Shown here: positions 1 through 64,000 of the stretch, piece after piece
Numbering within the stretch: the first letter of the stretch is position 1
Layout: each line of letters opens with the position of its first letter
Source of the DNA: Acidobacteriota bacterium
Lineage (GTDB): Bacteria; Acidobacteriota; UBA6911; JACQSX01
Direction: 5' to 3'
DNA length: 64,000 bases
Assembly (NCBI GenBank): GCA_036507075.1
Contig: DASXQR010000059.1
Coordinates: 1-64,000 of the forward strand
Translations under genes and position numbers: made by a program
Notes under the pieces: generated by a model
The model's database searches: none
Seen by the model: the letters and a program-made list of their open reading frames with translations, nothing else
Told to the model about the DNA's origin: nothing

Positions 1-438
1 AGGCTGATACGCTTTCGGAGGATGGTCGGGCTGTTTGCATTTTTTTACGGAGTGCTGCACTTCATCACTTATCTCTGGCTGGATAAGTTTTTTGATCTTC
101 GGGAAATCTTCAAAGATGTTTACAAACGGCCGTTCATTACCGCAGGTTTCGTCGGGTTCGTCCTGATGATTCCCCTGGCCCTGACATCCACGGCCGGCTG
201 GATCCGGCGGCTCGGTGGGCGAAGGTGGCAACTGCTGCATCGCCTGGTCTATGGGAGCGCCATTGCCGGGGTAGTGCATTACTACTGGCTGGTCAAATCC
301 GACATCACCAGCCCGCTGCTCTACGGAACGCTGGTGGCGCTGCTGCTGGGATATCGAGCGATCGCCTGGACTCTTCGGCATCGCCGTCGAGCAGTTTCGG
401 GCGCGGATGAAGAGCTGTCCACGGCTGAGAATGCATAA
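1..438 (+). CDS. msrQ: Heme-binding membrane subunit of the MsrPQ methionine-sulfoxide reductase (YedZ), 5'-partial
   Basis: Frame is open from base 1 (RLIRFRRMVGLFAFFY..LH). It has LALTS...WIRRLGGRRWQLLHRLVY..VVHYYW, the ferric-reductase-like TM motifs of YedZ. Confidence 0.88.
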   Translation, partial: RLIRFRRMVGLFAFFYGVLHFITYLWLDKFFDLREIFKDVYKRPFITAGFVGFVLMIPLALTSTAGWIRRLGGRRWQLLHRLVYGSAIAGVVHYYWLVKSDITSPLLYGTLVALLLGYRAIAWTLRHRRRAVSGADEELSTAENA

Positions 439-640
439 CCCTCTTTTTTTCCGTCTTTTGTAATAGTCCCTCGCCCTGCAGCGTCGTTATTCTCGGTTCC
501 TCGAAAAACGGCTATTTTAATGGGAAAGGGCTGTTTTGCCCGTTTCCCGAGGAACTTAGTACAAACGAAGCCCGTATAGTGACAGTGTCGGGAGGCTTAC
601 CTGTGCTCTCGTGTCTCTGTGGTGAAATCACCACAGAGGC

Positions 641-790
641 TTAGCGCGGCGAAGCCGCAACCAAAAGTCAAGGAGAGACGGCCTGAGGGCCGTCTCTCTG
701 CGGTGCCCTGCCAAGCTGAGACGGCCCTCAGGCTGTCTCTCCGCTTCCGAATAATTTGTGCAGGCCGCGAAAATTCTCATGGTTGGTAGT
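641..790 (+). mobile_element. 150-bp non-autonomous palindromic element inserted into a 9-mer repeat (copy 1)
   Basis: Near-identical reverse complement at 61818-61966. It starts ttagcgcggcgaagccgcaacc, contains gagagacggcctgagggccgtctc palindromes, and is flanked by caccacagaggc|acagaggacacag. Confidence 0.75.
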
Positions 791-813
791 ACAGAGGACA
801 CAGACACCAGCAG

Positions 814-2064
814 ATGAAAATACCGAAGATGTCAGCCTTCTATCTTGATGCCCTCAAGCTGGCCTTGCAGGCCATCTATGCGCACAAGCTCAGGGCGTTT
901 CTTACCTTGATCGGGATCATCGTCGGCGTGGCGTCGGTTGTAGTGGTAGGTGCATCTATCAGCGGGCTGAATGAGTTTGTCCTGGACAAGGTCTCAAAGC
1001 TTCTCGGTGTGAACCATTTCATGGTCGCCCGCATCGCCCACAACGGGCGAATGACTGAGGAACAGTGGGAGAAGATGAACCGTCGCAACAAGCGCCTTGA
1101 CTGGACCGATTTCCGATGGCTGGCTGAACAGTGCACCAACTGCAAGGAAGTGGGAGCTCAGGCGGACACCGGCATCGACCTGAAACAGGACGGCCAGGAC
1201 CTCTTCGGCACTCGGCTGGCGGGAGTGACGGCCAACATGGGCGAAATCGAGGACAAAACGATCGTTGAAGGGCGCTTCATCGCGCCGTTTGAAGTGGAAC
1301 ATGCCGCGCGCGTGTGTGTGATTGGGATGGACGTTCGCGAGAAGTTCTTTCACGGCGTCGATCCGATCGGCAAGGCGCTCAAGATTCGAGGAGAGGCCAT
1401 GACCGTTGTGGGAGTGGAGCAGAAGCGCGGTTCCATGCTGGGACAGTCGTTTGACCGGCACGCCTACATTCCACTGACCACCTTCCAGAAGATGTTCGGG
1501 CGCCGCCAGAGCCTGCAGTTGCACGGCAAGGCGAACACCCGCGCCGAGTTCCCCGGCGTGATCGATCAGGCGCGCGTGGCCATGCGAAATCGCCACAAAC
1601 TGAAAGGGAACCAGGAGGACGATTTCGGCTTGGTAAACGTGGATGAAGTGAACAATGATGTCGATCAGTTTACAGGGGCAATCGCGATGGTGGTTACCCC
1701 TATAACGCTGATCTCCCTGATCGTGGGCGGAATCGTGGTGATGAACATCATGCTGGTGAGCGTCACGGAGCGGACTTTTGAAATCGGATTGCGCAAGGCC
1801 GTGGGCGCCCGGCGGCGGCAGATCATGCTTCAGTTCTTGATTGAATCAGCGATGCTGTGCGCGCTCGGCGGGGTGCTGGGCCTGCTGACGGCCAGCGTAT
1901 TGTCCTGGATCGTGCGCGTCGCTACTCCTATTCCCATGTCCATCAGCATCGGGTACATCCTGCTTTCGCTGGTGGTGTCGGGCGGAATCGGAATATTGGC
2001 GGGAATTTATCCCGCCTTCAAAGCCGCGCGCCTGGATCCGATTGTCGCGCTCACGAAGAGCTGA
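814..2064 (+). CDS. MacB/FtsX-family ABC transporter permease
   Basis: [19 protein letters not shown]-terminal TM, large periplasmic domain, [29 protein letters not shown]-terminal [10 protein letters not shown]. True start may be ATG 829. Confidence 0.9.
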
Positions 2065-2070
2065 GGGTTG

Positions 2071-2150
2071 AGCACGAATTTTCACGAATTTCACGAATTT
2101 TCACGAAATTGTTTTTGAAGGTTCATGGATTCGTGCCATTCGTTGGTTCT
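2071..2150. repeat. cacgaattt-type 9/10-mer tandem array with partial inverted counterpart
   Basis: agcacgaattttcacgaatttcacgaattttcacgaaatt ... attcgtgccattcgttg. Confidence 0.6.
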
Positions 2151-2152
2151 GA

Positions 2153-3475
2153 ATGAATACCGTAGAGATATACGATTCTGAATCAGCACCGATGCGCGCC
2201 GGGCTCGTTTCGCGTCTGCGGGATCGTGGGCGGAGATTTGTCCCAAAAGAGACGCTGGTGATGGCTTTTGACAATGTCCGCGGGCACAAGTTCAGGAGCT
2301 TCCTCACCGTGCTCGGCATCGTCATCGGTGTGGTGGTGGTGATCGTGATTGCGTCGATCCTGACAGGGATGCGCGACAACATGGTCCAGTTCATTGAGGA
2401 ATATGGAACCAACAACATCTTTGCCTTCCATCTCACCACCGGTCCAAGCCTCGGGCCGCGCGACCGGAGCGAATGGTCGCGCAAGCCCCTCAAACCCGAA
2501 GACGGCAAGGCGATCAGGGAACAGGCCAGCACGGTCGATGATGTGGCAAATCTCGGTTTCGTGTGGGGCATGGATCGAACGATTTCCTATCAGGGATTCA
2601 ATTACAAACAGGCGGAAATCAACGCCGTTTCCCCCAACTATGGCAGGATCACAAACCTGATGGTGCAGGAGGGCCGTTTCATCAACGAGAGCGATGAGGA
2701 GCATCGTCGCAACGTGATGGTCATCGGTGTTAACGTCGCCGACGCCATGTTCCCGCACAAAAGCATCGTGTCAGGTACCGAGGTGCGCCTGGGAGGCAGA
2801 CCTTTCGAGGTCATCGGTGTGCTGGAAAAACGCAAGGGCGGATTTCTGGGGGAAAACGAAGATGACAATGTGGTTCTGATCCCCTACGGCACAGGCCGCA
2901 AGATTGCGCCCCGCAACGATTTTCTGATGCTGGTTATCCGGGCAAAGCCGGGCAAGATACGCCAGGCGCTCGAGCAGGTGGAAGGAGTTCTGCGCCGCCA
3001 GCGGGGCGTCAAGTACAAGGATCCGAACAATTTTGATCTGAATACGGCGGACCGCTTCATCGAACAGTTCGACAAGATCACGGCTGCCGTCGGACTGATT
3101 GCAATCGCCATCTCAGGTGTCGGCCTGCTGGTGGGCGGAATCGGAGTGATGAATATCATGCTGGTCAGTGTGACCGAACGGACCCACGAGATCGGAATCC
3201 GCAAGGCCATCGGCGCCCGCCGCAAAGACATCGTGCATCAATTCCTGTTTGAAGCCATGATGCTGACATTCATGGGAGGGATCCTGGGTGTGCTTCTGGC
3301 GATCCTGATCAGTCGTATCATCATCTACTTTCTTCCCGATCTTCCGGCCTCGATCCCAATGTGGGCCGTGATTACGGGCTTGGTTGTCTCCATTGCCGTC
3401 GGTCTGGTGTTTGGAGTCTGGCCGGCAAGAAAAGCCTCGCGCCTCGACCCCATCGAGGCCCTTCGTTACGAGTAA
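2153..3475 (+). CDS. MacB/FtsX-family ABC transporter permease (second paralogue)
   Basis: [42 protein letters not shown], ends [13 protein letters not shown]. Start uncertain. Confidence 0.9.
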
Positions 3476-3509
3476 CAGGGGGATAGAGGGATGGAGATAA
3501 AAAAGATGA

Positions 3510-3746
3510 AAAAAGTTTCGCGATTTCTATGTTGACGTGCTGCTGAGCGTGTTTGGAGAGCGCCTTCTCTTTCCGGCAGAGTTTCTCGGCCGCGGCGACA
3601 TGAGCCGCGGGGGCCTGATGCTGCGTTGCGCGCGCTCCGGCAGCGAGCTGACCTACGTCGCCGTCTCCGGCGCCGTCCGAAACGGACCCCGCCCGCCCAA
3701 GCTGGAACCCCTCGTGCGCCACCGCCCTGGAGCTGTTCTTGATTAA
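3510..3746 (+). pseudogene. Probable 3' remnant of a conserved hypothetical gene upstream of ligD-Pol
   Basis: Frame reads YVDVLLSVFGERLLFPAEFLGRGDMSRGGLMLRC..RPPKLEP with coding-like GC3. It has an in-frame TGA at 3507 and no convincing start or RBS. From memory it resembles the C-terminus of a longer hypothetical protein found near ligD genes. Confidence 0.45.
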
Positions 3747-3769
3747 GTCTGTGGTGGTTCAATAGGAGA

Positions 3770-4729
3770 GTGACCACCAAACCACCGATAAAGAGCTCTG
3801 CTCGATTCACCATTCCCCGCGAACGCGAGAACGTTGAGCTACGCATTGGCAACAAGACCGTTACGCTTACGAACCTGAACAAGCCTTTCTGGCCGAAGCT
3901 GGGTATCGCCAAAGGGGACTTGCTTCAGTATTACGCCGATATTGCGCCCGCTCTACTGCCTCATTTGCATGACCGCGCCATGGTGATGAAACGGTATCCG
4001 AACGGCGCCGATGGCGACTTTTTTTTCATGAAACGGGCGCCTTCACCGCGGCCCGAGTGGGTGCAAATCTGCCGCATTCCGCATGCTTCCGGCAATATTG
4101 TTGACTTTCCCGTGATTCAGGACCTGGCCTCGCTGTTGTGGGTGGTGAACCTGGGATGCATCGACCTGAATCCCTGGTATGCGCGCTGCGACGATTTCAA
4201 CCGACCCGATTTTTTGCACTTCGACCTGGATCCTGTGCCCGGCGCAGGGTTCGGGAAAGTGCTGGAAACAGCTCGTATCGTCCATGCCGGGCTGGATGCT
4301 TTGAAAATGCCCGGCTTCGCAAAGACCACCGGCTCAAAGGGGATTCACGTCTACATCCCGATTGTTCGCGGCCCGCTGCAAAAGCAGGTATGGACATTCG
4401 CAAAAAGTTTTGCGCAAAGCCTGGCTCAACTTCATCCGTCTCTGATTACCGCCGAGTACAGAATCGAAAAAAGGCCGCGCGGTCGAGTGCTGGTCGATTA
4501 CAACCAGAACGCATGGGGACGAACGCTGGCGTCCGTTTACTCGGTGCGGCCGAAACCGAAAGCCACCGTATCGACGCCTGTCACCTGGAAGGAAGTCGAT
4601 CGCGGATTCAAAATGGAAGACTTTCGCATCGACAACGTGCCCGCCAGAGTTCAAAAACAGGGAGATCTGTGGGCCCCGCTGCTGGCCAAAAAGGCAAGAT
4701 TCAAACTGGAAAAGCTGCTGGCGGTTTAA
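3770..4729 (+). CDS. ligD: Stand-alone LigD polymerase (AEP primase-polymerase) domain protein
   Basis: LTNLNKPFWP, KGDLLQYY, MKRYPNG, FFMKRAP, FDLDP, KTTGSKGIHVY, VDYNQNAWGRTLASVYSVRP, VSTPVTW. RBS aggaga precedes the GTG. Confidence 0.9.
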   Translation: MTTKPPIKSSARFTIPRERENVELRIGNKTVTLTNLNKPFWPKLGIAKGDLLQYYADIAPALLPHLHDRAMVMKRYPNGADGDFFFMKRAPSPRPEWVQICRIPHASGNIVDFPVIQDLASLLWVVNLGCIDLNPWYARCDDFNRPDFLHFDLDPVPGAGFGKVLETARIVHAGLDALKMPGFAKTTGSKGIHVYIPIVRGPLQKQVWTFAKSFAQSLAQLHPSLITAEYRIEKRPRGRVLVDYNQNAWGRTLASVYSVRPKPKATVSTPVTWKEVDRGFKMEDFRIDNVPARVQKQGDLWAPLLAKKARFKLEKLLAV

Positions 4730-4817
4730 ATAGCCAGATTCCCTCGGCCGTGCGAGCTTTGAAGGTATAGAATCGAAACCCCGGCCACGCGCCGGTTTTT
4801 CACAAGCGGTCACAGCG

Positions 4818-5855
4818 ATGGTGTTTAGAAAGAAGCGTCTGACGGAAATGGTTTCCTGCGCAGGTTGAGCGGCAAAGCTGCCGCCCAAGGCGCTGGCCCA
4901 GGTTCTGAGTCAGTTGAATGTCCCCAGATCGAAGGATGTCATCGCGGGCTTCGAAAACTCCGAAGACGCAGCCGTTTACCGCCTGAACGAGCGAGAAGCG
5001 ATTCTGCACACCATCGACGTGATAACACCTCTGGTGGATGATGCGCATAGTTTCGGTCGAATCGCCGCCGCGAACTCATTGAGCGACATCTACGCCATGG
5101 GCGGAATGCCCCTTACCGCGCTTTCCTTTGTGGGATACCCCAAAAAGGGAGATCTGGAACTGCTGCGGCAGATTCTGGCAGGAGGGATAGACATGCTGCA
5201 GAACGCGGGATGCTTTCTGGTAGGCGGTCACACGGTTGCAGATGAAGAGTTGAAGATTGGATTTGCCGTCACCGGTCGCGTGGAAATCTCAAGCCTGAAA
5301 CGAAACTGTACCGCGCGAGAAGGCGACTCGCTGGTGCTGACAAAACCTGTCGGGACCGGAGTGATCGCGACTGCAATCAAGCAGGGGAACGCCCCGGATC
5401 CAGTGATCGCAAACGCCATCCGCTGGATGACCGAACTGAATCGCGATGCCGCAGAACTGATGGTTCAAAACAACGCCAGCGCCGCGACCGACATCACCGG
5501 ATTTGGTCTCCTCGGACATGCCATGGAAATGGCCAAGGGCAGCGCCGTGACGATAGAAATTGACGCCGGCGCGGTGCCGCTGCTGGACGGCTCTTTCGAG
5601 CTGGCCATCAAGTCGGTCCCAGGCGGAACTTCGGCAAATCGCGAGTATGTCAGCGATTCAATCAGCATCGAATCAAACCTCAGTACACCGCTGCTCAATC
5701 TGCTTTTCGATCCTCAAACATCGGGAGGGCTTCTTGTCTCTTTGAGCGACCGGGATGTCACTGGCTTTGTGCAGCAGATGGAGTCTCGCGGCAGGATGGC
5801 GCGCATCATAGGCAGGGTGCGTCCCTACGAGGGATTCGCGCTCAGACTGGTTTGA
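4818..5855 (+). CDS. selD: Selenide, water dikinase (selenophosphate synthetase), selenocysteine-containing (TGA 4866-4868 = Sec17)
   Basis: ATG 4818 gives MVFRKKRLTEMVSCAG-TGA-AAKL in frame with the 4914 ORF. U17/K20 match SelD Cys17/Lys20. Other motifs: EDAAVY, FGRIAAANSLSDIYAMGG, GGHT, TDITGFGLLGH, DPQTSGGLL. Confidence 0.93.
4869..4913 (+). promoter_or_regulatory. Candidate bacterial SECIS hairpin(s) downstream of the selD UGA
   Basis: gcggca-aagc-tgccgc (4869-4884) and ctggcccag-gtt-ctgagtcag (4893-4913, with one G-U pair and one mismatch). Confidence 0.55.
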
Positions 5856-5879
5856 ACATTGTCAAAAGCGGGCACCTTT

Positions 5880-6070
5880 CAATGCGGAATGTGGAATGCG
5901 GAATGCGGAATAGGGAGCTGATCGGGTCCCAGCGTCTTGCTTCCAAATGCGGAATGCGGAATCGGAGGTCATTGGGTCTCAGCGTCGAAAGACTTAACTT
6001 TGATTTATTCCTCAAATCATCTTCCCCATTCATCCATTCCGCATTCCACATTCAGCATTCCGCATTTGGA
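5880..6070. repeat. Inverted pair of heptamer arrays (aatgcgg)n ... (cattccg)n
   Basis: aatgcggaatgtggaatgcggaatgcggaat ... cattccgcattccacattcagcattccgcattt. Confidence 0.85.
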
Positions 6071-6144
6071 AGTAGGTAGAGAATCCTGCCAGACACTGCG
6101 GGTTTGCACCCCTTCCCTCGCTGGGCTAGAATTATAGATTACCC

Positions 6145-7131
6145 ATGTTGAAGGATTCGTACGGGAGAGAAATCCACGACCTGCGCGTTTCGGTCACTGA
6201 CCGATGCAACTACTCGTGTTTTTACTGTAAGACACCGCAGGATTCGTTGCTCAAAAAACGCAAGGATGAAATCCTCACCTACGAAGAAATCGTAAGAGTC
6301 ACGCGCCTCTTGGCCGGCCTGGGAGTGCGAAAAGTCAGGCTTACCGGGGGCGAACCGCTGTTGCGAGCCGGTCTGGATCAGCTCGTGGCGCAAATCTCTT
6401 GCATATCCGGAGTGGCCGACCTGGCATTGACTACCAACGGTCACCTGCTCGGTTCGATGGCTCGCAGGCTCTACGACGCCGGCTTGCATCGCCTTACCGT
6501 CAGCCTCGACTCGCTGCGATCAGATCGATTCGCCCGTATTACCGATTCCAATTCTTTATCGCGCGTGCTGCAGGGACTGCAAGCCGCCAAAAACGCCGGG
6601 TTCAGCAGAATCAAGATCAATGCAGTCATTATCCGGGGCATCAACGATGACGAGCTGGTCGAGTTTATACGCTGGGCTCGCGCCGAGGGGCATGTCATGC
6701 GATTCATCGAATTCATGCCCCTGGACTCCCGGCACGAATGGGGGCGCGACAAGGTCGTCACTGCTTCTGAAATGCTGGCCGCGATTATGCCGCACGAAAA
6801 GCTGATTCCCTCGGTGCGAAACTATGCTTCTGAAACGGCGCTGAAGTTTACTTTCGCCGACGGGCAAGGCGAAGCGGGAATCATAGCTCCCGTCTCCAGG
6901 CCGTTTTGCGGCCAGTGCAGCCGTTTGAGACTGACAGCGGACGGTAAACTGAGGACCTGCCTTTTCAGCCACGTCGAGCACGATCTGGCAGGCAGGCTTC
7001 GCCGAGGCGATTCCGATGATGCGCTCTCGGAATACGTGCGACAGGTCGTCCACTTGAAGGAAGAACGCCATCACATCAATGATCCCGACTTTGTGCAGCC
7101 TGCCCGGACAATGTCGTTTATCGGGGGCTAG
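6145..7131 (+). CDS. moaA: GTP 3',8-cyclase (molybdenum cofactor biosynthesis radical SAM)
   Basis: DLRVSVTDRCNYSCFYC, RLTGGEPLLR, RFIEFMP, FCGQCSRLRLTADGKLRTCLF, C-terminal MSFIGG. Confidence 0.96.
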   Translation: MLKDSYGREIHDLRVSVTDRCNYSCFYCKTPQDSLLKKRKDEILTYEEIVRVTRLLAGLGVRKVRLTGGEPLLRAGLDQLVAQISCISGVADLALTTNGHLLGSMARRLYDAGLHRLTVSLDSLRSDRFARITDSNSLSRVLQGLQAAKNAGFSRIKINAVIIRGINDDELVEFIRWARAEGHVMRFIEFMPLDSRHEWGRDKVVTASEMLAAIMPHEKLIPSVRNYASETALKFTFADGQGEAGIIAPVSRPFCGQCSRLRLTADGKLRTCLFSHVEHDLAGRLRRGDSDDALSEYVRQVVHLKEERHHINDPDFVQPARTMSFIGG

Positions 7132-7319
7132 AGTGGGATGGCGGGATAGAGGGATGGAGGGGTATTTAGCGCTGGCCTTTGACCTTGTTTTTTTCAACTA
7201 TTTAGCAAGGGAGGGATCTTAATTTGAGGAGTGGTTTGGAAACCACAAAGGCACAAAGTCGGGCTTGGTGTCTTGGTGGTTTTTAATGGATTGCTGAGAA
7301 CGGGGAACCAAGAATTCAG

Positions 7320-8405
7320 ATGAGCACTGCAGCCACTTGCTCGGTCAATTTTGCGCAGAATGATCCTGGCGTGGAATCAAAGATTGCCGCGTTGAAGGAG
7401 TCGCTTGGCCGGCGTGTATTCATTTTGGGACACCACTACCAGCGCGACGACGTAATTCAGTTTGCCGATGCGCGCGGTGATTCCTTCAAGCTTTCACAAC
7501 TGGCCGCCAGCCGAGGCGAAGCTGAATACATCGTCTTCTGCGGCGTCCACTTCATGGCTGAAAGCGCCGATATCCTCAGCCAACCCCAGCAGCAGGTGAT
7601 ACTGCCGGACCTGGCTGCTGGATGTTCGATGGCCGATATGGCCGACATCGACCAGGTGGAAGAGTGTTGGGAGTTTTTGCAGAGTTCAGGCACGAAAAAC
7701 CTCGTGCCGGTCACCTACATGAATTCCACTGCCGCCATTAAGGCTTTCTGCGGTGAGAAGGGCGGCGCCGTTTGTACGTCAAGCAACGCGCCGGCGATCT
7801 TCAAATGGGCTTACAAACAGGGACAGACTATCCTGTTCCTTCCCGACCAGCACCTCGGCAGAAATACCGGATTCAAGATGGGGATTCCTCTGGACCGCAT
7901 GGTGCTATGGGATCCGAACGAAGAGAACGGCGGAATCGACGGCGATAAACCCGGCGCTTCCCCGCTTGTTCTATGGAAGGGCCATTGCTCGGTGCATGGC
8001 CGCTTCAGCCCGGCGCACGTGGACACGGTGCGCGCCACTTTCCCCGGGATTCAAGTGATCGTTCATCCCGAGTGCCTGTGGGAAGTTGCGCAGAAGGCCG
8101 ATTATGTGGGATCGACCGAATACATCATCAAAACCATCAATGAAAGCCAGGCTGGCAGCAAGTGGGCCGTGGGTACGGAAATCCATCTGGTCAACCGGCT
8201 CGCCAAAAGCCATCCGGATAAGACCGTCGTTACTCTGGACAACCATGGCTGTTTGTGTACCACTATGTTCCGCATCGCGCCAAAGCACCTTCATTGGGTG
8301 CTCGACAACCTCGATCAGGGAAATATCGTAAACCGCATCAAAGTCGACGAGACTGTCAAGCACTGGGCCGGCGTGGCCCTGGACCGAATGCTGGCAATCG
8401 CGTGA
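7320..8405 (+). CDS. nadA: Quinolinate synthase
   Basis: ILGHHYQRDDVIQFAD..GDSFKLS, FCGVHFMAESADIL, AGCSMADMA, TYMNSTA, CTSSNA, WKGHCSVH, VHPEC, GTEIHLV, CLCTTM. Confidence 0.96.
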   Translation: MSTAATCSVNFAQNDPGVESKIAALKESLGRRVFILGHHYQRDDVIQFADARGDSFKLSQLAASRGEAEYIVFCGVHFMAESADILSQPQQQVILPDLAAGCSMADMADIDQVEECWEFLQSSGTKNLVPVTYMNSTAAIKAFCGEKGGAVCTSSNAPAIFKWAYKQGQTILFLPDQHLGRNTGFKMGIPLDRMVLWDPNEENGGIDGDKPGASPLVLWKGHCSVHGRFSPAHVDTVRATFPGIQVIVHPECLWEVAQKADYVGSTEYIIKTINESQAGSKWAVGTEIHLVNRLAKSHPDKTVVTLDNHGCLCTTMFRIAPKHLHWVLDNLDQGNIVNRIKVDETVKHWAGVALDRMLAIA

Positions 8406-8406
8406 G

Positions 8407-8596
8407 AGTCCGTTGTCAGTGGTCCGTTGTCAGTAGTCAGTTGTCAGTAGTCCGTTGTCAGTGGTCCGTTGTCAGTTGTCCGTTTCCGTTCTAGTCCGTT
8501 GTCCGTTGTTACTCCTGATGACTGGTATTGGAAGAACCACCGGCAACGGACTACTGACCACTGACCACTGACAACGGACAACGGACAACGGACTAA
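8407..8596. repeat. Inverted pair of heptamer arrays (gttgtca/gtccgtt)n ... (acaacgg/actgacc)n
   Basis: gtccgttgtcagtggtccgttgtcagtagtcagttgtcag ... actgaccactgaccactgacaacggacaacggacaacggac, between the convergent nadA and TonB genes. Confidence 0.85.
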
Positions 8597-8599
8597 GTA

Positions 8600-11500
8600 T
8601 CAAAACTCCAGCTTCACCGCAAATTGAATCATCCGGTTTGCATAGGACGTGGCTGTTGATCCGAAGTTCACCGAGTTTCGCGTGTGCGTGATCTTGCCGA
8701 ACGATGAATCGTCCATTGCCATGACCGGGAGCGCGAAATGCGGAGTATTTGTCAGGTTAAAGAACTCCGTCCGGAACTGCACCCGCGTTTGCTCGCGCAA
8801 ATAGAAGGACTTCATCAGGCCCAGGTCAAAGTTGAAATAGCCCGGCCCGCGCACGATATTGCGCCCGGCATTTCCGTTCCGGCCCGCGGGCGGCGCCTTG
8901 AACGCCGCGATGTTGAACCAGCGATCGGGTCCGCGCTCCGAGTCGGGCAGATTGGGATCGCCAACCAGATCGGGACGTCCCGTACCGCCGCGCACCTGAG
9001 AGTTTCGACTCACAACCACGGTTGCCGGGAGGCCCGAGCTGGCGGCAAAGACTCCGGTGGTCTGCCAGTTCCCCAGCAACGCCGTCAAAACCGGATTGGA
9101 GCCGGAAAGCAGTTGCTTGCCGCGGCCGAACGGCAATTCATAGACGTAGCTGAACGAAAGGCGGTGCGGAATGTCATAGTCGGAAACGGATCGATTGGCT
9201 CTCAAATCGAAAATGTTTTGGACCCCGCCGTTGGTGCCGGCGCGTGCCAGTGAGGATCCAACATTGTCGATCGACTTGGACCAGGTATAAGACGTCAGAA
9301 AGAAAAACTCCTGGCTGAATCGCCGTTCCAGTTTGAACTGGCCGGAATTGTAGGACATGTCCCCCACGTTCCTGACTTCGTTAATTTCGCCCAATTCCGG
9401 CGCGGGTTTTGTCGGCGAACCGGGGAATGGCTTGTTGTAATTGAATCGAAAAGGCAGCTTGTGGGCCTGGGATCCCACATAAGCCGCCTCAAAGAGCATC
9501 TTGAAGGGCAACTCGCGCTGGATGGCCAGGCTGTACTGTTCTGAATAGCCGATCTTGAAATCCCGTGCCACGCTGAAGATGTCATAACCGCGCGGCAGAT
9601 CGCCGGGATCGGGAAACGGCGGCGGCGTCTGGAAGAAGAACCAGGTCGGACCGCCGCCATAGAAGTTATCCAGTGTGTACTGGCGGTAGGACGGCGGGTT
9701 GAACTTGACGTCGTCTCGAAATGCGGTCGCAGGGTCGTAGAACAGACCCAGGCCGCCGCGCACGGTGGTTTTCTTATTGACCTGGTAGGCGAAACCCACT
9801 CGGGGGGCCCAATTGTTCTTGTCCGGGTCAATAATATAGCGCGAAACGCCGTCGCGCCCGGGGATCAAGAGCTTCTTTTGCTGGATGTCGTAAAGCGAGA
9901 TTTCATTGTTCGGGCTGAAGAACGGGCTGGCGTATTCGTAGCGCAGCCCCAGATTCAACGTCAGCCGATCGCTGACTTTCCAGTCGTCCTGCAAAAAGAA
10001 ACCATACTGGCGATCTTTCAATTCCGGGCTGCCAAACCGCCTGCCCCTCCAACTGAACCACGGGTATCCCAACAGCAGGTCGGCCAGTTCATGCCCGCCG
10101 ACGAACGATTCCGATTTGGACGATTTCACTCCGTAAAAATAAAAGGCGCCCGAGGGAAAGAGCGCGTAATAGTTGTTCTCGGTACGGGGCCGGTACTCGA
10201 ATCCGAATTTCAATGTGTGGCCGGTCAGGTTATATGTAACGTTGTCGTTGAATTGCATGCTGGATTCTACGAAGAACAGCGGCTTGAAGTCGTCTGTTCC
10301 GATGTTGTTGTAATCGTTCAGGTAAATCGCGGGTAAACCGGAGAAGAGCGACCCGTCGTTGACGCCCTTCAGTCCGAACTTTTCGGCCAGGTTCTGCTGA
10401 TAGGCGTGCGCGATAACATCCAGATGATACTTATGAAATCCGAAGCGCGCTTCATTCAGCAACTTGGGGGAAAAGACGTGCACTTCCGAGATCGCCAGGT
10501 TGTTGTTGCGATCCCGGTGCGTCCCGCCCTGTGGAATTCCCCGGCCCTCGTCGCCATAACCGCCGCCGATTCCGGGCGATGGCCCGCCATCGGTCCGGGA
10601 AAGCGAATCGGAATCATTCAGCAGGCTGTCGCTCCAGCGATACCGAACAAACATGGTGTCGCTTTTTGAAAAGGAGTGATCGATGCGTGTTCCCGCCTCG
10701 TTCTGCCAAACGTGCCGGCGCTGGCGTACGAAATGGTTTCCGAGCGGGAAGTTGTCGGGAAGATTGGGCAGTGCGACGGCGTTGAGCAGGTAATGACCGA
10801 AGGAATTGAAACGGCTCCGCGGGATGATATTCAATCCCTGAGGATTGGCTGATGTCGCCCGGCTTGGATCGCGGAATTGGTCAGCCCCGTTGGGAGAGGC
10901 AGGATCATAAATTCCGACCCCTTTGGCCAGCAGGGCTGAAAAGTCCCCGTCTCGAAAGGCCGCCTCCGGCACTCTGGCGAAGCCTTCGTTGATCCGGCTC
11001 AAACGGTATCCCTGATAATCGACAAAGAAAAAAGTCTTGTTCTTTTTAATCGGTCCTCCCGCTGTTCCGCCGAACTGGTTCTGGCGCAGCGGCGCCTTGC
11101 CCGGATTTACCGGATTGCGGAAGAAATTTGCTGCGTTGAAGGCATCGTTGCGGAGAAACTCGAAAAGACTGGCATGAAACTCGTTGGTGCCGCCCTTGGA
11201 TTGAATGGAAATCACGCCGCCTGCGGTGTGGCCGTACTCGGCGGAAAACGCCGAAGTCAAGACTTTGAACTCGCTGACCGCGTCAAGGTTGGGACGCATG
11301 TCCACATCCGATTCGCGGATGGAAGACATTTCGATGCCGTCCAGCGTGACAGAATTCGATTCGGGACGCATTCCGTTGATCGAGAACGTGACATTGGTTG
11401 TGGCGCCGCCCTGATCGGTGGAAGTGTCCTGCACGCCGTTGCTCAGCAGCAGCAGGGAAAAGAAGTCCCGTCCATTAAGAGGCAATCCCCGGATCTCCTT

Positions 11501-11932
11501 TTCCTGAATGATCTGGTTGATATCGTGCTGGTCGGTTTGCAACAGCGTAGCGCCGATCCCTCGAACCTGGACGGTCTCGGTAACCTCGCCCAGCGCGAGC
11601 GCAAAATCAGAGCGAAGTTTCTGATCCACCACCAGACGGAATGGACCGCTCGCGGCCACCTTGAATCCCGGCAGCTCCGCGGTTACCCGATAAGTGCCAA
11701 TCGGGAGGTTAGCCAGAACATAGCTGCCGGAATCATCGGTCACAGTGGCCCGCGAAATCCCCGTCTCCACGTGAGTGGCTGTAACGCTGGCGCCGGGTAT
11801 GACGGCCCCGCTCGGGTCCGCCACCGTTCCCAGAATGGTTCCGGTTGTGACCTGGGCATTGAGCGCCGCGGCACAGCCGAGCAGTGCCAGGATGGCAAGA
11901 GACAAAAGATGTCGATGGGAAATGGGACGCAT
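8600..11932 (-). CDS. TonB-dependent receptor, Oar/acidobacterial type, with N-terminal carboxypeptidase-regulatory-like domain
   Basis: Signal peptide; GTILGTVADPSGAVIPGA; LPLNGRDF; SAEYG; FFLQDDWKV..LTLNLGLRYEY; NWAPRVGFAY; ends IQFAVKLEF. Confidence 0.92.
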   Translation of the reverse strand: MRPISHRHLLSLAILALLGCAAALNAQVTTGTILGTVADPSGAVIPGASVTATHVETGISRATVTDDSGSYVLANLPIGTYRVTAELPGFKVAASGPFRLVVDQKLRSDFALALGEVTETVQVRGIGATLLQTDQHDINQIIQEKEIRGLPLNGRDFFSLLLLSNGVQDTSTDQGGATTNVTFSINGMRPESNSVTLDGIEMSSIRESDVDMRPNLDAVSEFKVLTSAFSAEYGHTAGGVISIQSKGGTNEFHASLFEFLRNDAFNAANFFRNPVNPGKAPLRQNQFGGTAGGPIKKNKTFFFVDYQGYRLSRINEGFARVPEAAFRDGDFSALLAKGVGIYDPASPNGADQFRDPSRATSANPQGLNIIPRSRFNSFGHYLLNAVALPNLPDNFPLGNHFVRQRRHVWQNEAGTRIDHSFSKSDTMFVRYRWSDSLLNDSDSLSRTDGGPSPGIGGGYGDEGRGIPQGGTHRDRNNNLAISEVHVFSPKLLNEARFGFHKYHLDVIAHAYQQNLAEKFGLKGVNDGSLFSGLPAIYLNDYNNIGTDDFKPLFFVESSMQFNDNVTYNLTGHTLKFGFEYRPRTENNYYALFPSGAFYFYGVKSSKSESFVGGHELADLLLGYPWFSWRGRRFGSPELKDRQYGFFLQDDWKVSDRLTLNLGLRYEYASPFFSPNNEISLYDIQQKKLLIPGRDGVSRYIIDPDKNNWAPRVGFAYQVNKKTTVRGGLGLFYDPATAFRDDVKFNPPSYRQYTLDNFYGGGPTWFFFQTPPPFPDPGDLPRGYDIFSVARDFKIGYSEQYSLAIQRELPFKMLFEAAYVGSQAHKLPFRFNYNKPFPGSPTKPAPELGEINEVRNVGDMSYNSGQFKLERRFSQEFFFLTSYTWSKSIDNVGSSLARAGTNGGVQNIFDLRANRSVSDYDIPHRLSFSYVYELPFGRGKQLLSGSNPVLTALLGNWQTTGVFAASSGLPATVVVSRNSQVRGGTGRPDLVGDPNLPDSERGPDRWFNIAAFKAPPAGRNGNAGRNIVRGPGYFNFDLGLMKSFYLREQTRVQFRTEFFNLTNTPHFALPVMAMDDSSFGKITHTRNSVNFGSTATSYANRMIQFAVKLEF

Positions 11933-11970
11933 GGGAGTCCTCCTTTTTTCGGTAGTAGCCAGTTAAAAAA

Positions 11971-11990
11971 TGTTCTATAATCTATAATCG
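11971..11990. promoter_or_regulatory. Candidate operator or promoter (tctataa direct repeat) in the divergent TonB/GntR region
   Basis: tgttctataatctataatcg in an AT-rich stretch about 40 bp upstream of the TonB receptor start. Confidence 0.35.
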
Positions 11991-12151
11991 TTAATCTTTA
12001 TTGAGTCAAGCGTTTTTGTTTTCTGTTAATGTTGGCAAGGCATTCGGGGAGACGAAGGCGCTAAGCCGGCGGGAAATAATGCCTGCCTGGCACAGACTTA
12101 CAAAACAGACTTTCGTCTCTGTAATGGCGTCAAGCCTCTCGTTGTGAGGAA

Positions 12152-12853
12152 ATGAAGAAAAGAATCTTGTCTGACGACACGGCGCAGGGCGGTCTGAGCG
12201 CGGTACAGTTTCAGTCCCTGGCGGAAGCCGCGGCCCAGAGCCTGCGCGACGCCATCATCGCCGGAAAGCTGAAACCGGGAGAGCGTCTGGTCGAGCCAAA
12301 GCTGGCGGCTCAACTGGCCATCGGACAGCCCACACTGCGTGAAGCTCTCAAGGAACTGGAGCATCAGGGCTTCGTGCGCAAAATTGCAAACAAAGGCACG
12401 CATGTCACCAAGCTGAGTCGGGAAGACTGCCGCAAAATCTTCCAGGTTCGAATGGTTCTCGAAGGAATTGCAATCCCACAGGCTGCCGCCAATATCGACG
12501 CTGCTGCCCTTCAAACATTGGAAGCTGCTATTCGCGAGATGGATATAGGCGCGCGCAAGTTTGAGCGTGAGACTTTTCACAAAGGAGACCTGATCTTCCA
12601 CCGAACGATCTGGAAACTCTGCGGCAACGAGTATCTGGAATCCGTGCTGGAGCAGGTTTCTTTCTCGCTTTTTGCCTTTGTTCTGCTGGCCCAGGAGCAG
12701 AAGGACTTCCTGGCGGCGGTAAAACAACACAAGGAAATCCTGGAAGGTCTGCGCTCACGGGATCCCCGGCGCGCACGGGAAACATTCATTCGCTCGACGG
12801 TCAAGTTCTGGGAAAATCACCACCAGATCAGCTTTGATCCCCAGCCCGACTGA
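12152..12853 (+). CDS. GntR-family transcriptional regulator (FCD domain)
   Basis: LRDAIIAGKLKPGERLVEPKLAAQLAIGQPTLREALKELEHQGFV wHTH; RMVLE, DLIFHRTIW..GNEYL, QHKEILEGL. Confidence 0.92.
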   Translation: MKKRILSDDTAQGGLSAVQFQSLAEAAAQSLRDAIIAGKLKPGERLVEPKLAAQLAIGQPTLREALKELEHQGFVRKIANKGTHVTKLSREDCRKIFQVRMVLEGIAIPQAAANIDAAALQTLEAAIREMDIGARKFERETFHKGDLIFHRTIWKLCGNEYLESVLEQVSFSLFAFVLLAQEQKDFLAAVKQHKEILEGLRSRDPRRARETFIRSTVKFWENHHQISFDPQPD

Positions 12854-12934
12854 CCCGAAATCGCCACTAAGCCACGACGACACGAAGACGCGTCAGGGCT
12901 CTGGCCGATCGACAGTAAATAGCCGTGGATCACC

Positions 12935-13227
12935 AGCCCGCCGCCTTTTGGCGGGCGCCAGCCTGTAGCCCACGGCGCAGCGAAGCGCAGCCGTGGGAAT
13001 TGCGGCTCTCTCATAAGATAAAGCCCGCCCGCTTTTTCAGGCGGGCGACAGCCGCCGCAGCGACAATTCGTTTAATCCTTGTCCGCTCTCTTTTCTCCAA
13101 AGAATCGACTGCTGTCGCCCGCCCTAAAAAAACGGCGGGCTTTATCGAGTAGAATGTTCCTGTTCCCACGGCTCCGCTTCGCTGCGCCGTGGGCCACAGG
13201 CTGACGCCCGCCCAAAAGCGGCGGGCT
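12935..13227. repeat. Long compound inverted repeat (REPIN-like) nested inside a 9-mer element (about 12860-13298)
   Basis: agcccgccgccttttggcgggcg..gtagcccacggcgcagcgaagcgcagccgtgggaa is mirrored by ttcccacggctccgcttcgctgcgccgtgggccacagg..cgcccgcccaaaagcggcgggct. Confidence 0.8.
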
Positions 13228-13309
13228 TTAGGGGATGTTGCAACGTGTCACTTCAGGATAAATACGGAAACCCTTCGTGTCTTCGTGCCTTCGTGGCAGA
13301 AACGTTTTT

Positions 13310-14452
13310 ATGAGCGAAAATCTTGATCGCCTGAAAGATCTGCGAAGCTTCGATGTCTCGCCTTCCCGGGGTTTTTTGTCTGATGACCGCCCTCTCGTTG
13401 AATTACCTTCTGCCTGGAAGTTTCTGGATGCCTTTGGCGCCGAATTGCCGAAGGTTCTTAAACAAAGAAAAATAAAACAGGCAGCCGAAGACTTACCCGC
13501 CCCATCTGAAGAGATGCTTGCAAGCCTTTCACCGGGCGAGCAGCGCCGCGCGATGATGATCTACGGTTTCGGAGCGAGCGGTTACATCCATGGGCAAGGC
13601 CAAAGGGTCTCTCAACTCTGCAAACCGCTCGCTCAGCCACTGTATCTATTGTCAAAGCGGATCGACAAGCCGCCCATCCTATCGTACTGCTCGTATTCGC
13701 TGAACAACTGGAGATGTGTCGGGCCACAGGACGACATAACGGTTGATAATCTGAAGCTGCTTCAGAATTTCATTCCTGTGCCCGATGAGGACTGGTTCAT
13801 CCTGATCCACGTCGATATTGAACGAAGAGCGGCGCCGGCAATTGTTAATGTCTGCAATGCCGTCATTTCGGCGGCCCAGCGGTCTTCGCAGACTCTGTTG
13901 AGTAACCTGACAGAAATAGGCGCATCGCTCCAGTCAATGATAGAGACCTTGAAGAGAATGCCGGAAGGTTGTTCCACAGAGGTCTACTTCAAAATGGTGC
14001 GCCCCTGGATCATGTTTTTTACCGACGTTGTGTACGAGGGCGTAGCAGAACTGGAGAATAAGCCGCAGAGCTTTCGAGGCGAAACCGGTGCCCAGAGTTC
14101 AATTATGCCGCTGCTGGAAGCCGGCCTGGGAATCAGGCACGACGAGAGCATACTCACACGCCATCTGAGGGAAATGCGCTTGTATATGCCTCGAAAGCAT
14201 CGCTTGCTTATCGAAGAAGTCGAGCGCAGCTCGAAAGTCCGAGAGGTGGTGGTCAGTTCGGGCTCGACTGCCCTTAGAACCGCCTACAACTACTGTCTGG
14301 AGAAGATGTTCGAGTTTCGGGACATTCATCTTGGTTACGCTTTCAGTTATATCCATCAAAAGACGGAAAACGAAATGGGGACAGGAGGCACAGTCTTCAT
14401 GCCCTGGCTGGAGCAGATGCGAAATGAGACCCGCGAGCAGTTCCTGGTTTGA
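13310..14452 (+). CDS. Indoleamine 2,3-dioxygenase / PrnB-superfamily heme protein
   Basis: PPILSY, DEDWFILIHVDIE, FRGETGAQSS, LREMRLYMPRKHR, FRDIHLGYAFSYI (proximal His), GTGGT. ATG 13310 is preferred because the 13277 extension is repeat-derived. Confidence 0.85.
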   Translation: MSENLDRLKDLRSFDVSPSRGFLSDDRPLVELPSAWKFLDAFGAELPKVLKQRKIKQAAEDLPAPSEEMLASLSPGEQRRAMMIYGFGASGYIHGQGQRVSQLCKPLAQPLYLLSKRIDKPPILSYCSYSLNNWRCVGPQDDITVDNLKLLQNFIPVPDEDWFILIHVDIERRAAPAIVNVCNAVISAAQRSSQTLLSNLTEIGASLQSMIETLKRMPEGCSTEVYFKMVRPWIMFFTDVVYEGVAELENKPQSFRGETGAQSSIMPLLEAGLGIRHDESILTRHLREMRLYMPRKHRLLIEEVERSSKVREVVVSSGSTALRTAYNYCLEKMFEFRDIHLGYAFSYIHQKTENEMGTGGTVFMPWLEQMRNETREQFLV

Positions 14453-14465
14453 TGGCGCGGGCAAT

Positions 14466-14652
14466 TTTCACCACAAAGGCGCAGCCCGGCAAAGCCGCAA
14501 CCAAGATTAGGTTGTTCCCACATTCCTTCACCGCAGAGGCGCAGAGAACGCAGAGGTTGCGCAGAGACATGCAAACGAAACTCTGCGCATTCTCTGCGCC
14601 CTCTGAGGCTCTGCGGTGAAGGAATGCAGGCGAGCTGTGTCTTTGTGGTGAT
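14466..14652. repeat. Nested 9-mer inverted-repeat element with a gccgcaacc-type end
   Basis: ttcaccacaaaggc|gcagcccggcaaagccgcaacc ... ttcaccgcagaggcgcagagaacgcagagg / ctctgcgccctctgaggctctgcggtgaa ... tgtgtctttgtggtga. Confidence 0.7.
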
Positions 14653-14714
14653 CCATTCCCCATCTTGTGCTTGCCGGCCTAATTTGCAACAATGCCTATT
14701 GGGAGGGAACCCCT

Positions 14715-17189
14715 GTGCGGCGGCTGATCGTATTAATCCTGTTGATAGGCTTATTTCCGCTGATCTACCTGGCATTTGCCTCAACGGCGCCACAAGCCCA
14801 AAAATCCGAAACTGACGCCGCCTTCGAGAAATCCATCCAGCCGTTTTTTTCCGATTATTGCTACGAGTGCCACAACGAGAAACTCAAGAAAGGCAACCTC
14901 AATCTGGAGACATTCCAGAGTGCGGCATCCCTTTTGCAGGATCGAGACACGTGGGAAAAAGTCCTGGAGAAGCTGCACCGGGGCGAGATGCCGCCCAAAG
15001 AAGCGCCTCGTCCAGACCAATCTGAAGTGGAACCGGTTACACGCTGGATCGAGAGCGAATTCGACCGGGCCGATCGCCTGGCCGGGCCTGATCCTGGACG
15101 CGTTACGGCGCGTCGCCTTAACCGGGCCGAGTACAACAATACGGTCAGAGACCTGCTGGGCGTGAGCGTCCGGCCCGCCGATGATTTCCCACAAGATGAT
15201 TCCGGCTATGGCTTTGACAATATCGGCGACGTGCTCTCGCTTTCTCCCGTGCTGATGGAAAAGTACCTGGCGGCCGCAGAAAAAGTCGCCCGCACGGCAC
15301 TATACGGTCCTGAACTGCTGAAGCCGACTCTTGTGCGGCTCCGTACGGCGGCTCGCAGGGACCTCCCGAATTCTCCTTTGTCGGACTATGACGCCAGCGG
15401 CTTGAGTCTGCCCAATTCGCTTCACGTGACCTGCCGCTTCCCGGTCGATGGCGAGCACCTGTTTAAGGCCGTTTTGAACGGGCATCGCCCGCGAGGCTCC
15501 GAGCCTGCCCGGCTGGCGTTCTGGATTGATGCCAGGCAGGTCCAGGCGATCGAAGTCGATTTGGCCGACTTTGAAGGGCAAACACGGGAGTTCCGAACAA
15601 ATATCAATGCGGGAGAGCACCTGGTATCGTTCTCATTCGTGCGATTCTACGACGGGCTGCCTTCTACCTACGGCGGGCCGAATCCGTCAAGCCGGCCCAT
15701 TCCGCCGCCGCCCGATTTCAGTTCTTTCAAACCCCCGGAGAACGCCACGCAGCAGCAGCTCGAGGAGTACAAAAAGAAACAGGAAGCCCTCAAGACTCGC
15801 AGCGCGCAGAAAGAGCCGGTGGATGCTCGCGTGAATTACGTCGAGATTGGCGGGCCGTTCAAGCAGGCGCGGGGACCTTCGCTTGACAGTTTAAAGAAGA
15901 TCTACACCTGTGGGCACGTTGACGGAGTGCACCAGCGCGGCTGCGATCGAAAAATCGTGGCCGGCCTGGCTCATCGTGCATTCCGACGCCCGGTCACTTC
16001 GCAGGAAGTTGAGCGGCTTACCGGCCTGATTTCCATGGCTCAAAAGCGGGGTGATTCATTCGAAGAGGGGATCTGCCTGGCGCTGCAGGCGATGCTGGTC
16101 TCTCCCCATTTCTTGTTCCGTATTGAAAACCGCGGCAAGGCGACCGGGCTTCAGGAAGCGCATCTGATCAGCCAGCACGAGCTTGCGGCGCGGCTTTCGT
16201 ACTTTTTATGGTCCAGCATGCCCGACGAGGAGCTGCTTAGATGCGCCGATCAACAGATCCTGCGCAAACCCGACATTCTTGCCGCGCAGGTGCGGCGCAT
16301 GCTGAAAGATTCAAAGTCGCACGCGCTGATTGAAAATTTTGGCGGACAATGGCTGGAACTGCGACGGCTGGAGATTGTCAAGCCCGACCCGAAACGATTT
16401 CCGGAGTTTGATGAGTATCTTCGCCAGTTAATGCGCCGCGAGACGGAAATGTTCTTCGAAGCGATCGTGCGCGAGGATCGCAGCATCCTTGACTTTATCG
16501 ACGCGAAGTACACGTTCCTGAACGATCGTCTGGCGCAGCATTACAAAATCCCGGCGGTAACGGGGGCGGAATTCAGAAAAGTTGATTTGAACGGAACGCC
16601 GCGTGGTGGGATTTTAACTCAGGCAAGCATACTGACCGTGTCGTCTTATGCAACCCGGACATCGCCCGTGCTCCGCGGCAGATGGATTCTGGAAAACATC
16701 CTCAACGCTCCTCCCCCGCCGCCGCCGGCGGCTGGAGTGCCGGCGCTGAATGAAGCCGCCGTAGGAGTATCCGCGTCGATGCGGCAGCAGTTGGAGCAGC
16801 ATCGCACCAACCCGGCCTGTGCTTCCTGCCACGCGCGGATGGACACGCTGGGCTTTGCGCTCGAAAACTATAACGCCATCGGAGCCTGGCGGACGGAGGA
16901 TGGAAAGTTTCCGGTCGAGGCCTCCGGTTCGCTTCCCGACGGCAGATCATTCAGGGGACTGGATGACCTGAAAGCAATTCTGAAACACGATCGCGACGCT
17001 TTTGCCGAGTGCCTGACGCAAAAGCTGCTCACCTATTCCCTGGGGCGCGGGATTGAGCGGTATGACAGGCGGACCGTAAAGACTATCGCAAGCAGCCTGG
17101 CTGCCAATGAATATCGATTCTCCAGCCTGGTTTTGGAGATCGCCAATAGCGTACCATTTCAAATGCGAAGAGGAGATCTACCCAAATGA
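14715..17189 (+). CDS. Planctomycete-type cytochrome c / DUF1587-1595-1592-1588-1585 domain protein
   Basis: Signal peptide; CYECH and CASCH heme motifs; RRLNRAEYNNTVRDLLG, GFDNIG, LVSPHFLFR, RLSYFLWSSMPD, TSPVLRG. GTG 14715 follows gggagg. Confidence 0.88.
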   Translation: MRRLIVLILLIGLFPLIYLAFASTAPQAQKSETDAAFEKSIQPFFSDYCYECHNEKLKKGNLNLETFQSAASLLQDRDTWEKVLEKLHRGEMPPKEAPRPDQSEVEPVTRWIESEFDRADRLAGPDPGRVTARRLNRAEYNNTVRDLLGVSVRPADDFPQDDSGYGFDNIGDVLSLSPVLMEKYLAAAEKVARTALYGPELLKPTLVRLRTAARRDLPNSPLSDYDASGLSLPNSLHVTCRFPVDGEHLFKAVLNGHRPRGSEPARLAFWIDARQVQAIEVDLADFEGQTREFRTNINAGEHLVSFSFVRFYDGLPSTYGGPNPSSRPIPPPPDFSSFKPPENATQQQLEEYKKKQEALKTRSAQKEPVDARVNYVEIGGPFKQARGPSLDSLKKIYTCGHVDGVHQRGCDRKIVAGLAHRAFRRPVTSQEVERLTGLISMAQKRGDSFEEGICLALQAMLVSPHFLFRIENRGKATGLQEAHLISQHELAARLSYFLWSSMPDEELLRCADQQILRKPDILAAQVRRMLKDSKSHALIENFGGQWLELRRLEIVKPDPKRFPEFDEYLRQLMRRETEMFFEAIVREDRSILDFIDAKYTFLNDRLAQHYKIPAVTGAEFRKVDLNGTPRGGILTQASILTVSSYATRTSPVLRGRWILENILNAPPPPPPAAGVPALNEAAVGVSASMRQQLEQHRTNPACASCHARMDTLGFALENYNAIGAWRTEDGKFPVEASGSLPDGRSFRGLDDLKAILKHDRDAFAECLTQKLLTYSLGRGIERYDRRTVKTIASSLAANEYRFSSLVLEIANSVPFQMRRGDLPK

Positions 17190-18538
17190 TTGTCACACGC
17201 AGGCACTTGCCGAGACGAACGTTTCTCAAAGGCCTTGGTACGCTGATCGCATTGCCGATGCTGGATTCCATGGTGCCCGCGTTTGGCGCGGCAACCGGCT
17301 CCGGCAAAGCTCCCACGCGTCTCGCCTTTGTTTACGTTCCCAACGGCGTGATCATGAAGGACTGGACGCCCGAGGCAGCGGGCAAGGACTTTGAGTTCTC
17401 GCGCATACTCAAGCCGCTGGAGCCGTTTCGAGACGATCTTTCCGTGCTGTCAGGGCTGGCGCATCGCAACGCAAATGCCCTCGGTGATGGCCCTGGCGAT
17501 CACGCGCGGGCGGGAGCCTGCTTTCTGACCGGTGTGCATCCGAAGAAAACGGCCGGCGCCGATATCACGGTCGGCATATCGGCCGACCAGATTGCAGCCA
17601 GAGCAGTTGCTTCTGAAACGAGATTGCCATCTATCGAACTGGGCTGCGAAGATTCTCGCACTGTGGGTAATTGCGATTCCGGGTATAGCTGTGCTTATAC
17701 CAACAGCATTTCCTGGCGCGGTCCGGCGTCGCCCATGCCTCCGGAGGTCAATCCGCGCGCGGCATTCGAGCGTCTCTTTGGCACCACCGATTTCAGCCTG
17801 GATCCGGAGACTCGTGACCGACGGGCGCAGTATCGCAGGAGCATCCTGGATATGGTCCGTGACGACACTCAGAAGCTCATCGGAACTTTGGGCGCGACAG
17901 ACCGTCGCAAGGTCGATGAATACCTTTATGCGATCCGTGAGATCGAGAGACGAATCGAAAGCGCTGAGAAAGATAACCGCGAGGTAACTCCGCCGCTGGA
18001 GAAACCTGCCGGAATTCCCATCGCATTTACCGATTATCTGAAGCTGATGTACGACCTTCAGGTAGTGGCGTTCCAGGCGGATCTTACACGCGTTTCGACA
18101 TTGATGGTCGGCCGCGAAGGCAGTGTCCGGGTTTATCCGGAGATTGGCGTGCCTGATCCGCATCACCCGCTCACCCATCATCGCGGCAATCCGGACTGGA
18201 TTGAGAAAGTCGCGATGATCAACGGCCTCCATGCCGAGTTGTTTGCGTATTTTGTCGGGAAGCTCAAGTCGACGGCGGATGGAGACGGCACGCTGCTTGA
18301 TCATTCGATGGTTGTTTATGGCAGCGCAATTGCCGACGGCAACCGACATACTCATCAGGACCTGCCCGTTATTCTGGCGGGACGGGGCGGCGATGGCTTC
18401 AAGCCGGGCCGACACATCGTTTACCCGCAGCATACACCAATGACAAACCTGTACCTTACGCTGCTGGATCGCATGGGGATTCGTCCCGAAACCATCGGCG
18501 ACAGCACCGGCCAACTGGAGCACCTGACTGAGCTGTAA
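17186..18538 (+). CDS. DUF1552 family protein (Tat-type signal), partner of the upstream cytochrome c protein
   Basis: LPRRTFLKGLGTLIALPMLDSM, YVPNG, GPGDHAR, CDSGYSCAY, AFQADLTRV, GTLLDHS. Overlaps the upstream stop by ATGA. Confidence 0.88.
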   Translation: MIVTRRHLPRRTFLKGLGTLIALPMLDSMVPAFGAATGSGKAPTRLAFVYVPNGVIMKDWTPEAAGKDFEFSRILKPLEPFRDDLSVLSGLAHRNANALGDGPGDHARAGACFLTGVHPKKTAGADITVGISADQIAARAVASETRLPSIELGCEDSRTVGNCDSGYSCAYTNSISWRGPASPMPPEVNPRAAFERLFGTTDFSLDPETRDRRAQYRRSILDMVRDDTQKLIGTLGATDRRKVDEYLYAIREIERRIESAEKDNREVTPPLEKPAGIPIAFTDYLKLMYDLQVVAFQADLTRVSTLMVGREGSVRVYPEIGVPDPHHPLTHHRGNPDWIEKVAMINGLHAELFAYFVGKLKSTADGDGTLLDHSMVVYGSAIADGNRHTHQDLPVILAGRGGDGFKPGRHIVYPQHTPMTNLYLTLLDRMGIRPETIGDSTGQLEHLTEL

Positions 18539-18540
18539 AC

Positions 18541-18702
18541 AGCGGAATGCGGAATGGACTCAAATGCGGAATGGGAAATGTGGAATGGGGATTACGACAG
18601 AGTTGAATTTCGCTGGATGAGAGGGAATCTCCGCCCATTCCGCATTCCCCATTCCCCATTCCACATTTGAGTCATTCCGACATTCCGAAATCCGCATTTG
18701 AG
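18541..18702. repeat. aatgcgg-family inverted heptamer element with conserved ~50-nt spacer
   Basis: Spacer tacgacagagttgaatttcgctggatgagagggaatctccgcccattcc aligns with the spacers of the elements at 20997-21140 and 45857-46036. Confidence 0.85.
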
Positions 18703-18746
18703 CGATGAAACCGCCAGAGTGATAACGCGTTGAGGCGGTTGAAAGA

Positions 18747-19649
18747 ATGAAACATCTTCGTCCTTACGTTCCACTGCTGATTCTCTGCCAACTGCTCTTG
18801 ACGGATTTTGCCGCGGCTCAGGATCGTCCGCCCATCGTCGGCATTGCGCACATCGCGTTTCGGGTGAGCGATCTTGCGCGCAGTCGCGCTTACTACGGAG
18901 AATTACTGGGATTCGATGAGCCGTTTCAGGTGTTCAATGAAGGCGGAAGCCTGCTGCTCACTTATTTCAAGGTAAACGACCGGCAATATATCGAGATTTT
19001 TCCGGGTCTGCCTCCTGAGCAGGAAGATCGCCTCTACCACATTGCCTTCCAAACGACCGATCTTGAAGCGCTGCGAGTTTATCTGCAGTCCAAGGGCGTC
19101 AAGGTGCCTGCAAGCGTGAATCGGGGGCGCGACGGAAATGTGAACTTCACCGTCATCGATCCCGATGGACACCGCGTTGAGTTCGTGCAGTATCTTCCCG
19201 GCTCCCTGCACACGAAAGCAAAATCGAGATTTGCTTCACCGCAGAGGATCTCCCAGCGCCTGTTGCACGTCGGTGTGACAATCGCGGATTCGGCGGCGGC
19301 GGATCGCTTCTACAAAGACATCCTGGGGTTCTCGGAAATCTGGCGCGGAGGGACGAGCGAGGCCGTCGTCAACTGGATCAATATGAAGGTTCCGGACGGA
19401 ACCGATTACCTGGAATACATGCTGGTGACAGAAAAACCGGACCGAAGGCGACTTGGAACTCTGCACCATGCCGCTTTGCAGGTGCCGGACATCCAGGCGG
19501 CGCTCGACAAAATACGGGAGCGCTCCCAGGGCCCGGAAGCCATCACCATTCGATCTCCCCAGGTGGGCCGCAATAACCGCTGGCAGTTGAACCTCTTCGA
19601 TCCGGACGGCAGCCGCACCGAGCTGATGGAGCCGTTCACGGCGAGATAG
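18747..19649 (+). CDS. Secreted two-domain VOC (glyoxalase/bleomycin resistance) protein
   Basis: Signal peptide; GIAHIAFRVSDL..YYGELLGF, DPDGHRVEF, LLHVG..FYKDILGF, DPDGSRTELME. Confidence 0.85.
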   Translation: MKHLRPYVPLLILCQLLLTDFAAAQDRPPIVGIAHIAFRVSDLARSRAYYGELLGFDEPFQVFNEGGSLLLTYFKVNDRQYIEIFPGLPPEQEDRLYHIAFQTTDLEALRVYLQSKGVKVPASVNRGRDGNVNFTVIDPDGHRVEFVQYLPGSLHTKAKSRFASPQRISQRLLHVGVTIADSAAADRFYKDILGFSEIWRGGTSEAVVNWINMKVPDGTDYLEYMLVTEKPDRRRLGTLHHAALQVPDIQAALDKIRERSQGPEAITIRSPQVGRNNRWQLNLFDPDGSRTELMEPFTAR

Positions 19650-19691
19650 GCGAAACATCGTTTCCTGACGAATTTCGGTTAGTTTCCCGGG

Positions 19692-20987
19692 TCATGCCTG
19701 CCAAAGGAGCCCGAAAAAGAGATAGCAAAGAAGCGCCCCTACGACCGACATGGACAGGCCCCAGGCGAGGACTTTGTTGAACAATACCCGGGTTTCTTCG
19801 CCCGTGGTAAGCGCGGAAGCAATACAGAGCGCCCCGATCGTCGAGAGCGGCGATACATCGACCAGATGTCCGCCCACGTTTATCGAGGAAGCAATCGCAA
19901 GGGGATCGCCGCCGCCGAGTTTCGCAATCAGACCGGGCACGGTAGGTAGAAACGCCGGCAGAACTACGCCCGAAGTGCTGCTGTAGACGGAAATCAAACC
20001 GGTCAGCAACGCGATGACAAACGTGACCGAATGCTGGGTCGAAATTGTCGCCAGCAGCGAAGTAAACAGGCCCATGCCGCCGGTCTTTTCCAGCAGCGCC
20101 ACCAGCAAAGTCATCCCTGAAACCATCATGATCACGTTCCAGGGAATCTGACGTATTGCAGCCGATTCGTCGCCCATCCGCAGAAACGCAAGCAAAACCG
20201 CGCCCGAGAATGCGGCCATGCCGATGTCGACTTCAAATGCAACCACGACTGCGATCAACGTTCCCAGGATGGCAAGCGTCACCCAATGCCGCGCTTCGAA
20301 TTTTTGCGGTGGGAGAGTTTCATGCGTCCCTGTCTCATCTTTATTCCGACCGGGAAAGTTTTCATCATCCGGTTGTCTTCTCCGGAACAGCTTCACGCCG
20401 CCGAATGCGAAATACCCGGCGAAGGCAACCAGTGTATGCGCCACAAGATTGAACAGGTAAGTCTGCCATTCCACCCCGGTCAAACCGATGCGCGCCATCA
20501 GCCCGGTTACAATCACGCCCGTGGGAGCAAAAGGAGAAAGCGAGCCTGCATTGGCGCCGTTGCCGACCATAATGGTCATCAAAAAAGGGGAAATGCCCGC
20601 CTGGGACGCGACGGCCATCGCCATGGGCGACACTATCGCGGCGCTGGCGATATTCCCCGCGCCCACCGATGCAACCGTCACAGCCATCAGGAAAAACGCA
20701 ATGGGAATAAGACCGCTGTTCCCGCGACAGCACCGCACCGCCTGAGCGGCGATCCGCTCGAGCGTGCCGTTGACACGGGCCTGCGTGAACAGCAGGGTGA
20801 CACCCGTCAACGTAAGGAAGAGTCGTGTAGGAAAGCCGGCCGCCACCTCAGCCAGGCTCAACCTGCCGAAATAAACGCCGACAATCCAGGCGAGAACAAG
20901 CGCTACAAAGCCGACATTCAAACGCGTAGTGCAGCTAAGCACGATTGCCAGCACCAGCGCGGCAAGGGAGATCTCTGCCAGATTCAT
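19692..20987 (-). CDS. SLC13/IT-superfamily (MatC-like) dicarboxylate/anion permease
   Basis: Highly hydrophobic; GANAGSLSPFAPTG, YSSTSGVVLP, LVDVSPLSTIGALC. Confidence 0.8.
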   Translation of the reverse strand: MNLAEISLAALVLAIVLSCTTRLNVGFVALVLAWIVGVYFGRLSLAEVAAGFPTRLFLTLTGVTLLFTQARVNGTLERIAAQAVRCCRGNSGLIPIAFFLMAVTVASVGAGNIASAAIVSPMAMAVASQAGISPFLMTIMVGNGANAGSLSPFAPTGVIVTGLMARIGLTGVEWQTYLFNLVAHTLVAFAGYFAFGGVKLFRRRQPDDENFPGRNKDETGTHETLPPQKFEARHWVTLAILGTLIAVVVAFEVDIGMAAFSGAVLLAFLRMGDESAAIRQIPWNVIMMVSGMTLLVALLEKTGGMGLFTSLLATISTQHSVTFVIALLTGLISVYSSTSGVVLPAFLPTVPGLIAKLGGGDPLAIASSINVGGHLVDVSPLSTIGALCIASALTTGEETRVLFNKVLAWGLSMSVVGALLCYLFFGLLWQA

Positions 20988-20996
20988 TAAAATTCT

Positions 20997-21140
20997 CTCA
21001 AATGCGGAATTCGGAATGTGGAATGCGGAATGGTTGATGATCCCGTCTCCTCCAGAAGAAAGTCAACCTGGCATAATTCGCATTCCGCATTCCCCATTCC
21101 CCATTCCCCATTCCCTATTCCCATTCCGCATTCCGCATTG
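20997..21140. repeat. aatgcgg-family inverted heptamer element (opposite orientation to 18541 and 45857)
   Basis: aatgcggaattcggaatgtggaatgcggaat - spacer - cattccgcattccccattccccattcc. Confidence 0.85.
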
Positions 21141-21141
21141 C

Positions 21142-24066
21142 CTAAACCATCAAGGACCGCAGCAGCACGGCCGGGTGCACGGCCCGGCGCCCGCTGAATT
21201 GCTCCACTTGATGCCTGCAAGATGTCCCCGAAGCGACCAGGGCGCTGTCGGCATCCATTCCGAGCACCGCGGGAATCAGGCGGCGCTCGGCAATCTTTCG
21301 CGAAATTTCATAGTGGCTACGCAAGTATCCGAACGATCCGGCCATACCGCAACAGCCCGCATCCAACTCGATCACCTCACACGAGGGAATGCGCGACAAC
21401 AGCGACTGCGCCGCAGCGGCCAGACCCATGGCCTTCTGATGGCAGTGCGCATGCAGCAGGATTCGCTTCGGCCCCGCTCGCAAGGAGAGATGAATGCGCC
21501 CGCTGTCGACCTGCTGCTGCAGAAAATGTTCCAGCAGCATACAGGCGTCGGCAACGCGCTGCGCTTTCTGCTTCGATTGGCGGCCAAGCAACGCAGGGAT
21601 GTCCTCCCGCACAGCCGATAAGCAGCTTGGCTCGCAAAAAAGTATCGTCCGACCCTGGTCCGCCAGCGGGAGCAGCGTTTCCACCGTTGCCTCTGCCTGG
21701 CTCTTCGCCTGCTCCAGCAGCCCCTGGGAGATCAGAGGCCGGCCGCAGCAGCTATACGGCGCCAGCCGCACGCGGATGTTGGCCTGCTCCAGAAGCTCCA
21801 CGGCCGATATCCCGATCTCCGGTTCGTAGTAATTGGTAAACGTGTCATTGAATAACACAACTTCTGCCGCGGGCGAGCCGATTTCGACCAGGCTTCGCCG
21901 CTGAAAAGTTGCCGCAAGCGTGCACCGGCTCCACGGCGGTAGGCTCCGGCGCGCATCGATCCCGAAAAGGATCTCGCCCGCCCGGCGTCCTGCGCGGCTG
22001 TTGATCACCCAGCCGGAAAGCGGCGCGCAGCGGCTGCCCCAGCGGGCCAGCTTGTGGATGTTGCCGAACAGGCGCGCGCGCAGTGGAACGCGATGCCGGC
22101 CCCAGTAGGCGGCCAGAAACTCGCTTTTGAATCGCGCCATGTCCACACTGACAGGGCACTCCGACTTGCATGCCCGGCACTCCAGGCAAAGATCGAGGAC
22201 CTGCAGAACCTCGTCGTCTTTCAATCCAGCCTCGCCCAGCCTTCCGCTCAGGGCCAGGCGCAGGACGTTGGCGCGGCCGCGCGTGCTGTGAGCCTCTTCC
22301 AAGGTGGCCATGTACGACGGACACATCGTTCCATCGAGTTTCTTGCGACAGGCGCCGAGGCCGCTGCACATTTCGACGGCCCGACCAAAGCCCCCGTGAT
22401 CGGAATAGTCGAAATATGTGGGCGGGTCGGGTGTGCGGTAGGATGCTCCGTACCGCAGATTGGAAGTCAGAGGCGGTGCGTCGACAATTTTTCCCGGATT
22501 GAAGATCCCCGCCGGATCGAAGGTCCTTTTGATGCTGCGGAACGCTTCGTAAAGCACCGGACCGAACATTTTCAAGGTGAACGGGCCTCGCACCAGGCCG
22601 TCCCCATGCTCGCCCGACAGGGCTCCGCCGTACTCGAGCACCAGATCGGCAACCTGACCGGCGATCGACTCAAACTGGCGGATCCCATGCTCCGTTTTCA
22701 AGTTGATAACCGGGCGGACGTGAAGACATCCCACCGAGGCATGCGCATAAACTCCGGCGGTGGTCCCATGTTCCCGAATGATGCTCAGAAATCTTTCAAT
22801 GTAATCCCGCAGCTTTTCGGGCGCCACCGCTGTGTCTTCAACGAAGGAAATGGCTTTCGAATCTCCCTTCATTGCCATGGATAATCCAAGCGCCGCCTTT
22901 CGCAGTCTCCAGATGCGCTCCTGCGCCCTCTCTTCAAAAGCGCGATGGGTGTGATAACCGATGACGTTGTGAGCCAGCTCTGACTCCAACCCGCTTACGC
23001 GCGCAGCTACTTCCTCTCTGCTGTCGCCATAAAATTCGACAAGCAACAGGGCTTCAGGATTTCCCGTGATGAAGTCCCGCAGTTCCTGCAGCGACGCGCT
23101 GTGTCGCGTGGAGTCAAGGATAAAGCTGTCGAGCACTTCGATGGCTGCCGGCCGGTGCGTCAAGATCAGCGGCGTTGCCTTCAACGCTGCCAGCAGATCG
23201 TGAAAATGAACTACCAGCACAGCTTTTGCTGCGGGCAGGGGGACCAGTTGAATCTTGCCTTGAACAACCAGGCCCAGAGTTCCTTCCGAGCCGACCATCA
23301 GATTGCAGAGATTGAATGGCTGATCCGGCCTGGCAAAGGCATCCAGGTTATATCCACCCACGCGGCGCAGAATCCTGGGAAAACGACGGTCAATCTCCGC
23401 CGCGCAGGATCGCGCCAATTGCTGTACCAGGCGGCAGCCGTCCGCTTCCACGCCGGTTCCTGAGGATGCCCGCTGCAACTCATCTTCTGACAGCGCGCGG
23501 AAGTGCGCGAGCTTTCCATCCGAGAGAACCACGTGCTGCTCGAGAACATGATCGATGGTCTTGCCATAGATGACCGAGCGCGCGCCGCTCGAGTTGTTCG
23601 CCATCATCCCGCCGATCGTCGCTCGATTCGAAGTCGATACATCAGGCGCGAATTTGAGGCCCCTGGAACGCAGGTGAGCGTTGAGATCGTCAAGGACGAC
23701 ACCTGTCTCCACCCATGCCCAGCGCTCCCGGACATTCACTTCCAGAATTCGATTCAAGTACTTTGAAGTGTCTATCTGGATTCCGGCTCCGACAGCCTGA
23801 CCGGCCTGGGAGGTGCCGCCGCCCCGGATCGTCATGGGACAATGGAAACGGCTGCAGATCTGGACGGTGCGCACCACATCCTGGCGCGATTTTACGACCA
23901 CCACACCGAGGGGCCGAATCTGATAGATGCTGGCATCGGTGGAATACAGAGCTCGAGAAACCGGATCAAACCGGACTTCGCCTTCGATCTCTGACGTGAG
24001 CGCCCCTTGCAGGGCCGCAACATCCACGGCAGCGGCGTCGGCCTGGGGAACCGCTTCAGGGAACAT
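21142..24066 (-). CDS. FAD-linked oxidase / 4Fe-4S / CCG-domain oxidoreductase (YdiJ-like 2-hydroxyacid dehydrogenase)
   Basis: YSTDAS, RGGGTSQAGQ, TIGGMMANNSSGA, GSEGTLG, SGEHGDG, FNPGK, CSGLGAC, CLECRACKSECP, CCGRP, CCGMAGSFG. Confidence 0.9.
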   Translation of the reverse strand: MFPEAVPQADAAAVDVAALQGALTSEIEGEVRFDPVSRALYSTDASIYQIRPLGVVVVKSRQDVVRTVQICSRFHCPMTIRGGGTSQAGQAVGAGIQIDTSKYLNRILEVNVRERWAWVETGVVLDDLNAHLRSRGLKFAPDVSTSNRATIGGMMANNSSGARSVIYGKTIDHVLEQHVVLSDGKLAHFRALSEDELQRASSGTGVEADGCRLVQQLARSCAAEIDRRFPRILRRVGGYNLDAFARPDQPFNLCNLMVGSEGTLGLVVQGKIQLVPLPAAKAVLVVHFHDLLAALKATPLILTHRPAAIEVLDSFILDSTRHSASLQELRDFITGNPEALLLVEFYGDSREEVAARVSGLESELAHNVIGYHTHRAFEERAQERIWRLRKAALGLSMAMKGDSKAISFVEDTAVAPEKLRDYIERFLSIIREHGTTAGVYAHASVGCLHVRPVINLKTEHGIRQFESIAGQVADLVLEYGGALSGEHGDGLVRGPFTLKMFGPVLYEAFRSIKRTFDPAGIFNPGKIVDAPPLTSNLRYGASYRTPDPPTYFDYSDHGGFGRAVEMCSGLGACRKKLDGTMCPSYMATLEEAHSTRGRANVLRLALSGRLGEAGLKDDEVLQVLDLCLECRACKSECPVSVDMARFKSEFLAAYWGRHRVPLRARLFGNIHKLARWGSRCAPLSGWVINSRAGRRAGEILFGIDARRSLPPWSRCTLAATFQRRSLVEIGSPAAEVVLFNDTFTNYYEPEIGISAVELLEQANIRVRLAPYSCCGRPLISQGLLEQAKSQAEATVETLLPLADQGRTILFCEPSCLSAVREDIPALLGRQSKQKAQRVADACMLLEHFLQQQVDSGRIHLSLRAGPKRILLHAHCHQKAMGLAAAAQSLLSRIPSCEVIELDAGCCGMAGSFGYLRSHYEISRKIAERRLIPAVLGMDADSALVASGTSCRHQVEQFSGRRAVHPAVLLRSLMV

Positions 24067-24126
24067 CTGCTGCTGTATAGCAGCGGTTGTTTGACGATGT
24101 CAATCGAGGGCTATGGCGAAATGGAC

Positions 24127-24435
24127 TTCACCACAGAGGCATAGCCCGGCCGCAGGCCGCAACCAAAAAGCCGTCCACGAAAACGTCAACGACTACGTCT
24201 AAGGTTTACGGGCACGGTCACGCCAAGCTCCACGTCCTGCGTTCACGAGCACGAGCGCGCCAACGTCCAGGTCCCATGTCCACGATTACGACAAGATGAT
24301 CAACTTCAATTCTCTGCAGCCCAGGCTGCACCCCACGAGATTGTAGACGTTATCGTAGACGTGGCCGTCCCCCGTGGACGTTGGACGTGGTCGTGCTCGT
24401 GAACGAGAGACGTGGTCGTGGACGTAGACGGCTTT
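24127..24435. repeat. Hexamer-periodic inverted array (ACG/CGT every 6 bp) preceded by a caccacagaggc|atagcccggc..gccgcaacc end
   Basis: aaagccgtccacgaaaacgtcaacgactacgtc ... gtggtcgtggacgtagacggcttt, with central hairpin tgcagcccaggctgca. Confidence 0.7.
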
Positions 24436-24462
24436 GAAAAACGTTGCCAAAAAAACAAGAAG

Positions 24463-24744
24463 TTACTGCTTTTCTTGGCGTTCTTGCCGGTGAAGATTCT
24501 TGCGGAGATGATCGGGGTCATTTCTGTAGTACATCTCGGGATCATCCTTGCCGCCATGAACTTTCTGTGCGGAAGCGACCGGTTCCATTACTCCGTGGGT
24601 TGCGCAGTACTGCCAAGTGGTGTAACCGTCGTGGAAGTGCAGCACGTGATATTCGTGCCGCTTGACGGGATGAGCGAAGGTGGCGAGTAAAATGGTTGAA
24701 CCCATTACGATCCCCACCAGGAATATCGCAAACTTGTTTCTCAT
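24463..24744 (-). CDS. Small hypothetical membrane-anchored or secreted His-rich protein (93 aa)
   Basis: ggagag RBS before ATG 24744; MRNKFAIFLVGIVMGSTILLATFA hydrophobic leader. The last ~12 codons come from a 9-mer repeat. Confidence 0.55.
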   Translation of the reverse strand: MRNKFAIFLVGIVMGSTILLATFAHPVKRHEYHVLHFHDGYTTWQYCATHGVMEPVASAQKVHGGKDDPEMYYRNDPDHLRKNLHRQERQEKQ

Positions 24745-25079
24745 AAACGCCTCTCCACGGCGCCTTACATCCAAAGAGGAAGCAAATTGCGATCCATAAC
24801 CGGGAGAAATCCGCCTCCGAAACCGTAAAATATTAGCTTTGAAGGAGATACAGTCGCCAAGGGGATGCCGCGGCCTAAATCTTCCTGAATTTATTTCAGG
24901 TCCGCGATGTCCAACATGTTGTCCAGCTGCCACACTGGTGTCAATTTCCTAACTGACTGGATAGTCCCGGCTATCCAAAAAAAACCAACCGCGAAGGACG
25001 GCAAGAACGCCAAGATAATGCTCTTGGCGCAGCAAGTTGGCAACATTGGCACCCATCGGTACCGCGACCGCAAGCCCAT

Positions 25080-25250
25080 ATTATTCACAAACTGATTGCC
25101 ACGAAGACACGAAGACACGAAGGGACATCATTTAGCCTGAAGTGGCGCTTCTTAATTAATCTCATTGGCTGTTGCCAGAGTGTTACTTCTAGTTGACGGT
25201 TACGAACTTCGTGTCTTCGTATCTTCGTGGCAATCATGTTTGTGAATAAT
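25080..25250. repeat. 9-mer inverted-repeat element (cacgaagac)n
   Basis: attattcacaaactgattgccacgaagacacgaagacacgaag ... cttcgtgtcttcgtatcttcgtggcaatcatgtttgtgaataat. Confidence 0.85.
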
Positions 25251-25296
25251 CCGGACAAGGGAGCGAGCGACACACCAGATTCTTGAATTCTGCGGA

Positions 25297-25440
25297 TCAG
25301 CGTAGCCCGCCTAGACCAATCACGCCGCTTACAATCAAGTAGATCGCGACGAAGTAATTCAGGGACGCCGGATAAATCAGGATCAGGATTCCGACGACGA
25401 TGGCCAGTACGGGCGAGATGTTGGTTCTGCTGAATCTCAT
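25297..25440 (-). CDS. DUF3096-family small membrane protein (47 aa, below the ORF-track cutoff)
   Basis: MRFSRTNISPVLAIVVGILILIYPASLNYFVAIYLIVSGVIGLGGLR-stop, with aggaagg RBS upstream. Confidence 0.8.
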   Translation of the reverse strand: MRFSRTNISPVLAIVVGILILIYPASLNYFVAIYLIVSGVIGLGGLR

Positions 25441-25464
25441 AGACCTTCCTTTGATGTAACGGCG

Positions 25465-26235
25465 TCAGGGTTGACCAAAAATAAATTCCACTTTCGGGCT
25501 CTCCTTTGGCCCCACAGTAACTTTTTGTTGTTGAGTTCCCAGTTTCTCATGCCAGGCTTCCAGAGTGTACTGTCCGGGCGGAAGGTTTCTTATCTCAAAA
25601 ACGCCATCACTTGAAGTAACGGCGTAAAACGGATGCGGCAACACTCCGATATATGCGCGCATCCAGGGATGTATATTGCACATCACGCGCACCATCACTT
25701 CAGGCTGATCGAAGTTTTTCACCAGTGGAAGACCCCTGGGCGGCTGCGAGAGGTTCCACTCCTGATTCAGCTTCGGCAGCGGGTGCACGTTGTGCATTGT
25801 CGGATCACTGTTGAGAATCTTGAGACGTTGTCCGGTTTGAATTCCGACCACCCGGGGATGGTATATACAACCCTTCTGGTCCAGGATCACGGGCTCGGCA
25901 GGCGCCTGGAATCTGCGTTCTTCGAAGCCCTGCTTCACGTAGACGAACACGTTTCGCAATCCCCCCTGGGAGCTTGTGTCGACCAACTGCAGTTGAACCG
26001 GTCCCTGATGCTGGCCCGCACAGTTTCGATCTGCATCCATGCGCAGCGTTACCGGATCGGGCACCGTCCCGCGAAACAGCGCCTTCCCTTTCAAATCAAA
26101 TGTGTCCGCAGCAGCAGCCGTTCGAGCCGCCGGCCAGCGAAGCTCCAGGTCTGGTGTTGCGATGAAAATTCGCGCCGCGCTCAATAAACAAAAGATGAAA
26201 GCCGTTGTAGCTGCCAGACGCTTCAAGTAAGCCAT
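25465..26235 (-). CDS. Secreted cupredoxin-like / carboxypeptidase-regulatory-like domain protein
   Basis: Signal; LDQKGCIYHPRV, NSDPTMHNVH, CNIHPWM, LPPGQYTLEAWHE. Confidence 0.75.
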   Translation of the reverse strand: MAYLKRLAATTAFIFCLLSAARIFIATPDLELRWPAARTAAAADTFDLKGKALFRGTVPDPVTLRMDADRNCAGQHQGPVQLQLVDTSSQGGLRNVFVYVKQGFEERRFQAPAEPVILDQKGCIYHPRVVGIQTGQRLKILNSDPTMHNVHPLPKLNQEWNLSQPPRGLPLVKNFDQPEVMVRVMCNIHPWMRAYIGVLPHPFYAVTSSDGVFEIRNLPPGQYTLEAWHEKLGTQQQKVTVGPKESPKVEFIFGQP

Positions 26236-26284
26236 GGTTTCTCCTGTTCAAAGCTCCAGTTTCCATAATATCCAGAGATCCCCG

Positions 26285-26391
26285 GAAACCCGAAGGGTTT
26301 AAAGAATATAGCCGGCGGCAATGCCCGCGTCTTGTGCGCGCGAAAACGCGCGCATTGCCGCCGGCTATACTCTGTAAACCCTTCGGGTTTC
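26285..26391. repeat. ~105-bp hairpin (REP-like) element
   Basis: aaacccgaagggtttaaagaatatagccggcggcaatgc ... gcattgccgccggctatactctgtaaacccttcgggttt. A related half-copy lies at about 38820-38856. Confidence 0.8.
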
Positions 26392-26395
26392 TTCG

Positions 26396-28066
26396 CTAAT
26401 CTTCCGCCTCTTCTGCTTGCGGCCGTCCACGCCGCATCTCGGTGGTGAACTTTTTCGGATGTTCTGGCCGCAAAACCGTCTCCAGCTCCGCCCGGAATGC
26501 CTGCGTGCGCCGGATATGCTGCTCATAGCTTTGAATTTCCCCGGCCACCATATCAGACGACCAGCCGAACTCGCGTGCCATGCATTCGGCCACCGCCTTG
26601 ACGGCCGACATTCCCTGGTCGTGACTGTAACCCATCATTGTTCTGCGCAGCATAAAGTCGGACAATCTCAAGCAGTACTCGGAACGCACGGCAAATAAAA
26701 CCTGCGCAGCGATGTCGGGAGAGTACTCCGACAAGCGTTGGCGGTGCCGCGGATCCTCGTCGGCGATTTCAATCACTTCGCAGGCACGCGACCCGTAGAT
26801 GGAATGCAGGTGCCGGATTGTTTCCTGATTCAATCCCGAAGCGGATGATCCTACTGCAAGGGATTGGCACCCGGGCAGCGGATCGGTCGCGGTGCTGCAT
26901 GTCCGCCCCTTTCCCAGTTTTGCACAGACCAGGTCTGTTACTTCCTCAGCGATAGCCCGATAGCCGGTGATCTTACCGCCCAGGACGGAAATCAATCCTC
27001 CCACGCCGTTGTCCTTTTCATCCGCGACGCGGTGCATTCGCGAGACGTCGGACTCTCTTCCGCTCTTCTTCACCAGGGCGCGGACGCCGCAGTTCGAATA
27101 AAGAACACCCTCCGAGTGGAGGGACGGAAAATATTCCTGGACGGAGCGCAGCAAGTATCGCACGTCTTCTCCGGTCGCTCTTGCCTGGCCGGGATCATCA
27201 AGGTAGTCAGTGTCTGTGGTGCCGACCCAACTGTAGCCGAGCCAGGGGATCACAAAAAACAGCCGGGCATCCAAAGAAGAAAAAAGAACCACGGCCCGCT
27301 CGTTCACAGCAGGAAAGGCGATGTGGATTCCTTTGGTCGTGCGCAACCGGGAAGCGGCAGCCGGCATTAATTCTTTGGAAACACGATCGAGCCAGGCGCC
27401 GGTTGCATTCACCACGACCGGCGCTCTTAGATGCATTCTCTCACCGCTCGGAAAGTCCTTGACGACGACGCCTTCTACTCCGCCGCCGGAGCGCAGGAGT
27501 CCCGTGACAGCGGCATAATTGACAACGGACGCACCGTGATGGGCAGCGTCAATCAGATTCTCCAGGCAAAGCCGCTCTGGAGAAGTGACCTGAGCGTCGT
27601 AATAGCTGACACCACCCTGCAGCCCGTTGCTTTTCAGTCCCGGTTCCGCAGATTGGACCTGGGCCGCGGTAAGGAATCGATAAGAAGGCAGCCGCGATCC
27701 GGAACTGATGCGGTGGTACAGCATCATTCCGATTTTCATCTTCAAGCGGTAGAACGCACTTCGATCGTAAAAGGGAAGAATAAATTCCAGGGGCCTGATC
27801 AGGTGCGGCGCAATTTGCAACAGGATTTCTCTCTCGCGCAGATCCATGCGAACCAGTCGGAAATCCAGCATTTCAAGGTAACGCAGGCCCCCGTGGATCA
27901 GGCGCGAGGAACCCGATGTGGTTCCGGCTGAAAAATCATTCTTTTCAAAAAGTGCCACCTTCAGGCCGCGCAGGGCTGCGTCGCGCGCCACACCAGCGCC
28001 AATAATGCCGCCGCCGATGACGATGACGTCAAAGCTGCAATCCTGAAGCTGCCGAAGCCGGTTCAT
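26396..28066 (-). CDS. glpD: FAD-dependent glycerol-3-phosphate dehydrogenase/oxidase
   Basis: FDVIVIGGGIIGAGVARDAALRGL, GTTSGSSRLIHGGLRYLE, VVNATGAW, GTTDT, GVRAL, GGKITGYR, DFMLRRT. Confidence 0.88.
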   Translation of the reverse strand: MNRLRQLQDCSFDVIVIGGGIIGAGVARDAALRGLKVALFEKNDFSAGTTSGSSRLIHGGLRYLEMLDFRLVRMDLREREILLQIAPHLIRPLEFILPFYDRSAFYRLKMKIGMMLYHRISSGSRLPSYRFLTAAQVQSAEPGLKSNGLQGGVSYYDAQVTSPERLCLENLIDAAHHGASVVNYAAVTGLLRSGGGVEGVVVKDFPSGERMHLRAPVVVNATGAWLDRVSKELMPAAASRLRTTKGIHIAFPAVNERAVVLFSSLDARLFFVIPWLGYSWVGTTDTDYLDDPGQARATGEDVRYLLRSVQEYFPSLHSEGVLYSNCGVRALVKKSGRESDVSRMHRVADEKDNGVGGLISVLGGKITGYRAIAEEVTDLVCAKLGKGRTCSTATDPLPGCQSLAVGSSASGLNQETIRHLHSIYGSRACEVIEIADEDPRHRQRLSEYSPDIAAQVLFAVRSEYCLRLSDFMLRRTMMGYSHDQGMSAVKAVAECMAREFGWSSDMVAGEIQSYEQHIRRTQAFRAELETVLRPEHPKKFTTEMRRGRPQAEEAED

Positions 28067-28084
28067 GGAGCTCGTCACCTTGCT

Positions 28085-28338
28085 TGCCACGAAGACACGA
28101 TGGCACGAAGTTCATTAATTTTGATTAGATTTTTGATTAGCATCAGGTACGTAGGGTAACTTAAATCATTAAAACGATTTGAACGGCAACAGCCCTCCTC
28201 CCATGCAGCCCTCTGCCTTTCCTGAGCATTCCGGACCTGCCACGAAGACGCGATGTCATGATGGCCGCGCAGGGTCTTCGCCATTGTGCGTTCCCAAACC
28301 TCCCTTAATGAACTTCGTGTCATCGTGGCTTCGTGGCA
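28085..28338. repeat. 9-mer element with near-perfect 33-bp terminal inverted repeats
   Basis: tgccacgaagacacgatggcacgaagttcatta / taatgaacttcgtgtcatcgtggcttcgtggca. Confidence 0.8.
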
Positions 28339-28394
28339 GACCAGAGTTGTCACCAGGGCCCGACGGCATTAAGCTCGTTTGCACGGAGGAGAAT

Positions 28395-29366
28395 ATGCAA
28401 TACACGAGACGTTCATTAGTCACAGCGGCAGCTCGGATTGGGGCATCGGCGTTTTGCACCGGCACAATTTTTGGCAGTCCAGGCAGAAGCGGCGCTGCTC
28501 AGGCAAATTCCAACTCGGCACAAAATGCGAGACGACCGCCGATCCGGCTGGCCGTCTCGACCTATTCCTATTGGCATTTTCGCGGCGATAAATATCCGGT
28601 GGAGCGGGTAATCGAAGCCGCCGCGCGGCTCGGTTTTGACGGAGTGGAAGTTCTTCACCGGCAAATGGCAGATGAATCTTCCTCCTATATGAACAGGCTC
28701 AAGCGCCAGGCCTTTGCCAGCGGTTTGGACCTGGTAATGCTTTCGATACACCAAAATTTTGTCTCTCCTGATGCAGCAGAACGGGACAAGGCGATCGCCC
28801 ACACAAAACACTGCATTGATCTGGCTTCTCAAATGGGAATTCCCTGCATTCGCTTGAACTCAGGGCGTTGGGGCACGATCAAGTCTTTTGACGATCTGAT
28901 GAAAGCAAAAGGACAGGAGCCCGCGCTGCCAGGCTACACGGAGAACGACGCTTTTGACTGGTGCATCGACAGCATAGAAAAGTGCATTCCGCATGCAGAG
29001 AAGTCCGGTGTGGTCATGGCTCTGGAAAATCACTGGGGCTTGACGACAAAACCTGAAAATGTGGTGCGCATCTTCAAGGCCGTCAACTCTCCCTGGCTGG
29101 GCGTGAATATGGACACCGGCAATTACGTCGGCGATCCATACCCCCAGATCGAGTTGCTGGCCCCGTATGCCACTATTGTCCAGGCCAAAACATATTACGG
29201 CGGCGGCGAGTGGTACACACTTGATCTGAATTATCCGCGGATCGCCGACATCCTGCGCAACGCAGGCTTCAGAGGGTATATCTCGCTGGAAATGGAAGGG
29301 AAAGAATCCCCGGAGACGGCGGTGCCGAAGAGTTTGGAAGTCTTGCGAAAGGCCTTCGGCTCCTGA
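28395..29366 (+). CDS. Sugar phosphate isomerase/epimerase (xylose-isomerase-like TIM barrel), Tat-type leader
   Basis: ggagga RBS; TRRSLV leader; [26 protein letters not shown]. Confidence 0.85.
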
Positions 29367-29391
29367 TTGCAGAAATTCACGCAAGAATTAT

Positions 29392-29543
29392 TTCACCACA
29401 AAGACACAAAGAACACAAAGTCAGACGAGGGGCTGGCAGAGTCCGGTCAGGTCTGAAAGTAAACTGCGGCAGCGTGTTCTGAGGTGACCGGACTCTGCCT
29501 GCCCCTCGTCCCGCTTTGTGTTCTTTGTGTCTTTGTGGTGAAA
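29392..29543. repeat. 9-mer (cacaaaga[c/a])n element with ~55-bp inverted arms
   Basis: ttcaccacaaagacacaaagaacacaaagtcagacgaggggctggcagagtccggtca / tgaccggactctgcctgcccctcgtcccgctttgtgttctttgtgtctttgtggtgaa. Confidence 0.85.
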
Positions 29544-29579
29544 GAATCCTTAACTCGAATTTTTGGAATCAAGTGCCAA

Positions 29580-31472
29580 CTATGGAGTCGCAGTCCGCGG
29601 GAGCACGTTAACCTTGATGATAGACGGCAGGCTGCGGGAGCGATAGACGCGCTGCGTCGCCTTCTGAAAATCCGTCTCGGCCGCTTCGTTGATGTTCAGG
29701 AATTTTTGCGGGTTGATGTTGATCAGCGGGAACCATGTGCTTTGGATCTGAATCATGATGCGGTGTCCCCGCCGGAACGTGTGAAACGTGTCCGGGACGG
29801 CGAATTCCACTTTGGCGGGCTTACCCGGTGTGAACGGTTCCGGTGTGTCCAGACCGTTGCGGAATTTTCCGCGCATCACTTCACCCCGAACAAGCTGCTG
29901 ATAATTTCCCATGGTATTGACGACTGCGCCCTTCTCATCGGGAAATCTTCCCGGATAGACATCCGCCAGTTTTACGATCCAGTCCGAATCCGTTCCCGTT
30001 GTGGAAATATACAGACTCGGAACGAGCGGCCCGGCAATCGTTACATCCTCCTCCAGGACGTCCGTCTGGTAGACCAACACGTCGGTTCGCCGCGCGGCGA
30101 ACCGCTGGTCGTCCACCATGTAACGCTGGGCCATTCCGGGAGAAATGCCTGGGATAAAAGGAACCGGTTTCCTCGGATCGCTGGCGTACTCGTCGTAATC
30201 GCTTTGCGCATCTGAGGCGGGCGGGTCAAAAGAAAGCCCGCCACTGGAACGCAGGTACAGGGTTTTTGGAATGGCGGATTTGGGAGGCCAGGAATCGAAT
30301 TTGCGCCACTGATTCGTACCGGTTTCGAATACGTATGCCTCAGGGAGGTCCATCTTGCCTTTGTCTTTCAAAAGGAAATTGAAGAAGGGGAGCTCGATGT
30401 TCTCCCGATAAAACTCGGCCGTCGGCGCATCAAACCTCACATCGCCCAGCGAATCTCCTTTGCCCCCTGCCCACCCGCCGTGAACCCAGGGCCCCATTAC
30501 CAGGATGTTGACGGCGCCCGGACTCTGCGCCTCCACGGAACGATACACTTCGAGCGCGCCAAAAAGATTTTCTGCGTCGAACCAGCCGCCCACGGTCATT
30601 ACAGCAGGCTTGATTGTCTTCAGGTGAGGACGGATGTTCCTTGCTTTCCACCAGTCATCCTTTGACTCACGCTTCATCATTTCGTTCCAGAAGCCGATTT
30701 CATTTTTGAAATACCGCTCATTCACATTCCTGACGGGACCAAGCTGTAAATAGAATTCGTAACCGTCCTCGGTCATTTTGTCGAACTGCTTGTTGGGCGA
30801 AACCGTCGTCGGTTTGGAAAAGGGCCAGCCCGAGCCCGAAAACCAACCGAACGCGTGAGCCAGCAGCAGGGCGCCGTTGTGGTGCCAATCGTCCGAACTG
30901 AACCAGTCTGCGACCGGAGCCTGCGGCGACACTGCTTTCAATGCGGGATGCGCATCGATCATGCCAGCCGCCGCGTAGAAGCCGGGATAGGAAATGCCCC
31001 ACATTCCGACGCGGCCGTTATGCCCTGGGATGTTTTTGATAAGCCAGTCGATGGTGTCATACGTGTCGCTGCTCTCGTCAATATCCTGCGGCCCGTTCTT
31101 TACCGGACGGTGCGGCCGCATGTGTTCGAACTGGCCTTCCGACATAAAGCGGCCTCGGACGTCCTGATAGGCGAAGATGTAGCTTTCCTTTCCGAAGTGA
31201 GCAGACGGACCGACGTTTTCACGGTAACGGTCCGCACCATAGGGGCCGACACTGTATGGAGTGCGCAGCAACAGGATCGGGTAAGTGGTCGAATGATCCT
31301 TGGGAATATAGACGGCGGTAAACAATCGAACGCCGTCACGCATCGGGATGTAGTACTCGTACTTGGTGTAATTGGCCTTGACATGCTCGAGACCTTGCGA
31401 ATATGCCGGAAGCGCAGACATAAGGACGGCAAGAACGACCCCACATACGCGACATCTCGAATGATCTCTCAT
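29580..31472 (-). CDS. CocE/NonD family hydrolase (alpha-amino-acid ester hydrolase / glutaryl-7-ACA acylase-like), secreted
   Basis: IPMRDGVRLFT, RTPY, QDVRGRFMSEG, GMWGISYPGF nucleophile, GPWVHG. RBS ggaggag before ATG 31472. Confidence 0.9.
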   Translation of the reverse strand: MRDHSRCRVCGVVLAVLMSALPAYSQGLEHVKANYTKYEYYIPMRDGVRLFTAVYIPKDHSTTYPILLLRTPYSVGPYGADRYRENVGPSAHFGKESYIFAYQDVRGRFMSEGQFEHMRPHRPVKNGPQDIDESSDTYDTIDWLIKNIPGHNGRVGMWGISYPGFYAAAGMIDAHPALKAVSPQAPVADWFSSDDWHHNGALLLAHAFGWFSGSGWPFSKPTTVSPNKQFDKMTEDGYEFYLQLGPVRNVNERYFKNEIGFWNEMMKRESKDDWWKARNIRPHLKTIKPAVMTVGGWFDAENLFGALEVYRSVEAQSPGAVNILVMGPWVHGGWAGGKGDSLGDVRFDAPTAEFYRENIELPFFNFLLKDKGKMDLPEAYVFETGTNQWRKFDSWPPKSAIPKTLYLRSSGGLSFDPPASDAQSDYDEYASDPRKPVPFIPGISPGMAQRYMVDDQRFAARRTDVLVYQTDVLEEDVTIAGPLVPSLYISTTGTDSDWIVKLADVYPGRFPDEKGAVVNTMGNYQQLVRGEVMRGKFRNGLDTPEPFTPGKPAKVEFAVPDTFHTFRRGHRIMIQIQSTWFPLININPQKFLNINEAAETDFQKATQRVYRSRSLPSIIKVNVLPRTATP

Positions 31473-31608
31473 ATCTCCTCCTACTCCGGGCTGGCCCTGC
31501 ATTCTTTTCTTAGATTTGACGTCCCAGACAGCCAATTCGTTATTCCGCAATTCCATCGAAATCCGTTCGACTAAGGTCGCGTCTTTCTGAGCCGAGGCGA
31601 CCTGAACT

Positions 31609-33381
31609 TCAAGGGAGGCGTTTGAGGCTGGCGCTCTTTAGATCCATCACCTGAGTTCCAGCTTTTTCAAGAGCGCGTATGGTCAATCGGGTTCGTCCCT
31701 TCTGCAGATCGAGCCGGCCGACTTTCAGCGTGGCCCACAGCATGCTCGCGTAGGTATTCCCTTCGGTCCCGGCAGTGACGCGATTCGGCGGTGGGATCTC
31801 CCGGACGGGCGTCGCGCCCACTTCGGCTTCCAGACTGTCCTTGCCGGCAGCGACCCGGATTCGAGAACCTGCATTGGACGCAGGACAAAGATACGCTATC
31901 GAAACCTCGTAGGTGCCGGCGTTTACCACTTCGATGTCCCAATAAATCTCCGAGCTGACATCGGTCCAGCCGGTAAGCCAGTCATTAGCAAAACCATTAT
32001 TTCCAAAAAAGTGTATCGTGCCTGTGAAGTATGCCTGAGGCGCCTGCAGAATGACCGGGTTTTCTTCTGCGTAGCCCGCCCGGATAGGAAAGCGGGAGAA
32101 ACCCGCGCGCGATGCGTCGCGATACCAGGCTTCGTACGCCTGGCTCAGCTTCTTGACCATTCCGGGTCGCTCCACGGCCAGGTTCCTGGTTTCCCCAGGA
32201 TCGGAAAGCATCTCGTACAGTTCGTAACCCTTCCCTTCATTGACAAGGCGGTACTGTTGCGTGCGTGCCGCGCCCGGATACATGGCAGGCTGCTGCCCCC
32301 CGCGCACGTTATGGGTGAAAAGAATGCGATCGGTCCAGAGGCGGTCACCCCCTTCAAGCAAAGGGCGCAGGCTGCGACCGTCAAGCGGCAAACCTTTTGC
32401 AATCTTCACGCCGCACAAATCCAGCAGAGTGGGGTAAAGATCAGTATGCGATGCAATCTGCGAAATCACGCGCGGCTGTTTGAATCGCGCTGGCCAGCGA
32501 AGGAAAAGGGGAACGCGGCTTCCACCTTCATGGACACTTCCCTTCCGACCGCGCATTCCGGCGTTGTAACGATTGGTATTTGCGCCGTTGTCGGTGAGGA
32601 ACAATACCACCGTGTTCTCGGACAGTTTCAACTCATCGAGTTTGCTTAGAAGGCGACCGAGGTTGTCATCGATGCTTTCGCACATTCCGTAAACAGCGGC
32701 GAGCGCATCGTCCAGGCCGCGCGCCTTAAAGCGGTCAAAATATTTGTCAGGAACCTGAAATGGGGCGTGCGGGGCGTTGTAAGCGACATAACAGAAGAAC
32801 GGGCCGCGACGGTTGGTTTCGATGAATTTCAGCGCTTCATCGGTAAGAACATCAGTGATGTATCCCTTCGTCTTCACGAATTCTGCGCCGTGGAGCAACT
32901 CGGCATCGAAGTAATTGTTCCAGTGGCCGTTGTGGAATCCCAGAAATTCATCGAAACCCTGTCCGGGAGGCGTGTAAGGGTATTGCTCGCCATTGTGCCA
33001 CTTGCCGAACATGCCCGTCCGATAGCCCGCGCTTTTGAGAGCTTCCGCGAGCGTGACTTCCTCGGATCGCATTGTCTCCTTGCTCTGTGTCACACCCCAA
33101 ACGCCGCTCCGCAACCAGTACCGTCCCGTGAGCAGACTGGCGCGGGTGGGCGCGCACAGCGGGCTGACAAAGAAGCGCTCGAATTGAATGTTCCCGGTGG
33201 CCAAACGATCCGCTACCGGCGTTCGCACGTAAGGATTGCCATGCAAGCTGAAATCGCCGTAGCCCTGGTCATCCGTCATAATCAGCAGGACATTGGGATG
33301 GATTGTGTCGCGGTTGGCTGCAGGAGGGTCTGTAAAGAGAAGAAGGAAAGCAAGCGGCGCAATATAAGTCTGGCGTTTCAT
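31609..33381 (-). CDS. Arylsulfatase (Cys-type formylglycine sulfatase), secreted
   Basis: PNVLLIMTDDQG, CAPTRASLLTGR, GKWH, APHAP, TDNG, GRKGSVHEGG. Confidence 0.92.
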   Translation of the reverse strand: MKRQTYIAPLAFLLLFTDPPAANRDTIHPNVLLIMTDDQGYGDFSLHGNPYVRTPVADRLATGNIQFERFFVSPLCAPTRASLLTGRYWLRSGVWGVTQSKETMRSEEVTLAEALKSAGYRTGMFGKWHNGEQYPYTPPGQGFDEFLGFHNGHWNNYFDAELLHGAEFVKTKGYITDVLTDEALKFIETNRRGPFFCYVAYNAPHAPFQVPDKYFDRFKARGLDDALAAVYGMCESIDDNLGRLLSKLDELKLSENTVVLFLTDNGANTNRYNAGMRGRKGSVHEGGSRVPLFLRWPARFKQPRVISQIASHTDLYPTLLDLCGVKIAKGLPLDGRSLRPLLEGGDRLWTDRILFTHNVRGGQQPAMYPGAARTQQYRLVNEGKGYELYEMLSDPGETRNLAVERPGMVKKLSQAYEAWYRDASRAGFSRFPIRAGYAEENPVILQAPQAYFTGTIHFFGNNGFANDWLTGWTDVSSEIYWDIEVVNAGTYEVSIAYLCPASNAGSRIRVAAGKDSLEAEVGATPVREIPPPNRVTAGTEGNTYASMLWATLKVGRLDLQKGRTRLTIRALEKAGTQVMDLKSASLKRLP

Positions 33382-33524
33382 AATTCAGCCTGGAAACCGC
33401 CTTCGATTAAATACCCAAGTACTGCAAACTTCAATGTTTCTTCGCAGCCCGCGCGGCCTGATTCAGATCACAACCCGAATCGTGTAACATGGATGCTAAT
33501 TCTCAACTGATCGCCCCGTGCTCA

Positions 33525-35642
33525 ATGAAGGATCGAGCCCAAATACAATCGGAACTTCTCAGAGAACTTGAGTCTTTGCGGCAGCAGGTTTCTGAGCTGA
33601 AAAATCTGGAACAGCAGCATGCTCTGGCCGAGGCCGCGCTGCGGGAAAGCGAAGAACGTTATAAAGGCCTGATTGATTCCGCCTTTGACGGCGTGGTTCT
33701 TCATCAGGATGGCGTCATCAGGACGGCCAATCGCGCCTATGCGGCGATGTTTGGTTATGAACTGAATGAGATCGTCGGCAAATCAGTCGTTGATTTCATT
33801 GCCCACGAGGAACGCGAGCGCGTCAGCTCGCACATCACCGCCGGCGTGGAAAGTCCGGTTGAAACCTTCGGCCTGCGCAAGGACGGGTCCCGCATTCATA
33901 TTGAAGCCTGCGCCAAAAACTGTCTCTACAAGGGCCGCCCGGCCCGGCTTGCCGCAATCCGGGATATCACAGAACGCAGCCGGCGAGAAGCCGAGAACAA
34001 GCGGCTGGTCTACGCGCTGAAGAGCGTAACTGAGTCGGTCATCATCACAGATATGCAGAACAATATTCTGTTTGTGAATGATGCCTTCCTGAAGACCTAC
34101 GGCTTTGAAGAGAGCGAATTGCTCGGCAATAACGTCAACATTGTCCGCTCTGCCAACAATCCGGCGGAACTTGTGAGCCAAATTCTCCCCCGCACGCTCG
34201 AGGGAGGCTGGCAGGGCGACTTGCTGAACCGGCGAAAAGACGGCACCGATTTTCCCATCCATCTGTCTACTTCCGTGATCCGGGATGAACAAGGTGAGCC
34301 GATGGCTCTGATTGGTGTGGCTGTGGATATCACCGAGCGCAGACGCGCCGAAGAAGCGCTTCAGAAGGCCTATGACGCCATGGAACTCAGAGTGGAAGAG
34401 CGCACCGCCGATCTGGCCAGGACGAACGAGCAGCTTAAACAGGAAATCGCCGAGCGCAAGAAAGCGGAAGAAGAGCGCCGGCAGTTGGAAGCCAAGGTGC
34501 AGCAGGCGCAAAAATTGGAGAGCCTCGGTGTGATGGCTGGGGGGATCGCGCACGACTTCAATAACCTGCTGGTCGGCATTCTGAGCAGCGCCGGGCTGGC
34601 TTTGATGAAGCTTCCACCCGACTCGCCTGCGCGACGCAGCATCGAGCGCGTTGAAAAGGCGGGATTGCGCGCCGCCGAACTGGCGCATCAGATGCTCGCC
34701 TATTCGGGAAAAGGAAAGGTCAATGTCCAGGCCGTCGAACTGTCAAGGGAGGTGGAAGAGATGGCCCATCTGCTGCACACTGCCATCTCCAAGAAAGCGG
34801 TCGTTCAGTTTGAATTTGCTCCCAACCTGCCTGCGATTGAGGCGGATGCCACACAGATTCGGCAGGTGATCATGAACCTGATCACAAACGCTTCTGAAGC
34901 ACTGGGCCAGAAGCACGGGGTTATTCTGCTTAGCACCGGCGTGGTCGCTGCCACACCCGAGTACCTGGCTGAATCGTATTTTGCCGATGACCTGCCGGAA
35001 GGTCGGTATGTTTATCTCGAGGTCACCGACACAGGATGCGGGATGGATGTCGAAACGCAGGAGAAGATTTTTGATCCCTTCTTTACCACTAAGTTTACCG
35101 GTCGCGGCCTTGGCCTGGCGGTGGTGCTGGGAATCGTGCGCGGCCATCACGGCACGGTGATCATCGACTCGCATCCCGGACATGGGACTACTTTCCGCGT
35201 CCTCTTTCCCGCAGGCAGCAGAACCGGGCAGGCAAAGCCATTCCGCCACGAAGAAAGCGGCGAATGGCAGGGAAGCGGAACTATTCTGGTTGTCGACGAT
35301 GAAAAGGACGTTCGCGAAACAACGCGCGATATTCTCGACGAGTTCGGCTTCTCGGTGATGCTCGCGTCGGAAGGAGAGGAAGGAGTCGCCATTCTGCAGG
35401 AGCACGCTGAGGAGATCGTGGCCGTGTTACTGGACGTCACCATGCCACAGATGGATGGCGAAGAGGCTTTGACCGAAATACTTCGACTTCGACCCGATAT
35501 GCCGGTAATTCTGTTCAGTGGTTACGCCGAAGAGGAAGTCGCCCGGAAATTCACAGGCCGCGGGGTGGCAGGCTTTATTCACAAACCCTTCACGCCCACG
35601 GCGCTGGTAGAAAAGATACGCCAGGTGCTGGCGAAACACTGA
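33525..35642 (+). CDS. PAS-PAS hybrid sensor histidine kinase / response regulator
   Basis: Two PAS domains; [21 protein letters not shown]-box, [23 protein letters not shown], receiver VVDDE..LLDVTMP..KP. Alternative start at 33489. Confidence 0.92.
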
Positions 35643-35697
35643 TCGATTTGCCTGCGGCTTGCCACCCATTCTCCGGAAAGGACTTTCTACGTTTTGA

Positions 35698-35925
35698 GAG
35701 CGGAGAGACGGCCTGTTGGGAGCGGAGAGACGGCCTGTTGGGAGCGGAGAGACGGCCTGAGGGCCGTCTCAAGGCCGCTTCCAGCGGCCTTTCCCGAAGG
35801 GTTCCAACCCCGGCCTTCCCAGGCCGGGGTCAAAGTGCGCGTAATCATGACCCAGGGCCGGTTCACCGGCCTTCCCAATCCCGTGAACATTCCCTGAGAC
35901 GGCTCTCAGGCCGTCTCTCCTCCGA
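35698..35925. repeat. gagagacggcctgagggccgtctc palindrome family with three tandem 22-bp units
   Basis: gagcggagagacggcctgttgg twice, then gagcggagagacggcctgagggccgtctc, mirrored by gagacggctctcaggccgtctctcctcc. Confidence 0.8.
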
Positions 35926-36192
35926 AAAATGTAGAAACGTGGCAGGTTTTTGTCGTTATGGAACAAATTTCAGCAGGTATTGCAGGTTTTCCTGCGCCTG
36001 GCGGATTGCTTCCCTAGGCTAAGTTATTGGCAGCCAATGGCTTTGTTTGCGTGAAACGGGAAATAAAGATTGGCCGTTAGATTGCTAGAGAATAACGCGA
36101 CTGGAGCGACTGGCAGTTGACAGCCCCGTTTGCCGGCCGCGAAAAGGCGGTTCTGCGGTGCTGTCGCCAGCGATTTTCTTGGGAGGTGAGAG

Positions 36193-36450
36193 GTGAAGCC
36201 GAAAGAAATCGACAAAGCACCTGGAAAAATCAGAACGACGGAAAAGCCCATTATTCATCTTACCGACCCGAAAGCCATTGCCGTCATTCGTGGATGGTTC
36301 AACGGCCCGCTTGAAACAGAGAACTACAAAATCGTTTATGCAGCAGATCCCGACAAAATTCAAAAAAACAAACCGCCAAGCACGCAAAGAGCACCAAGGC
36401 TCAAAATGGATCCAACCAAGTTACGTCGCGCAAGCGATCCGAACTATTAG
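36193..36450 (+). CDS. Small hypothetical protein (85 aa); C-terminal third runs into repeat sequence
   Basis: Strong gggagg RBS 7 nt before the GTG and an upstream stem-loop. No recognisable family. Confidence 0.4.
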   Translation: MKPKEIDKAPGKIRTTEKPIIHLTDPKAIAVIRGWFNGPLETENYKIVYAADPDKIQKNKPPSTQRAPRLKMDPTKLRRASDPNY

Positions 36451-36584
36451 ACAAGTGCCACGTCTAGACAAGTGCCACGTCCAGCCGGGCACTGCCAAAG
36501 TGATCCTTACATTCTTGGCGTTCTTTGCGTTCTTGGCGGTTCAGTTTCCTATCCAGTGCCTTCCGTGAAAACCCTGCGAAAAAC

Positions 36585-38372
36585 TCACTCTGAGAGCGTC
36601 TGCCATCCTCGACGCGAGAAATTCCAGTAGATTATCACTCCTCCAGCCAGGCCCGCAGCAAGGAGGACCAAGCCGGGCGCGGTTTCATGCAGCAGTAGTT
36701 TTCCCACGCCAAAAAGCGTTCCGTAGATCAGAAGCAGCCCGCATGCCCAGTCAAGGAGGTTCACCCATCCGTCGGCGGAAACTTTCACGTCAGCGGCCCT
36801 GTCGGCGATAGGACGCCACCCGGCTTTCGAGGGGCGCGTGCGGCGGTAAAAGGCCAGCAAGGTTTCGACAGGTTCAGAGCGGGTCAAAAAGGTCACAGCC
36901 AGCCACACGCCGGTGGTAATCGCCACGGTAATGAGCATGATCCACGCAAAATCCTGCGGCCTGTCGGAACTGAATCCAAAGAAAAGCTGCAGCGACATTG
37001 AAACCAGGAACGCCGCCGACATTGCCGAGACTTCGCTCCAGGCATTAATCCGCCACCAATACCAGCGTAGCAGGAGAACCCCTCCTGTTCCTGCGCCGGT
37101 GACGATCAGTAGGCGCCATGCCGCGGCGATCGAACCCATGTAAAAAGTGGCCGCCGCCGAAGCGAGCGCGATTATCACCGTGGCCCATTGAGAAACGCGC
37201 ACATAGTGCTTCTCGGTTTCCGCTTTGCGCACAAAACGCCGGTAAAAGTCGTTGACCAGATAACTCGCTCCCCAGTTCAGTTGCGTGGCAATGGTGGACA
37301 TATAGGCCGCGGCGAATGCTGCCACCATCAAACCCCGCAGCGACGGCGGGAGGTGGTCGATCATCACCAGTATGTAGCCGGTTTCCGGGTCCTGCAGGTC
37401 CGGATAGAGAATCAGCGAAACCAGGGCCACCAGAATCCACGGCCAGGGGCGCACTACGTAATGAACGATGTTGAAGAACAGCGTCGCCAGCAGCGAGTGC
37501 TTTTCATCCTTGGCGCAGAAGATGCGCTGCGCCACGAAGCCCCCGCCTCCCGGCTCGGCGCCCGGATACCAGGTCGCCCACCAGTTCAGAGAAATGTAGA
37601 CCAGGAAGGTAATCATCGGCATCCAGGCGGAATTCAGATCAGGAATGAAGCTGAGCACCGAACCGGTCCCGCCAAACTGAAGTCCGCGCGCGCGATCAAT
37701 CGCCGCCAGTTTGGTTTTCATGGCGTCGATGCCGCCGACCGCATGCACCGCGGCGACGGCAAGAACGATCACCATCCCCATTTTGATCACGAATTGAAAC
37801 AAGTCCGTTACCAGCACACCCCACAGGCCTGAGAGCGTGGAGATCAGCGATGTGACCGCAATCAAACCCATCACCAGCAGCAGCGCCTGCAGCTTGCTCA
37901 CCCCCAGAATGAGAATCAGAATCTTGACCATGGCCAGATTCACCCAGCCCATCACAATACAGTTGATGGGGAAGCCAAAATAGAGGGCGCGGAAACCGCG
38001 CAGGAAAGCGGCCGGCTTGCCGGAATATCGGATTTCGGAAAACTCGACGTCAGTCATCACGCCGGCACGCCGCCACAGGCGCGCGTAGAAAAAGACAGTG
38101 AGCATTCCGCTGGCTACGAAATTCCACCAAAGCCAGTTCCCCGCAATCCCCCCCAGCGCCACCATGCCGGTAACGGCCAGCGGCGTGTCGGCGGCAAACG
38201 TTGTCGCCACCATCGAGGTTCCCGCCAGCCACCAGGGCACATCACGGCCGGACAGAAAAAACTCATTCACACTGCGCCCGGCCCGCCTCTTGTAATAGAA
38301 GCCGATGGCCAGGTTGCAAATAAAGTAGGCCGCCACCACCAGCCAGTCGATCAGCGTCAGGCGCATCTTCAA
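36585..38372 (-). CDS. Sodium:solute symporter family protein
   Basis: EFFLSGRDVPWWLAGTSMVATTFAADTPL, GVLVTDLFQF, AQRIFCAKDEKH, AAYMSTI; many TM segments. ATG 38366 is an alternative start. Confidence 0.92.
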   Translation of the reverse strand: MKMRLTLIDWLVVAAYFICNLAIGFYYKRRAGRSVNEFFLSGRDVPWWLAGTSMVATTFAADTPLAVTGMVALGGIAGNWLWWNFVASGMLTVFFYARLWRRAGVMTDVEFSEIRYSGKPAAFLRGFRALYFGFPINCIVMGWVNLAMVKILILILGVSKLQALLLVMGLIAVTSLISTLSGLWGVLVTDLFQFVIKMGMVIVLAVAAVHAVGGIDAMKTKLAAIDRARGLQFGGTGSVLSFIPDLNSAWMPMITFLVYISLNWWATWYPGAEPGGGGFVAQRIFCAKDEKHSLLATLFFNIVHYVVRPWPWILVALVSLILYPDLQDPETGYILVMIDHLPPSLRGLMVAAFAAAYMSTIATQLNWGASYLVNDFYRRFVRKAETEKHYVRVSQWATVIIALASAAATFYMGSIAAAWRLLIVTGAGTGGVLLLRWYWWRINAWSEVSAMSAAFLVSMSLQLFFGFSSDRPQDFAWIMLITVAITTGVWLAVTFLTRSEPVETLLAFYRRTRPSKAGWRPIADRAADVKVSADGWVNLLDWACGLLLIYGTLFGVGKLLLHETAPGLVLLAAGLAGGVIIYWNFSRRGWQTLSE

Positions 38373-38499
38373 TTAGAGAATTGAAAAAATTAAGAGATTC
38401 AAAATTGGAACTCGCGAGGCATTCTCGCATATTAAGGCGTGAAATTGCGCCCGGGATGGGGCGCCGATGGCGTGGCGAAAGCAGCGCTATGGAGTTTGT

Positions 38500-38860
38500 G
38501 CATTTCGCCGGAGTCGGAGCGGCGTGGGAGCGCCCGGCCCAGGAATGTTGGTTACCAGCGGCACGGCCCGGAAGTCGACCTACATGCTTGGGCCGGGCGC
38601 TCCCGCGCCTCGGCTCTGAAGTTCCAGGGCCAGGCCCTTACGGCCGGGCCGGCGCTGCGAAAGCGGCGCTCAGTACCGCGATCCGTAAGGTCGCGGCGCG
38701 CCAGTCTTACGAGTCACGGCCGCAACCACTCCAGGCGGCATTTCCACAGCTGCCATTCTGGTTCGCCGCAACCTGACGGATGCGGTACTGCGGGCGAAGC
38801 GTCGCCTGCAAAGAAGCGCGCAGCAGCCGCCTATACTATGTAACCCTTCGGGTTTTGGAG
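38500..38860. repeat. Mosaic of partial REP-like hairpins
   Basis: gggagcgcccggccca/tgggccgggcgctccc pair, cagtaccgcgatccgtaaggtcgcggcg (also at 46914), two gccgcaacc motifs, taacccttcgggttt. Confidence 0.6.
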
Positions 38861-38983
38861 GTTTTGTGGATAATCGTAGTACAGCAGAACAAATCCCGGC
38901 GGAGGTTGTTAATCAGAGCGTAACAAGATTCTCGCGGAGCGAGGAGAAATTCAGGCTCAGCAGTCCAGGATGCGGATGAGATT

Positions 38984-41614
38984 ATGCGAATGAAGATTCA
39001 AATCGCGGCGTGTGGGCTGTTGGCCATTGGCGTGGCCGCCTCGAATCTTTTTGCGCCCGGCTATCCCCCTTCCATTCCGCAATCCATCGTGCTGACCGTG
39101 CGCGAGACCGCCGGTGTTGCGCGGAACCGGGAGGTGCTGCGGTCCGGTATTCCCATACCCCGTGCGCTGAATCTCATTACGGTGACAAATCTGACGATCG
39201 TCGACAGCGCCGGAACTGCCGTGCCCGCGGAGTTTGAGGTCCTGGCTCGCTGGAACGCCGGGCGAGACTCCAACGCTCCCGTCCAATGGCTGCTTGTTAC
39301 CTTTGCTGCCTCCGTCGAGGCGGGAAAAAGCTCCGTCTATCGGCTCGTCACCGACGGATCCGCCGGGCCTAACCCCGCTCCGGCCACTCCCATTACGACA
39401 AACCGAAGCGGAAACCAGGTGACCGTCAATACCGGCGCCGCCACGTTCGTTGTCGGAGGAAATCCCGCCGGCCTGGTAGATGAGATTCGATTGCCGAGCG
39501 GCACCCGTTTGGCAAGCGCCGGTTCTCTGACCGCCCGGGTCAACAACGTCGACACACAGCATCCCACTACCAGGCGTGTCTCCATCGAGCACGCTGGTCC
39601 TCTGATCAGCATCGTTGTAATCGAAGGAGCCTATGATCTTCCCGCAATCGGTGGAGGCGGCCTTTCTTCCAGAGTGCGGTACGTTTTCAGCGCCGGTTCT
39701 CCCACGGCAATCCTTCGCCACTCGGTCAACTGGGAAGGAGACCGCTGCGGCAGCGGGGTGATCTTTTGTGACGGTTCGCTGAATGCGCTTCGCGTTCAAC
39801 GGGTGCGAAACACGGTGAATCTGGATTTTGGCGCTCCGCTTATTGTGACGGCTCTCGGAAGCCGCACCGCTTCACCGGTCCAGGGAGCGCTTGCGGCAGG
39901 CCAATCCGCCTCGATCCGCCAGCAGTTGCGGGCAAGCCGAAACGCCCCCCTCGCCTTGGAGATCAATGTCCCCGGCAATTCAATTCAGGGCGGAGCCAAG
40001 GCAGACGCCGGCATTCTGTCCGTCAGCGGCGCGACGGGAGCGCTGGCGCTGGCCCTGAACCAGATGCATCGCTATGAGCCGCAGGCGCTGCGTGTTTTGG
40101 ACGGCAATCGAATCGCTGTTGACATTGCCGACGATCAAGTCTGGCTGGGGGCGCGCCAGGGACTTTTTGCCACGATGGCTCTCAGCGCGCTGGGAGCGAA
40201 TCCGAACCGGACCGATCTGGAGCAATTCACCTGGGCTCCGCTCAATCACCCCCTGCGCGCCTGGCCGGAACCGGCCTGGTTTGCCGCCTCGGGGGCCGTC
40301 GATGAGTTCCCCGTCGACAAGCTCCCGAGGGACTTGGAATCCTATGACACGCTGGTTTCCCGCGTGCTGCAAAAGACATTGGACACCGGCGAACAGGAGG
40401 GAGTTTCCGGGTTGATGACCTACGGCCTGTATCCCCGATACTGGGGCAACGCGGTTACCGGAAATGAACTGGACTGCGGACCGGACGATCCGACTCCCGG
40501 CGAGAGCTGGGACAATCTTTACTGGTGTACGACCTGGACCGATTACCACAGCACGGCTGCCACCGTTCCGGTGTGGGCTTTTCGTACCGGCCAAGTCGAG
40601 TGGCTCGACGAATTTGCCGCTCCCGCGGCGCTGCGCATGCTGCACACGCAAATCATGCAGTGCAGTTCGACCGATGCTTACTTTTACTGCGGCCAGGCCC
40701 CCGCCGGTTATGGCGGGTACCGCGAAAATTTCAACAGCTCTCACGCCTACTTTGACAATCTCATCCTTTACTACTGGCTTACCGGTGATTACTCGGTCAT
40801 TGAAACGCTGAAAAGGGGCGCCGCTTCGATGCGGAATTACCTCTGCAGCCGACGCCCCGAAGCCGTGTGCCAGCCGGAGGACCCTCCGGTGGACGAGTTT
40901 GCCGGCTTGACGGGGAGAGTTGCTTCGCAGTGGTTGTCGGTATTTCGAGTGGTGGGGCTCGCCGGCGATGATCCGTCTTATCTGGGCGACTGGCGCTCAG
41001 GAATGGCGCGCGCCGTCACACAGTGGTACGTGGAAGCCGAACAGGCCGGAACACGTTACGGGTTCTGGACGGGAGGCTTGCCGCTGCGGGGGCCTGGGAC
41101 GTACAGCACCGATCAGCTTTGGATGGCGTGTCTCTACGACATGAACAATCTTTATCGACTGCAGCAGGAAACCGAAGATGCTCCGTTCGGCAACCCGGCG
41201 GTGAGGCCCAGCCAGGTCATGGCGGCGTGGGCCCGGACGCTCGCCCGGTTTGGATCACGGGTGAGCGGTGATGGCACCGCAGCGGGAGCCTGGCCGAATG
41301 CGCTGTTTTTCACCTGGACCGGCCCGCGAATCGGAGGCACGCTCATATCTGTGAGCGCGAATACCGCAGGCGGCGATCCCTTCCTTTATGAAACGGGGAA
41401 AGCCTGCATCACTGCCGCGATAGTGCGCGCAGGCATTCAGTCCGCTGATGCGCAGCTCTTGGCGCTCGGCGCAGATTTGACAAAGTTTGCCCTCAATGCA
41501 GCGTCAAGCGATTTTTCACCGCTGGGTAAATTAATGGGCGAGTATTTGAGCCGGACGCATTCGGCGGTGGCCCGCCTGGCGGCCGCCGCTGCCAGAAACC
41601 GCCGCAGACCCTGA
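38984..41614 (+). CDS. Large secreted protein, probable PcRGLX/YetA-like (rhamnogalacturonan exolyase-related) fold
   Basis: Signal peptide. LTVRETAGVAR..SGIPIPR..AVPAEFEVLARW..VQWLLVTF resembles the N-terminal barrel of that group. Aromatic-rich helical C-half; ends ARNRRRP. Confidence 0.55.
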   Translation: MRMKIQIAACGLLAIGVAASNLFAPGYPPSIPQSIVLTVRETAGVARNREVLRSGIPIPRALNLITVTNLTIVDSAGTAVPAEFEVLARWNAGRDSNAPVQWLLVTFAASVEAGKSSVYRLVTDGSAGPNPAPATPITTNRSGNQVTVNTGAATFVVGGNPAGLVDEIRLPSGTRLASAGSLTARVNNVDTQHPTTRRVSIEHAGPLISIVVIEGAYDLPAIGGGGLSSRVRYVFSAGSPTAILRHSVNWEGDRCGSGVIFCDGSLNALRVQRVRNTVNLDFGAPLIVTALGSRTASPVQGALAAGQSASIRQQLRASRNAPLALEINVPGNSIQGGAKADAGILSVSGATGALALALNQMHRYEPQALRVLDGNRIAVDIADDQVWLGARQGLFATMALSALGANPNRTDLEQFTWAPLNHPLRAWPEPAWFAASGAVDEFPVDKLPRDLESYDTLVSRVLQKTLDTGEQEGVSGLMTYGLYPRYWGNAVTGNELDCGPDDPTPGESWDNLYWCTTWTDYHSTAATVPVWAFRTGQVEWLDEFAAPAALRMLHTQIMQCSSTDAYFYCGQAPAGYGGYRENFNSSHAYFDNLILYYWLTGDYSVIETLKRGAASMRNYLCSRRPEAVCQPEDPPVDEFAGLTGRVASQWLSVFRVVGLAGDDPSYLGDWRSGMARAVTQWYVEAEQAGTRYGFWTGGLPLRGPGTYSTDQLWMACLYDMNNLYRLQQETEDAPFGNPAVRPSQVMAAWARTLARFGSRVSGDGTAAGAWPNALFFTWTGPRIGGTLISVSANTAGGDPFLYETGKACITAAIVRAGIQSADAQLLALGADLTKFALNAASSDFSPLGKLMGEYLSRTHSAVARLAAAAARNRRRP

Positions 41615-41623
41615 AAATAAGAT

Positions 41624-42112
41624 TTGGAGGCATCCATGATTCCTGTCAGAAAAAACAAAGGAACAGCGGTTTTTCATTTTGCCTTTGCGTTGTCGATCTT
41701 CTTTCACGCTTTCGCACCCTGGGGCGTTTCGCAAAATAACGACCGGACGGCGAACGAGCTTCGCCGAATCGAAAACGGCCGAATGGAGTCAATGACGCGC
41801 GCCGACATCGCAGCACTGGAGAAGCTTCTGGGCGACGATCTCACCTACGTCCACTCCAGCGGAAGGTTGGAAACTAAGGCGGAATTTCTGCAGTCCCTGA
41901 GATCGGGGAAGCTGAGATATAAGTCCATCGACATTAAGGAGCTGCAGGTTCGTCCCTACGGCAATACCGCCGTTCTAACGGGTCGATGTCAAGTCGAGAT
42001 CAACTCGAACGGGGAGGATCTCAGCTTTGAGATCCGCTACACCGATATCTGGGTGAAAAGGCAGTCAACCTGGCAAATGGTAGCCTGGCAAGCCACGCGC
42101 CTCCCGGGATAA
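41624..42112 (+). CDS. NTF2-like / DUF4440 family secreted protein
   Basis: DIAALEKLLGDDLTYVHSSG..TKAEFL, YGNTAVLTG, RYTDIWVKR..WQMVAWQAT. ATG 41636 after ggagg is the likelier start. Confidence 0.85.
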   Translation: MEASMIPVRKNKGTAVFHFAFALSIFFHAFAPWGVSQNNDRTANELRRIENGRMESMTRADIAALEKLLGDDLTYVHSSGRLETKAEFLQSLRSGKLRYKSIDIKELQVRPYGNTAVLTGRCQVEINSNGEDLSFEIRYTDIWVKRQSTWQMVAWQATRLPG

Positions 42113-42115
42113 AAA

Positions 42116-42420
42116 GGGACAGGCCCCTAATTTCCGGAAATTAGGGGCCTGTCCCCCCATTTTAAATTCAGCCGGAGCCGCGAAGTGTAAGCGAGCGGCA
42201 CTCCAGACTGACGAACCAGATCGGTGGCATTGACAACCGCCACGGATCCAACGTCGCTGCAGAATTGTAAATTCGCTGACTTGAACTGATCACATCCCCG
42301 CCGCTCGCTTACACTTCGCGGCTCCGTTGGTGCATGGACTTTGGCCAGCGGGGGGCGCAGAAGGTAAGGGAAAATGGGGGAAAGGGAAAATGGGGACAAA
42401 ATGGGAAAATGCAGACTCCT
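42116..42420. repeat. Perfect 40-bp palindrome, REP doublet and gggaaaat array
   Basis: gggacaggcccctaatttcc|ggaaattaggggcctgtccc (42116-42155); cggagccgcgaagtgtaagcgagcgg / ccgctcgcttacacttcgcggctccg (42173-42326). Confidence 0.85.
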
Positions 42421-42431
42421 AATTTTCTCAG

Positions 42432-42842
42432 ATCCTGGTGACCCCCGGCCGCGTTCCCTGCAATGCTCCTCCCTGGGGAGCTTTGAGTGCAGTCAGTGTG
42501 GCTGACGGCGCATTGCGTTGGGAAGTTCCGCTTGGCACTATCCCGTACCTGTCGGCCGCGCCTCAGTCGTCAAACTGGGGTTCGGTCAATCTTGGGGGCA
42601 CGATCGTCACTGCGGGCGACCTGGTATTTGTCGCTGCCTGCATGGACGAATACCTGCGCGCGTTCGACGTCGAAACAGGGCGCGAGATCTGGAAGGCGGA
42701 ACTTCCCGCCAGCGCTCAAGCCACACCCATGACCTACCGCTCGCCCAGGAGCGGAAGACAATTTGTGGTGATCGCCGCCGGCGGCCACGGAAAGCTGGGA
42801 ACGAAAAAAGGCGACTACGTGGTGGCGTTTCGATTGCCGTAG
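42432..42842 (+). pseudogene. C-terminal remnant of a PQQ-dependent glucose/quinate dehydrogenase
   Basis: PCNAPPWGAL..WEVPLG, GGTIVTAGDLVF, LRAFDVETGREIW, QATPMTY, GRQFVVIAAGGHG..GDYVVAFRLP. This covers only ~135 aa of an enzyme normally several hundred aa long. Confidence 0.8.
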
Positions 42843-42874
42843 AGACTGAACCGCCAAGAACGCAAGGGCCAACC

Positions 42875-42980
42875 AAATGCGGAATGCGGAATGTGGAATG
42901 CGGAATCCAAGCTAATCCCTGGAAGCCAATACCAAATCATTTCTCAATTCCGCATTCCGCATTCCGCAATCCGCATTCGA
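42875..42980. repeat. aatgcgg-family inverted heptamer element
   Basis: aatgcggaatgcggaatgtggaatgcggaat ... attccgcattccgcattccgcaatccgcatt. Confidence 0.85.
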
Positions 42981-43109
42981 GGCGTACTGAACGGTTCCGT
43001 CTTTTGAGTTTTGAGGCCGCATGCTGGTATCCAACCACTCGACTTGCGGTGTATATTGTAAGGATACGGAACTCAACGCCTTCTGGACATCAGGCCTCAG
43101 GAGATTGTC

Positions 43110-44420
43110 ATGAATAAGAAAACATCGGATTTGTCCCCCACGCCGGCGCCCACGCGGCGTCAATTCCTCAAAACATCAGGAGCGGCTCTGGCTTCCGGCG
43201 CTATTGCGGCCAGCCTTCCGCTTGAGATCAGCGCCCATCCGGCCGGAGGCGATTTGCTTCGTGTCGGACTGATCGGTTGCGGAGGCCGCGGGACAGGAGC
43301 AGCCGCCGAAGGGCTGCAGGCGGACAAAAACGTGAAACTCGTTGCCATGGCCGACGCATTCTCGGACCGCCTCGAGAGCAGCCTGCAGACCCTTCTAAAA
43401 ATGCAGGAAATCGCCTCCAAGATCGACGTGCCCGCTGAACGGCGCTTCGTCGGATTCGATGCTTACAGACAGTTGATAGACAGCGGAGTGGACGTGGTAC
43501 TGCTTGCGGCGCCGCCGCACTTCCGTCCCACGCACCTGAAGGCGGCCGTCGACGCCGGCAAGCATATTTTCGCGGAGAAGCCGGTGGCCGTGGATGCTCC
43601 CGGCGTGCGCTCTGTTCTGGCTACGTGTGAAGAAGCCAAAAAGAAGAACCTCTCGCTTGTCTCAGGACTCTGCTTTCGGTACCACGAGGGTTTCCGTGAG
43701 ATTGTCAAACGCATTCACGACGGAGGAGTAGGTGAAATTCGCGGGCTGCAGGCAAACGATTATCGCGGCCCGATCTGGGTCAAGCCGCGCCAGCCGGAAT
43801 GGAGCGACATGGAATGGCAGATGCGCAACTGGTACTACTTCACCTGGCTGTCGGGAGACTTCAATGTCGAACAGCATGTCCATTTTCTCGACAACTGCAG
43901 TTGGGTAATGAGCGACTACCCGGTGCGCGCTCTTGGCGTGGGGGGGCGTACAGTACGGACCGGCCCCGAGTATGGAAATATTTACGACCATCATGCCGTC
44001 ACGTATGAGTATGCCAACGGCGCCAAGCTCTATGCCACCTGCCGCCAATACGCCGGGTGCCATAACGATATCAGCGCGTACGTGCTCGGCAGCAAAGGCA
44101 CCGCCATAATCGCAGATCGAAAGCTCTCCATCATGACCGACAGTCCGTGGGAATACACCGGTCCGAACGGAAACATGTACCAAAACGAACAGGACCAGTT
44201 CTTCGCCAGCATCCGTAATGGTAAACCGATCAACAATGGCGACTACATGTCAAAGAGCACGCTGCTCGCCATCATGGGTCGCATGGCCACGTACACGGGC
44301 CAGTTGATCACCTGGGAGCAAGCGATGAACTCCAATGAAGACCTGACGCCCCCGAAGTATGACTGGGGAACGCTGGCTACGCCATCGGTGGCGATCCCCG
44401 GCGTGACAAAGTTCGCGTGA
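43110..44420 (+). CDS. Gfo/Idh/MocA oxidoreductase with Tat signal
   Basis: TRRQFLK; VGLIGCGGRG; AEKP; GDFNVEQHVH. Confidence 0.9.
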   Translation: MNKKTSDLSPTPAPTRRQFLKTSGAALASGAIAASLPLEISAHPAGGDLLRVGLIGCGGRGTGAAAEGLQADKNVKLVAMADAFSDRLESSLQTLLKMQEIASKIDVPAERRFVGFDAYRQLIDSGVDVVLLAAPPHFRPTHLKAAVDAGKHIFAEKPVAVDAPGVRSVLATCEEAKKKNLSLVSGLCFRYHEGFREIVKRIHDGGVGEIRGLQANDYRGPIWVKPRQPEWSDMEWQMRNWYYFTWLSGDFNVEQHVHFLDNCSWVMSDYPVRALGVGGRTVRTGPEYGNIYDHHAVTYEYANGAKLYATCRQYAGCHNDISAYVLGSKGTAIIADRKLSIMTDSPWEYTGPNGNMYQNEQDQFFASIRNGKPINNGDYMSKSTLLAIMGRMATYTGQLITWEQAMNSNEDLTPPKYDWGTLATPSVAIPGVTKFA

Positions 44421-44514
44421 AACTGAGTGAAGAAGCGCCAGTCGATCCGGGTTGACCGGCGCGTACGGTCTCAACCATCGAACGTCCGGCACGATCTTCG
44501 ACACCGCCTGCCTG

Positions 44515-45858
44515 ATGAAACTGATACGGCCCACCTGCTGCTTCCTGAGCTTGTTCCTTTTCATAGCGCTGAGCATGAGGGAGAACCTGGCTGCTGCCAA
44601 ACCTGCAAGCAGACCGGCTCTGCAGTCCGAAACAGCGGTCGATTCAACCACACTAAACGGAAAACTGATGATGGGTTACCAGGGATGGTTTCTCTGCCCG
44701 GCCGACGGCTCACCCGTGAACAGCTGGTTTCACTGGTTCCGCCGCAACCAGACCCCGGATGCTTCGACCGTTACCGTGGACTTTTGGCCCGACACGTCGG
44801 AACTGGAGCCGGACGAACTGTTCATCACACCTTTCACGCGTCCCGATGGCAGCTCCGCACCCCTCTACTCCTCGTACAAACAAAAGACTGTTCTGCGACA
44901 TTTCCAATGGATGCAGCAATACGGACTTGATGGGGTATTCCTGCAGCGATTCTCATCGGAACTTCGGGACAGCCGCTACTTCAACGTTCGAAACCAGGTT
45001 ACCCGGAATGTTCTCGCGGGAGCGGAGGCATTCGGGCGTGTCTTTGCCATCATGTACGACATCTCCGGCCAGAGTGAAGCCACACTGGTCCAGGATCTCA
45101 AGAATGACTGGTCTTACTTGGTAGACACGCTGAAAATAACCGAGAGCTCCAGCTATTTGAAACATAAAGGAAAGCCCGTGCTGGCGATCTGGGGATTTGG
45201 ATTCACTGATCGACCCGGAACGCCCGAGCAGGTGCGCCAGCTGATTTCGTTCTTCCAGTCTGAAGCGCCTGAAAAATATCGGGTCACACTGGTGGGAGGC
45301 GTGCCGTCTTACTGGCGCACTCTGACACGGGATTCCAAAACAGATCCGGCCTGGGCGCAAGTCTATCGCTCGTTTGACGTGCTCAGCCCATGGGCCGTAG
45401 GGCGATTCTCCGATGAGGCAGGCGCGGAACGATTCAGGCGCGATGTCACTGTGCCTGATCTGGCGGAAACTGCCGCCGGGAACATAGAATACCTGCCCGT
45501 CATTTTCCCCGGCTTCTCCTGGTCAAATCTTAACAAAGGACCCTTTAACCAGATCCCTCGGTTGGGAGGACGGTTTTATTGGAAGCAGGTCTACAACGCA
45601 CTCTCGGCGGGAGCGTCGATGCTTTACGGCGCGATGTTCGATGAGGTCGATGAAGGCACCGCTATGTTCAAAATGGCGCCTACCCCGCTTCAGATGCCCG
45701 AGCAGGGAAGATTCGTGCCTTTAAGCGTCGATGGCTATGCCCTGCCGAGTGACTGGTATCTCCGCGTTGCGGGCGCGGCAGGAAAAATGCTGCGGCATGA
45801 AATCCCCCTGGAGAACGAAATGCCCCTGCCGCTTCCCACTCGAAGAAGAAGGCCCTGA
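44515..45858 (+). CDS. Secreted GH71/GH99-like glycoside hydrolase
   Basis: Signal; KLMMGYQGWF, HFQWMQQYGLDGVFLQRF, MYDISG, YLKHKGKPV..WGFG, PGFSW, YGAMFDEVDEGT; ends PTRRRRP. Confidence 0.8.
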   Translation: MKLIRPTCCFLSLFLFIALSMRENLAAAKPASRPALQSETAVDSTTLNGKLMMGYQGWFLCPADGSPVNSWFHWFRRNQTPDASTVTVDFWPDTSELEPDELFITPFTRPDGSSAPLYSSYKQKTVLRHFQWMQQYGLDGVFLQRFSSELRDSRYFNVRNQVTRNVLAGAEAFGRVFAIMYDISGQSEATLVQDLKNDWSYLVDTLKITESSSYLKHKGKPVLAIWGFGFTDRPGTPEQVRQLISFFQSEAPEKYRVTLVGGVPSYWRTLTRDSKTDPAWAQVYRSFDVLSPWAVGRFSDEAGAERFRRDVTVPDLAETAAGNIEYLPVIFPGFSWSNLNKGPFNQIPRLGGRFYWKQVYNALSAGASMLYGAMFDEVDEGTAMFKMAPTPLQMPEQGRFVPLSVDGYALPSDWYLRVAGAAGKMLRHEIPLENEMPLPLPTRRRRP

Positions 45859-46036
45859 TTCGGAATGCGGAATGGGGAATGCGGAATGGGGAATAGGGAA
45901 TGCGGAATGAGGGATGCGGAATACGACCAGGTTGAAATTCTGATAGATGCGACGGAATCACCACCCATTCCGCATTCCGAAATCCGCATTCCTCATTCCC
46001 CATTCCGCATTTCCCATTCCGAAATCCGCATTCGAG
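45857..46036. repeat. aatgcgg-family inverted heptamer element overlapping the 3' end of the GATase gene
   Basis: Arrays flank the spacer tacgaccaggttgaaattctgatagatgcgacggaatcaccacccattcc. Confidence 0.85.
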
Positions 46037-46766
46037 AAAATTCGGCGGCCGCTTTTACAAATGCCATCACAACCGGATGCGGGTTTTCGGCGGTGGAAGA
46101 AAGCTGCGGCTGAAATAGCGTGGCCAGGAAGAACCGGTGGTTCGCAAGCTCAGCAGCCCGAACTTCTCCCTGCCCCCCGCGCGCGCTGAAACGCAATCCC
46201 GCATCCTGGCGTCTACTTTCGTAGGCTGGATTGACTTCGTAATTGCAGAAAAACTCCTCCTCTACATCGTGGCTCTTGTAAATCAGACGGGCGATGCTTT
46301 TCGGCTCGATGTGGACTCGAAGCCCGCCTGAAAGCTTGGGCGCCCCAGCCGGTCGCTGCTGCACTGCGCAAACAACGGGATAGATAACCAGGTTGTTCGA
46401 TCCCTGACCGTGTTCTGCGCTGTCGGCGTCGGCGATTCCCAAAACATTGCGTGCATACTCTAACAGAGTATGTTGAAACCCACCTCAGGTACCAAGCAAC
46501 GGCCAGTCCCGCACTCTGGCAAATTGAATCGCGCGCAGCACCCCCTCGATGCTTCGGTAAGGACTTCCCGGAGAGATCCAGACGCCCTGGCAATTCCTGA
46601 GGGTCCTCTCGTAGTTCTGCTCCAGCAGAGAATCGGTGGGAAGCCACTGCCATTTCAGATTCAGACCCAGAGCCTGCGCTGCGTGATCGAGCGAATGATT
46701 AGTGGCATGATGGGAGTGGAAGTCAGGGTTAAAGTCTCCGATGATTGAAATCCGGACCGGTGTCAT
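45993..46766 (-). CDS. Stand-alone CTP-synthase-like class I glutamine amidotransferase, probable selenoprotein (TGA 46487-46485 = Sec94)
   Basis: ORFs 46485-46766 and 45993-46442 share a frame. Read-through gives PGSPY..AIQFAR..PLLGT-U-GGFQHTLLEYARNVLG, placing TGA at the nucleophile-elbow Cys. A perfect hairpin begins 12 nt downstream. Confidence 0.85.
46454..46472 (-). promoter_or_regulatory. Candidate bacterial SECIS hairpin
   Basis: On the minus strand CATACTCT-GTT-AGAGTATG forms a perfect 8-bp stem. There are 20 nt between the UGA and the G-starting loop. Confidence 0.75.
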
Positions 46767-46804
46767 TAGCGTTTAGTGTGAGATTTAGGGAATGGTGGAG
46801 CGGC

Positions 46805-47205
46805 AGCACGCGAAGCACAGAGCTACGTCCCGCAAGGGCGTGGTGGGGATAATGCTAGTCGGTGAGACGACGGGAGTCGGTGATATCAGGGAGTCGGTGA
46901 GACGGCAAGATCACAGTACCGCGATCCGTAAGGTCGCGGCGCGTCGGAGTAAACCGCCTCGAAGGGATTAGCATCGCTCCTTCCACCAGCCACTCCGCGA
47001 CATCCACATGATGGCAACTGCCGTCAGGCCGGAGCGATGGTAACGGCTCGAGACGGCTCAATCTGCGCGCCGCGACCTTACGGATCGCGGTACTGTGATC
47101 TCACCTACTCGCCTGATTCCCACCACGCCCTTGCGGGACGTGGCTCTGTGCTTCGCGTGCTCCCCTTCTCCCCCTCTCCCACTCTCCCTCTCTCCCACTC
47201 CCAAA
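46805..47205. repeat. Three-layer nested inverted-repeat element followed by an 8-mer pyrimidine array
   Basis: Outer agcacgcgaagcacagagctacgtcccgcaagggcgtggtggg / cccaccacgcccttgcgggacgtggctctgtgcttcgcgtgct. Inner cacagtaccgcgatccgtaaggtcgcggcgcg / cgcgccgcgaccttacggatcgcggtactgtg. Confidence 0.85.
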
Positions 47206-47210
47206 TACCA

Positions 47211-47915
47211 CTAGCCTTTCACCCTTCTCAACTTGATGTCCCGCAGCGCGGCCTTGGTTCTCCAGGTGGCGATTCCAAGCGGACGCGAAGGATCAACCTC
47301 GATGCGGATTGAAATCCGCCGTCCTTTAGTCACCACGTCAACCATTTTCTCATCGTCGATCCAGGCCTCAATCTTCGGCTCCGTCACGCGAACGCGAATC
47401 CGGTACCATCGATTCCTGGCAAAGCTCCTGGTCTGGCTGGTTTCATTCTCAGACGCGTCCTCGCCGTCCAGACTGGACAGGCCCACCGTACCGCCTCCCC
47501 ACCCGCCTACAATAAAGCTGCAGTGAGAGGCCGCCACAGGAAAGGTAAGCCCGCAAAAGAAGTCATTTCCATCCAGCTTCATCGCTTCCAGGCTGATCTC
47601 GTAGTTAAGCTGCGGCAGTGGGCCGCCTGCCCAGGTTATTCCCGTCAAATCACCGCCCATGGCAAGAATGATCTGGCCGTTCTCGACCGAAACGGGACCT
47701 TCCCCACCAAAATTCGTTGGCTGCCAGTTTTTCAGCGTTTTGCCGTCAAACAAAGACTGCCAGGGTTCGTCCTCCGGAACTCCGGCAGGCTCTCCAGCCG
47801 GCGCTGAAGATCCGGTCAACACTGCGCTGCGTGCCGCAACGGGAAGCAGCAACAGTGCCAGAAACAGCATGGTCAGGCAAACGGCGCTCTTTAAATACCC
47901 CCAAGTGTGATCCAT
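47211..47915 (-). CDS. DUF1080 (3-keto-disaccharide hydrolase-like) secreted protein
   Basis: Signal; WQSLFDGKTLKNW; NYEISLEAMKLDGNDFFCG; WYRIRVRV. Start is 47915 or 47870. Confidence 0.8.
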   Translation of the reverse strand: MDHTWGYLKSAVCLTMLFLALLLLPVAARSAVLTGSSAPAGEPAGVPEDEPWQSLFDGKTLKNWQPTNFGGEGPVSVENGQIILAMGGDLTGITWAGGPLPQLNYEISLEAMKLDGNDFFCGLTFPVAASHCSFIVGGWGGGTVGLSSLDGEDASENETSQTRSFARNRWYRIRVRVTEPKIEAWIDDEKMVDVVTKGRRISIRIEVDPSRPLGIATWRTKAALRDIKLRRVKG

Positions 47916-47998
47916 TGCACCAAAGATTTCACCACAAAGACACCAAGAGCACAAAGAAACTTAATGCAGTCCTACAGTTGTTTCATAATGATCGACGT

Positions 47999-48928
47999 AT
48001 GGCGGTACATGAAAACGCACTGGGGATGGTCGGCAACACGCCGTTGGTCAATTTGAAACGGCTTTATAGCGGTCCGGGCTCCATTCTGGCGAAAGCCGAG
48101 TTTGTGCACCCGGGCGGGAGCGTGAAAGATCGTGCCGCGCTTCGCATCATCTCCGATGCTTATAAAAACAAGGTGTTGCGCCCTGACCAACCCGTCGTGG
48201 AGATGACCAGCGGCAACATGGGTGCAGGGCTTGCTGTGGTTTGTAACGTAACGGGCAACCCTTTTATCGCAGTCATGTCGGTGGGCAACAGCCCGGAGCG
48301 CGCCAAAATGCTTCAGGCCCTTGGAACGGAAGTGGTGCTCACTGCGCAGGTGGACGGCCGGCCGGGACAGGTAACCGGCGCGGATATCAGCGCAGCCGTG
48401 GAGCAAGCCAGGAAGATCGCCCATGAAAGAGGCGCCTTCTACGTGGATCAATTCAACAACCCGGGAACGGTGCGCGCGCATGAGGACGGAACAGGGCCTG
48501 AGATTTGGACTGATCTTGGCAATGGCATCGACGCTTTTGTCGCCTCGATCGGAAGCGGCGGTACTTTTGTTGGAACTTCCCGATTCTTGAAGCGCCAAAG
48601 GGCTCAGATTCGGTGCGCGGCCGTCGAGCCGGACGGTTGCGAAGTGCTGGCGGGAAAACCGGTGGGCAAGAGCAGACATCTGCTCCAGGGAACCGGTTAC
48701 GGCATCGTTCCACCGCAATGGGATGCCTCCCTTGCTGATTTTTTCTTTTCTGTGTCAGACAGCGAAGCAACCCATTTCCGGGAATTGTTGGCGCTCAAGG
48801 AAGGCCTGCACGTCGGTTTTTCCGCCGCCGCGAACGTTTGTGCATCTGTGAAGTTGATCGAAAGCGGGAAATTGGGAAGAGCTCCGACCGTAGTGACCAT
48901 CCTCTGTGATACGGGTTTGAAGTATTGA
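47999..48928 (+). CDS. PLP-dependent cysteine synthase family protein
   Basis: VGNTPLV, KAEFVHPGGSVKDRAA, EMTSGNMG, DQFNNP, GSGGTFVG, TILCDTGLKY. Confidence 0.9.
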   Translation: MAVHENALGMVGNTPLVNLKRLYSGPGSILAKAEFVHPGGSVKDRAALRIISDAYKNKVLRPDQPVVEMTSGNMGAGLAVVCNVTGNPFIAVMSVGNSPERAKMLQALGTEVVLTAQVDGRPGQVTGADISAAVEQARKIAHERGAFYVDQFNNPGTVRAHEDGTGPEIWTDLGNGIDAFVASIGSGGTFVGTSRFLKRQRAQIRCAAVEPDGCEVLAGKPVGKSRHLLQGTGYGIVPPQWDASLADFFFSVSDSEATHFRELLALKEGLHVGFSAAANVCASVKLIESGKLGRAPTVVTILCDTGLKY

Positions 48929-48937
48929 TCTCCAAGC

Positions 48938-49160
48938 CCGACCGAACCGCGCGCGTAAGCAAGCGGACCCGCCGCGCAGATTTGCCACGAAGGCACGAAG
49001 ACACGAAGGACAACAATTGAATTAGAAGTTCCACTTCTCCGACAACCTGGATCGCGTTATGAGAAGTGTCACTTCAAAATGAATACCGATTCTTCGTGCC
49101 TTCGTGCCTTCGTGGCAAATCTCCGCCGAGAGTCCGCTTGCTTACGCGCGGTTCGGTCGG
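48938..49160. repeat. REP doublet enclosing a 9-mer inverted element
   Basis: ccgaccgaaccgcgcgcgtaagcaagcggac ... tgccacgaaggcacgaagacacgaag ... cttcgtgccttcgtgccttcgtggca ... gtccgcttgcttacgcgcggttcggtcgg. Confidence 0.85.
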
Positions 49161-49302
49161 CTCGCGCGTCCTCCTGCACTGCAGAATCAATTAGCGAACA
49201 AGTTGGAAAATTTCCGCTGCCGGTACTATGATGGTTAATGTTTCCACTCAATTTAAGCCGTTTATTTTTTGCTCGGAAAAATCCGTTGCAGGAGGATTCC
49301 TT

Positions 49303-50652
49303 ATGACCAGGCATTCCTTGAATCGCAGGCAGTTCCTACAGAACAGCGCTCTGGCTGGAGGATTGGGTTTGGTTGCCGGCCGCGAAGCACTCGCTTCGCA
49401 GGAGAATAATCGCGTTTCAGCCAATGACCGCATCACGGTCGGCATGATTGGCGTCGGTGCCCGCGCCCATGAGTTGCTCAGGGCAATTCTGAACATCCAG
49501 GGCACGGAAATCGTCGGCGTCTGCGACGCTTACAGGGGCAGGCTGGAGCGGGCGGTTGAAAGGACCGGCGGACGGGCCAAGGTGTATCCGGATTACCGCC
49601 AGATTCTGGCCGACAAGGGAATCGACGCAGTCGTCATCGCCACTCCCGATCACCTGCACAAGAGCATGGCGATCGATGCCGTGCGTGCCGGAAAAGACGT
49701 TTATATCGAAAAGCCGCTCACCTATGCGGTCGACGAAGGCAATGAAATCATTGCCGCCGTGAAAAGCACCGGACGAATTTTTCAGGTCGGAAGCCAGGGA
49801 ATCAGTACGGCGATTCAGCAAAAAGCGCGCGAAGTCATCAAATCAGGAGCGCTCGGCCAGATCACGATGATTCGTGCCTTCTACAACCGCAACACCCCCG
49901 GAGGCGCGTGGATCTATCCCATTCCGCCCGACGCATCTCCCGAAACGGTCAACTGGGAAATGTTCCTCGGGCCCGCGCCCAAGCGTCCTTTCAACCTGGA
50001 ACGATTTTTCCGGTGGCGCTGTTTCTGGGATTATTCCGGAGGTATCGCCACTGACCTGTTCGTACACCTGATGACCACGATCCATTATGTAATGGGGGCG
50101 AAGATGGCGTCCAAAGCGACGGCGCTATCCGCGCTCTACAAGTGGAAGGAAACCCGCGACGTGCCCGACACGATTAATGCGGTGCTCGAGTATCCCGAGG
50201 GCTTCATGGTGAATTTGAGCGGAACCTTCAACAACCAGATGAGGGATGAAGGCGGCTTCCATATCCTTGGCACCAACGCAAGCCTGGTTCTGGGTTCCAG
50301 CCTGACTCTTATTCCTGAAAATGTCGTCGATGACAACGCCTGGATCGTGGAAAGCTGGCCAAAGAGACTGCAGGAACAGTACTACAAGGATCCGAAGGTT
50401 CAAAAATCAGAGATGCCGCAGACCTGGCCACCCGCGGTTATCACCGGTTCTCAAAAGTGGGAGGGTGTCGGTCAGGAGTCCACGCTGATCCATTTGTCGA
50501 ATTTCTTCAACTCGGTGAAGAGCCGGACCGAACCGGTTGAAAGTGCGCTGGTGGGACATCGGGCCGCCGCTGTGGCCCACATGGTCAACGAAGCGGCCCG
50601 CAAGGAGAAAACGGTCTACTGGGATTACCCGCGGGAAACCTTCAAGGCGTAG
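49303..50652 (+). CDS. Gfo/Idh/MocA oxidoreductase with Tat signal
   Basis: ggagga RBS; NRRQFLQ; GMIGVGAR; ATPDHLH; YIEKP; QVGSQ; TDLFVH. Confidence 0.9.
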   Translation: MTRHSLNRRQFLQNSALAGGLGLVAGREALASQENNRVSANDRITVGMIGVGARAHELLRAILNIQGTEIVGVCDAYRGRLERAVERTGGRAKVYPDYRQILADKGIDAVVIATPDHLHKSMAIDAVRAGKDVYIEKPLTYAVDEGNEIIAAVKSTGRIFQVGSQGISTAIQQKAREVIKSGALGQITMIRAFYNRNTPGGAWIYPIPPDASPETVNWEMFLGPAPKRPFNLERFFRWRCFWDYSGGIATDLFVHLMTTIHYVMGAKMASKATALSALYKWKETRDVPDTINAVLEYPEGFMVNLSGTFNNQMRDEGGFHILGTNASLVLGSSLTLIPENVVDDNAWIVESWPKRLQEQYYKDPKVQKSEMPQTWPPAVITGSQKWEGVGQESTLIHLSNFFNSVKSRTEPVESALVGHRAAAVAHMVNEAARKEKTVYWDYPRETFKA

Positions 50653-50662
50653 TGGAGGAACC

Positions 50663-51856
50663 ATGAATCGCAGATTTTTCTTAAAAGCTGCCGGAGCAAT
50701 CTCCGGACTGGGCGCAGGGTTTCGACCGGGAACGGTTTCAGCCCTGTCTTCGCCGCATATCTATTCAGAATTGGGGATCAAGCCCTTTATCAACGCTGCC
50801 GGGACCTATACGACCTTGAGCGGATCGGTAATGGCCGATGAAGTGAGGAAAGCGATGGAGCAGGCTGGAAGTGCTCATGTCTCCATTCCTGAGCTCCAGG
50901 CTGCAGTGGGAAAGCGAATTGCGGAGATGGTGGGCGCCGAGGGGGCGTTGGTGACCGCGGGCTGCGCGGCTGCTTTGACGCTGGCAACGGCGGCTTGTAT
51001 TGCAGGCAAGGATCCTGAAAAGATCCGCCGTGTTCCCGACACGTCCGGTTTGAAGAATGAAGTGATCTGCCAGAAGACGCATCGGGTCGGCTACGATCAC
51101 GCCATCCGAAACGTGGGAGCAAAGATCATCGAAGTGGAAACTCGAGATCAACTGATGAACGCCGTTTCGGACAGAACGGCTATGTTTTTCTTCCTCAACT
51201 ATTCCGATCCGAGGGGAAATATAAAACGCGAAGAATACGCTCAGATCGCCAACAGGCTGGGGATCCCATGCCTGATCGACGCCGCCGCCGATCTTCCTCC
51301 AATCGAGAACCTGCGCGCTTTCACCCGCATCGGCTTTGACCTGGCCGCCTTCAGCGGCGGCAAGGGCTTGTGCGGGCCGCAGTGCTCGGGCTTGCTCATT
51401 GGAAAGAAGCAATTGATAGAGGCTGCCTTTTTGAACGGCTCGCCCCATTCCGATTCCGTGGGACGGGTGGCCAAGGTGGGCAAGGAAGAGATTGTAGGCC
51501 TGTACAAAGCCCTCCAGCTTTATCTGAGGCGCGACCAGAAAGCGCAATGGGAGGACTGGGAGCGAAGGGTATCAGTGATAGATCGAGAGCTTGGCCGTGT
51601 TGCAGGACTGAAAACGGAACGCTTCGTTCCGGTCATCGCCAACGGATCGCCGCACCTGAGAGTGCAATGGAATCCGCAACAACTTCCTCTCACCGCCAGA
51701 CAGGTGGTGGAGAGGCTACGGTCGGGAGAACCGCGCATTGAGCTGCGTCCCGGCAGCGAGGAAGGCAAGAACATGGTGGAAGTTTCCGTATGGATGCTGC
51801 ATCCGGGCGAGGAAAAGATCGTGGCACGCCGAATTCGCGAAACGTTCAAAACTTAG
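50663..51856 (+). CDS. SelA-like / DgaE-family PLP-dependent enzyme with Tat-type leader
   Basis: MNRRFFLK; FINAAGTYTTLSGS, LIDAAA, FSGGKGLCGPQCSG (PLP Lys), GRVAKVGKEEIVG. Confidence 0.8.
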   Translation: MNRRFFLKAAGAISGLGAGFRPGTVSALSSPHIYSELGIKPFINAAGTYTTLSGSVMADEVRKAMEQAGSAHVSIPELQAAVGKRIAEMVGAEGALVTAGCAAALTLATAACIAGKDPEKIRRVPDTSGLKNEVICQKTHRVGYDHAIRNVGAKIIEVETRDQLMNAVSDRTAMFFFLNYSDPRGNIKREEYAQIANRLGIPCLIDAAADLPPIENLRAFTRIGFDLAAFSGGKGLCGPQCSGLLIGKKQLIEAAFLNGSPHSDSVGRVAKVGKEEIVGLYKALQLYLRRDQKAQWEDWERRVSVIDRELGRVAGLKTERFVPVIANGSPHLRVQWNPQQLPLTARQVVERLRSGEPRIELRPGSEEGKNMVEVSVWMLHPGEEKIVARRIRETFKT

Positions 51857-51868
51857 TCGACTTTCGAT

Positions 51869-53086
51869 TTAACGTTCCGCAACCACGAACGTAATCTCGA
51901 CCCGCGCCGTTCCCACCAACCTGGAAACGGCAACGCAGGTGCGGGCCGGCGGATCTGATTTGAAGTAGCTGCGATAGACGGCATTCATCCTGGCGTAGTC
52001 GTCGATGTCGGTCAGATAAACTTTCGCTTCGGTGACATCCCCGTAGTCTTTGCCGGTACCCTTCAAAACGGCCCCCAATCCATCCATGACTTCTTTCACT
52101 TGAGCTTCCAGATCTTCAACGGAACCGGCCTTACCGGCGGGATAGACGCGACCCGCTGTCTCAACGGCCTGGCTGAAGTTCGGGCTTGGTTTTATTCCTT
52201 CCGGCGGAGGAATCACCTTCTTTTGCGCGCGGCTGGCAATGACCGTGATTTCCACGGGAGTGCCGCGCGGAAGCGCGGAAACGCCGACAGTGGTCCGCGC
52301 CGGAGGATCGGTCTTGAAAAAGCTGCGGTAGACATCATTCATCTTTTGAAAGTCGTCCATGTTCGAGAGGTAGACGTTCGACGAGACGACCTGAGAGAAG
52401 TCCATACCGGCGGCCTTCAGAATAGTCGATACGTTTTCCAAGGTCTGCCGCACGTGATCCTCAATCGCGCCTTCCGGGGCAACTCCCGTCTTCAAGCTGC
52501 GGCTCCCCTGTCCGGACAAATACAGCAGATCACCCGACATCATCGCGGGGCTGTAGGGAGCATTGGGGCTCGGCTTGTATCCTTCGTACCGAATTATTTT
52601 CTTCGGAGCCGTCGACGCGATAAATGTGATTTCCACCTGGGATCCCCCGGGCAACGCGGGAACGGCCACCGTGGTTCGCGCTGGGGGCTCGCCGGCAAAA
52701 TAGGTCCGATAAACCTCGTTCATGCGATCAAAGTTGTTGATATCAGTGAGATACACGTTGGAGCACACCACGTTGGAAAAGTCCATACCGCCTGCCCGGA
52801 GCACGGCTCCCAGATTCTCCAGAGACTGCTTGACCTGCGCTTCAAAGCCCTCCGGGTGCCGGCCGGTTGCGGGATCGCGACTTCCCTGCCCTGCCAGATA
52901 AAGTGTGTTCCCCACAAGAATCCCCGGGCTCAAGATAGGCGGAGCTGCGGGAGTCGCGGCGGCGGCCGGCGCTACCGGACCTGAATCGGCTCGTTGCGGG
53001 CGAACCACCTTCCTTCCGGAAGATTGAGCTTTGCTGAGCGTCAGGAGCAGCACCAGGATGCCGAGAAGTGTGATGGTCGCTTTCAT
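51869..53086 (-). CDS. Secreted protein with three tandem RidA (YjgF/YER057c/UK114) domains
   Basis: Signal peptide, then three repeats of VYL.D...F/Y..MN.VY..F...PPART.V.V..L....VEIT. Confidence 0.88.
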   Translation of the reverse strand: MKATITLLGILVLLLTLSKAQSSGRKVVRPQRADSGPVAPAAAATPAAPPILSPGILVGNTLYLAGQGSRDPATGRHPEGFEAQVKQSLENLGAVLRAGGMDFSNVVCSNVYLTDINNFDRMNEVYRTYFAGEPPARTTVAVPALPGGSQVEITFIASTAPKKIIRYEGYKPSPNAPYSPAMMSGDLLYLSGQGSRSLKTGVAPEGAIEDHVRQTLENVSTILKAAGMDFSQVVSSNVYLSNMDDFQKMNDVYRSFFKTDPPARTTVGVSALPRGTPVEITVIASRAQKKVIPPPEGIKPSPNFSQAVETAGRVYPAGKAGSVEDLEAQVKEVMDGLGAVLKGTGKDYGDVTEAKVYLTDIDDYARMNAVYRSYFKSDPPARTCVAVSRLVGTARVEITFVVAER

Positions 53087-53188
53087 TGGTCCTCCCACAG
53101 TTCGCATGTGGAGTCTCAACCACAAAGACACGAAGGACACAAAGGTACCACGTGAAGCCGGCCGAGGCCAGTCGTCTGGCGGGATCAG

Positions 53189-54595
53189 TTATTTCGTGGT
53201 CTTTGCTTTATGGTGAGATTCTTTCGGCAAAGAGACGACAGGGACTTCAGCAGCCTGAAACAGGTCGGGGTATCGATCGCGGGCACACGACGGACAGAGG
53301 CCGTGCGTGAATTCGGCATCGGAGTGCTTTTCAATGTAAGCCTCCAACTGTTCCCAGTAACCTTGGTCATCGCGAACTTTGCGGCAGGTAGCGCAAATCG
53401 GCAGCAGCCCCTTCAGCGCCTTTACGTTCATAACGGCTTCCTGCAGCTCATGAACCATCTTCTCGCGTTCCTCTGCCTGCTTTTTCATGGACGTGATGTC
53501 ACGGGCCGTGGCGTAAATCACTTCTTCGGCAAAATAGGCGATCGCGTTCCACAGGAACCAGCGATAAGTCCCATCTTTATGGCAGAGGCGGTTTTCGAAG
53601 GACATGGAAGCCGCTCCAATGCGCAGCTTCTGAAATTCGGCGCTGGTGGCATCCCGATCATCATGATGCACTAAGTCGATGAACGAGCGTGTCATCAGTT
53701 CTTTGACAGTGTAGCCGAGCTTCCTGGACCAGGCCGGACTTACAAGCTTTATGAAGCCGTCAAAATTGATAATGCAGAGGATATCCAGCGACAATGTAAA
53801 GAAACGATCGCGCTCGTCGGCCACGCGCTTTTGCTGCGTGATGTTGCGGTCGATGGTAGACGCGCCCGTGATATTGCCGGCTGAATCCTTTATGGGAGAG
53901 ACGGTGAGAGCCACGTGAATGCGCCGCCCGTTCTTCTTGACGCGCTCGGTTTCGTAATGTTCCACTCGCTCACCCTGCTTGATTCTCCCAAGAATTTCCG
54001 TGAAATCATGCCGGTCGGGCGGCACCAGTATGGATAAGGAACGCCCTTTCATTTCATCCCCCAGGTACCCGTAGATCCGCTCCGCACCGGGGTTCCAGGA
54101 GACAACCGTGCCATCGAGCATAAGGCCGATAATGGCGTCGTCGGACGACTCGACAATGGCCGCCAGACGGTTGCGCGCCTCCTCCAACTCCTTGCGCTTT
54201 GTCACATCCCGGATGGCGGCAATCCTGGCGGGTCTTCCACTGTAGATCGCCTGTTTCACGCACAGGTCCAGTGTTATCGGAGACCCGTCCTTTTTCACAC
54301 CCACGAATTCACAGGGGACAGCAAAGGCTTCTTCCAACTGCAGGTTCACCGCGGCGTGGTAATCGGGATGAATAAAATAGGTGAGAGACTTCTGGAACAT
54401 CTCCTCCACGCTGTGACCGAACATCTCGGCGCAAGTCTGATTGACCGACTGGATAACGCCTTCCTGATAGATCATGAATCCGTGAAACGCATTGTCGACG
54501 GCGGACCGGTAGCGCTCCTCGCTCTCTTCAAGCGCCAGGCATACATTGCGCAGTTCACCCAGCATTCCCCGGATCAGTTGTGGGTCTGTTTCCAT
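53189..54595 (-). CDS. Three-PAS-domain protein with C-terminal CxxC..H..CxxC module
   Basis: Three PAS domains (e.g. AIVESSDDAII..SWNPGAERIYGY); tail LKGLLPICATCRKVRDDQGYWEQLEAYI..FTHGLCPSC. Confidence 0.85.
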   Translation of the reverse strand: METDPQLIRGMLGELRNVCLALEESEERYRSAVDNAFHGFMIYQEGVIQSVNQTCAEMFGHSVEEMFQKSLTYFIHPDYHAAVNLQLEEAFAVPCEFVGVKKDGSPITLDLCVKQAIYSGRPARIAAIRDVTKRKELEEARNRLAAIVESSDDAIIGLMLDGTVVSWNPGAERIYGYLGDEMKGRSLSILVPPDRHDFTEILGRIKQGERVEHYETERVKKNGRRIHVALTVSPIKDSAGNITGASTIDRNITQQKRVADERDRFFTLSLDILCIINFDGFIKLVSPAWSRKLGYTVKELMTRSFIDLVHHDDRDATSAEFQKLRIGAASMSFENRLCHKDGTYRWFLWNAIAYFAEEVIYATARDITSMKKQAEEREKMVHELQEAVMNVKALKGLLPICATCRKVRDDQGYWEQLEAYIEKHSDAEFTHGLCPSCARDRYPDLFQAAEVPVVSLPKESHHKAKTTK

Positions 54596-54781
54596 TTTTG
54601 TTTCAACTCCCCGCTGCTACTTACATTCCAGGAATTCGAATAAGAATTTGGGGACCACAAAGACACAAAGTCAGGACTAGCTAACAATCGATTCTTGATC
54701 ATTTTCCACTTTGGTAGAATCGACGCGGCCTGTATCCCCGAAACATTCTATATTTCGTGTTTTGTGATCTGACGCCAGCCT

Positions 54782-56395
54782 ATGCTTAGTTACGCGCGTG
54801 GTCCTGAGACGCCCCTTCTGGAAATGTCCATCCACGAATGTCTGTCGGTCACGGCCGAAAAATTCCCGGACCATGAGGCGTTGGTAGTTTCGCACGAGAA
54901 CAGGCGACTGACCTGGCGGGAGCTGCACGCCGAAGTGGAGCGTACGGCACGCGGCCTTGCAGGGTTGCGCCTGAAGCCGGGAGACCGGGTGGGAATCTGG
55001 GCCACCAATTGCGCGCCCTGGGTCTTCCTGCAACTGGCCTGCGCCCGGGCAGGCGTTGTGCTGGTCAACGTGAATCCGGCATACCGCTCTCACGAGCTCG
55101 GTTTTGTGCTTAAAAAGTCCGGCATGCAGGCCCTCTTCTTGCGCCGGCGAGACGAGCGCTCCGACTATTTCCCCATCCTTGAGCAGTCACTGCTGGAAAC
55201 AAACGCCCCCCTGCAGCATGTCGTATTTCTGGAAGAAGAGTCCTGGGAACAGATGCTGGCAGCAGGAAGCGATATCGCGCCGGCCTCGCGATCGGCTGAA
55301 GACGTTGCCAACATTCAATACACGTCAGGGACGACGGGGTCTCCCAAGGGGGTTCTGCTGACGCACCGCAATATCCTTAACAATGCCTGGCTTCTGGGCA
55401 GAAACCTCAAAATTAACGAGCGGGACCGCGTTTGTGTTCCCGTGCCGCTTTACCACTGCTTCGGCTGCGTTATCGGCACGCTGGTCTGTCTGGTCAGCGG
55501 CGCCGCGTTAATACTACCCTCGGCCTGCTTTGACCCGCTGGCGACCCTGCGGGCCGTGGAAGCGGAGAAAGCCACCGCGCTTTATGGTGTGCCAACCATG
55601 TTCATCTCGGAAATGGAACATCCCGAGTTTTCGCGGTTCAATTTGAAATCTCTCCGCACTGGAATCATGGCCGGCTCGCCGTGCCCGGTGGAAGTGATGA
55701 AACGCGTCTGCGATCAGATGCACTGCCGTGAAATAACAATCGCCTACGGGCAGACCGAAAGTTCTCCGGGAATCACCATGTCCCGAGTGGACGACAGCCT
55801 TGAATTGCGAGTTGCGACTGTCGGGTGCGCACTGCCTGACACTGAAGTCAAAATTGTTTCTCCCACCGGCAAAACAGTGCCCGCAGGCGAGCAGGGAGAG
55901 CTGTGCACCCGCGGATACCTGGTGATGAAGGGCTACGATGGCGAGCCGGAGGCCACGCGCAGCGCGATTGATGGGGAAGGCTGGCTGCACACGGGAGATC
56001 TGGCGATCATGCTGTCAAATGGATATTTTCGAATTACCGGCAGGGCAAAGGACATGATTATTCGCGGTGGTGAGAATATTTACCCGCGCGAGATCGAGGA
56101 GTTTTTGTATACCAACCCCAAAGTCGCCGATGCTTACGTGATCGGGCTCCCGGATGCAAAACTGGGAGAGGTGGTGCTCGCCTGGATCCGGCTGACAGCG
56201 GGCGCAAAGGCGACCGAGAAAGAGATTCAGGAATTTTGCCGCGGCAAAATTGCGCACTTCAAAATTCCACAGCACGTGCGATTCGTCGATTCATTCCCCA
56301 TGACTGTCACGGGCAAGGTGCAAAAGTACCGCATTCGCGAGCAGGAAATCCGGGAGCGCGCGCTGGAGCACACGGCCCGGATAGAGACGGCCTGA
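54782..56395 (+). CDS. AMP-dependent acyl-CoA synthetase (ACSF2/YngI-like)
   Basis: IQYTSGTTGSPKG, PLYHCFG, AYGQTESSP, WLHTGD, GRAKDMIIRGGENIYP, TVTGKVQK. Confidence 0.92.
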   Translation: MLSYARGPETPLLEMSIHECLSVTAEKFPDHEALVVSHENRRLTWRELHAEVERTARGLAGLRLKPGDRVGIWATNCAPWVFLQLACARAGVVLVNVNPAYRSHELGFVLKKSGMQALFLRRRDERSDYFPILEQSLLETNAPLQHVVFLEEESWEQMLAAGSDIAPASRSAEDVANIQYTSGTTGSPKGVLLTHRNILNNAWLLGRNLKINERDRVCVPVPLYHCFGCVIGTLVCLVSGAALILPSACFDPLATLRAVEAEKATALYGVPTMFISEMEHPEFSRFNLKSLRTGIMAGSPCPVEVMKRVCDQMHCREITIAYGQTESSPGITMSRVDDSLELRVATVGCALPDTEVKIVSPTGKTVPAGEQGELCTRGYLVMKGYDGEPEATRSAIDGEGWLHTGDLAIMLSNGYFRITGRAKDMIIRGGENIYPREIEEFLYTNPKVADAYVIGLPDAKLGEVVLAWIRLTAGAKATEKEIQEFCRGKIAHFKIPQHVRFVDSFPMTVTGKVQKYRIREQEIRERALEHTARIETA

Positions 56396-56604
56396 TCCGG
56401 TTTGCGGATCTGTGAAAGAATCCACCGCGAAGGCGCGAAACAAAAATCGCTCTACTTCTCCTCAGCGGTCCAGAACCGCAGATATTTCAGTACGGCGTTT
56501 CGTTTTGGCAGCCAGGTAATCTCTCTCATTTCGTGCTTTCGCGCTTTCACGGTTCCGGCTTTTTTACAACGACCGGGGTCGGCGTACAGTAAACTGGATG
56601 GCCG

Positions 56605-58530
56605 ATGAGGATTCCTCGACCACGCCCGGTAGTGCTGCGTTACGCGATCGCCGCGGGGGCCATCGGCGTGGCGCTGCTGTTTCGGGAAGCGCCTTTTCTG
56701 GCGCTGCTCAGCGCGGTAATGGCCGCGGCGTGGTTTGGCGGGGCCGGTCCCGGCTTGGCCGCATCCGTGCTGGCAGCCATCGCAACATACCTGCTCTATC
56801 CTCCGCCACTGGCCGATGTTTCCCCGCTTGCGCACGGATTGAGAGTAGGCGTGCTCCTTGTCGAAGGACTGCTGATCAGCATGCTCATTCCAGCGCTCCG
56901 CACCGCGCGCAGGATCGCCGAAACAAGCCGAAAGGAGGCGCTCCGACACCGGGAAACGCTGCGTCAAAGTGAGCAGCGTTATCTGACTGTGGCAGAAACG
57001 GCATCCGACGCATTTGTCACATTTGATGCTCAAGGTACAATCCTGTTGGTGAACCGGGCTGCGGAGAAGATCTTCGGTTATTCAGTGCAGCAGATGACGG
57101 GCCAAAACATTTCGCTGCTCATACCCGGTTTCACGCCGCAGCGGCTCGCACCTGCTGCGCAAGAAGCTGCTCGCCAGGAACAAAAACCGTCTGAATGGGC
57201 CGGCAGGCATCGGACCGGTGACTCGATACCAGTCGAGATATCGTTTGCCGAGCACGGCACCAGGACATCTCAAACGTTTACCGGGATCATGCGCGATGTC
57301 ACCGACCGAAAACGGGCTGAAGAAGAGCGCGCGCACCTTTTGATCCGGGAAAAGCAGGCCCGACAGCAGGCGGAAGCTGCAAATCGCGGCAAGGATCAGT
57401 TCCTGGCGGTTCTTTCGCACGAGCTGCGAACGCCGCTGAATGCGATTCTCGGCTGGGCTCACATGCTGCGAAGCGGAAAGCTGGACCCAAAGTCCGCACT
57501 CCGCGGTTTTGACGCCATCGAGCGAAATGCCCGGGTACAGGCGGCGATCATCAATGACATTCTCGACGTATCGCGTATCATTGCCGGAAAATTCAGCATC
57601 GAAAAAAATCCTGTGGATCTCCCGGCGGTAATTGAGGCAGCGGTAGACGCTATTCGGCCAGCCGCTGAATCTAAGCGCATCATAGTCGATTGTCGCCTGA
57701 ACCGGACATCCACAGCCTTCGATGGCGACGCGCAGCGATTGCAGCAGGCTGTGTCCAATCTGCTGTCAAATGCGGTCAAATTTACGCCGGAAGGAGGACG
57801 CGTGACAGTCCTTCATGAGGTGCTGGATTCGGGCGTCCGGATTCGCGTATCCGACACCGGAGCGGGAATTCCCGCCGGCTTTCTCCCGCACGTGTTCGAC
57901 CGGTTCCGCCAGGGCAACATTTCTGTTGAAAACGCCAAGCACGGGCTCGGCCTTGGTCTTGCTATTGTCGAGCACGTGGTGAAACTCCACGGCGGCTCGG
58001 TGAAAGCCGAGAGTCGAGGCGAGGGCCAGGGGGCTTCTTTTACTGTCTCACTGCCGCTGATCCGGGAAAGAACGGGTGAGAGACCCGTTGGATCCGCGCG
58101 GCAAGCAGAAGAAATTTCTTCGCCGGGGTCAAGCCAGCTTTCCGAAACACTCCGTGGTATCCGCGTGTTGGTGGTGGATGATGAAGCGGATGCCCGTGAG
58201 CTGCTCAAGACCGTCCTGGAGATGAAGGGCGCCAGCGTGACGGCAGTCGATTCGGCTCCCGAGGCGCTAAAGGAGCTGCAACGCTTCCAACCACACGTGC
58301 TGCTCAGCGACATCGCCATGCCGGGCGAGGATGGTTATTCGCTGATTCGCAAGATCAGGGGACTTGTTCCTGAAAAAATCTCCGGCATTCCCGCCGCCGC
58401 GGTGACGGCATACGCACGCGACGAAGACCGGCGAAAGTCCTTTAGTGCCGGTTTTCAGATTCATCTTGCCAAACCAGTGGATCCAGCCGAGATCGTCAGC
58501 ACGGTGGCGCATCTGGCCGGCAGGCAGTAG
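56605..58530 (+). CDS. Membrane hybrid histidine kinase (DUF4118-like TM, PAS, HisKA, HATPase, REC)
   Basis: FLAVLSHELRTPLNAILGW, NLLSNAVKFT, DTGAGI, GLGLGL, VVDDE..LSDIAMP..KP. Confidence 0.92.
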   Translation: MRIPRPRPVVLRYAIAAGAIGVALLFREAPFLALLSAVMAAAWFGGAGPGLAASVLAAIATYLLYPPPLADVSPLAHGLRVGVLLVEGLLISMLIPALRTARRIAETSRKEALRHRETLRQSEQRYLTVAETASDAFVTFDAQGTILLVNRAAEKIFGYSVQQMTGQNISLLIPGFTPQRLAPAAQEAARQEQKPSEWAGRHRTGDSIPVEISFAEHGTRTSQTFTGIMRDVTDRKRAEEERAHLLIREKQARQQAEAANRGKDQFLAVLSHELRTPLNAILGWAHMLRSGKLDPKSALRGFDAIERNARVQAAIINDILDVSRIIAGKFSIEKNPVDLPAVIEAAVDAIRPAAESKRIIVDCRLNRTSTAFDGDAQRLQQAVSNLLSNAVKFTPEGGRVTVLHEVLDSGVRIRVSDTGAGIPAGFLPHVFDRFRQGNISVENAKHGLGLGLAIVEHVVKLHGGSVKAESRGEGQGASFTVSLPLIRERTGERPVGSARQAEEISSPGSSQLSETLRGIRVLVVDDEADARELLKTVLEMKGASVTAVDSAPEALKELQRFQPHVLLSDIAMPGEDGYSLIRKIRGLVPEKISGIPAAAVTAYARDEDRRKSFSAGFQIHLAKPVDPAEIVSTVAHLAGRQ

Positions 58531-58815
58531 GCAGCAGGCAGCAGGCAGTAGGCAGCAGGCAGCAGGCAGCAGGCTGCACACTAACCGAACCGCGCGCGTA
58601 AGCAAGCGGACCCGCGCATCTAGCGACTTCACAAAAATAAACGTTAGTAATCTCTCTGATTTCCCTGGCCCATTCTCCTCAGCCGCAAAACCAGAAGGGT
58701 TACCTGGGATGGTCCGCTTGCTTACGCGCGCGGTTCTGTTAGTGTGCAGCCTCCTGCCTGCTGCCTCCTGCCTGCTGCCTCCTGCCTACTGCCTCCTGCC
58801 TACTGCCTACTGCTT
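58518..58815. repeat. Inverted heptamer arrays (ggcagca)n/(ctgcctc)n enclosing a REP doublet
   Basis: gcaggcagtaggcagcaggcagc.. aaccgcgcgcgtaagcaagcggacc / ggtccgcttgcttacgcgcgcggtt ..ctgcctgctgcctcctgcct. Confidence 0.85.
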
Positions 58816-58829
58816 TCCGCTTTCCGGTC

Positions 58830-60566
58830 TCAGTCGATCCGAATATCGGGCGTGATCATCCACAAACGCGCGTCCTGAAGCGACTTGATCAGCGGAAGGT
58901 CCATCACGGAAGAAGGTTTGCTGCGCAATTGAGCCAGAGGGGAATCACCCGAAAACAGCAGCTCAAAGAGGCTCTTCTTTTTCGGATAGGTAACGAATCG
59001 GACTTTCTCGCCGGCGGGAATGTGGGCCAGTTGCTGTGCCTGCCGCAGCGCTTCATTGAAGCCGCCTATGGCGTCTATCAGCGAGCGGTCCTTCGCCTGC
59101 GTGCCCGACCATATGCGGCCGTGGGCGACCGGCTCGATAGTCTCAAACGGCTTCCTGCGGCCTTCGGCGGCTTTGGCGACAAAATCGTTATAGACGTGGC
59201 TCATCCACTCGCGGATTTGCTGCTCCTGTTCCGGGCTCAGGCTTTTGGTGAACGAAAAAATGTCGGCATTCTTTCCCGTCTTTACTTCATCAAATGTCAC
59301 TCCCAGCCAATCGAAGAATCCACGAGTATCCATCTTGCCAAAGACGACACCGATCGATCCGGTGATTGTCGAAGGTTCGGCCACAATGCGGTCGGCCGCC
59401 ATCGAAATGTAATAACCGCCCGAACCCGCCACATCTCCCATACTCACCACCACCGGTTTGCCCGCGGAGCGTGCTTCCCGCACTTCTCTCCAGATGACAT
59501 CCGAACCGACAGCGGAGCCGCCGGGACTGTCAACCCTAAGGATAATGGCTTTGATTGACTTGTCCTTGCGCAGGGTTCGTATATAACCGGCGACCGTATC
59601 TCCTCCGATCACCTCGTCCCAGGGGTCGCTTTCTCCCGAAGTGATCACGCCGCTGGCGAAGACCAGGCCGACTCGGCTCTTTCCGGACTCATCTGTTCCC
59701 ATCGCCTTGAGGTAACTCCGCACCGATATTGTGCGAAGTTCTTCGGAATCGTCCTTCTTGTCGGACTTGCCCCCCTCCTTTTTCAACTGATTCTCAAGCT
59801 CATGCCAGTAACCGGTGTCGTCTATCAGTCCGCGCTGTTTAGCTTCAGCGGCTGTGCTGAGGCCGCTTTCCATGAACGCGCGGATCTCCTGCTCGGACTT
59901 ATGCCGGGCGCTCGCCGCTGCGCGCACGAAATTGTTCTCGATGTCGCGCACCACATATTCAAGAGACTCGCGGAACTGCGGGGACATTTCCCGGCGCATA
60001 TAGGGTTCGGCCGCCGACTTGTATTCCTTAAACTGGATGAATTGCGGCTTGATATAAAGCTTATCCAGAGCCTTGCGGAAGAACGCCACCTCGGCATACA
60101 TGCCGTTGAGCATCAATGCCGTATCCGGATTCAACAGGATGCGTGAGGCAGGCAGGGCGAGAAAGTAATCTTTTTCACCCAGTGTTTCCACCGCGACCGA
60201 AGCGTAGACCGGCTTTCCTGACTTGCGAAACGCCGCCAGCGCGTCGTGAATTTCCTGAGCGCTTGCCCATCCGAGATTGTTCGGCCCGAGCTTCAGAATG
60301 ATGCCGCGAATCCTTTTGTCCTGCGATGCCTGGTCGACGGCGCGGCGCAAATCGTAGACGTTCGGCCTCCCCTCGTTAAACAAATCCTGAATCGGGTTGC
60401 TCACCGGGCCGTCCGTGATTTCGCCCTGCAATTCCACAACCAGGACCGAATTGGCTTTCACTTCGGGAGGCTTGGTAAAAGACCGAATCATCCAGAGCAC
60501 GCCCAACAGAACTGTAATGATGACCACCAACACAATCCCCAGAATCACAGCAGTGCGCCGTTTCAT
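58830..60566 (-). CDS. sppA: Signal peptide peptidase, long (67K-type) form
   Basis: N-terminal TM; YKSAAEP; LRVDSPGGS, SMGDVAGSGGYYI, TITGSIGV, GRIWSG. Confidence 0.93.
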   Translation of the reverse strand: MKRRTAVILGIVLVVIITVLLGVLWMIRSFTKPPEVKANSVLVVELQGEITDGPVSNPIQDLFNEGRPNVYDLRRAVDQASQDKRIRGIILKLGPNNLGWASAQEIHDALAAFRKSGKPVYASVAVETLGEKDYFLALPASRILLNPDTALMLNGMYAEVAFFRKALDKLYIKPQFIQFKEYKSAAEPYMRREMSPQFRESLEYVVRDIENNFVRAAASARHKSEQEIRAFMESGLSTAAEAKQRGLIDDTGYWHELENQLKKEGGKSDKKDDSEELRTISVRSYLKAMGTDESGKSRVGLVFASGVITSGESDPWDEVIGGDTVAGYIRTLRKDKSIKAIILRVDSPGGSAVGSDVIWREVREARSAGKPVVVSMGDVAGSGGYYISMAADRIVAEPSTITGSIGVVFGKMDTRGFFDWLGVTFDEVKTGKNADIFSFTKSLSPEQEQQIREWMSHVYNDFVAKAAEGRRKPFETIEPVAHGRIWSGTQAKDRSLIDAIGGFNEALRQAQQLAHIPAGEKVRFVTYPKKKSLFELLFSGDSPLAQLRSKPSSVMDLPLIKSLQDARLWMITPDIRID

Positions 60567-60795
60567 ATTCCCCTCCTGTCCCCATTATTGCCTAACATGG
60601 GTTCCAATACGAGCATCAAGCAGCTTTAGTTTCAACAAAATAGAGTAACGAACATGACCCGGCGGTCCGAGCCGACATTCCCGGGCAAGGGATGGGGTCG
60701 GTGGTCATTTTTACTTTTATGATTCTCTATGGTTGCGGGCGGCAGGAACTTTGCTATCATCCACTTGACCATTCCAAAATAACCGGGGAGTTTCT

Positions 60796-61758
60796 ATGAG
60801 AATCGGGCGTGCATGGCAGGTCGCGGTCGTACTGCTGTTCAGCGTTATCAGCGTTCTTGCTCAGAAAGAGGAGAAGGTCAGTCCTCAACCGGAGTGGGTA
60901 ATTTCCGTCGAGGATATGAAGATCAGGATCGAATCGATGCAGCTGATGTTTCTGGTGAGGGACGGAAACGGGAACCTGATTCAAAATCTCAAGGCCTCCG
61001 ATTTCCAGCTCACCGAAAACGGGGAGGTAAAGCAAATCTCCGTGGTTCAGCAGAGGGATATCCCGCTGAATGCCTGCATTATGGTCGATACGAGCTGGAG
61101 CATAGGATGGCTGGTGGATAACGTCGTGAAAACGGCTTCGCAGTTTTTCCAGGGCCTGACCAAGGACAAGACCTCGGTGGTTTATTTTTCCGAGCGGCCC
61201 CGGGTGGTGCGCGATTGGAGCACTCAGATTGATGATGTGCCGTTCCGAAATGTGAAGCTGGAAGGGCGCACCGCTCTGTATGACTCCCTGCTGTGGGTGA
61301 TGAATCAGCATTTCAAGGACGTATACGGGAAGAAACTGGTCTTCCTGATCACCGACGGAATCGACAATGCCAGCCGCGCCAGCATTCAGGAAGTTTTCAA
61401 AACGGCGCGTGAAAAGGGGATTGTGGTTTACGCCATCATGTATACCAACCCCGTTATTCAGAATCTGCGACAGCGGCTGCTGGTGGGAAAGAGCATCCGG
61501 GGAATCAGCAAGCCTTTGGAGCGAATCATCACGCTGCAGAACGCCTTTATTGAATCGACGCTGCGTCACGGAGGGCGAACAATTTTCTCCAACTCCTTTG
61601 CCGACATGGAGAATGTTTATCGCGGCGTAGTGGACGAAACAAAGAGCCAGTATGTTTTGACTTTCCCTATTCCCAAGCAGGAAGTCGACACGCGCGACAT
61701 CCGCTTTGTGATCAAACCGGAAATTCCGGGCCGGATTCTGGTGCAGGTCGGGCATTAA
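60796..61758 (+). CDS. VWA-domain secreted protein (acidobacterial VWFA type)
   Basis: Signal; VRDGNGNLIQNLKASDFQLTENG; VDTSWS MIDAS; GRTALYDSL; ITDGIDNAS; SQYVLTF. Confidence 0.85.
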   Translation: MRIGRAWQVAVVLLFSVISVLAQKEEKVSPQPEWVISVEDMKIRIESMQLMFLVRDGNGNLIQNLKASDFQLTENGEVKQISVVQQRDIPLNACIMVDTSWSIGWLVDNVVKTASQFFQGLTKDKTSVVYFSERPRVVRDWSTQIDDVPFRNVKLEGRTALYDSLLWVMNQHFKDVYGKKLVFLITDGIDNASRASIQEVFKTAREKGIVVYAIMYTNPVIQNLRQRLLVGKSIRGISKPLERIITLQNAFIESTLRHGGRTIFSNSFADMENVYRGVVDETKSQYVLTFPIPKQEVDTRDIRFVIKPEIPGRILVQVGH

Positions 61759-61817
61759 GAGAACTTTGATTCACCACAGAGGCACAGAGGACACAGGGAA
61801 CTTTCTGTGACCTCTGT

Positions 61818-61966
61818 ACTACTAACCCGGAGAATTTTCGCGGCCTGCGCAAATTATTCGGGGCGGAGAGACGGCCTGAGGGCCGTCTCAGCTTGGCAGG
61901 GCACCGCAGAGAGACGGCCCTCAGGCCGTCTCTCCTTGACTTTTGGTTGCGGCTTCGCCGCGCTAA
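61818..61966 (-). mobile_element. 149-bp non-autonomous palindromic element inserted into a 9-mer repeat (copy 2)
   Basis: Reverse complement of 641-790. It interrupts the right arm ctgtgacctctgt|gtctctgtggtgaa, whose intact partner ttcaccacagaggcacagaggacacag lies at 61770-61796. Confidence 0.78.
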
Positions 61967-62021
61967 GTCTCTGTGGTGAAAAAGTGGTTCGCCCCCAAGT
62001 TAAATTGCCCTCTTTAAACCC

Positions 62022-62099
62022 CATCCATTTTGGCTGATTGACAGAGCCCCGCTTACGCGGTACGGTATGCCTGTCAGGTCATCCATTACAGCCAAATGG
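62022..62099 (+). promoter_or_regulatory. Candidate promoter with MocR-type repeated boxes upstream of the regulator
   Basis: TTGACA at 62038 with tacggt 17 nt later; catccatt direct repeat (62022, 62080); tttggctg / cagccaaa inverted repeat. Confidence 0.5.
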
Positions 62100-63592
62100 T
62101 CATCCAATTGATCGCAAACTCAAAACAACCTGTTTACCGCCAGATCGCCGACGCCATTCAGCAACAAGTACGGCAAGGCCTGCTCAGGACCGGAGAGAAG
62201 CTTCCATCGACGCGCCAACTGGCCGATTCGCTGAAGGTAAATCGCACCACTGTTTGCCTGGCCTATGACCAGTTAAAGCAGCGTGGGTTCGTAGAATCAC
62301 ACGTAGGGCGCGGGACGCGAATCCTGGGTGGAGGGGAAAACGGCAAGGCTTCCCGAGGGGGCGACCTGGCTTGGGAGCAGTTGCTCTCTTCCGGCATGAA
62401 AACGCTTTTGCGCACGCTGGCGCCGCGCCGTGCCGATGCTGCTGACATTCAGGCTGATTTTTCCAGGTTGATACCTGATCAAAATCTTTTTCCCGTAGAG
62501 GCTTTCGAAGCGATCCTGAAATCGGTAATCCGAAAGCAGGGAGCCGGCCTGTTTCAGTATGGACCCGCGCTGGGACTTCCCGCTCTTCGATCGCTGATTG
62601 CACAACGCATGAAGCGGTGGGGGATCGCCGCCAGCGACTCGGAAATCATCATCGTCAACGGCGCGCAGCAGGGAATGGATCTGCTCTTCAAGGCCTTGAT
62701 CGAGCCGGGCGATGTAGTGGTTGTGGAATCTCCTACATACGCCAACATCTTGCCGCTGCTCGGATTTTATCGGGCGCAGGTGGTGGGCGTGAACATGACC
62801 AGCGGCGGGCTGGACCTGGAGGCTTTTCGCGCCATCGCGGCCCAGCGGGCGCCCAAGCTGATTTACACCATTCCGAACTTTCAGAATCCCACCGGCATCT
62901 GTACGTCGAGTTCTCATCGGCGTCATCTGCTCCGCATTGCCGAAGAGTTCAACGTTCCGATTCTGGAAGATGGTTACGAAGAGGATTTGCGAACCAGCGG
63001 CAGGGGCATACAACCGATCAAGGCGTCCGATCGTGCCGGGCACGTCATTTACCTGGGCACTTTTTCCAAAGGCTTGTTTCCGGGTTTACGGATCGGCTGG
63101 ATTGTGGCCAATCGCAGCTTGATTGAAACCCTCGGGGCCGCCAAATTCACAACCGACTACCACACCAGCCTGTTGCTTCAGGCGGCACTGGCCGAATTCC
63201 TGTCCCGCGGCCACTATGATCGCCACCTGAAGGGGCTTCAGAGAATCCTGGCTTCACGGCTGCAGGTCGCGATGTCGGCCATGAAGAAGCATTTTCCGCG
63301 AGGAGTTCACTGGACCTCCCCTGACGGCGGCTATTCGGTATGGATCACCGTGCCGGCAGGCGTTTCGGCCCGCCGCATCGCTGAGGAGGCGCAACGCGAA
63401 GGTGTGTTAATCACGGCCGGCGATTACTTCTTCAATTCATCGGACGATTGCTCGTCATTCCGCATGAGTGTTTCCACAGCAGATGAAAATCAGATTCGTG
63501 ACGGAATCGAGTTGCTGGGAAAAGTAATCGCGCGACAAATACAGGTTAGCCCGGGAACCGGGAGCATTGGTGGAGATTTACCGCATATCTAA
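62096..63592 (+). CDS. pdxR: MocR/GabR-family regulator (GntR wHTH + PLP aminotransferase domain), probable PdxR
   Basis: PVYRQIA..GEKLPSTRQLA..VNRTTV..AYDQL; GAQQG, IPNFQNPTG, EDGY, GTFSKGLFPGLRIGW. Lies directly upstream of pdxS. Confidence 0.8.
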   Translation: MVIQLIANSKQPVYRQIADAIQQQVRQGLLRTGEKLPSTRQLADSLKVNRTTVCLAYDQLKQRGFVESHVGRGTRILGGGENGKASRGGDLAWEQLLSSGMKTLLRTLAPRRADAADIQADFSRLIPDQNLFPVEAFEAILKSVIRKQGAGLFQYGPALGLPALRSLIAQRMKRWGIAASDSEIIIVNGAQQGMDLLFKALIEPGDVVVVESPTYANILPLLGFYRAQVVGVNMTSGGLDLEAFRAIAAQRAPKLIYTIPNFQNPTGICTSSSHRRHLLRIAEEFNVPILEDGYEEDLRTSGRGIQPIKASDRAGHVIYLGTFSKGLFPGLRIGWIVANRSLIETLGAAKFTTDYHTSLLLQAALAEFLSRGHYDRHLKGLQRILASRLQVAMSAMKKHFPRGVHWTSPDGGYSVWITVPAGVSARRIAEEAQREGVLITAGDYFFNSSDDCSSFRMSVSTADENQIRDGIELLGKVIARQIQVSPGTGSIGGDLPHI

Positions 63593-63625
63593 AATTGGCG
63601 AATTGTGTGTTTAAAATTGATTGGT

Positions 63626-63808
63626 GGTTAGGTTACGGGTTTCCGGGTTACGGGTTGACGGGTTGACGGGTTACGGGTTGCGGGTTGGAGTAGTTACGGA
63701 GTCAAGGTTGAAAATTGGTCGATGCCAATGGCGGTTACTACCGATCCAGTCCGCTCTAACCGGAACTCTTGCAACTCGTAACTCGTTAACCCGAAACTCG
63801 TAATCCGA
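63626..63808. repeat. Inverted heptamer arrays (ggttacg)n ... (cgtaact)n
   Basis: ggttacgggtttccgggttacgggttgacgggttgacgggttacgg ... gcaactcgtaactcgttaacccgaaactcgtaatccg. Confidence 0.85.
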
Positions 63809-63869
63809 GAGTCGAACTCAGCAATTTTGAATCTTGAACTTTCTAATTGATAGCGCGGAGGAATGAACC

Positions 63870-64000
63870 ATGGAGATCGGAACTTTGAAACTGAAGACCG
63901 GACTTGCCGAAATGCTCAAGGGTGGCACCATCATGGATGTCACCAATGCAGAACAGGCTAAGATCGCCGAGGATGCAGGCGCGGTGGCAGTAATGGCCCT
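63870..64000 (+). CDS. pdxS: Pyridoxal 5'-phosphate synthase lyase subunit, 3'-partial
   Basis: [43 protein letters not shown] with ggagg RBS; runs off the window end. Confidence 0.93.

Follow-up and report, generated by a model that had tools for sequence, protein, structure and literature searches.

What does an in-frame TGA mean in a gene that otherwise reads as a stand-alone glutamine amidotransferase, and what could the product do with selenocysteine (Sec) in place of the catalytic cysteine? The question is raised by the minus strand of a 64,000-nucleotide (64-kb) stretch of acidobacterial DNA, here called the window, in which a preliminary description had joined two open reading frames through a TGA and proposed a Sec-containing amidotransferase. 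The features of the locus are collected in Table 1.

Table 1. Coordinates of the gene, its predicted active-site residues and associated elements, numbered along the window.
Feature	Position	Strand	Basis
ORF of 257 aa with Sec; NCBIfam NF004836 member; CTP synthase glutaminase-domain fold	45993..46766	-	profile 278 bits (cut-off 260), pLDDT 95.9, Z 31.9 to 5n29
TGA, codon 94; selenocysteine at the nucleophile elbow (G-T-U-G-G-F-Q)	46485..46487	-	alignment to Cys homologues
Upper hairpin of the SECIS; stem of 8 bp, GUU loop with its G 20 nt after UGA	46454..46472	-	stem conservation, recoding test
His19; at the column of an invariant CTP synthase Tyr; possible replacement base or ligand	46710..46712	-	alignment
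Gln98; retained amino-acid/anion-site residue, nucleophile +4; equals Gln423 of T. brucei CTP synthase	46473..46475	-	alignment
Glu118; invariant in CTP synthases, mostly retained in the family	46413..46415	-	alignment
Cys133; loop after strand 125-130; candidate resolving cysteine	46368..46370	-	AlphaFold model, alignment
Cys174; in place of the His in R-H-R-Y-E of CTP synthase; possible first partner of Sec94	46245..46247	-	alignment
Gln-Pro-Gln in place of the catalytic His-Pro-Glu	46104..46112	-	alignment to family and CTP synthases
Sec-type selD (selenophosphate synthetase); supporting machinery, 40 kb from the gene, not co-transcribed	4818..5855	+	motif S-C-A-G-[TGA]-A-A-K

The internal TGA and its hairpin

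Re-reading the minus-strand frame from 46766 to 45993 gave 257 codons with one in-frame TGA at codon 94, translated in the context L-G-T-[TGA]-G-G-F-Q-H, so that the two reading frames join as originally described. The frame has no extension upstream of the ORF, and neither a Shine-Dalgarno nor a sigma-70 match was found upstream of the gene. The TGA aligns to the cysteine of homologues, as expected for Sec at the nucleophile position: Cys occupies this column in 144 of 147 representatives, and among 80 loci in acidobacterial genomes the codon is TGC or TGT in 79 and TGA in one. With a TGA-specific scan pattern, which fixed some of the stem bases of the hairpin described below and gathers TGA loci only, so that no Sec/Cys ratio can be drawn from it, at least 120 metagenome stretches were matched. 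The matches listed contain 80 loci, all of which align to the family with 36-59% identity to this protein; 67 are open for at least 130 codons, 8 end at a contig edge and 5 have an earlier stop. As five other genomes also carry the TGA, the codon is not a peculiarity of one assembly. Relaxed selection after the TGA, which had been named as an observation that would speak against Sec, was not seen either; the downstream half of the gene is conserved like the upstream half (56-64% vs. 50-62% identity) in six of six pairs. Gene callers split the ORF (P0020). A single sequencing run covers the whole gene and may be the source sample, and it therefore provides no independent assembly of the exact allele; among RNA runs none with the allele was listed.

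The machinery for Sec incorporation is present. The Sec-type selD had already been noted in the window, and selA, selB and the tRNA-Sec gene selC, the last two of which the genome had to contain for the proposal to hold, were found on contigs other than that of the window. A selB gene was likewise found in all five other TGA genomes and in 23 of 29 Cys genomes, and the six genomes without a selB match all carry the Cys allele.

The hairpin CATACTCT-GTT-AGAGTATG (46472-46454) has a perfect 8-bp stem, as reported before, but the stem begins 12 nt after the TGA; the 20 nt originally given is the distance to the loop G. The claim that it is built from unusual AT-rich codons stands in part. Relative to the long ORFs of the genome TTA (2.8% of Leu), ACT (15% of Thr) and CAA (25% of Gln) fit it, whereas CAT (44%) and TAT (42%) are ordinary. 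When the same peptide was recoded synonymously, a perfect 8/8 stem in this register appeared in 1613 of 200,000 recodings (0.8%). The 88-nt stretch containing the hairpin has no extra stability relative to shuffled sequences (z 0.53, not significant); folding energy was accordingly dropped as proof of a SECIS element, the support for which comes from conservation rather than from energy. All eight pairs form in 57 of 82 distinct Sec segments and in none of 88 Cys segments, a comparison set drawn mostly from one Terriglobales clade, in agreement with the proposed SECIS element just 3' of the UGA with a G in its loop. Moreover, 90.4% of cells are paired in the hairpin register compared with at most 60.5% in slid controls. 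Sec alleles prefer synonymous codons such as ACT, CTG, GTA/TTA and TAT, and GAG is found in 82 of 82. Covariation is thin, with only two of the eight pairs changing on both sides, and in 20 of the 82 Sec segments no more than 3-4 pairs form in this register, these segments apparently relying on another hairpin. It is practically certain that the internal TGA encodes selenocysteine.

Two further observations concern the same region. One Sec clade (L148, L153, L155, L168, L169, L171, L174, L187, L191, L193, L211, L212) is predicted to form another hairpin, with a loop of five bases and mismatches inside it, which suggests an independent or remodelled SECIS. In five Sec alleles (L001, L152, L154, L180, L221; L001:4277-4318) a compensatory change in the SECIS from U-A to C-G turns Tyr104 into Cys. 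Cys104 also occurs in the neighbouring Cys94 genes of Terriglobales (loci L002-L080), and selB is present in 17 of the 19 tested. This pattern hints at reversion from Sec to Cys, an event that is termed rare in a recent review (PMC13188914).

Family, distribution and genomic context

That the gene codes for an NF004836 selenoprotein is almost certain. The profile matches over model positions 1-227 of 228 along residues 4-240, the family motif G-x-U/C-x-G reads G-T-U-G-G, and the length of the stand-alone domain falls within the about 230-260 aa of the family. It is this family that carries the curated '(seleno)protein' label mentioned in the preliminary description, which was also right in treating the gene as stand-alone. 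The PF00117 profile (39.7 bits, cut-off 22.8) assigns the class I amidotransferase fold with its nucleophile elbow, while the PyrG profile reaches 143.8 bits against a cut-off of 462.75, the N-terminal synthetase domain being absent. An AlphaFold model computed from a 66-sequence alignment superimposes on the CTP synthase 5n29 with an rmsd of 2.3 Å over 234 aligned residues, and Foldseek also led to CTP synthase glutaminase domains. After CTP synthase the nearest folds are gamma-glutamyl hydrolases (SpuA 7d50, Z 22.5; 4l7q, Z 18.4). The protein has no Pfam or NCBIfam match to MsrA, fRMsr/MsrC or ArsC and no match to Pfam C26. The genome carries an intact PyrG of 553 aa on another contig (C216) with kdsA next to it, and the gene is thus not the CTP synthase of the cell. 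A fragment or remnant of pyrG was excluded on the same ground and by the score above the NF004836 cut-off.

Both the family and its Sec form are already catalogued, and the gene adds a member. Xiao and Zhang (2025; PMC12013277, Table 3) list a Sec-containing 'glutamine amidotransferase (COG0504, PyrG)' from Desulfosediminicola ganghwensis and report further homologues with TGA or Cys, and NF004836 appears with the motif GxUxG in a 2026 review (PMC13188914, Table 1). The accessible parts of these two sources give no function for the family and mention neither a lost triad nor extra cysteines. A literature search, the coverage of which lay mostly outside subscription journals, found no paper giving the family a function and none on PRK06186. 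The family is large: of 8000 candidates with lengths of 141-450 aa, 7346 clusters reach E 1e-30 or better, and the clusters retrieved from the ESM Atlas all belonged to it as well.

Its distribution is patchy, since the 60 nearest genomes contain no member that passes the cut-off. A search of 401 genomes of the phylum gave matches of E 1e-35 or better in 23, which hold 15 family loci (5 with TGA, including the present one, and 10 with Cys) and 10 PyrG loci. Relatives from the DNA scan belong to Acidobacteriota, and a viral scan gave three loci. An unrooted FastTree of 196 rows, calculated with column 94 left out, requires 13 switches between Sec and Cys, of which at least 9 are forced by well-supported (starred) branches. 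An ancestral Sec, suggested by a first tree that was TGA-biased and built with a quick method, was not retained, as the balanced unrooted tree fixes no direction. Repeated exchange of Cys and Sec is described in PMC13188914 as typical of redox-active cysteines.

In the window the gene stands alone between two repeat elements, and no synthetase partner was found among the neighbouring genes, as had been stated. A cysteine-synthase-like gene lies about 950 bases upstream on the opposite strand. Of the repeats, the upstream one (46775-47191) is a long imperfect inverted repeat with 93-nt arms that are 80% complementary and an inner 48-nt pair; about 76 sites of the genome match parts of it, and it is therefore regarded as a REP/MITE-like intergenic element. 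The other (45858-46033) lies between convergent genes and is an inverted array of 7-nt units (GGAATGC/GCATTCC type) with about 185 genome matches, into which the gene extends with its stop and roughly its last 12 codons. Beyond it a 468-aa ORF (44452-45858) converges on the gene; Pfam and NCBIfam gave no match for it at the thresholds applied. Elsewhere the window holds a gene of the indoleamine 2,3-dioxygenase family (13277-14452; PF01231, 260 bits), a family uncommon in bacteria, and a 423-aa protein with three tandem Rid (YjgF) domains (51869-53140) whose gene is convergent with that of a DgaE/SelA-like PLP enzyme.

Neighbours differ between clades, and the idea of a conserved operon partner was rejected. 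Outside Acidobacteriota neighbourhoods were taken from 8 plasmid-collection loci and short metagenome contigs. A conserved upstream membrane gene with a weak GIDE match is confined to the acidobacterial branch, and a divergent LysR regulator adjoins the gene in three of four actinobacterial plasmid loci. The genome has msrA and msrB, and Msr genes are absent from the 64-kb window. Downstream of the gene, at 0.4-2 kb and in convergent orientation, msrA-msrB are present in three genomes of a single genus, and a different msrB is 43 nt from the gene in L195; Msr genes were found in only two lineages among 194 family loci (some overlapping), convergent and not operonic. An uncontrolled tally found recurrent thiol and sulfur neighbours, namely, besides these Msr genes, a BCP peroxiredoxin (L171), bshC (L127), cysteine dioxygenase (L001) and, in L275, DinB, TauE and a cysteine-synthase-like gene. 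Six of 16 representatives longer than 300 aa are fused to a GNAT acetyltransferase, one of these being ArsN2 (P0264, 130 bits, cut-off 125), and a search of long proteins gave 9 family fusions, six of them to a CAAX protease in one group (P0279, P0282-P0285, P0290). Fusions to Msr, thioredoxin or ArsC were absent from both the 16 long representatives and the 9 fusions.

Some single loci are of note. The Sec gene sits between pyrG and kdsA-kdsD in L179 (440-5011) and directly precedes kdsA in L197. In L213 a CADD-family/heme-oxygenase-like gene is found immediately upstream of the Sec gene, and in L216 such a gene is its immediate neighbour on the same strand. In a Klebsiella record (L268:4340-5687) a Cys member is divergent from a gene of DUF523, a family for which a Sec form has been predicted (PMC12013277).

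The active site and its candidate functions

To compare active-site columns, locus representatives chosen at an 80% identity cut (53 with Sec, 13 with Cys) were aligned with the 150 best of the representatives at 50% identity, of which 130 covered enough columns; this gave 53 Sec, 140 Cys and 3 Ser members, and 111 true CTP synthases served as the reference. The column of the catalytic His (219) has His in 0 of the 142 representatives covering it and in all 111 CTP synthases. At the catalytic Glu (221) all but one of the 53 Sec members have Gln (52/53), and no more than 49 of the 140 Cys members have Glu, compared with 111 of 111 CTP synthases. The loss of H-P-E, noted before, is confirmed in this protein, which reads F-Q-P-Q at codons 218-221, but the explanation offered for it, that a selenolate may not need activation by His, fails: the 142 representatives carry Cys or Ser, not Sec, at position 94, so that loss of the His predates Sec or is independent of it. 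Judged by the residues of the defining triad, the protein is not an active class I glutaminase.

Other parts of the pocket have been kept. Gln98 is present in 53 of 53 Sec and 137 of 140 Cys members and Glu118 in 51 and 124, respectively. The equivalents of these two residues in CTP synthase are taken here to bind the alpha-amino and carboxyl groups of glutamine, a point on which the same literature search, mostly outside subscription journals, found no paper. Three residues are new. Cys174, in a column that is His in 111 of 111 CTP synthases, is found in 191 of 193 members (53/53 Sec, 138/140 Cys). Cys133 is found in 179 of 193 (49/53 Sec, 130/140 Cys), and Cys is not among the six commonest residues of this column in CTP synthases, which take up 108 of 111 rows. 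His19, at a column with Tyr in 111 of 111 CTP synthases, is present in 48 of 53 Sec and 126 of 140 Cys members. Copies from Klebsiella, Methylobacter and Streptomyces have the same residue set. In the T. brucei CTP synthase an 8-Å cavity around Cys419 is lined by Arg498, Arg500 and Tyr501, and segments running from a pair of parallel strands line one of its sides (PMC5413811). Cys174 aligns to His499 of 5n29, which the same paper sets beside the nucleophile, and by homology Cys174 should therefore adjoin Sec94. The cavity-lining segments would include Cys133, to judge from the position of its loop after strand 125-130 in the predicted model.

The preliminary description had called this a selenoenzyme with a non-redox fold. 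That is doubtful, because two family-wide cysteines and His19, which it overlooked, are present. In the three Ser94 variants Cys133 is missing in 3 of 3, compared with 14 of 193 other members (Fisher p 0.0006, uncorrected, and only 2-3 independent events, since two of the three variants share one unstarred branch); a resolving cysteine would be expected to show such joint loss. All three retain Cys174, which points to a role of this residue independent of the nucleophile. There is, in our estimate, an even chance that the family is a Sec/Cys-relay oxidoreductase on the CTP synthase glutaminase fold, acting on a glutamine-shaped amino acid. The substrate would be held in the retained Gln98/Glu118 pocket, Sec94 would attack an oxidised heteroatom at the side-chain position where glutamine has its amide, the oxidised Sec would be resolved by Cys174 and Cys133, and the disulfide could be recycled by thioredoxin or a low-molecular-weight thiol. 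The MsrA scheme, as given in PMC13188914, serves as the model for this relay. The Msr genes near some family members and the divergent LysR regulator lend it weak contextual support; against it stand the changing neighbourhoods, the occurrence of Msr genes in just two lineages, their absence from the window, the lack of fusions to Msr, thioredoxin or ArsC in the proteins searched, and the msrA and msrB that the genome already has. It is tempting to speculate on the substrate. As methionine sulfoxide has the shape of glutamine, the free amino acid is the leading candidate, though improbable as a specific assignment; another sulfur or arsenic oxide mimicking glutamate is a speculative alternative.

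If the family is not a relay, it is conceivable that it is a covalent hydrolase, transferase or lyase, although we consider this rather unlikely. Sec94 would then form an acyl or adduct intermediate on a glutamyl-type or electrophilic substrate, His19 would replace the triad His, and the cysteines would aid binding or protect the nucleophile. The retained nucleophile elbow, Gln98 and Glu118 agree with this, as do the appearance of His19 exactly where the family loses His219, the gamma-glutamyl hydrolases as nearest folds after CTP synthase, and the GNAT fusions, which fit amino-acid detoxification; the DJ-1/PfpI branch uses a cysteine without a His-Glu triad, although the literature search, mostly outside subscription journals, found no paper on this point. 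However, 17 of the 194 members that have a residue at column 19 lack His there, five of the 53 Sec members among them, the oxyanion loop G-G-F-G now reads G-S-P-Y, and the two near-invariant extra cysteines and the loss of Cys133 with the nucleophile are left unexplained. A soft-metal or metalloid site, where Sec94, Cys133, Cys174 and perhaps His19 would chelate Zn, As(III) or Hg in a metalloenzyme, trap or chaperone, including one for arsenic glutamate mimics, is improbable. Three thiol/selenol residues and a His are a typical ligand set, and one member is fused to ArsN2, but this is one of 150 representatives; Cys133 is replaced by the non-ligands S, A, T, P, R, F, Y and G, losses of His19 and Cys133 are uncorrelated (p 1.0), and no ars, mer or metal-efflux gene was prominent among the neighbours scanned.

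Two other explanations carry far less weight. An accessory subunit or regulator of CTP synthase, acting as a trans or decoy glutaminase domain, would have the right fold, and the gene lies beside pyrG and kdsA, or kdsA, in the two loci mentioned; yet the arginines of R-H-R (columns 173 and 175), present in 111 of 111 CTP synthases, read F and N here. These two arginines bind GTP in the fly enzyme (PMC8325340), and with them lost the family is unlikely to serve PyrG. Since the pyrG-kdsA pair of the genome is also intact and on another contig, and no member passing the cut-off occurs in the 60 nearest genomes, such an accessory or regulatory role is very improbable. That the gene is a pseudogene with a nonsense codon at the Cys position is scarcely credible. 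The five listed TGA loci with a further stop within 130 codons, the ORF split by gene callers and the missing Shine-Dalgarno and sigma-70 matches are what a pseudogene might show, but the same TGA recurs in loci of only 36-59% identity with the hairpin fixed at synonymous sites, the 3' half is conserved and the Sec machinery is complete.

The Sec assignment itself amounts to a correction of annotation, to which the anatomy of the active site is a useful addition: a widespread family that databases and papers call 'CTP synthase' or 'glutamine amidotransferase' is without the glutaminase triad and has a near-invariant set of three Cys/Sec residues, and this loss and gain make its function directly testable. 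If the relay reading is true, a textbook fold has switched from hydrolase to oxidoreductase, which would account for the many exchanges of Sec in and out at this site. We know of no oxidoreductase on the class I amidotransferase fold. The more specific proposal, that NF004836 is a new class of sulfoxide reductase whose glutamine pocket binds free methionine sulfoxide or a sulfur- or arsenic-oxide mimic of glutamate for reduction by a Sec94-Cys174-Cys133 relay, is unlikely as it stands; were it true, it would be, to our knowledge, the first such oxidoreductase, and thousands of genes now called 'CTP synthase' would have to be reannotated.

Comparison with known systems

With NF004836 the protein shares the score range, Sec or Cys at the same column, the stand-alone organisation and the SECIS just 3' of the UGA. 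It differs in nothing at the family level, this copy having a longer loop after Cys133, as in the acidobacterial branch. CTP synthase PyrG (5n29, 3nva, 1vco, 1s1m) has the same fold, nucleophile elbow, Gln at +4, conserved Glu and cavity-lining strand; here, by contrast, the synthetase domain is absent, His-x-Glu has become Q-P-Q, R-H-R has become F-C-N, Tyr has become His19, Cys133 has been gained and the G-G-F-G loop reads G-S-P-Y. The gamma-glutamyl hydrolases of Peptidase C26 (SpuA 7d50, zebrafish GGH 4l7q) are likewise stand-alone class I amidotransferase folds, but at 15-17% identity; they act on glutamyl compounds and keep the Cys-His-Glu triad.

The closest parallels to the candidate activity are MsrA, fRMsr/MsrC and thioredoxin-coupled ArsC, all of which combine a catalytic Cys or Sec with one or two further conserved cysteines. 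The same combination is found here at columns 94, 133 and 174, in roles that would be analogous. MsrA has Sec forms, as this family does, and fRMsr and ArsC use three-cysteine relays. A further likeness is that fRMsr arose on an unrelated small-molecule-binding fold; the fold of the present protein is different from that of all three.
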